From: Escherichia coli
Lineage (GTDB): Bacteria > Pseudomonadota > Gammaproteobacteria > Enterobacterales > Enterobacteriaceae
Reading direction: 5' to 3' (one strand)
Assembly: GCF_003334335.1 (NCBI RefSeq)
Contig: NZ_QOWQ01000103.1
DNA length: 1,542 nucleotides
Shown here: positions 1 through 1,542 of the stretch, in pieces
How the letters are laid out: each line of letters opens with the position of its first letter
How positions within the stretch are numbered: position 1 is the stretch's first letter
Program-made: the position numbers and the translations under genes
The notes under the pieces: generated by a model
Databases searched by the model: none
The model's input: only the letters and a program-made list of their open reading frames with translations
Told to the model about the DNA's origin: nothing

Positions 1-26
1 GTAAGCGTACAGCCTGAACCGTCTGG
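1..26 (+). repeat. Putative left terminal inverted repeat (IRL) of the IS66-family element; inner boundary approximate
   Basis: Sequence gtaagcgtacagcctgaaccgtctgg starts with the GTAA(GCG) motif typical of IS66-family ends. The right end is not in the window, so the IR length and pairing cannot be verified. Confidence 0.5.
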
Positions 27-71
27 TCAGAATCTGACGAATTAGACAAAGTGGTGTCCACCAAATAAGTA

Positions 72-473
72 GTGGGAACCAAAGTGTCAGATATGCAGAA
101 AAATGTGACTCCCGGCAGGCGAAAAGGCTGCCCTAATTATCCTCCCGAATTTAAACAGCAGCTCGTTGCTGCCTCCTGTGAACCCGGGATATCCATCTCA
201 AAACTTGCTCTTGAAAATGGCATTAACGCCAATCTGTTGTTCAAATGGCGACAACAATGGCGCGAGGGAAAGCTGCTATTACCTTCTTCAGAGAGCCCCC
301 AGCTACTTCCTGTGACTCTCGATGCAGCTGCCGAACAGCCAGAATCGCTCGCAGAGGACCCGGAAACCCTCAGTATCAGCTGTGAGGTAACGTTCCGGCA
401 CGGGACGCTCCGCTTCAATGGCAATGTCAGCGAAAAGCTCCTGACTCTGCTGATACAGGAACTGAAGCGATGA
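72..473 (+). CDS. tnpA: IS66-family accessory protein TnpA (Orf1), small helix-turn-helix protein; start ambiguous (GTG at 72 or in-frame ATG at 93)
   Basis: 133-aa ORF from the track. The segment ...PEFKQQLVAASCEPGISISKLALENGINANLLFKWRQQWREG is a typical transposase-associated HTH signature. Stop TGA at 471-473 overlaps the next gene's ATG (ATGA). No strong Shine-Dalgarno sequence precedes either candidate start. Confidence 0.85.
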   Translation: MGTKVSDMQKNVTPGRRKGCPNYPPEFKQQLVAASCEPGISISKLALENGINANLLFKWRQQWREGKLLLPSSESPQLLPVTLDAAAEQPESLAEDPETLSISCEVTFRHGTLRFNGNVSEKLLTLLIQELKR

Positions 474-817
474 TCCCGTTACCTTCCGGGACCAAAATTT
501 GGCTGGTTGCCGGTATCACCGATATGAGAAATGGCTTCAACGGCCTGGCTGCGAAAGTACAAACGGCGCTGAAAGACGATCCCATGTCCGGCCATGTTTT
601 CATTTTCCGGGGCCGCAGCGGCAGTCAGGTTAAACTGCTGTGGTCCACCGGTGACGGACTGTGCCTCCTGACCAAACGGCTGGAGCGTGGGCGCTTCGCC
701 TGGCCGTCAGCCCGTGATGGCAAAGTGTTCCTTACGCAGGCGCAGCTGGCGATGCTGCTGGAAGGTATCGACTGGCGACAGCCCAAGCGGCTGCTGACCT
801 CCCTGACCATGCTGTAA
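470..817 (+). CDS. tnpB: IS66-family Orf2 protein (TnpB of IS66 type; unrelated to the IS200/IS605 TnpB nuclease)
   Basis: 115-aa ORF. The translation MIPLPSGTKIWLVAGITDMRNGFNGLAAKVQ...HVFIFRGRSGSQVKLLWSTGDGLCLLTKRLERGRFAWP matches the highly conserved IS66 Orf2 pattern. ATG at 470-472 overlaps the tnpA stop. Stop TAA at 815-817. Confidence 0.9.
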   Translation: MIPLPSGTKIWLVAGITDMRNGFNGLAAKVQTALKDDPMSGHVFIFRGRSGSQVKLLWSTGDGLCLLTKRLERGRFAWPSARDGKVFLTQAQLAMLLEGIDWRQPKRLLTSLTML

Positions 818-843
818 ATCTCTTTATCCTGGTTGTCACAGAA

Positions 844-867
844 TAAGCCCGGTAAAATACGGGCTTA
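844..867 (+). promoter_or_regulatory. Stem-loop in the tnpB-tnpC intergenic region that includes the first base of the tnpC start codon; possible translational control element
   Basis: Read directly: taagcccg (844-851), loop gtaaaata (852-859), cgggctta (860-867). This is a perfect 8-bp stem. It is not followed by a T-tract, so it does not look like an intrinsic terminator. Confidence 0.4.
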
Positions 868-1542
868 TGAACGACATCTCTTCTGACGACATCTTCCTGC
901 TAAAACAGCGCCTGGCCGAACAGGAAGCGCTGATCCACGCCCTGCAGGAAAAGCTGAGCAACCGGGAGCGCGAAATAGACCATCTGCAGGCGCAGCTGGA
1001 TAAACTCCGCCGGATGAACTTCGGCAGTCGTTCCGAAAAAGTCTCCCGCCGTATCGCACAAATGGAAGCCGATCTGAACCGGCTTCAGAAAGAGAGCGAT
1101 ACGCTGACTGGTAGGGTGTATGACCCGGCAGTACAGCGTCCGTTGCGTCAGACCCGCACCCGTAAGCCGTTCCCTGAATCACTACCCCGTGACGAAAAGC
1201 GACTGTTGCCTGCGGCGCCGTGCTGCCCGAACTGCGGCGGTTCACTGAGCTATCTGGGCGAGGATACCGCCGAACAGCTGGAGTTGATGCGTAGCGCATT
1301 CCGGGTTATCCGGACGGTACGGGAAAAACATGCCTGTACTCAGTGCGATGCCATCGTGCAGGCACCTGCACCTTCGCGGCCCATCGAGCGGGGTATCGCC
1401 GGACCGGGGCTGCTGGCCCGCGTGCTGACCTCGAAGTATGCAGAGCACACCCCGCTGTATTGCCAGTCAGAAATATACGGCCGGCAAGGTGTGGAGCTGA
1501 GCCGTTCACTGCTGTCGGGCTGGGTGGATGCATGCTGCCGGC
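867..1542 (+). CDS. tnpC: IS66-family transposase TnpC (Orf3), N-terminal ~225 codons; 3'-partial, continues beyond the window
   Basis: ATG at 867-869 opens a frame with no stop to the window end; it is absent from the ORF track because it lacks a stop. My translation reads MNDISSDDIFLLKQRLAEQEALIHALQEKLSNREREIDHLQAQLDKLRRMNFGSRSEK...LPAAPCCPNCGG...HACTQCD...YAEHTPLYCQSEIYGRQGVELSRSLLSGWVDACC. This shows a leucine-rich coiled coil followed by a CxxC...CxxC zinc-finger-like motif, as expected for the IS66 TnpC N-terminus. The DDE catalytic domain would lie downstream of the window. Confidence 0.85.
   Translation, partial: MNDISSDDIFLLKQRLAEQEALIHALQEKLSNREREIDHLQAQLDKLRRMNFGSRSEKVSRRIAQMEADLNRLQKESDTLTGRVYDPAVQRPLRQTRTRKPFPESLPRDEKRLLPAAPCCPNCGGSLSYLGEDTAEQLELMRSAFRVIRTVREKHACTQCDAIVQAPAPSRPIERGIAGPGLLARVLTSKYAEHTPLYCQSEIYGRQGVELSRSLLSGWVDACCR

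Follow-up and report, generated by a model that had tools for sequence, protein, structure and literature searches.

The window, by which we mean the whole 1542-nt stretch of Escherichia coli DNA analysed here, is the left 63% of the 2442-bp insertion sequence ISEc8 (IS66 family), and the left terminal inverted repeat (IRL) of the element has its outermost base at position 1; we assign this reading a probability of about 0.97. By megablast against E. coli chromosomes and plasmids, positions 1-1542 were 99.9% identical over their full length to annotated tnpA-tnpB-tnpC units labelled IS66 or ISEc8, and the transposase in the matching units carried the RefSeq name "IS66-like element ISEc8 family transposase". 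The name ISEc8, as used here, is a putative assignment taken from such RefSeq product names. The best copies differed from the window at one base, position 160, and the copies compared differed by one to six single-base changes (99.6-99.9% identity); six of these separated the window from the copy on pO157 (L004; 2442 bp; 99.6% identical), through which the window would agree with ISEc8 in sequence, length and termini. Both ISEc8 and its family are already catalogued, and the window copy adds nothing new to them; in annotation the window may be masked as a mobile element of known type.

Matches to the window were found by megablast in 3970 of 5426 complete E. coli genomes, at a median of 3 places (maximum: 32) per matching genome, and in 4144 plasmid records, chiefly from Escherichia and Klebsiella. 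At least one place covering at least 80% of the window was present in 3590 of the 5680 matching E. coli records, and most near-identical matches were complete elements. Copies for comparison were taken from four annotated records, species-representative genomes and viral contigs. Genome contigs and viral contigs were searched with an exact 94-base pattern spanning the variant positions 86 and 160, which gave 22 loci, 0 of them 100% identical to the window; no 100% match was found among the complete E. coli genomes, plasmids, genome contigs or viral contigs searched. The features of the window are listed below.

1..22, no strand assigned: left terminal inverted repeat (IRL) of ISEc8, set by the right-end alignment, 24 contexts and the empty site
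20..24, + strand: CGTCT block within the IRL, invariant in 5/5 IS66-family left ends compared
93..473, + strand: tnpA, IS66 accessory protein, 126 aa (ATG at 93; the reading frame also opens at GTG 72; same coordinates in RefSeq)
470..817, + strand: tnpB, IS66 accessory protein, 115 aa (ATG overlaps the tnpA stop, ATGA 470-473)
843..868, + strand: hairpin between tnpB and tnpC, 9-bp stem (-20.1 kcal/mol, z = -3.46)
867..1542, running off the window, + strand: 5' part of tnpC, DDE transposase, aa 1-225 of 512 (RefSeq annotation)

All three reading frames in the window were intact and on the same strand, and tnpA, tnpB and tnpC followed one another consecutively, each recognisable, as in other IS66-family elements. 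TnpA matched the NCBIfam model NF047595 (97.7 bits; cut-off: 74), TnpB matched NF033819 (120 bits; cut-off: 50), and TnpC, scored as the full protein of the 99.6%-identical pO157 copy, matched NF033517 (459 bits; cut-off: 180). Pfam searches of TnpC gave the domain order of IS66-family transposases, namely a leucine zipper (PF13007, 39-110), a zinc finger (PF13005, 119-161), the catalytic domain DDE_Tnp_IS66 (PF03050, 175-461) and a C-terminal element (PF13817, 468-505); the aa 1-225 encoded in the window take in the leucine zipper and the zinc finger and reach ~50 aa into the catalytic domain.

The first-pass annotation had placed the outer end of an IS66-family left inverted repeat at position 1 on the strength of the opening bases, and this placement was borne out by 24 contexts, by target-site duplications and by an empty site. 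The window opens GTAAGCGTACAGCC..., with GTAAGCG as bases 1-7. A 7-mer of this kind is weak evidence by itself; the near-identity of the whole window and the exact break points are far beyond chance. In 24 distinct contexts similarity began exactly at G1, the flanks upstream were unrelated, and all four bases occurred at position -1. When the element and one duplicate were removed from the yehR insertion (L001), the remaining 600 bp gave a single-piece 100% match to the intact yehQ-yehR region in many E. coli genomes. For ISEc8, these exact breaks, the duplications and the rebuilt empty yehR site prove the boundary at base 1. A true boundary elsewhere, either of a larger element (e.g. one with passenger DNA) or of an end inside the window, is vanishingly improbable: passenger genes are known in IS66-family elements (PMC12888890), but the 24 contexts break at base 1 with every base represented at -1, the duplications directly adjoin base 1 and the empty-site rebuild is exact. 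We rejected any boundary other than base 1 on the basis of the empty site and the break points in the 24 contexts. Since the start of the window is a real IS boundary, an upstream gene in the source would be interrupted or adjoined at exactly base 1; that the flanking target DNA is not visible within the window, as had been stated, held.

Perfect 8-bp direct repeats flanked four ISEc8 copies, namely L001 (GAACGGCA, inside yehR), L004 (GTAAAGCG), L026 (GAACAGAA) and L025 (GATGAGTT), with a chance of ~1 in 65,536 for one perfect 8-bp match. Together with three other family members (below), they confirm the 8-bp target-site duplication that had been stated for IS66-family elements and that is documented for IS66 (PMC6778807) and as 8-bp repeats for Paracoccus IS66-family elements (PMC3281130). 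As a test of individual copies, the comparison of the 8 bp outside each end was only partly informative: matching flanks were found in 4/11 complete simple copies, but the 8-mers differed in 7/11. Recombination between copies probably accounts for these seven, and the same explanation is given for IS66 in Agrobacterium (PMC6778807). Two copies on a single viral contig shared a flank, GGAGAACG, which lay to the left of one and to the right of the other, and this swapped flank is a signature of recombination between copies. Because ISEc8 copies often exchange flanks, an absent duplication is no argument against a genuine end. At the pO157 copy (L004, 2993-3000 and 5443-5450) the target GTAAAGCG resembles the IS tip GTAAGCG, a likeness that may be due to chance, and the target reads like the inside of another transposase gene.

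The right end lies outside the window and was therefore read in related copies, in which it ends ...GCTGTACGCTTAC. An inverted copy of positions 1-26 had been predicted downstream; such a copy is present in full elements but is only 20/26 identical, so that there is no 26-bp unit. Identity between left and right tips was 13/13, 18/22 and 20/26 over the respective lengths, with bases 1-13 perfect, and the terminal inverted repeats are thus imperfect; they fit the form usual in the IS66 family (~20-30 bp, beginning GTAAGC(G)). The predicted distance of about 1-1.3 kb from the window to the right end was too long, the actual distance being 747-900 bp. Element lengths were 2442 bp (pO157, Klebsiella ATCC 13883 and others), 2441 and 2435 bp in indel variants, and 2289 bp.

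The 2289-bp variant (L001, 3001-5289; L002, 3001-5289; L031) has lost 153 bp in frame at element positions 2066-2218, with CCTGT microhomology at both edges of the deletion. The lost segment encodes aa 400-450 of TnpC and falls within PF03050, the catalytic domain (175-461). The variant was found at three different sites, one of them with a perfect 8-bp duplication, and it therefore spread after the deletion; it may be either still active or moved in trans by full copies.

Ends were set for four further IS66-family members, which with ISEc8 gave five elements and ten ends. The four are listed below.

Klebsiella plasmid relative: 2438 bp
Salmonella plasmid element: 2480 bp, duplication AATTCAGC
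IS679-like element (L006): 2704 bp, duplication GACTCTGA, ends found by reading the sequence
IS66 on pAt15955: 2556 bp, duplication CGTTCCGG, coordinates from PMC6778807

GTAAGCG had been described as a conserved family-wide tip. Across the ten ends the core of this motif was retained (GTAA in 10/10, followed by GC in 9/10) but base 7 varied, being G except in IS66 (GTAAGCC), and the left tip of the IS679-like element reads GTAACCG. The family motif is better written GTAAGC(G) than GTAAGCG. A further conserved block, CCGT, was found near positions 19-22 of the ends. Pseudomonas IS66-family elements have inverted repeats GTAAGCGTCCGG..., i.e. GTAAGCG... (PMC12888890). A tblastn search with TnpB against plasmids gave at least 5000 records, filled by enterobacterial matches. 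A generic inverted-repeat scan of L006, L007 and L008 gave chance pairs only; L007 and L008, which appear truncated, were left out of the end comparison.

The left ends with CGTCT at 20-24 were those of the window, L005, L006, L009 and L019, from E. coli to Agrobacterium; the corresponding place in right ends reads CGTAT, CGTAG or CACAG. CGTCT at 20-24 may be a left-end-specific recognition site. It would follow from a functional difference between the two ends, with the left end dominant, that bases 1-24 hold a left-specific protein-binding site in a poorly understood family; we regard such a difference as rather doubtful. On a viral contig (L020, IMGVR_UViG_2622736468_000007, 7471-10494) a 582-bp ISEc8 left end (+) adjoins an ISEc8-like copy that is complete (2442 bp) and oppositely oriented. 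Both outer tips of this 3024-bp unit are left ends, and it is flanked by the perfect 8-bp direct repeat GGAAAATA; the unit looks like a left-left composite that may have transposed in one piece, which would fit a dominant left end.

The mechanism proposed below follows from what is generally known about DDE insertion sequences and the IS66 family; a 2026 paper describes the mechanism of the latter as insufficiently characterised (PMC12898284). The TnpC transposase would recognise both ends, with sequence-specific binding through the inner conserved bases (~19-24), and would cleave and join the DNA at the conserved tip GTAAGC(G). The tips would be joined to a target staggered by 8 bp, and repair would give the 8-bp duplication. 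ISEc8 occupies many insertion sites, some of them with fresh 8-bp duplications. TnpA and TnpB would act as accessory proteins, and for IS679 both are reported to be required for transposition (Han et al. 2001).

The exact coincidence of the window start with the tip is probably a by-product of assembly or cutting and no biological feature. One possibility, compatible with the identity of the window as the ISEc8 left end, is that several ISEc8 copies were collapsed into one repeat contig, of which the window is the whole or a slice, in which case no single junction would lie upstream. A 2219-bp short-read contig (L016, NZ_PTRE01000053.1, 1-2219) offers a precedent: its first base is IS base 1, since assemblers interrupt contigs where a repeat begins or ends, its coverage is 2245 against ~100 in neighbour contigs (~20 times), and several other contigs of the same assembly end 237 bases inside the IS. 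The number of places per genome (median 3, up to 32) also fits collapse, as does the variant combination of the window, which has no 100% match in the complete genomes or plasmids searched. Against this, the window end at 1542 coincides with no variant break point that was found (the 153-bp deletion starts at 2066), and the window might just as well have been cut on purpose from a finished genome; on balance we think collapse plausible but incline against it. The window copy could instead be a truncated or interrupted left-end remnant with no right end downstream, and a search for the inverted copy within 3 kb would then come up empty although base 1 is genuine. Left-end fragments do exist, such as the 582-bp one in L020 adjoining another IS copy, one E. 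albertii plasmid copy (H38) is split by an IS3-family element, and only 3590/5680 matching E. coli records have a place covering >=80% of the window; but the three frames of the window are intact, the window is one base from complete copies and most near-identical matches are complete, and we consider a remnant unlikely.

Outward or hybrid promoter effects on flanking genes had been called impossible to assess from the window. They proved to be partly assessable, and none was found, although promoters that are weak or not of the sigma-70 type can escape consensus scans. At the threshold of the scanning tool no sigma-70-like promoter was detected on either strand of the window, and no -35-like hexamer lay near enough to the tip for a hybrid promoter. 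The outward -35-like hexamer nearest the tip is CTGACC (30 to 25), which leaves 24 bases inside the IS and would pair with CGCTTA as its -10 (0/6 matches). Joining the right end to the left end in a hypothetical circle, with spacers of 0-9 bp, created no promoter. The idea that an outward or hybrid promoter at the left end drives an adjacent gene has in its favour a sole, weak outward candidate (TGGACA at 60 to 55, an 18-nt spacer and CAGATT at 36 to 31; 8/12 matches); set against the absence of a sigma-70-like site on both strands and the 0/6 match at the only -10 available to CTGACC, it is very improbable.

Single-strand folding of bases 1-70 gave a structure no better than shuffles (z = -1.12), and the end as a hairpin is therefore unsupported. 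An Rfam search returned one sub-threshold chance match only (isrJ, 20.7 bits; gathering score: 37). The hairpin at 843-868 has the arms AUAAGCCCG and CGGGCUUAU, and its 3' arm includes the first two bases of the tnpC AUG. Hairpins of unrelated sequence lie over the tnpC start in IS66 of Agrobacterium (L019, ~906-938) and in the IS679-like element (L006, ~3859-3881). In the Klebsiella relative, one stem pair is changed at both bases, which gives a mismatch and no compensating pair. Taken together, hairpins over the tnpC start hint at what might be a conserved translational brake on the transposase.

Among known systems, ISEc8 itself (E. coli O157:H7, pO157, many E. coli and plasmids) is alike in gene order, ends, 2442-bp length and 8-bp duplication; the window holds only the first 1542 of the 2442 bp, in which the full element and the 2289-bp deletion form are indistinguishable. 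The IS679-like element (L006) shares with ISEc8 the tnpA-tnpB-tnpC order, the 8-bp duplication, a right end beginning GTAAGCG... and the inner CCGT, and its TnpB is ~76% identical to that of ISEc8 among the matches listed. It differs in its length (2704 bp), its longer tnpA (216 aa) and its left tip (GTAACCG), and there is no nucleotide-level similarity between the two beyond the conserved blocks. IS679 is reportedly 2704 bp long (Han et al. 2001). IS66 of Agrobacterium tumefaciens, the founding member, differs from ISEc8 in length (2556 bp), in tip base 7 (C), in its alphaproteobacterial host and in its distant sequence, yet has the same three-gene layout, the 8-bp duplication and the GTAAGC tip, carries CGTCT at left-end positions 20-24 and forms a hairpin over the tnpC start.

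Follow-up and report, generated by a model that had tools for sequence, protein, structure and literature searches.

In the 1,542-nucleotide stretch of Escherichia coli DNA analyzed here (the window), the four bases ATGA at positions 470 to 473 are the native, conserved overlap of the tnpA stop codon and the tnpB start codon of an IS66-family insertion sequence. Judged from the junctions of related elements, coupling of tnpB translation to that of tnpA by termination-reinitiation emerges as the most likely mechanism at this site, and we consider it probable. The whole window is the left end of one such element, intact-looking and typical of its family with the usual tnpA, tnpB, and tnpC, which follow a terminal inverted repeat as three open reading frames (ORFs) on the same strand. 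The features are as follows.

Positions 1 to 22, no strand assigned: left terminal inverted repeat (IRL), GTAAGCGTACAGCCTGAACCGT, which pairs with the right repeat (IRR) in full copies.
Positions 93 to 473, plus strand: tnpA, IS66-like accessory protein, 126 aa from ATG 93 (NF047595; PGAP in copies L001 and L090).
Positions 457 to 460, plus strand: weak Shine-Dalgarno (SD)-like AGGA inside tnpA, 9 nt before the tnpB ATG (anti-SD duplex, -4.3 kcal/mol).
Positions 470 to 473, plus strand: ATGA, the tnpB start ATG (470-472) over the tnpA stop TGA (471-473) (sequence, PGAP, and relatives).
Positions 470 to 817, plus strand: tnpB, IS66-family accessory protein, 115 aa (PF05717, NF033819, and a conserved N-terminus).
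Positions 843 to 868, plus strand: predicted stem-loop in the tnpB-tnpC spacer, AUAAGCCCG / loop GUAAAAUA / CGGGCUUAU (folding compared with shuffles).
Positions 867 to 1542, plus strand: tnpC, IS66-family transposase, N-terminal 225 codons, running past the end of the window (NF033517).

Matches to the window are found by megablast in 3,970 of 5,426 complete E. coli genomes, the best of them with 99.9% identity over its full length; an O26 strain carries 11 to 13 matching places. Members of the IS66 family have imperfect terminal inverted repeats of about 20 to 30 bp with GTAAGCG as their first bases, as given in ISfinder descriptions, and full copies of the element seen here are 2,289 bp long, with inverted repeats of the GTAAGCG type and an 8-bp target duplication. 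Two copies, L001 and L090, serve as full-length references; L002 was dropped from this role because its tnpC region is broken by another element. In both references IRL and IRR are 22 nt long with 82% complementarity and are separated by 2,245 nt, and IRR lies outside the window. The target duplication is read from L090, a 99.9% identical copy inside yehR in which the element is bounded on either side by the 8-bp direct repeat GAACGGCA; the window itself begins at IRL. The family features observed are thus the three-gene order, the inverted repeats, the 8-bp duplication (in L090), and the ATGA overlap of tnpA and tnpB, and PGAP names the transposase of the full copies only as “IS66 family transposase.” Over 1,542 bases, the sole difference from the top-scoring E. 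coli copies is at position 160, where the window has A and those copies have T, giving TnpA a Gln (CAG) at residue 23 in place of Leu (CTG).

The first-pass annotation had assigned the two genes at the junction to tnpA and tnpB of an IS66-family element, and profile matches bear this out. The HTH accessory protein TnpA matches the NCBIfam equivalog NF047595 (IS66_ISRel24_TnpA) with 97.4 bits against a cutoff of 74, and TnpB matches both Pfam PF05717 (TnpB_IS66; E = 1.4e-38) and NCBIfam NF033819 (120 bits; cutoff, 50). Residues 94 to 224 of TnpC align to positions 4 to 133 of the 387-position profile NF033517 (transpos_IS66) with 135 bits, which falls below the cutoff of 180 because the gene is truncated by the end of the window; the catalytic part of this DDE transposase is located beyond it, and in full copies, PGAP gives tnpC 461 aa. 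On E. coli copies that are 99.9% identical, PGAP places tnpA at window positions 93 to 473, tnpB at 470 to 817, and the start of tnpC at 867. No solved structure was found for TnpA or TnpB. Two candidate starts are present for tnpA, GTG 72 (up to which the frame is also open) and ATG 93, of which PGAP picks the latter. SD-like pairing is weak at both (-2.8 and -4.2 kcal/mol, respectively), and no sigma-70 consensus promoter was detected upstream of tnpA in the IRL region.

At the junction, the ORF that runs from 72 or 93 to 473 is closed by TGA 471-473, and the ORF that runs from 470 to 817 is opened by ATG 470; the sharing of four bases reported by the first-pass annotation agrees with the sequence, with the ORFs, and with the PGAP annotation of the 99.9% identical copies. 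Because the tnpB frame is closed by an in-frame TGA at 383-385, its first start codon after that stop is ATG 470, and use of the next in-frame start, codon 19, would delete the invariant residues P5, G15, T17, and D18, ATG 470 is the only credible start of tnpB. In an alignment of 20 diverse TnpB homologues (50 to 70% identical), 16 start at the same residue, with the motif M-I/V-x-x-P-x-G. The tetranucleotide alone is ordinary, with 5 occurrences of ATGA in the window against an expectation of about 6. The start of tnpC at 867-870 also reads ATGA (ATGAAC), yet no ORF ends there, and the tetranucleotide by itself therefore carries no information. What does exceed chance is that it sits where two genes supported by homology meet, and that about 80 of the 89 related loci analyzed retain it.

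These loci are drawn from 80 loci with a TnpB profile match in different bacterial species, 8 loci on plasmids, and 2 copies from E. coli, of which 89 were analyzed; a script located where tnpB starts and where the ORF before it ends, and odd cases were inspected by eye. Identity to the proteins of the window is about 45 to 100% for TnpB and mostly 25 to 45% for TnpA. The script classed 78 loci as having a 4-nt NTGA overlap (62 ATGA, 14 GTGA, and 2 TTGA), and two more (L054 and L022) have ATGA on inspection, which brings NTGA to about 80. Four loci show a 1-nt overlap, of the IS679 type (TGATGA) or as ATGATG (L039 and L041), the latter alternatively read as ATGA one codon upstream, and two show 7-nt overlaps (ATGCTGA and ATGTTAG). 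A start or stop codon at the junction is lost in three loci only, all of them decayed copies: in L014 the stop is lost (ATGC) and tnpA extends 58 nt into tnpB, and in L004 (CTGA) and L081 (GTAA) the tnpB start codon is lost, with further signs of decay. No non-overlapping tnpA/tnpB junction was found in an intact element among the 89 loci. The open frame of TnpA ranges from approximately 113 to 265 codons and the codons flanking the junction vary widely, and the exact junction is thus kept while the surrounding sequence and TnpA diverge. Related loci share ancestry and their counts are not independent events, so these numbers show retention under selection and not independent origins.

The IS66 prototype lineage is an alphaproteobacterial element of the octopine Ti plasmid (NC_002377, 162427-164879; PGAP, “IS66-like element IS66 family transposase”), and it has the same gene order and the same ATGA overlap of tnpA and tnpB, gggctgcgATGAtcccggtt. 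It differs from the window in the codons flanking the junction, in the N-terminus of TnpB (MIPVP versus MIPLP), and in the length of the tnpB-tnpC spacer (45 nt, 164083-164127, versus 49 nt). In the first 100 kb of Ti plasmid sequence, tBLASTn returned a TnpB remnant only; the intact IS66 lies in the last segment. IS679, from E. coli plasmids (L087 and L088; PGAP, “IS66-like element IS679 family transposase”), likewise has the order tnpA-tnpB-tnpC and opens tnpB with the homologous ATG followed by A. Its junction, however, reads TGATGA (L087:1499-1504 and L088:1499-1504): the first TGA ends tnpA with a 1-nt overlap with the ATG, and a second in-frame TGA forms the ATGA. In addition, its tnpA is longer (216 aa versus 126 aa in the window), a strong SD-like GGGAG precedes its tnpB (-7.6 kcal/mol, versus -4.3 kcal/mol for AGGA), and its tnpB-tnpC spacer measures 19 nt versus 49 nt. 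The view of the first-pass annotation that this copy keeps a native and conserved IS66 junction is therefore upheld by the prototype lineage and by the wider set of loci. The comparison it proposed with reference elements comes out identical for the former, though not for IS679. Even there tnpB opens with the same start codon, which the tnpA stop still overlaps, and no start at a different, non-overlapping codon appears in close homologues.

Two further loci show the range of junctions in the family. A far more divergent IS66-family tnpA/tnpB pair on the Ti plasmid (L093:38502-39279; NC_002377, 138502-139279) has an annotated 17-nt overlap, ATGTTCCGGCTGGCTGA, and the ATGA is therefore a mark of the main branch, of IS66, IS679, and E. 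coli type, and is not universal. On a 2,454-bp contig of Superficieibacter electus (L003:1-1600), we observe a TnpB that is 97% identical to that of the window beside a TnpA that is only 57% identical, with the junction TTGA. DNA identity between this locus and the window is about 0.65 to 0.75 across tnpA and 0.85 to 0.93 across tnpB and tnpC, which suggests either a much faster evolution of TnpA or a mosaic element with its breakpoint near the junction. The junction arrangement itself is not new, as the literature already ascribes it to elements of the IS66 family. Han et al. 2001 are said to describe the ATGA overlap explicitly, and so, reportedly, does ISfinder.

The stop/start spacing of -4 in the window is that of a class of coupled gene pairs (PMC6728339, PMC12548453) in which NTGA is the commonest coupling spacing (PMC12548453), and coupled translation has been reported for 13 of 14 overlapping pairs tested (PMC6728339). 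The first-pass annotation had called the ATGA a classic arrangement for translational coupling, and as a statement on geometry this stands, while coupling itself is a further step. Five native E. coli pairs with ATGA overlaps, hyfHI, astDB, ydbH/ynbE, menDH, and bioBF, share both the -4 geometry and the host species with the window and were tested experimentally in a study that found most overlapping pairs strictly coupled; of these five, three are strictly coupled, one is coupled to about 60%, and one, bioBF, is not coupled (Huber et al. 2019; PMC6728339). Outcomes thus range from strict to none, so that geometry alone does not prove coupling, and since one of the five pairs is uncoupled and one only partly coupled, we infer coupling here, along with its efficiency and a shared tnpA-tnpB mRNA. 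For IS66-family elements as such, a passage in a review on the mobile elements of acidobacteria, which cites Han et al. 2001 for IS679 and the IS66 family, describes the proteins as made via translational coupling, with translation of the distal ORF following only once the proximal one has been translated (PMC3469429).

The overlap could instead be no more than inherited compact packing, with free 30S subunits initiating tnpB through the AGGA at 457-460 and translation of tnpA mattering little, a reading that we hold to be unlikely although several points speak for it. Pairing of the AGGA with the anti-SD reaches -4.3 kcal/mol at a 9-nt spacing, the overlap of bioBF shows that ATGA can occur with no coupling (PMC6728339), and -4 overlaps are perhaps abundant because they evolve easily, the start codon already supplying three of the four bases (PMC12548453). 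Across the family, however, the signals that such initiation calls for are scarce. We compared SD pairing in the 18 nt before tnpB with that at sites within the tnpA and tnpB genes of the loci concerned, and over 75 unique NTGA junctions there is no enrichment (median, -3.2 versus -2.8 kcal/mol in the background; Mann-Whitney p = 0.065), with pairing of -4.4 kcal/mol or stronger at 29% of junctions and 25% of background positions. Many family members have essentially no SD before tnpB (values near 0 kcal/mol), and the AGGA at 457-460 is not conserved in the family. Since pairing is not above the coding background, most members are without signals for independent initiation, and we reject SD-driven initiation as a feature of the family. 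The same reading is also at odds with the use of GTG or TTG as the tnpB start in 16 of the 78 NTGA junctions, and with the retention of the exact overlap despite the divergence of TnpA in identity and ORF length described above. In the window itself, some independent initiation of tnpB could occur from the AGGA, which lies at a usable distance. For this reason the “fixed stoichiometry” that the first-pass annotation read from the overlap is too strong, as coupling only makes the output of tnpB depend on that of tnpA.

Coupling is at present explained by two models (PMC12548453): in one, the ribosome that has just terminated initiates again; in the other, a structure that inhibits initiation is melted. 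Under the second of these accepted models, an RNA structure would hide the tnpB start until ribosomes on tnpA melt it and new ribosomes bind. The minimum free energy (MFE) fold of positions 400 to 540 indeed has the AUG region in a long-range helix, but this fold is no better than those of shuffled sequences (z = -0.92 and -1.04; 29 to 31 of 200 shuffles fold equally well), and 77 unique junctions likewise show no excess of structure (mean z, 0.02; 3% below -2). The lack of excess structure at the junction points to reinitiation, not to structure melting, and we reject the latter as the main mechanism of coupling, its part here being very improbable.

A programmed -1 frameshift that joins TnpA and TnpB into one protein, in the manner of IS3 or IS1 elements, is the least credible reading of all and is rejected: tnpB does lie in the -1 frame relative to tnpA, and databases hold predicted proteins with a TnpA-like N-terminus and TnpB, but the tnpB frame is closed by TGA 383-385, the sole X XXY YYZ heptamer (G GGA AAG, 266-272) lies upstream of that stop, so that a shift there would terminate before tnpB and no usable slippery site is left, and the review passage cited above states that IS66 elements do not frameshift (PMC3469429, citing Han et al.). 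The database proteins, for example P0156, P0184, P0232, and P0244, are 235 to 247 aa long and consist of a TnpA-like N-terminus with an HTH followed by a complete TnpB. The linkers between the two parts resemble out-of-frame tnpA, so that frameshifted copies or sequencing errors are a more probable origin than natural fusion, and we did not use these proteins as Rosetta-stone evidence. The orfA and orfB genes of the IS3 and IS1 families resemble the window in being two consecutive insertion sequence genes of which the second is in the -1 frame. In those families a slippery heptamer inside a long overlap leads to an OrfAB fusion transposase, whereas the window has a 4-nt overlap, no usable slippery site, and separate proteins.

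Termination-reinitiation thus fits best: signals for independent initiation are weak or missing, no structure masks the start, and the stop/start overlap is strictly kept. A ribosome that ends tnpA at UGA 471-473 would be incompletely recycled, and the same ribosome would bind initiator tRNA at the AUG, which lies one base upstream, and continue into tnpB. TnpB would then be made only where and when TnpA is made, in a ratio set by the efficiency of reinitiation, and the weak AGGA at 457-460 may help to hold the ribosome in place.

The 49-nt tnpB-tnpC spacer of the window is predicted to form a strong hairpin. The stem-loop at 843-868 has a dG of -16.7 kcal/mol and a z of -5.3, and none of 200 shuffles folds as well; its 3′ arm takes in the A and U of the tnpC AUG (867), and its loop contains a -10-like hexamer, TAAAAT (853-858). 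No SD-like sequence precedes tnpC in the window (-3.0 kcal/mol), and the stem-loop could gate the translation of tnpC. RNAalifold on 41 aligned tnpB-tnpC spacers gives no consensus structure in a fixed register, and family-wide folding before tnpC is weakly significant (mean z, -0.45; p = 0.011), so the hairpin is strong in the element of the window and is not a demonstrated RNA motif of the family. An Rfam search gave no family match in the window; a hit to the sRNA isrJ on the minus strand of positions 470 to 535 (20.7 bits against a gathering threshold of 37; E = 0.54) was treated as chance.

Related elements share a conserved -10-like hexamer that ends 5 to 8 nt before the tnpC start, present in 62% of 77 unique spacers versus 4% of random positions. 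Its variants include TAAACT, TAAAAT, TAAAGT, TAATAT, and similar hexamers (e.g., L065:2849-2883, L030:747-785, and L006:831-869), and 27 distinct spacers share the pattern TTGTAA-N17-TAAACT-N6/7-ATG, in which the TAA of the first hexamer is the tnpB stop codon. This geometry may suit a sigma-70 promoter giving a leaderless tnpC mRNA; the pattern might just as well act as an A/U-rich enhancer of translation or as a repeat with two sites for protein binding (a GTAAAC direct repeat). In the window, the -35-like TTGTCA (833-838) stands only 14 nt from TAAAAT, which counts against a promoter. A consensus scan of the entire window, a weak negative, revealed neither a sigma-70-like promoter nor a plus-strand terminator, and at the tnpB-tnpC spacer of the window the promoter scan reported nothing. 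The literature searched yielded nothing specific on the ATGA or tnpC of IS66 elements or on a leaderless mRNA or internal promoter in them, and nothing on the hexamer pattern upstream of tnpC. In a bolder proposal, which we consider doubtful, tnpB would be an obligate SD-independent reinitiation gene, with TnpB never exceeding TnpA, and tnpC would be expressed separately from a leaderless mRNA with an internal promoter. If true, such separate expression of tnpC would contradict the textbook picture of serial translational coupling of three proteins on one mRNA.

Beyond annotation, the significance of the junction is small. As the tnpA/tnpB junction is intact in the window, this copy is potentially active. 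At the level of the family, the count across related loci shows selection acting on the stop/start overlap of IS66-type elements despite the drift of TnpA sequence. If coupling is verified, tnpA-tnpB of IS66 would serve as a convenient case of SD-poor reinitiation from nature and would narrow down the models for the joint action of TnpA and TnpB, accessory proteins that are still uncharacterized.

Follow-up and report, generated by a model that had tools for sequence, protein, structure and literature searches.

A putative leader hairpin at the tnpA initiation region of the IS66-family insertion sequence ISEc8

The left end of ISEc8 and its genes

The stretch of DNA analysed here (the window, 1542 nucleotides, with all features on the given strand) is the left 1542 bp of ISEc8, an insertion sequence of the IS66 family. 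It is 99.9% identical at the DNA level to thousands of copies in complete Escherichia coli genomes, including a copy in E. coli E2865 (L001), its best match. Examination of the terminus reveals a left terminal inverted repeat (IRL, 1-24) that begins with GTAAGCG. When aligned to the reverse complement of the right end of L001, the first 13 of 13 bases are identical and a partial match continues to about base 24. The GTAAGCG motif is invariant in 36 of 36 aligned relatives, and the IS66 terminal repeat is present both in the window and at the right end of the full copy L001. A target-site duplication of 8 bp (GAACGGCA on either side) is seen in L001, where the near-identical element lies in yehR; the flanking DNA of the present copy lies outside the window.

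The window codes for three consecutive genes in the typical IS66 layout. The first, tnpA (84-473, with its start at 84 or 93 and its TGA stop at 471-473), encodes a helix-turn-helix (HTH) accessory protein, as indicated by the NCBIfam model NF047595 and by homologues with PF01527. It is followed by tnpB (470-817), supported by its open reading frame and by RefSeq, whose ATG overlaps the tnpA stop codon (ATGA, 470-473), and by the 5' part of tnpC (867-1542), likewise identified from RefSeq and the open reading frame, which encodes the ISEc8-family transposase and runs off the window. RefSeq uses the same gene names, labeling the first two products as IS66-like TnpA and TnpB and the product of full copies as "IS66-like element ISEc8 family transposase". 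In the related element IS679, transposition reportedly requires all three gene products.

The tnpC gene differs in length between copies: it is 1386 nt long in E. coli E2865 (L001, 2367-3752) and 1539 nt long in other ISEc8 copies (for example L165, 3402-4940). Together with the length of the L001 element, which measures 2289 bp from end to end, this points to a sub-lineage whose transposase gene has lost about 153 bp in frame. The window ends at 1542, within tnpC. Versions of tnpA of the ISEc8 type, with 90-99% amino acid identity to the TnpA of the window, are also found on short contigs assigned to non-enterobacterial genomes, namely L016 (labeled as a Corynebacterium MAG), L034 (Chryseobacterium sp.) and L036 (Acinetobacter idrijaensis). 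Contamination of the assembly or bin is a more likely source of these copies than recent transfer.

TnpA scores 97.4 bits against NF047595 (IS66_ISRel24_TnpA; cut-off 74), which places it among the curated IS66 TnpA proteins, and falls below the cut-off of the long form, NF038385 (88.6 versus 150). A further weak match, under the cut-off, is to the IS2 repressor family NF006928 (E 1e-6). The match to NF047595 covers residues 21-131 of the 133-residue form of the protein; with the first 20 residues outside this match, the curated model is uninformative on the N-terminus. Similarity to distant relatives begins near the RRKG motif at residue 16, with onsets between residues 16 and 21 of the 133-residue form. 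A search for a solved structure of TnpA returned none.

Candidate start codons of tnpA

An in-frame TAA at 66-68 makes GTG72 (72-74) the first possible start of tnpA, and this is the codon from which the open-reading-frame track calls a protein of 133 residues. The original prediction had set this codon against the ATG at 93-95, stating that the two share a frame and that the second would give a product shorter by 7 residues. Both statements hold, the shorter product having 126 residues and beginning MQKNVTPGRRKG. Two more in-frame candidates had been overlooked. One is GTG84 (84-86), which would yield a protein of 129 residues (MSDMQKNV...). The other is GTG105 (105-107), which lies four codons before the RRKG core and is ATG in some close relatives; it is not favored.

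The Shine-Dalgarno (SD) evidence is uniformly weak. The best duplex with the 3' tail of 16S rRNA amounts to -6.3 kcal/mol for GTG72, at 12 nt from the start, to -4.7 kcal/mol with split pairing for ATG93, to -4.2 kcal/mol at a spacing of 5 nt for GTG84, and to -3.7 kcal/mol for GTG105. The energies for GTG72 and ATG93 fall at the 17th-32nd percentile among the 107 NTG triplets of the window and are no better than chance, in agreement with the earlier statement that neither codon has a convincing SD sequence. The duplex at GTG84 is formed by GGGA (74-77), a weak SD-like motif 6 nt upstream of the codon, and is also not above chance. In relatives, a GGR core is retained 6-8 nt upstream of the start codon. 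Scoring of SD sequences was accordingly set aside as an arbiter of the start, every candidate being weak and within the chance range. The earlier remark that leader and promoter are confined to some 70-90 bp is fair; a scan of positions 1-300 of the window for sigma-70-like promoters found none.

Public records carry three N-termini for this one gene, of 126, 129 and 133 residues. RefSeq, through the PGAP pipeline, places the start at ATG93 (WP_001171523.1; locus 1593-1973, equivalent to window 93-473), a call that is computational, and GTG84 is the choice of many gene callers, with clusters of the 129-residue form that include ones of 568 and 1500 members. The start was thus rightly described as ambiguous, with annotations split; the framing of the question as GTG72 versus ATG93 was mistaken, for GTG72 is the least supported candidate and the choice lies between ATG93 and the overlooked GTG84. 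A literature search on IS66, IS679 and ISEc8 found no account of the TnpA N-terminus, of a promoter or of a leader structure. Considered alone, the ambiguity is one of routine annotation, since the choice alters only 3-7 residues of a non-conserved N-terminal tail and bears chiefly on consistency between records. Most likely, TnpA starts at ATG93, at GTG84 or at both, giving 126 or 129 residues, rather than at GTG72.

Comparison of left ends across relatives

Homologues were sought with a HMMER search over 1.84 billion representatives, and 38 diverse TnpA proteins were aligned. The DNA of relatives was taken from 13 plasmid loci and a further 79 loci, one genome per species, with the left ends read in frame. 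The codon counts below refer to 35 non-redundant left ends from Enterobacterales, Burkholderiales and Rhodocyclales, lineages that are not phylogenetically independent.

At the protein level, homologues with 35-55% identity often begin with MGTKV, MGTTLD, VVGT(KL) or MVGATL, which align with the "MGTKVSD" read from GTG72 in the window. By the alignment of TnpA homologues that the original prediction had proposed as a check, GTG72 would therefore win. That check, once run, does seem to back GTG72 but is misleading, for the DNA shows the conservation to be that of an inverted repeat. The similarity runs on upstream, through the position of the TAA stop of the window, as translations of the "SGxHQIVVG" type (for example "SGVHQIVVG") in L004, L006 and P0235. 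At the position of codon 72, 18 relatives have GTG, 4 ATG, 10 GCG, 2 TGG and 1 CGG, so that 13 of 35 have a non-start codon there; within the ISEc8 clade GTG72 is invariant. In the window GTG72 pairs with CAC at 59-61. Across relatives the equivalent codon covaries with the upstream arm of the repeat, ATG occurring with CAT in L054 and GCG with CG in L044; further variation matched by the arm includes a GAT (Asp) in L046, which pairs with ATC, and an ATA-AAG in L066, which pairs with an altered arm. The comparison shows that GTG72 is not a conserved start but a paired position of the inverted repeat. As a point of method, the upstream conservation seen here at the protein level stems from nucleic-acid structure, and an alignment of predicted proteins picks the wrong start.

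A different pattern is seen at the position of GTG84, where a start codon is found in 35 of 35 relatives: 15 GTG, 13 TTG and 7 ATG. Where this codon would specify leucine it is TTG in 13 of 13 cases and never CTN, although TTG accounts for just 20% of leucine codons elsewhere in the same genes; where it would specify valine it is GTG in 15 of 15 cases, against a background of 32%. L063 and L078 have no other start in frame from the upstream stop to the conserved core. The closest outgroups, from Serratia (L006) and Klebsiella indica (L032), have ATG at codon 84 and ATA or TTG at codon 93, and elements of the ISEc22 type have a single ATG start 82 nt from the element end, as compared to 84 in ISEc8. 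These comparisons show codon 84 to be the ancestral, family-wide start of tnpA. The conservation of NTG at this position could in part reflect a pairing constraint at the base of the stem, and small probabilities calculated naively from these counts are overstated because the lineages are not independent.

A conserved predicted hairpin overlapping the initiation region

The minimum free energy (MFE) fold of positions 40-100 (-15.7 kcal/mol, z -3.3) is a hairpin whose 5' arm spans 45-61, with pairing segments at 45-48, 52-55 and 57-61, and whose 3' arm spans 72-88, with the corresponding segments at 85-88, 78-81 and 72-76. The loop between them (62-71, CAAATAAGTA) holds the in-frame TAA at 66-68. 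In L004, L021 and L024 a deletion of 1 nt in the loop drops this stop and leaves the rest of the block unchanged. Folding of bases 1-130 yields an extension of the same structure (z -4.3). The 3' arm contains GTG72, GGGA (74-77) and GTG84, so that the predicted hairpin overlaps the initiation region, and the same is observed in 21 of 22 representative relatives, which form this hairpin with z scores of -3.3 to -8.5 despite differing arm sequences; the exception is L048 (z -0.2). The stems of the relatives are often perfect over 13-17 bp, with a loop or spacer of 3-10 nt, as illustrated by the arms UUUGGUAUCCACC/GGUGGAUACCAAA in L046 and GGAUAGUG/CGCUAUCC in ISEc22. In all relatives the start codon stands at the base of the 3' arm or just past it. 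A consensus of the aligned left ends, CAAAGTGGTG.CCACC-AAAT-..-T.GTGGGAACCA..NTG, has complementary halves.

Counts of pairs along the inner helix (11 pairs, in an unfitted MAFFT alignment) are consistent with this structure: 83.6% of the positions are paired, as opposed to 36-49% in controls with the partner displaced by 1-3 columns. Changes on both sides are seen in 6 of the 11 pairs, and none of 500 shuffles scores as high for covariation as the observed helix, a statistic that is inflated by the relatedness of the sequences; the same signal would also be produced by a palindromic protein-binding site. On the MAFFT alignment, where the 3' arms are shifted against each other by gaps, RNAalifold recovered no more than a trivial 4-bp GGTG/CACC hairpin, and the structure was assessed instead by folding each sequence separately and by explicit pair counts on the in-register columns of the inner helix. 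A search of positions 1-140 of the window for exact inverted repeats (seed of at least 6, total length of at least 8) found none, since the stem of the window is broken by a mismatch and by G.U pairs. In the predicted ensembles, GTG72 has an unpaired probability of 0.00-0.01 whenever the 5' arm is part of the transcript, and ATG93 is the most accessible of the candidates (0.43-0.77).

Two other roles for the repeat were considered and rejected, namely a symmetric transposase-binding site, as the block is absent from the right end, and an intrinsic terminator, as no U-run follows the 3' arm. No matching RNA family was found in Rfam, and no description of a stem-loop or hairpin in IS66 was found in the searchable literature.

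In elements of the ISEc8 type, CAAAGTG occurs as a direct repeat at 47-53 and 80-86 of the window, once in each arm of the hairpin, and in the Burkholderiales relatives an inverted form, CAAAGTG ... CACTTTG, is present in its place. As the repeat is direct and not inverted in ISEc8, its outer helix assumes a shifted register (GACA 45-48/TGTC 85-88) and is weaker than that of the Burkholderiales relatives. A separate strong hairpin with a 9-bp stem (AUAAGCCCG/CGGGCUUAU; -20.1 kcal/mol, z -4.6) lies between tnpB and tnpC at 843-868, its 3' arm including the A and U of the tnpC start codon (867). No U-run follows it, and it thus resembles a second structure occluding a start codon rather than a terminator. 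No obvious SD sequence precedes tnpC.

A natural allele lacking the start at 84

ATG93 (93-95) is the only ATG among the candidates in the window, and in the aligned left ends it is present only in the ISEc8 clade and in L041. The left-end comparison shows that it arose within the ISEc8 clade, nine bases downstream of the start at 84. A scan of viral contigs, in which both codons were left free, recovered 64 copies of the element: 39 with GTG84 and ATG93, 24 with GTA84 and ATG93 and 1 with ATG84 and ATG93. Each of these 64 copies retains at least one of the starts at 84 and 93. The reciprocal allele, with GTG84 and ATT93, is rare and is seen in a Salmonella copy.

The GTA84 allele is essentially the window with a G86A change and is otherwise intact; examples are L165 (2601-2641), L112 and L094, and it occurs with at least 10 different flanks in viral contigs. 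Complete E. coli genomes contain its exact 41-mer at 3848 sites, spread over 592 genomes with a median of 9 and up to 20 per genome. The exact 41-mer of the GTG84 allele is found at 4902 places in 2881 complete E. coli genomes, with a median of 1 per genome. The GTA84 copies of O157:H7 have a full tnpA, tnpB and 1539-nt tnpC. Given that the GTA84 element has multiplied intact, the start at 84 is dispensable there and ATG93, which this allele keeps, appears to be sufficient. That GTG72 suffices in these copies in place of ATG93 is far less plausible, and the spread of the allele could in principle have depended on GTG84 copies that share the cell and provide TnpA in trans. The starts at 84 and 93 appear to be redundant in ISEc8. 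The G86A change also weakens the predicted local hairpin by 5.6 kcal/mol, from -15.7 to -10.1 kcal/mol, and the natural allele offers a ready-made test of the hairpin.

Functional interpretation and alternatives

In light of the above, we propose that positions 72-95 are the initiation region of tnpA and coincide with the 3' arm of a conserved hairpin and the bases directly following it, that the start is at 84, at 93 or at both and not at 72, and that initiation is occluded by the hairpin. This is the best explanation available to us, and we hold it with moderate confidence. The hairpin would act in the leader of the tnpA mRNA, where it would occlude the weak SD-like GGGA and the start codon and would thereby keep the translation of TnpA low. 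Its effect would be strongest on read-in transcripts, which begin outside the element and hence carry the 5' arm, and it would blunt activation from flanking genes. Judging from the predicted folds and by analogy to other elements, sequestration of the tnpA initiation region is the most likely role of the hairpin. In the allele of the window, which has both GTG84 and ATG93, TnpA would be made from ATG93 and probably also from GTG84; the resulting forms of 126 and 129 residues would differ solely in the non-conserved tail ahead of the HTH domain.

An alternative in which GTG72 is the true and sole start, giving a 133-residue TnpA with "MGTKV" as a conserved part of the protein, is very improbable. 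In its favor, GTG72 is the first start codon after the in-frame stop and is invariant in the ISEc8 clade, and many distant predicted TnpA proteins begin with MGTKV, MGTTLD or VVGT and align with it. However, the equivalent codon is a non-start in 13 of 35 relatives, and several of these lineages have no other start upstream of 84. Changes in the residues concerned, from G to D/E and from TK to IK, TT or AK, are each matched by changes in the 5' arm, and the conservation extends upstream of the stop codon. Moreover, GTG72 is fully paired in the predicted folds and is preceded only by the A/U-rich loop, without an SD sequence at a usable spacing. A rather unlikely reading, though a more serious one, is that ATG93 is the only functional start in ISEc8 and that GTG84 is a silent relic kept by its pairing in the stem. 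The universal presence of a start codon at 84 in relatives, including ATG where codon 93 is not a start, argues against it, as do the Salmonella copy with GTG84 and ATT93 and the wider distribution of the GTG84 allele, which is found in 2881 genomes. Nor does ATG93 have an SD-like element at a usable spacing, GGGA lying 15 nt upstream. On the other hand, it is elements with GTA84 that have multiplied, reaching about 9 copies per genome, and ATG93 is both the choice of PGAP and the most accessible candidate in the predicted folds. It is also an ATG, which is a stronger start codon than GTG.

A further possibility, which we regard as unlikely though still a live competitor, is that the inverted repeat works as double-stranded DNA, either as a palindromic operator for an HTH protein, for instance in self-repression by TnpA, or as a structure used in transposition. 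Self-repression is known from InsA of IS2, and TnpA is itself an HTH protein with the weak, sub-cut-off match to NF006928 described above. The repeat shows no asymmetry between strands: G.U and A.C mismatches in the helix number 29 each, and of the two folds the sense one has the greater stability in 17 relatives and the antisense one in 11 (p = 0.22). With equal numbers of the two mismatches and equal stability of the two folds, an RNA hairpin is indistinguishable from a DNA palindrome by these measures, and the scan turned up no promoter from which the 5' arm would be transcribed. Against a role as DNA, the arms of 13-17 bp, often perfect and with compensatory changes throughout, are a better fit to a folded strand, and the loop or spacer of 3-10 nt is unlike the fixed spacing of an operator for a dimer. 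The block is further restricted to the left end, and the start codon is always at the base of its 3' arm. Building on the occlusion of initiation by the hairpin, one might also envisage that the hairpin is a left-end device shared across IS66 that gates the translation of TnpA, and that G86A, a change common in E. coli O157:H7 that abolishes the ancestral start, is an up-mutation that shifted initiation to ATG93 and helped ISEc8 reach about 9 or more copies per genome in that lineage; this extended scenario is speculative and, in our estimate, improbable.

Comparison with known systems

Elements of the ISEc22, ISEc23 and ISCro1 types share the tnpA-tnpB-tnpC layout and the GTAAGCG end with ISEc8. 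In ISEc22 the leader hairpin ends right at its single unambiguous ATG. The TnpA of the ISCro1 type, of about 220 residues, has an extra N-terminal domain of about 100 residues, and these elements (L010, 107-784; L011, 113-763) are without the leader block of ISEc8.

Among other insertion sequences, IS10 and IS50 have an end-proximal sequence that pairs with the ribosome-binding site; the fold-back reportedly forms only in transcripts begun outside the element and so protects it against outside promoters. The geometry of ISEc8, with the 5' arm nearer the end of the element and the 3' arm containing the start, would permit the same logic. The mechanism of IS10 and IS50 needs a native promoter inside or downstream of the 5' arm, and none is predicted in ISEc8 by the scan of positions 1-300.

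A close parallel in position is seen in IS200, where a stem-loop at the left end, in the 5' UTR of tnpA, sequesters the SD sequence and inhibits binding of the 30S subunit (Ellis, Trussler and Haniford 2015, PMC4513863). As in that element, the inverted repeat of ISEc8 is specific to the left end and lies upstream of, and overlaps, the start of the first gene, at a comparable position some 45-88 nt from the end. There are also differences: IS200 has a near-perfect SD sequence (AAGGGGGU), whereas the SD-like motif of ISEc8 is the weak GGGA, and IS200 has an antisense RNA and a separate terminator hairpin, neither of which was found in ISEc8. The gene carrying the hairpin in ISEc8 encodes an accessory HTH protein and not the transposase.

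Together these comparisons suggest that the left-end hairpin of ISEc8 is most likely a further example of a known regulatory type, in a family for which no description of it was found in the searchable literature. Elements of the IS66 family are very abundant in enterobacterial pathogens and plasmids. If the hairpin is confirmed, IS66 would join IS200, IS10 and IS50 as elements that restrain their first gene through occlusion of its initiation region.

Follow-up and report, generated by a model that had tools for sequence, protein, structure and literature searches.

The window, i.e., the whole 1,542-bp stretch of Escherichia coli DNA that was analyzed, represents the left 1,542 bp of ISEc8, an insertion sequence of the IS66 family, beginning with base 1 of the left repeat and ending at tnpC codon 225. 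Its reading frames are all open, and we consider the copy to be probably disabled and non-autonomous, that is, unable to catalyze its own transposition (a probability of about 75%). The window copy belongs to a sub-lineage carrying T1461, which places a cysteine at position 199 of TnpC (R199C) and which in E. coli is overwhelmingly represented by a 2,289-bp derivative of the element. This derivative arose by an in-frame loss between two CCTGT repeats, leaving a TnpC devoid of residues 402 to 452, including the glutamate E438. Given R199C and the probable loss of E438, the copy is predicted to be non-autonomous. At best, it could be mobilized in trans by full-length ISEc8 copies acting as helpers, as the deleted relatives have kept both of their ends.

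The left end of ISEc8 and its genes

Judged by its sequence, the window is an ordinary copy of ISEc8, a known and catalogued insertion sequence of E. coli. It aligned over all 1,542 bases with 99.6% identity to the element of pO157 (named "IS66-like element ISEc8 family transposase" in RefSeq) and with 99.9% identity to thousands of E. coli copies, matches being found in 5,680 complete-genome records of E. coli and in 4,144 plasmids. The best matches differed from the window by one mismatch, and no exact copy was found in 5,426 complete E. coli genomes, PLSDB or the GTDB species representatives, nor among 101 metagenome contigs containing window positions 80 to 230. ISEc8 as found on pO157 and in E. 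coli O157:H7, O26 and others shares with the window the left repeat, the gene order, the ATGA junction and the TnpA and TnpB proteins. The pO157 copy differs from it at six bases, two of which alter TnpC (R199C and R212S). The assignment to IS66 and the gene order given in the first-pass annotation were correct.

The window opens on the first base of the left repeat and stops within tnpC, with no flanking DNA. In all full relatives the element begins at window base 1, with flanking sequence before it. When both ends of a full-length relative (L003) were aligned with each other, the left terminal inverted repeat spanned positions 1 to 22. Its first 13 bases (GTAAGCGTACAGC) exactly match the right end of related full elements, and beyond base 13 the matching is only scattered, up to about base 22. 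The repeat opens with GTAAGCG, as do the terminal repeats of the IS66 family and of ISEc8.

All three genes lie on the plus strand. tnpA (positions 93 to 473) encodes an accessory protein of 126 aa that scored 97.7 bits on model NF047595 (cutoff of 74); its open frame runs from a GTG at 72, taken as the start in the first-pass annotation, to the TGA at 473, and RefSeq places the start of the same gene at the ATG at 93 and names the product "IS66-like element accessory protein TnpA." TnpA also shows weak similarity to the helix-turn-helix region of the IS3/IS2 OrfA proteins. tnpB (positions 470 to 817, from ATG 470 to TAA 817) encodes a second accessory protein, of 115 aa, which scored 120 bits on NF033819 (cutoff of 50) and is identical to WP_000612591.1 of the relatives. 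Both proteins thus exceed the cutoffs of the curated NCBIfam models for IS66 accessory proteins, and both are identical to their pO157 ISEc8 counterparts. The tnpA stop and the tnpB start overlap as ATGA at positions 470 to 473, and this overlap, together with the order tnpA-tnpB-tnpC on one strand, is the layout of the IS66 family and of ISEc8. A spacer of 49 bases separates tnpB from tnpC.

tnpC, encoding the DDE transposase, starts with the ATG at 867 and occupies positions 867 to 1542. The window end cuts it after 225 codons and one base, i.e., the 5' 44% of the gene, and the frame is open up to position 1541. The fragment matched NF033517 with 135 bits (E value of 2.7e-39; model positions 4 to 133 of 387), which falls below the whole-protein cutoff of 180 only on account of the truncation at the window end. 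In view of these matches, the tnpA, tnpB and tnpC frames are not chance open reading frames. The first-pass annotation had described tnpA and tnpB as open and joined by ATGA, and tnpC as free of stops and frameshifts across about 225 codons, and the coordinates obtained here (93 to 473, with the frame from GTG 72; 470 to 817; 867 to 1541) bear this out.

In the IS66 family, transposition is DDE catalyzed and TnpA and TnpB are small accessory proteins. In TnpC, an N-terminal coiled coil is followed by a zinc finger and then by the DDE catalytic domain. Pfam assigned to the full 512-aa TnpC of L003 a leucine zipper (residues 39 to 110), a zinc finger (119 to 161), the DDE_Tnp_IS66 domain (175 to 461) and a C-terminal element (468 to 505). 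Transferring these limits to the plus strand of the window places the leucine-zipper region at nucleotides 981 to 1196 and the zf-IS66 zinc finger at 1221 to 1349, followed by the first 51 residues of the DDE_Tnp_IS66 domain from nucleotide 1389 onward. The window thus encodes the DNA-binding half of the transposase. No solved structure was matched by sequence to TnpC or TnpB.

The family was founded on IS679 and IS66, which have also been the subject of experiments (Machida 1984; Han et al. 2001; Gourbeyre et al. 2010; all cited in PMC6778807). The tnpA-tnpB-tnpC layout is typical of the family; tnpC is its most conserved gene and is thought to encode the transposase, and insertion generates 8-bp target duplications (PMC6778807). 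IS679 and IS66 share with the relatives of the window the three-gene layout and the 8-bp duplications, but they are different elements at the sequence level. Among our set, the full relatives measured 2,442 bp, encoded a 512-aa TnpC and were bordered by 8-bp direct duplications, e.g., GTAAAGCG (L004), GGTCAGCT (L003) and CGTTCAGT (L015). Such a duplication was present around each of L001, L003, L004, L006, L015 and L019. All three genes are reportedly required for transposition of IS679.

The tnpB-tnpC spacer harbors a predicted hairpin at positions 843 to 868 of the plus strand (9-bp stem with an 8-nt loop; arms AUAAGCCCG and CGGGCUUAU). It folds with -20.1 kcal/mol (z = -3.2), and none of 200 shuffled sequences folded as well. 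The 3' arm takes in the A and U of the tnpC AUG, and no obvious Shine-Dalgarno sequence lies upstream of tnpC. Overlap of the hairpin with the start codon might limit translation of tnpC. A scan of the window for promoters and terminators gave nothing above chance.

Conserved residues of TnpC and the cysteine at position 199

We aligned the ISEc8 TnpC with 109 full-length cluster representatives, 33 to 52% identical to it, recovered from a search of 1.84 billion proteins. In this alignment of 110 sequences, 21 positions were conserved at 95% or more. Among them, D247 (110/110), D311 (109/110) and E438 within the motif DNNxAE (108/110) likely form the catalytic triad, a cluster comprising C330, H333, R335 and R336 lying between the second aspartate and the glutamate. 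All three triad residues are encoded downstream of codon 225, outside the window. An open tnpC frame in the window is thus uninformative on catalytic integrity since it includes no catalytic residue, and the first-pass annotation had rightly made its reading dependent on the remainder of tnpC.

Position 199 is an arginine in all 110 IS66 transposases, within the family motif P-L-Y-R-Q. In the window, codon 199 (positions 1461 to 1463, plus strand) is TGC and encodes a cysteine (PLYCQ), where pO157 ISEc8 has CGC. R199 is hence a family-invariant residue that the window does not retain, and the other nearly invariant residues within it (C120, C123, C157, K190 and P196) are kept. A read error can be set aside, as about 1,900 E. 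coli records contain the exact 91-mer surrounding T1461. The second replacement relative to pO157 ISEc8, at codon 212 (positions 1500 to 1502, plus strand; AGC, with C1502), exchanges arginine for serine at a position that is variable in the family and at which serine is the commonest residue. Since R199C affects one of the few invariant residues, it argues against assuming that the copy is active.

An in-frame deletion linked to T1461

The relatives that differ from the window by one mismatch were of three kinds, namely, L001 and L002 (T160), which are deleted, and L003 (T141) and L123 (A39), which are full length. L001 and L002 each measure 2,289 bp; their right repeat is perfect, and an uninterrupted tnpC encodes 461 aa. 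This ISEc8 derivative (461-aa TnpC, e.g., WP_000998019.1) thus has T160 as its only mismatch to the window over 1,542 bases, and A902, A1298, T1461 and C1502 are common to both. The deletion is 153 bp long and in frame, lies between two CCTGT repeats and removes element positions 2071 to 2223. The deleted form reads ...AAGACCCTGT|TCTTCGGCTCTGG... across the junction (element positions 2061 to 2083), and the right end of the element is expected to read ...GCTGTACGCTTAC. TnpC residues 402 to 452 (SRHSELAKAFAYALNQWSALTYYANDGWVEIDNNIAENALRAVSLGRKNFL) are lost, including E438 and the sequence DNNIAEN.

Deleted and undeleted junctions were counted in the complete E. coli genomes with asymmetric junction probes. 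The deletion junction occurred in 2,230 records from 2,219 of the 5,426 genomes (about 41%) and the undeleted junction in 2,101 records from 1,560 genomes. In the genomes with the deletion junction, the median number of places occupied by ISEc8, whatever its form, was one. To link the markers, we used a spliced exact-word BLAST with 27 bases on each side of the diagnostic site, so that megablast cannot seed on the wrong allele. T1461 was found together with the deletion junction in 1,986 records (1,980 genomes) and with the tested undeleted junction in 28 records, the latter being a lower bound, as copies with SNPs near the junction (such as those of the L123 type) escape the exact-word test. 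T1461 is thus linked to the deletion by about 70 to 1 (1,986 of the 2,014 linked records). Furthermore, the three nearest metagenome relatives of the window were all deleted. We consider it very probable that the element to which the window belongs carries the 153-bp deletion. We infer that this copy would have lost its activity through R199C or through the deletion. The two are separable, given that 6 of 18 sampled deleted copies have R199.

The main alternative is that the window is part of an autonomous ISEc8 copy that has its full length of 2,442 bp, encodes a TnpC of 512 aa in which the DDE triad is intact and ends in an intact right repeat. All frames of the window are indeed open, its TnpA and TnpB are those of canonical ISEc8, and L003 and L123, each one mismatch away from it, are undeleted and encode a TnpC of 512 aa that is intact. 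L003 is represented by about 20 largely clonal records and the L123 type by 2 records. Additionally, elements with C199 were found at new sites with 8-bp duplications, both deleted (L001, GAACGGCA) and full length (L003 and L015). These elements have therefore moved, or were converted after insertion, and R199C may be tolerated; their movement could also have occurred in trans or have preceded gene conversion. However, L003 and L015 could have acquired their duplications before a resident deleted copy converted them. In strain 124, a deleted copy and a full-length copy of the L003 type coexist and share the rare T141. Moreover, when seven undeleted T1461 copies were examined, three were intact (L003, L013 and L015) and four were frameshifted or truncated (L010, L011, L012 and L014). 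Set against these copies, against the linkage of T1461 and the deleted state of the nearest metagenome copies, and against a cysteine where all 110 transposases have arginine, a full-length autonomous copy appears unlikely.

The full-length relatives themselves look like recombinants with a left part derived from the deleted lineage. Up to position 1930, L003 and the deleted type (L001) differ only at positions 141 and 160, and four SNPs and an indel follow. L123 resembles the deleted lineage up to about position 2062, and roughly its last 380 bp are about 15% diverged. The L123 copy (positions 1369 to 3810 in E. coli Survcare253) is a mosaic, with about 55 SNPs in the last 380 bp and a different right end, and its breakpoint abuts the left edge of the 153-bp deletion, as if the deletion had been repaired by recombination with a diverged IS66 relative. 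EC6030 (H258) gave the same spliced-query match as L123.

The copy could also be full length and yet inactive. R199C alone might account for this, or else another lesion located downstream of the window, such as a frameshift, a truncation or an IS insertion. The invariance of R199 speaks for this, and damage to ISEc8 copies is frequent: there is a frameshift in L010 and an internal stop in L011, the 5' part is missing from L012 and L014, L007 is cut by IS1, and L005 and L008 are split by another IS66-family element. However, this would require the rarer undeleted background, and the available 1,542 bases show no lesion, so that we regard such a copy as improbable. In both L005 (2922 to 3191) and L008 (2922 to 3193), the interruption is ISCro1-like and located at about element position 270, the plasmid and chromosome contexts being unrelated; this could reflect a shared ancestral nested insertion or a preferred target.

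Our preferred reading therefore remains that of a disabled copy carrying the deletion. The proposal of the first-pass annotation that open frames make this copy a candidate active element is not supported: the window contains no DDE residue, it encodes C199, and T1461 goes with the deletion in 1,986 records versus 28. The outcomes that had been named as refuting activity (a stop codon, a frameshift or a missing right repeat) are blind to this lesion, the deleted form having a continuous 461-aa frame and a perfect right repeat. As for the checks that had been suggested, examining the length of TnpC and its DDE triad would detect the deletion, and examining the continuity of the frame and the right repeat would not.

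Biologically, this copy is of little importance, as ISEc8 has been catalogued and most E. coli genomes carry it. RefSeq already lists the proteins of the deleted derivative with separate accessions, and ISEc8 and the IS66 family are likewise already known. What matters is that open reading frames are no evidence of mobile-element activity, an in-frame deletion being able to remove the catalytic glutamate without any stop, frameshift or damage to the right repeat. The 461-aa TnpC (L001 3367 to 4752; L002 3367 to 4752) scored 353.8 bits on NF033517, against a cutoff of 180. Because it passes this curated transposase model, annotation presents it as an intact transposase in some 2,200 of the complete E. 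coli genomes (about 40%), and counts of active IS66 copies based on intact open reading frames will be inflated. RefSeq labels this protein as an intact "IS66 family transposase" and not as a pseudogene.

The conserved chromosomal site and its haplotypes

Most of the deleted copies were single and shared one conserved location on the chromosome, flanked by zinc-ribbon genes and by a gene for a phytase-like esterase (left flank TCAACAGGGATAAAATAGTG, right flank TTTTGTTCGGACTGCTTATG). The deleted derivative was also found within yehR in O26 strains, which carry many other ISEc8 copies; this yehR copy is among the C199 elements bordered by 8-bp duplications.

Three deleted haplotypes at the conserved site lie very close to the window. 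L002 differs from it only at position 160, the metagenome copies L061 and L074 only at positions 902 and 1298 (G902 and C1298, the canonical alleles), and L121 only at T141 and G562. The window itself is ancestral at positions 141 and 160, and at 902 and 1298 it shows the derived bases. This corresponds exactly to the node expected among these deleted copies, and the window's haplotype would be the missing intermediate of the deleted lineage at the conserved locus. A deleted copy with exactly the window's haplotype was not found in the collections searched. We also considered A160 as a mark of a non-deleted lineage, which would have favored a full-length element, and rejected it, as deleted copies with A160 exist (L016, L017, L061 and L074).

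A further reading is co-option, in which the cassette with the shortened tnpC, mostly carrying R199C, would be kept open by use in the host, for example to inhibit ISEc8 transposition in a trans-dominant manner or to regulate by binding DNA; the window would then be one such copy. About 41% of the complete E. coli genomes indeed contain the deleted form with open frames, for the most part at a single locus, and it retains the coiled-coil and zinc-finger DNA-binding half of TnpC. However, the divergence among copies is at most about 0.5%, so low that the openness of the frames does not imply selection. In 18 deleted copies, we counted 33 nonsynonymous versus 42 synonymous variants, a rough figure that is confounded by recombination tracts, in which many of the synonymous variants lie. 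Conserved tryptophans are hit (W285R and W331G in TnpC, W56L in TnpA), and frameshifted copies exist (L018 and L122). The variants in the deleted copies fit with slow decay, and co-option is accordingly very improbable.

The deleted copy at the conserved site lacks an 8-bp target duplication, being flanked by AAATAGTG on the left and TTTTGTTC on the right (L002, 2481 to 2500 and 4790 to 4809), and the same flanks were found for L016, L017, L061 and L121. This suggests a past rearrangement between two copies, of a kind known for IS66 from Agrobacterium (PMC6778807). In some metagenome contigs, one flank of the conserved site was paired with a different flank on the other side.

The GTDB species representatives yielded one match, a deleted copy (L009) that, within the region it covers, differs from the deleted reference L001 at 12 positions. 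The contig (CAJKJS010000287.1) carries an E. coli-type deleted ISEc8 in a metagenome-assembled genome labelled "uncultured Ruminococcaceae bacterium," and its placement there is probably a binning error rather than a sign of a real host. L122, located at the conserved locus in E. coli NIPH17_0020 (1369 to 3650), shows clustered indels at 271 to 313 and clustered transversions at 582 to 669; this looks more like a stretch of low-quality assembly than like real divergence.

Follow-up and report, generated by a model that had tools for sequence, protein, structure and literature searches.

The conserved TnpB protein of ISEc8, an IS66-family insertion sequence, as a candidate non-enzymatic subunit of transposition

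Elements of the IS66 family belong to the most common insertion sequences, and their most conserved protein is TnpB, a small accessory protein. What it contributes to transposition is the question raised by the open reading frame at positions 470-817 of the Escherichia coli DNA analyzed here (a stretch of 1542 bp, hereafter the window). An earlier examination limited to the letters of the DNA and their translations (the sequence-only reading) had assigned this frame to IS66 Orf2 (TnpB) and had described it as strongly conserved, coupled to tnpA and poorly defined in its biochemical role.

The window was identified as the left 1542 bp of the 2442-bp element ISEc8 of the IS66 family, base 1 of the window being base 1 of the insertion sequence: the alignment begins with the first base of the 2442-bp feature annotated as 'insertion sequence:ISEC8' in Stx2 phage 1717. 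The full 2442-bp copy in that phage (L097) has 13-bp perfect terminal repeats and an 8-bp flanking duplication (GGTTATCG/GGTTATCG). The ends of ISEc8 are of the IS66 type (5'-GTAAGCG...) with 8-bp target duplications. The following features were located.

1-13, plus strand: left inverted repeat (IRL) of ISEc8, GTAAGCGTACAGC, the reverse complement of the element's last 13 nt
93-473, plus strand: tnpA, 126-aa accessory protein (RefSeq CDS coordinates, ATG at 93)
138-350: HTH_Tnp_1 DNA-binding domain of TnpA (residues 16-86; Pfam i-E 2.4e-12)
457-460, plus strand: AGGA, putative Shine-Dalgarno sequence of tnpB within the 3' end of tnpA, 9 nt to the ATG
470-473, plus strand: ATGA, start of tnpB overlapping the stop of tnpA, read from the sequence; relative to tnpA, tnpB is read in the -1 frame
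470-817, plus strand: tnpB (IS66 Orf2), 115 aa, 12.8 kDa, ATG start, TAA at 815-817
818-866, plus strand: tnpB-tnpC spacer, 49 nt
843-851 with 860-868: 9-bp hairpin in the tnpB-tnpC spacer, covering the A and U of the tnpC AUG
853-858, plus strand: -10-like TAAAAT in the same spacer
867-1542, plus strand: 5' part of tnpC, DDE transposase, running past the window end (NCBIfam transpos_IS66 on the fragment; RefSeq)
981-1196: LZ_Tnp_IS66 of TnpC (Pfam scan of full-length TnpC from L097)
1221-1349: zf-IS66 of TnpC (same scan)
from 1389: DDE_Tnp_IS66 of TnpC (same scan)

The three genes follow each other on one strand in the order tnpA-tnpB-tnpC, which was also found in related loci. The longest open reading frame of tnpA begins with a GTG at 72 and ends with the TGA at 471-473, and TnpA scored 97.4 bits against NCBIfam IS66_ISRel24_TnpA (cut-off 74). 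TnpC comprises 512 aa in the full ISEc8. Of 5426 complete E. coli genomes, 3970 carry the element, at up to 32 places per genome, and many plasmids (resistance and virulence) and Stx phages carry it as well.

Over its residues 9-106 the tnpB product matched Pfam PF05717 (TnpB_IS66; i-E 1.4e-38, profile positions 2-100 of 101), and it matched NCBIfam NF033819 (IS66_TnpB) over 90 of 90 profile positions with 120 bits (cut-off 50). Its amino acid identity to TnpB from the ISEc8 annotated in Stx2 phage 1717 was 100%, and RefSeq labels the same coordinates tnpB in thousands of E. coli genomes. The identity of the gene as an IS66-family tnpB is therefore essentially certain, in agreement with the sequence-only reading, which was also right that the gene is not novel to this sequence: it is a standard copy of an already known gene and has nothing unusual. 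TnpB is basic, with a pI of 10.63 (family median 10.15).

The claim of strong conservation was confirmed and could be put into numbers. In 45 related elements the median identity to the ISEc8 protein was 68% for TnpB, 54% for TnpC and 34% for TnpA, and TnpB was the most conserved of the three in every one of the 45; this ranking is new here. The dN/dS of tnpB was 0.013-0.017 against relatives with unsaturated dS (0.59-0.71), showing strong purifying selection on the gene. TnpB homologues fell into 13,332 clusters (50% identity) at E <= 1e-3. Homologous-protein, genome-contig and plasmid tblastn searches returned only relatives of at least 58% identity, and the distant ones came from the phage collection. 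Asp18, Arg20, Lys55, Lys69 and Arg70 were invariant or near-invariant, even in relatives of 29-52% identity. The aromatic residues Phe44, Phe46, Phe76 and Trp78 were conserved, and so was the segment Glu98-Pro105 (E98-G-I-D-W-R-x-P105) in the proteobacterial group.

The link of tnpB to tnpA, proposed from the ATGA at 470-473, held across the family. The same 4-nt NTGA overlap was present in 75 of 93 related loci (ATGA in 58, GTGA in 16 and TTGA in 1), and in 73 of these 75 a substantial upstream open reading frame ended at that TGA. Among the distant hits (29-42% TnpB identity), the upstream frame stopped 4-14 nt inside tnpB in 13 of 16, and nine of the ten upstream frames tested exceeded the curated IS66 TnpA cut-off. 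In 63 loci a tnpC frame of at least 300 aa lies 20-130 nt downstream, and in none of them does tnpB overlap tnpC; an overlap was seen in one locus, whose tnpC frame is truncated to 280 aa. The conserved tnpA/tnpB overlap and the almost constant tnpB/tnpC spacer across the family are new here. Because the overlap is kept while tnpC is set apart, the layout points to TnpA plus TnpB as one expression unit and TnpC as probably another. Since tnpB has a putative Shine-Dalgarno sequence of its own, the coupling with tnpA is possibly not strict.

The spacer itself was inspected for signals. No Shine-Dalgarno sequence was evident in 818-866, and a promoter scan of the window gave no canonical promoter. 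Folding of the spacer gave a significant z of -3.2 for ISEc8 and a non-significant median z of -0.67 across 63 spacers; this median ruled out sequestration of the tnpC start by a hairpin as a family-wide regulatory device. A programmed -1 frameshift yielding a TnpA-TnpB fusion was unsupported. The frame of tnpB is open from nt 392 (-1 relative to tnpA), and an A-AAG occurs at 434-437. The fusion proteins P0118 and P0130 each come from one metagenome contig, stand beside a truncated tnpC and look like indel artefacts; the other 'long' TnpB matches in the database are out-of-frame read-through in GC-rich DNA.

A structure prediction and a fold search had been recommended for the 115-aa product, and only the prediction was productive. 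A shallow alignment (36 sequences, 50-70% identity) gave an AlphaFold2 (AF2) model with a pLDDT of 70, which was kept out of the fold searches. After addition of 16 relatives (27-49% alignment identity) the AF2 monomer model reached a pLDDT of 88.9 and a pTM of 0.81 and predicted a single compact alpha/beta domain. Confidence dropped only from about residue 101 onward (mean 69 for residues 101-110 and 43 for 111-115), and residues 98-115 were modeled without regular secondary structure. The fold search supplied no informative structural neighbor. Searching the PDB by sequence with the single TnpB gave chance-level hits only (MUS81 N-domain, E 0.09; RIB26, E 0.77), and a 60-sequence TnpB profile found nothing below E 0.2 among PDB sequences (C-terminal domain of HPF, E 0.24; 2hg6, E 1.6). 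At such E-values MUS81, RIB26, HPF and 2hg6 were rejected as homologues. Foldseek against the PDB placed SH2 domains and ribosome-associated protein Y/HPF best (E 0.07-0.8, TM <= 0.41). These matches share a generic alpha/beta-sandwich topology and were not counted as functional evidence.

A search of full-text papers, few of them from subscription journals, turned up none that assigns an activity to IS66 TnpB, and the NCBI note on the protein goes no further than 'accessory protein'. Within that coverage the biochemical role is indeed as poorly defined as had been stated. Mutation of each of tnpA, tnpB and tnpC in IS679 reportedly abolishes transposition. The explanation we favor, and hold tentatively, is that TnpB is a non-enzymatic but obligatory subunit, made together with TnpA, that helps TnpC to assemble on DNA. 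What we infer on the partners of TnpB and on its part in assembly is the following. TnpB would be translated in a manner coupled to the helix-turn-helix protein TnpA via the overlapping stop and start codons, and the TnpA-TnpB pair would aid the assembly of TnpC on, or its activation at, the ends of the insertion sequence or the target DNA. Contacts of TnpB might be made through an invariant charged patch (T17-D18-x-R20, K55 and K69-R70) and also through the conserved C-terminal tail (Glu98-Pro105), which is modeled with low confidence. The top rank in conservation and the very low dN/dS are what one would expect of a small protein that is constrained at several interfaces and leaves the reading of IS-specific sequence to another protein, for which the fast-evolving TnpA is a better candidate. 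Several points besides the putative Shine-Dalgarno sequence of tnpB weaken the proposal. A direct reader of nucleic acid or a tether to a host factor could just as well be highly conserved and basic, and the fold searches with the predicted model yielded no homologue of known function that would anchor a subunit role. Moreover, tnpA and tnpB are said to be missing from the ISBst12 group of the family, so that TnpC-like enzymes would be able to work without them.

A tether to the replisome is the alternative for which a published lead exists. TnpB would carry, in Q92-L-A-M-L96, a motif binding the beta sliding clamp and steering the transpososome to replication forks, like TnsE of Tn7; we consider this unlikely. 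According to a 2014 survey by Gomez et al. (PMC3971601), strong motifs for binding beta, with the consensus Q-L-S-L-F/L, are present in IS66a TnpB or TnpC or the two together, and the survey counts IS66a TnpB, by prediction, among the carriers. That predicted motif was the sole mechanistic lead for TnpB in the searched literature. The sequence QLAML occupies residues 92-96 of ISEc8 TnpB and QLSML is the family consensus; a QLxML of this kind agrees with the loose Q-L-S-L-F/L, the systems compared being TnsE of Tn7 and the transposase peptides of that study. In the proteobacterial-type group Gln92 is 100% conserved, and Leu93, Met95 and Leu96 are 84-95% conserved. Contact with an invariant host protein would also account for TnpB being the most conserved IS protein. 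Measured against Q-L-[SD]-L-[FL], however, the fit is partial, with a Met at the strongly conserved fourth position. QLAML may be the TnpB motif meant in PMC3971601, where E. coli beta was bound by TnpC-derived peptides; these are the only IS66 peptides assayed there. According to the same paper, clamp-binding motifs normally lie in flexible, extended peptides, whereas residues 90-97 of TnpB form helix alpha2 of the AF2 model, in blocks of mean pLDDT 93; the predicted location of QLAML is therefore not the flexible, exposed and usually terminal one expected of a clamp motif. In the 16 distant relatives, where the motif is partly kept, Gln92 occurs in only 44%, a Trp stands at position 95 in 44%, and the hydrophobic helix pattern persists, so the segment seems to be kept for the fold and not as a linear motif. 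How easily the loose clamp motif arises is shown by QVKLL at 53-57, a second match situated in strand beta3.

A role as a nucleic-acid reader would draw on the same basic charge and conservation. TnpB might have a divergent PUA-like fold (EVE/YTH/ASCH type) and recognize a DNA or RNA feature, for instance the end of the IS, a base that is flipped or modified, or tnpC mRNA; acting as a protein adaptor would then not be its main job. We regard this as improbable: no sequence-profile link to EVE, YTH or ASCH was found, Pfam giving PF05717 only and the 60-sequence profile matching no PDB sequence below E 0.2. The scores toward PUA-like readers (EVE, YTH, ASCH and the SRA-like N-domains of McrB/HNH enzymes) were under the usual significance, and Foldseek favored other folds. 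A bolder version, to which we likewise give little weight, would make TnpB_IS66 the founding member of an abundant new nucleic-acid- or partner-binding fold, at most distantly PUA-like, whose reading of a particular feature in DNA gives the IS66 DDE transposase its license to act. Candidates for this feature would be the GTAA terminus, which is conserved, a base that is distorted or flipped, and DNA of the replication fork reached via the beta clamp. The basis of this suggestion is that more than 13,000 TnpB clusters at 50% identity have no significant neighbor among solved structures. A negative regulator limiting transposition, like IS3-family OrfA, IS1 InsA or the Tn5 inhibitor, is less probable still. 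By analogy, small proteins upstream of the transposase are known repressors in IS3 and IS1, TnpA has weak similarity to the N-terminus of IS3 and to TnpA, the repressor of IS2, and the -1 frame of tnpB with respect to tnpA is also that of orfB with respect to orfA in IS3. The repressor-like helix-turn-helix domain, however, belongs to TnpA and is absent from TnpB, the tnpB mutants of IS679 are said to be defective rather than hyperactive, and a dispensable brake is unlikely to be the most conserved protein in 45 of 45 elements at a dN/dS of about 0.015. Least probable of all, and hardly to be expected, is an enzyme such as a small nuclease cutting the strand that TnpC leaves, analogous to TnsA of Tn7. 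Asp18 is the sole near-invariant acidic residue of TnpB, whereas a metal-dependent PD-(D/E)xK, HNH or RuvC site would need more than one; a PD-(D/E)xK or other nuclease site was ruled out on this ground. No nuclease family was matched in Pfam, NCBIfam or PADLOC, and the fold-search scores were at noise level. PADLOC gave no match for TnpB at all, leaving a link to defense systems unsupported.

With the role of TnpB known, every part of a major transposition system would have its function, and a transposase co-factor of a new type might come to light; were the new-fold suggestion true, the accessory mechanism would be unlike that of the AAA+ regulators in IS21, in Mu and in Tn7. Experimental handles are offered by the confident model, the shortlist of invariant residues, the candidate clamp motif and the TnpA-TnpB unit apart from TnpC.

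Compared with known systems, TnpB of ISEc8 agrees with TnpB of its own family (ISEc8, IS679 and IS66) in length, in its position between tnpA and tnpC and in the ATGA overlap, with no difference. With TnpB of IS200/IS605/IS607, an RNA-guided RuvC-like nuclease and ancestor of Cas12, it has the name alone in common: the families are unrelated, no OrfB_IS605 or RuvC match was obtained, PF05717 and NF033819 being the sole families with significant scores, and 115 aa stand against about 400 aa (about 350-450). A TnpB homologue in Pseudomonas phage Marin is labeled 'transposon-associated endonuclease', a mis-annotation arising because both families bear the name TnpB. IstB of IS21, MuB of Mu and TnsC of Tn7 resemble TnpB as second, non-catalytic proteins needed beside a DDE transposase, the need in the IS66 family being reported from the IS679 mutants. 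These proteins are AAA+ proteins of roughly at least 250 aa, whereas TnpB has 115 aa, no Walker A motif GxxxxGK[ST] on direct reading, no Walker B motif and no Pfam or NCBIfam AAA+ match, and so it cannot be an ATP-dependent target selector. The orfA-orfB pair of IS3 and IS2 shares with ISEc8 an upstream HTH_Tnp_1 protein and an overlapping downstream gene in the -1 frame. In IS3, however, the downstream frame encodes the DDE domain and is fused to the upstream one by programmed frameshifting, whereas tnpB of ISEc8 has a start codon of its own and encodes an independent protein of 115 aa that is not a DDE protein.

The tnpB ORF starts with ATG, ends with TAA at 815-817 and encodes 115 amino acids on the plus strand (470-817), exactly where the sequence-only reading had placed it. 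Pfam TnpB_IS66 (PF05717) matched residues 9-106 with an i-E of 1.4e-38, and the protein scored 120 bits against the NCBIfam equivalog IS66_TnpB (NF033819; cut-off 50). At identical coordinates, RefSeq annotates tnpB as 'IS66 family insertion sequence element accessory protein TnpB'. In every testable respect, the protein belongs to the IS66 TnpB family. The window is laid out as follows.

1-13, plus strand: IRL, inverted repeat of the far ISEc8 end
93-473, plus strand: tnpA, HTH_Tnp_1 domain
470-817, plus strand: tnpB, PF05717, NF033819 and RefSeq
818-866 (49 nt), plus strand: tnpB-tnpC spacer, between the ORFs
from 867, plus strand: tnpC, whose full-length product (512 aa) has LZ_Tnp_IS66, zf-IS66, DDE_Tnp_IS66 and the IS66 C-terminal element

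TnpB of 'insertion sequence:ISEC8' in the Stx2-converting phage 1717 is 100% identical to TnpB of the window, and base 1 of that 2442-bp element coincides with base 1 of the window. The element carries the 13 nt GTAAGCGTACAGC at its left end and an inverted copy at the other, and the phage copy is flanked on both sides by an 8-bp duplication, GGTTATCG. Six differences separate the window from the phage element (positions 86, 784, 902, 1298, 1461, and 1502), two of which alter TnpC (codon 199, Cys versus Arg; codon 212, Ser versus Arg); the TnpB protein is unaltered. An E. coli chromosomal copy differs from the window by a single base, at position 160, and 3970 of 5426 complete E. coli genomes carry a sequence 99.9% identical to it, at up to 32 places per genome. 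The tnpB gene is an already known feature here, and the window is a standard ISEc8 copy. In the otherwise 99.9% identical chromosomal copy of E. coli WCHEC035148 (L001, 3367-4752), tnpC is annotated with 461 instead of 512 amino acids; judged from this annotation, that element is probably truncated or inactive.

In an exhaustive HMMER search covering 1.84 billion cluster representatives, TnpB homologues made up 13,332 clusters (E <= 1e-3), 4,027 of them at E <= 1e-10. Compared with two close relatives, for which synonymous divergence was unsaturated (dS 0.59-0.71), tnpB had a dN/dS of 0.013-0.017. It is a real, constrained gene. Median identities to the ISEc8 proteins across 45 related elements were 68% for TnpB, 54% for TnpC, and 34% for TnpA, the HTH protein lagging far behind the other two. 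TnpB ranked first in all 45 elements, above the catalytic TnpC; the earlier description of the protein as strongly conserved is thus borne out and, if anything, too modest. The proposed ATGA coupling to tnpA also held: the TGA of the upstream ORF lies at 471-473, and the tetranucleotide at 470-473 is common to the tnpA stop and the tnpB start.

Gene order was followed through 96 related loci, 80 of them from a scan of species-representative genomes and the rest from E. coli and phage records, the latter including 16 hits at 29-52% TnpB identity (human-gut phage contigs, Leptospira phages, and one Streptococcus phage). A 4-nt start/stop overlap was found in 75 of 93 scorable tnpB genes (ATGA 58, GTGA 16, TTGA 1), and in 73 of these 75 a substantial upstream ORF terminated exactly at the overlap TGA. 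The upstream stop fell 4-14 nt within tnpB in 13 of the 16 hits with 29-42% identity, and 9 of 10 upstream ORFs tested from these distant loci scored above the curated threshold of an IS66 TnpA model. Overlap of tnpB with tnpC was all but absent; the usual spacer was 29-90 nt, and the sole overlap involved a truncated 280-aa ORF. Retention of the one overlap and the near-absence of overlap at the other junction point to tnpA-tnpB as the conserved, co-translated unit, with tnpC apart. Direct reading also revealed a plausible Shine-Dalgarno sequence of tnpB itself (AGGA, 457-460), so tnpB may also be expressed by means other than coupling to tnpA. The element of Streptococcus phage phiStag1 (L086, 2495-4327) is of IS66 type without a recognizable tnpA, its upstream ORF encoding just 29 aa, and the leucine-zipper portion of its TnpC is a separate 61-aa ORF; it looks degenerate. 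A separate leucine-zipper ORF is described for some Bacilli by Gomez et al. 2014 (PMC3971601).

The tnpB frame is -1 relative to tnpA and is open for 26 codons 5' of the tnpB ATG (392-470), a stretch that includes A-AAG at 434-437; an IS3-like frameshift fusion is thus formally possible. The geometry resembles that of IS3 orfA-orfB, in which an HTH protein likewise comes first and the next gene lies in the -1 frame. TnpA-TnpB fusion ORFs do occur in databases (proteins P0070, P0118, and P0130). Each of the two traceable ones comes from a single metagenome contig where tnpC is truncated, and both resemble indel artefacts. Nothing found among the database ORFs argued credibly for a programmed fusion of the IS3 kind.

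No Shine-Dalgarno sequence was evident upstream of the tnpC ATG. A -10-like TAnnnT hexamer ended 6-7 nt 5' of this ATG in 31 of 52 non-identical proteobacterial-type spacers (L008-L081), and position -1 was C in 83%. In 22 of the 52, a -35-like hexamer additionally lay 16-18 nt upstream (e.g. TTGTAA-17-TAAACT, TTTGCA-17-TATACT, and TTCCCA-17-TATATT), as compared with 0.5 +/- 0.7 in shuffled spacers, a control that overstates independence because the loci are mutually related. ISEc8 has a weaker version, TGGTTG-17-TAAAAT (7/12; TAAAAT at 853-858, 8 nt before the tnpC ATG); a generic promoter scan of the window found nothing. The hexamer geometry would put the transcription start at or beside the A of the tnpC start codon and thus predicts an internal promoter giving a leaderless tnpC mRNA. 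A full-text literature search found no paper on this. In many elements the motif doubles as two GTAAAC repeats similar to GTAAGC of the IS end, so it could alternatively be a transposase-binding or autoregulatory site. The ISEc8 spacer can also form a 9-bp hairpin (ATAAGCCCG/CGGGCTTAT, 843-851/860-868, 8-nt loop) covering the A and U of the tnpC AUG. Its z-score versus shuffles was -3.2 in ISEc8; with a median of -0.67 over 63 related spacers, it was rejected as a family feature.

The structure prediction and similarity search suggested by the sequence-only reading gave a confident model of TnpB. With a shallow alignment, AF2 returned a mediocre model (pLDDT 70); addition of distant relatives (alignment A2, 60 sequences) raised the mean pLDDT to 88.9 with a pTM of 0.81, all five models falling within 87.5-88.9. 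The predicted topology is beta1 (10-13), alpha1 (23-32), beta2 (43-47), beta3 (53-60), beta4 (63-70), a long loop, beta5 (85-88), and alpha2 (90-97). Residues 98-115 are without regular secondary structure in the model, and mean pLDDT declines to 69 (101-110) and 43 (111-115). PDB sequence searches found no solved relative, and Foldseek against the PDB returned nothing at E <= 1e-3; the best match had an E of 0.07 and a TM of 0.37, and matches were mostly SH2 domains and ribosome-associated protein Y. We conclude that the predicted fold has no informative neighbor among characterized structures.

Five residues (L26, F46, K55, G63, and K69) were invariant in all 60 sequences, and G15, T17, D18, R20, F44, G48, L66, R70, L71, G74, F76, W78, P79, and G99 were at least 90% conserved. 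Of the conserved polar residues, the T17-D18-x-R20 group belongs to the beta1-alpha1 loop and K55 to beta3, while K69-R70 close beta4. TnpB is basic (pI 10.63, 16 K+R versus 8 D+E; family median pI 10.15). Direct reading showed no Walker A motif, and Pfam, NCBIfam, and PADLOC gave no match to nuclease, NTPase, or defence-system families. Within the proteobacterial-type group, conservation of E98-G-I-D-W-R-x-P105 reaches 91-100%; this segment has no regular secondary structure and loses model confidence across its second half, as would be expected of a docking peptide.

What TnpB does is a long-standing question, which this window makes no more tractable than any other copy. Its biochemical role had been called poorly defined, and full-text searches, including IS66 work from 2019 on, indeed found no published activity; genome papers name it simply as an accessory ORF. 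PMC3281130 calls the role of the extra ORFs of IS21 and IS66 elements unknown.

For TnpB, identity, coupling, selection, relative conservation, predicted fold, and absence of enzymatic signatures are established, whereas all of its partners are inferred. Our tentative proposal, given slightly less than an even chance, is a non-enzymatic, obligatory subunit. TnpA and TnpB would be produced together, and TnpB would promote assembly or activation of the DDE transposase TnpC on DNA. Reading of element-specific ends falls most naturally to TnpA, the HTH protein, which evolves fast. Since the catalytic subunit diverges faster than TnpB, contacts with things unchanging between elements are more probable for the latter, which might touch generic DNA, a host protein, or the core of TnpC.

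A rival reading makes TnpB a beta-clamp tether that would link the element to the replisome through the candidate motif Q92-L-A-M-L96. Gomez et al. 2014 (PMC3971601) made the sole mechanistic statement found that bears on IS66 TnpB, placing strong beta-binding motifs in TnpB of IS66a, in TnpC, or in both; the beta-binding peptides shown there derived from TnpC. Q92 is invariant in the proteobacterial group; however, it is retained in just 44% of the distant relatives, and the candidate motif lies inside the confidently predicted helix alpha2, so we consider the tether unlikely. It is similarly doubtful that TnpB itself reads nucleic acids as a PUA-like protein: the theme recurred across two structure libraries, but always below a convincing score, and a different method favored different folds. 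Also improbable is that TnpB represents a new co-factor fold whose task is to recognize a DNA feature or to hold the complex at the replisome. We regard a negative regulator as very unlikely, and a nuclease, with no family match and a single near-invariant acidic residue, as scarcely credible. The tether, reader, regulator, and nuclease alternatives overlap with the subunit model and are not mutually exclusive.

All three ORFs of IS679 are each reportedly needed for transposition (Han et al., 2001), and an ISBst12 subgroup is said by Gourbeyre et al. (2010) to be without tnpA and tnpB. The 115-aa TnpB aligns to positions 127-241 of the 259-position profile PHROG 623 ('transposase'). TnpB is not an AAA+ regulator of the kind of IstB, MuB, or TnsC. 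It is also unrelated to the IS200/IS605 TnpB nuclease, with which it shares only the name, a source of mis-annotation; the label 'transposon-associated endonuclease' on the homologue in Pseudomonas phage Marin (OR683406.1, hit H72) apparently stems from this confusion.

Follow-up and report, generated by a model that had tools for sequence, protein, structure and literature searches.

A conserved hairpin around a promoter-like hexamer at the tnpC start codon of ISEc8 suggests a leaderless transposase mRNA

Insertion sequences of the IS66 family, ISEc8 and its relatives included, are among the most abundant in the chromosomes and plasmids of E. coli and Klebsiella. How is the transposase gene of ISEc8, tnpC, expressed if its start codon is buried in an RNA hairpin and preceded by no Shine-Dalgarno (SD) sequence? 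We considered this question in a window of 1,542 nucleotides, which is the whole stretch of DNA analysed and the one to which all positions refer (plus strand unless stated). Megablast identified the window as the left 1.5 kb of ISEc8; of 5426 complete E. coli genomes, 3970 contain copies.

The window opens with the left terminal inverted repeat (GTAAGCGTACAGCC..., 1-25); in copy L001 the two ends agree at 19 of 25 positions once the right one is reverse-complemented. The same copy carries the 8-bp target duplication GAACGGCA on both flanks. PGAP places tnpA, which encodes an IS66-like accessory protein, at 93-473 (NCBIfam NF047595, 97.7 bits), and tnpB, which encodes the IS66 accessory protein, at 470-817 with the stop codon TAA at 815-817 (NF033819, 120 bits); the two genes overlap by ATGA. 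A spacer of 49 nt (818-866) separates tnpB from tnpC, the gene of the IS66 family DDE transposase, whose 5' part occupies 867-1542 and continues past the window end, and whose match to NF033517 is partial because the window ends within the gene. The RefSeq/PGAP start of tnpC corresponds to position 867, and no alternative in-frame tnpC start was found upstream of it. The names that PGAP gives to the three genes agree in copies of 99.9% identity. The spacer and tnpC start proposed in an initial annotation of this DNA coincide with the RefSeq/PGAP records and with the tnpB stop. The order tnpA-tnpB-tnpC with an IS66-type DDE transposase, the terminal inverted repeats and the 8-bp duplication identify the element as a member of the IS66 family (ISEc8).

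The canonical IS66 organisation, reportedly described for IS679, shares with ISEc8 the terminal repeats that begin GTAAGCG, the 8-bp target duplication, the ATGA overlap of tnpA and tnpB, and a tnpC that lies shortly downstream in a variable frame. To our knowledge, the descriptions given by Han and colleagues in 2001 and by Gourbeyre and colleagues in 2010 treat the three IS66 genes as one unit. In the literature covered in full text, we found no account of tnpC expression and no tnpC promoter, leaderless tnpC mRNA or start-codon hairpin for IS66 or ISEc8. A general full-text search on leaderless transposase mRNAs yielded only a B. pertussis transcriptome paper with no bearing on IS66, and the supplement of the Klebsiella MGH 78578 multi-omics study holds no IS66 or leaderless entries.

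At the junction of tnpB and tnpC, a 9-nt 5' arm, ATAAGCCCG (equivalently AUAAGCCCG; 843-851), is 100% complementary to the 3' arm CGGGCTTAT (equivalently CGGGCUUAU; 860-868), and the two enclose an 8-nt loop, GTAAAATA (equivalently GUAAAAUA; 852-859). The initial annotation had described a perfect 8-bp hairpin whose 3' arm ends on the A of the ATG. The hairpin is real and perfect, its stem (843-851/860-868) being one pair longer, and the start codon is occluded as proposed, with both A867 and U868 paired. Positions 820-900, the segment suggested for a folding check, fold at -22.7 kcal/mol (z = -3.33). The fold of positions 840-872 reaches -15.4 kcal/mol (z = -5.60), an energy equalled by none of 200 shuffles, and all nine stem pairs have probabilities of 0.90-1.00 in contexts from 200 nt to the whole 1542-nt window. 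A weak outer helix is formed in the minimum-free-energy fold between UGUCA at 834-838 (UGUCG in most relatives) and the GACAU region at 872-876, within tnpC codons 2-4. Of dinucleotide-shuffled versions of the window, 5% contain a perfect stem of 9 bp or more with a loop of 3-10 nt, and the significance of stem length alone is only borderline; the hairpin is considered non-random because it is positioned on the start codon and is conserved. No Rfam 15 family matched the hairpin; the sole match in the window, isrJ at 470-535 on the minus strand, was sub-threshold (20.7 bits against a gathering score of 37, E = 0.54).

Conservation was assessed in 25 distinct ISEc8-like junctions from more than 15 genera (mean column identity 93%). 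The stem is paired in 96.4% of cells, compared with only 28-42% for slid controls. Compensatory changes are found at 847/864 (G-C to C-G) and 849/862 (C-G to U-A), while the pair 850/861 is U.G in 15 variants, C-G in 3, U-A in 3 and mismatched in 4. The covariation check across IS66 relatives that had been suggested earlier is therefore positive for the ISEc8-like set. The covariation score was matched by 3 of 500 shuffles. The outer helix is also paired in 91% of cells, and two of its pairs have changed on both sides. The sense hairpin is more stable than its antisense counterpart in 24 of the 25 variants (mean -10.6 versus -7.1 kcal/mol) because of G.U wobble pairs. In ISEc8, C850 converts the U.G pair of most relatives to C-G (-14.3 versus -12.1 kcal/mol). 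Weakened stems are present in variants L035, L039, L046 and L048, and three of the four weakest stems belong to copies with a broken tnpC reading frame. By comparative evidence, the hairpin at 843-868 is a selected sense-strand RNA structure in ISEc8-like elements.

The loop was overlooked by the initial annotation and is the most conserved part of the hairpin. It contains the -10-like hexamer TAAAAT (853-858), which is invariant in all 25 ISEc8-like variants, has the T-12, A-11 and T-7 of a sigma-70 -10 element and is proposed here as an element of a tnpC promoter. Among the distinct tnpB-tnpC junctions of the family, 71 of 73 have TAnnnT ending 6-8 nt before the tnpC ATG. This geometry is present in 20 of 33 sequence lineages, distant members included, against a background of 3-5% of ATGs; about 10 of the 33 lineages are off it. 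Eleven different hexamers occur, and their variation is confined to the three inner positions. All 77 fitting junctions, a set that includes 5 distant members added because they fit, have an ATG start, and in 76 of them a pyrimidine stands before it. Among distant TnpB relatives (47-56% identity), L176, L183-L186, L191 and L193 fit the signature, whereas L175, L179, L181, L182, L187, L188, L194 and L195 do not. A scan of viral contigs with the TnpB alignment returned nearly exclusively near-identical ISEc8/ISEc22 copies and gained three or four variants.

Upstream of the hexamer, TTGTAA is found at a distance of 16-18 nt in 36 members (17 nt in 33), with a spacer of variable sequence. Burkholderiales-type members have this TTGTAA-N17, and ISEc8-like members have TGn before the hexamer instead. 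At the extended -10 position itself (-15/-14; 850-851), TG is present in 27 of 31 ISEc8/ISEc22-like variants and CG in ISEc8. The final sense codon of tnpB is TTG in 32 of 32 TTGTAA members, in which it accounts for only 13% of Leu codons, and the arrangement TTGTAA-N17-TAnnnT-N6-ATG is also seen at junctions in which the tnpB stop does not form part of TTGTAA (L049 and Acetobacter L193). The signature looks like sigma-70 promoter geometry with the transcription start on the ATG. ISEc8 itself has TGGTTG at the -35 position (2/6) and CGn, not TGn, as its extended -10. A generic promoter scan of the window reported no site; the scan demands a -35 match, which ISEc8 lacks. The tnpC promoter of ISEc8 is putative and would be weak if active. 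Its geometry, together with the leaderless start of a Sinorhizobium meliloti homologue described below, predicts a transcription start window at 865-867, within the 3' arm and 7-9 nt downstream of the hexamer. Within this window A867, preceded by T, is the favoured start; the gap of 8 nt between hexamer and ATG places it at the distal limit of the usual start positions, and initiation at U865 or U866 instead would give a leader of 1-2 nt. In RNAs that start at 864-867, the A and U of the AUG are predicted to be unpaired (P 0.02-0.06).

The absence of an SD sequence before tnpC, also pointed out in the initial annotation, was confirmed. The best anti-SD duplex within 20 nt upstream of the ATG reaches -3.0 kcal/mol, which is background level, and the mean over the 73 family junctions is -2.59 versus -2.57 for background 20-mers of the window. 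An AUG start without SD is a feature of leaderless mRNAs, and tnpC has it. Some lineages that do not fit the signature have both an SD and a GTG start (L008, L187 and L188). The missing SD appears to be better explained by a leaderless mRNA than by the throttled initiation that was first proposed.

A leaderless tnpC start has been mapped in a distant relative. Table S1 of a dRNA-seq study of S. meliloti (Schlueter et al. 2013, BMC Genomics 14:156; PMC3616915) contains leaderless transcription start sites ('ATG', distance 0) for SMb20541 and SMb21085, with coverages of 418 and 836, and a tnpA start with a coverage of 107. These leaderless tnpC starts are given in Table S1 only, and transposases are unmentioned in the main text (PMC3616915). 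We verified that SMb20541 is an IS66-family tnpC located downstream of IS66 tnpA and tnpB. The two starts may be non-independent, since reads could multi-map to identical copies. The element of S. meliloti 1021 (SMb20543-SMb20541, with SMb21085 as a second tnpC) resembles ISEc8 in its tnpA-tnpB-tnpC order, its SD-less spacer, a -10-like element (CTATAA) 6 nt before the ATG and a hairpin whose stem takes in the A and U of the AUG; the SMb20541 start lies inside the 3' arm of this equivalent hairpin (-11.5 kcal/mol, z -2.66). However, the element is distant from ISEc8 (TnpB 47% identical over 88 residues), with a 62-nt spacer, another stem sequence and a recognisable -35 (TTGGCT-N17), and its start is mapped experimentally on the A of the ATG whereas that of ISEc8 is predicted.

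We consider, with a probability of about 0.55, that tnpC is transcribed from a promoter of its own as a leaderless mRNA and that the hairpin silences read-through tnpAB transcripts. TAAAAT, inside the hairpin, would drive a dedicated, weak sigma-70-type promoter, whose transcripts would begin at or within 1-2 nt of A867. An mRNA starting at about A867 would be leaderless, which would explain both the missing SD and the obligate ATG. Such a transcript would have no 5' arm, so that its AUG would be free and the hairpin would act only on read-through. RNA reading through from tnpA-tnpB or from outside the element would have both arms and is predicted to form the hairpin with a probability of at least 0.9; burial of the SD-less internal AUG would then prevent tnpC translation. 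For ISEc8, we infer the promoter activity of the hexamer, the exact start site and the hairpin block of read-through translation. The initial annotation had proposed that transposase translation is kept low or is regulated by mRNA structure. The strong and selected stem, the occluded AUG and the absent SD agree with that proposal, but simple throttling of the tnpAB read-through mRNA is not upheld, because of the loop pattern, its spacing and upstream partner, the pyrimidine at -1 and A at +1, the obligate ATG and the leaderless start in S. meliloti.

Other explanations of the locus were weighed. It is unlikely, though not negligibly so, that tnpC is translated only from a tnpA-tnpB-tnpC mRNA, the hairpin and the lack of an SD keeping initiation infrequent (with ribosomes that finish tnpB, or a factor acting in trans, perhaps lifting the block) and the loop hexamer having another role. 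A strong, conserved hairpin that covers an SD-less AUG would suit this explanation, as would the ATGA overlap, which couples tnpA and tnpB so that the three genes resemble an operon, and the lack of a recognisable -35 or extended -10 TG in ISEc8. However, it leaves unexplained why conservation is higher in the loop hexamer than in the stem, why T-A-n-n-n-T keeps a fixed 6-8 nt to a pyrimidine-preceded ATG and why TTGTAA lies exactly 17 nt upstream across a variable spacer. The tnpB stop, 26 nt before the stem, is also too distant for a terminating ribosome to open it, and in a distant IS66 member the primary 5' end of the tnpC mRNA maps to the ATG. The inverted repeat could instead be a DNA operator bound by a dimer, either of the HTH protein TnpA or of a host factor, that represses the tnpC promoter. 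The palindrome is centred on the -10-like hexamer, a common repressor layout, and stem sequences differ among IS66 lineages as expected of co-evolving operators. Within the ISEc8-like clade, however, the G-C to C-G and C-G to U-A changes alter both half-sites and do not preserve a recognition sequence, the T/G found at 850/861 in most variants mispairs in a DNA palindrome yet forms a wobble in sense RNA, and 24 of 25 variants favour the sense-strand RNA, so we regard an operator as quite improbable.

A role of the hairpin at RNA ends, either as a 3' stabiliser or processing site of tnpAB mRNA or as a minus-strand terminator of an antisense RNA from tnpC, is very improbable. The G+C core is followed on the minus strand by the moderately U-rich UUAUUCUGUG, and in the S. 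meliloti element an antisense start lies within the 5' region of tnpC, directed at the tnpC start. On the other side, the plus-strand tail after the stem is GAACGACA (UUAUGAAC if the G+C core only is taken as the stem), with no U-tract, a generic scan found no intrinsic terminator at the hairpin on either strand, the minus-strand hairpin is the weaker one in 24 of 25 variants, and the window gave no promoter-like site on the minus strand; the signature of loop and spacing is again left unexplained. Finally, the frequency of such stems in shuffled windows, the high mean column identity of the 25 variants and the four weakened stems would be compatible with a functionless, fortuitous inverted repeat retained by recent common descent. 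This is hardly credible in view of the compensatory changes and wobble pairs, the unrelated stems at the same place in other IS66 lineages, and the broken tnpC frame in three of the four copies with the weakest stems.

A tnpC promoter inside a hairpin that silences read-through would resemble the 'fold-back inhibition' of IS10/Tn10 and the read-through structure of IS50/Tn5, reportedly described by Davis, Simons and Kleckner (1985), Krebs and Reznikoff (1986) and Schulz and Reznikoff (1991) and reviewed by Mahillon and Chandler (1998). In these elements, as in the model for ISEc8, a hairpin makes the transposase initiation region inaccessible in transcripts that come from upstream, and the element's promoter lies inside the structure, so that its own transcript is without the 5' arm and translatable. 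In ISEc8, the occlusion of the transposase start in longer transcripts is a prediction. The IS10/IS50 structure is at the outer end of the element, acts against external promoters and hides an SD-dependent start. By contrast, the ISEc8 hairpin is internal, at the tnpB/tnpC junction, would shield tnpC from the tnpAB transcript of the element itself, has the -10 in its loop and protects a start without any SD. Naturally leaderless bacterial mRNAs include lambda cI from PRM and Tn1721 tetR. As in such mRNAs, ISEc8 tnpC has a -10-like element 6-8 nt upstream of the ATG, no SD, and a start codon that is strictly ATG with a pyrimidine before it; unlike these, it is the third gene of an apparent operon and not the head of a transcription unit, and its 5' end is predicted. 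For the requirement of a 5'-terminal AUG, PMC3616915 cites Brock et al. (2008) and O'Donnell and Janssen (2001).

Stems around the hexamer with the 3' arm on the AUG, of unrelated sequence, are present in ISEc23 (z -5.5), R. leguminosarum (z -2.5) and Aeromonas (z -2.6), and hexamer-flanking, AUG-covering stems occur in Burkholderiales members as well. Across lineages, z is below -1.64 in 7 of 23 (binomial 9e-5). An AUG hairpin common to the whole family was ruled out, as z is below -2 in only 41% of junctions. In ISEc22/ISKpn24 the AUG is open (P paired 0.1-0.2), and many Burkholderiales members are also without an AUG-covering hairpin, which is therefore dispensable. The balance is even on whether, in a large part of the IS66 family, tnpC is a separate leaderless transcription unit with a conserved spacer promoter, and not the third cistron of an operon, the promoter being embedded, in several lineages, in a hairpin that silences read-through RNA. 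If this is true, the supply of TnpC would be uncoupled from that of the accessory proteins TnpA and TnpB, setting transposase dosage apart from theirs, and would depend on the cell's capacity for leaderless translation. In enterobacteria, leaderless messages are uncommon and their translation is poor, which weighs against the model for ISEc8. Read-through from neighbouring genes would be unable to activate transposition, and activity could increase where conditions favour leaderless translation. The model also gives an annotation rule for the true tnpC start.

Several other motifs at the junction were considered. TTGTCA (833-838) was ruled out as a -35 element; its spacer would be 14 nt. A minus-strand reading of the loop (TATTTT) was also ruled out, as it is not conserved where the hexamer of relatives is TAAACT. 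The direct repeat GTAAA(C), present at the tnpB stop and in the loop, was rejected as a protein site or as a ribosome take-off and landing pair because its first copy is unconserved in ISEc8-like elements, in which the stop is TAA or TAG and the Leu codon CTG or TTG, and because the frames of tnpB and tnpC vary, with spacers of 29, 30, 48 and 49 nt.

The initial annotation placed a perfect 8-bp hairpin at the tnpC start, with its 3' arm ending on the A of the ATG. A perfect hairpin is present at this position, but an inverted-repeat search gave a stem of 9 bp, in which ATAAGCCCG (843-851) and CGGGCTTAT (860-868) enclose the loop GTAAAATA; the start codon is paired at U868 as well as at A867. 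The window itself is part of ISEc8, an insertion sequence of the IS66 family (99.9% identity by megablast to thousands of E. coli records so annotated), and NCBIfam models matched all three of its proteins, TnpA, TnpB and TnpC. A 99.9%-identical chromosomal copy, whose terminal repeats match and which is flanked by an 8-bp target duplication, is annotated with tnpA at 93-473, tnpB at 470-817 (stop 815-817), the tnpB-tnpC spacer at 818-866 and tnpC from 867 (ATG 867-869), all on the + strand, in agreement with the initial gene map.

Folding of positions 840-872 gave -15.4 kcal/mol (z = -5.6). The longer segment 820-900 gave -22.7 kcal/mol (z = -3.3) and also formed a short outer helix between 834-838 and 872-876. 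In folds of 200 to 1542 nt, each of the nine stem pairs still had a probability of 0.90-1.00. The claim that no Shine-Dalgarno (SD) sequence precedes tnpC also held: at -3.0 kcal/mol, anti-SD pairing in the 20 nt before the ATG was no better than that of random 20-mers of the window (mean -2.57 kcal/mol), and over 73 junctions of the family the mean (-2.59 kcal/mol) equaled the random value.

Since a perfect stem of such size occurs somewhere in 5% of shuffled windows, as a chance origin would allow, the argument rests on stem conservation. Relatives were gathered from plasmids, one genome per species, and viral contigs, and yielded 25 distinct ISEc8-like junction variants, all with a 49-nt spacer. 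Standard pairs filled 96.4% of the helix cells, falling to 28-42% when the 3' partners were slid. Compensatory changes were found, as the initial annotation had suggested looking for: two variants have C-G in place of G-C at pair 847/864, and one has U-A in place of C-G at 849/862. At 850/861, 15 variants have U.G, 3 have C-G, 3 have U-A and 4 have a mismatch. This covariation score was reached in only 3 of 500 shuffles, and chance therefore receives little weight. Three of the four copies with the weakest stems have a broken tnpC frame. The palindrome might instead act as a DNA operator or an antisense element; however, because of wobble pairs, 24 of the 25 variants have a sense hairpin more stable than the antisense one (-10.6 vs -7.1 kcal/mol on average), which argues for a sense RNA structure. 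The operator, and likewise a role of the hairpin as an RNA-end element, are considered improbable.

The initial annotation overlooked the loop. Its bases TAAAAT (853-858) are invariant in 25/25 ISEc8-like variants, whereas stem positions vary. The set of 73 distinct junctions spans Enterobacterales, Aeromonas, Burkholderiales and others, with TnpB identities of 65-100%. In 71 of them a TAnnnT hexamer ends 6, 7 or 8 nt ahead of the tnpC ATG, against a chance rate of 3-5% for ATG triplets of these loci. The eleven hexamers (TAAACT, TAAAAT, TAATAT, TAAAGT, TAGACT, TAACAT, TAAGCT, TATCCT, TACCAT, TAAGAT and TAATCT) differ only at the three inner positions. All 77 fitting junctions, 5 of them distant members included on account of their fit, start tnpC with ATG, and in 76 the base before it is a pyrimidine. 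TTGTAA lies 16-18 nt before the hexamer in 36 members, mostly Burkholderiales (17 nt in 33), across a spacer of variable sequence and fixed length. In those members it is the final tnpB Leu codon plus stop; in 32/32 this Leu is TTG, a codon used for only 13% of the Leu residues of these genes (63% G+C). The invariant TTG TAA end of tnpB (L049-L094, the Burkholderiales-type relatives) apparently doubles as the tnpC -35 hexamer, a coding/regulatory overlap. TTGTAA-N17-TAnnnT-N6-ATG also occurs where TTGTAA is not the tnpB stop (L049 and Acetobacter L193). A -35 at the correct distance is absent from ISEc8-like and ISEc22-like members; 27 of their 31 variants instead carry the TG of an extended -10 two bases before the hexamer. 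Strict fit to the geometry was found in 20 of 33 sampled lineages; about a third do not fit, and some of these (L008, L187 and L188) clearly use an SD and a GTG start.

The signature combines T-12, A-11 and T-7 with TTG... across 17 nt, a purine after a pyrimidine 7-9 nt downstream, and an obligatory AUG. By established rules for promoters and leaderless mRNAs it would be a sigma-70 promoter starting transcription on the tnpC start codon, which for ISEc8 we infer from sequence.

Mapped transcripts point in the same direction. Table S1 of the Sinorhizobium meliloti 1021 primary transcriptome (Schlueter et al. 2013, PMC3616915) gives an 'lmTSS' for SMb20541 and SMb21085, each a 'putative transposase' with ATG as the first three nt, distance 0 to the start codon and coverage of 418 and 836, respectively; for SMb20543, the gene upstream, the table lists an ordinary TSS (coverage 107). 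The two leaderless starts may rest on multi-mapped reads. The SMb20541 region is an IS66-family element, with TnpC (442 bits on NF033517), TnpB (107 bits on NF033819; 47% identical to ISEc8 TnpB) and a TnpA-sized ORF upstream. Its 62-nt spacer, TTGGCT-N17-CTATAA-N6-ATG, has no SD. A hairpin there (-11.5 kcal/mol, z -2.66) contains the mapped start in its 3' arm and, just like that of ISEc8, pairs the A and U of AUG. A leaderless tnpC in this architecture is thus experimentally shown for at least one member of the IS66 family, a distant relative of ISEc8. Table S1 also places SMb_TSS1029, an antisense TSS, within the 5' region of the IS66-family tnpC (L196, pSymB 569771-569868, + strand), from where it reads towards the tnpC start. 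Antisense control may be a further layer in the family; the minus strand of the ISEc8 window gave no promoter-like site.

We consider it somewhat probable (about 0.55) that tnpC has its own promoter and a leaderless mRNA, and that the hairpin silences read-through RNA. A weak promoter with the hairpin loop as its -10 would produce tnpC RNA beginning at or beside A867, lacking the 5' arm; in RNAs folded from 864-867 the A and U of AUG are unpaired (pairing probability 0.02-0.06). RNA arriving from tnpA-tnpB or from outside would contain both arms and fold, and its buried, SD-less internal AUG would not be initiated. The initial annotation held that hairpin and missing SD restrain the transposase. 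The strong, covarying stem on the AUG supports restraint as such, but its operon-only form, in which tnpC is translated from operon mRNA at a merely low rate, seems rather unlikely. It is favored by the lack of both the -35 and the TG in ISEc8 itself. Further caveats to an ISEc8 promoter are a hexamer-to-ATG gap of 8 nt, at the limit of the normal start range, and a generic promoter scan of the window that gave no site. With the tnpB stop 26 nt ahead of the stem, however, a ribosome terminating there would not unfold it, and the loop signature and the S. meliloti start favor a leaderless, separately promoted tnpC. Position 850 is C in ISEc8 and T in most relatives. C850 turns a U.G pair into C-G (-14.3 vs -12.1 kcal/mol, about 2 kcal/mol more stable) and abolishes T-15 of the TGn motif; both effects would be expected to lower tnpC expression.

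IS10 and IS50 have long been known to follow the same self-protective logic. The ISEc8 hairpin would add a variant, lying at an internal gene junction and probably combined with leaderless initiation. A leaderless, separately promoted tnpC would extend across much of the IS66 family and is apparently undescribed; we found no discussion of tnpC expression in the family or ISEc8 in literature open to full-text search.

The hairpin is not universal. Folding of -34 to +14 gave z below -2 in 41% of junctions, and ISEc22/ISKpn24-type elements leave the AUG open. When the flank upstream of the hexamer was paired with the segment from hexamer to codon 2 and compared with shuffled flanks, z fell below -1.64 in 7 of 23 sequence lineages (about one expected; binomial 9e-5). 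The stems, AUAAGCCCG in ISEc8, UGACCG plus ACUC in ISEc23 (-12.0 kcal/mol, z -5.5), AUGACAGGGU in R. leguminosarum (-16.1 kcal/mol, z -2.5), CCCAUG in Aeromonas (z -2.6) and GGCAUGUGCG in Cupriavidus, are unrelated between lineages. What is more widely conserved is therefore the promoter-like core, to which the hairpin is a recurrent addition.

Other features of these elements were observed. In ISCro1 (L012 and L013, 1022-1060) an SD-like GAGGA lies only 1-2 nt from the ATG and makes up the 5' arm of a GUGAGG/CCUCAC hairpin whose loop holds the AUG; TAAAGT lies 6 nt upstream, and the sequence fits leaderless geometry rather than SD-led initiation. In the spacers of Paracoccus and Roseibium elements (L184 and L185), GGATTCC/GGAATCC forms an inverted repeat of 7 bp that lies between the -35 and -10 positions and not around the start codon. 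The ISEc8 copy of 2289 bp in yehR of the E. coli E2865 chromosome (L001 1501-3789) has a tnpC of 461 aa where relatives have one of 512 aa, a loss of 153 nt; with its ends intact and the 8-bp duplication GAACGGCA, it resembles a mobile deletion variant. In the window, tnpA starts at GTG 72 in a mechanical ORF list and at ATG 93 in PGAP; neither start is preceded by a convincing SD (ATG 93 has an anti-SD energy of -4.2 kcal/mol). A sub-threshold Rfam match to isrJ at 470-535 on the - strand (20.7 bits vs a gathering score of 37, E = 0.54) is almost certainly noise. An imperfect 21-nt inverted repeat (411-431/449-469; 71% complementary, 17 nt apart) ends directly at the tnpA/tnpB ATGA overlap (470-473) and could affect tnpB translational coupling.
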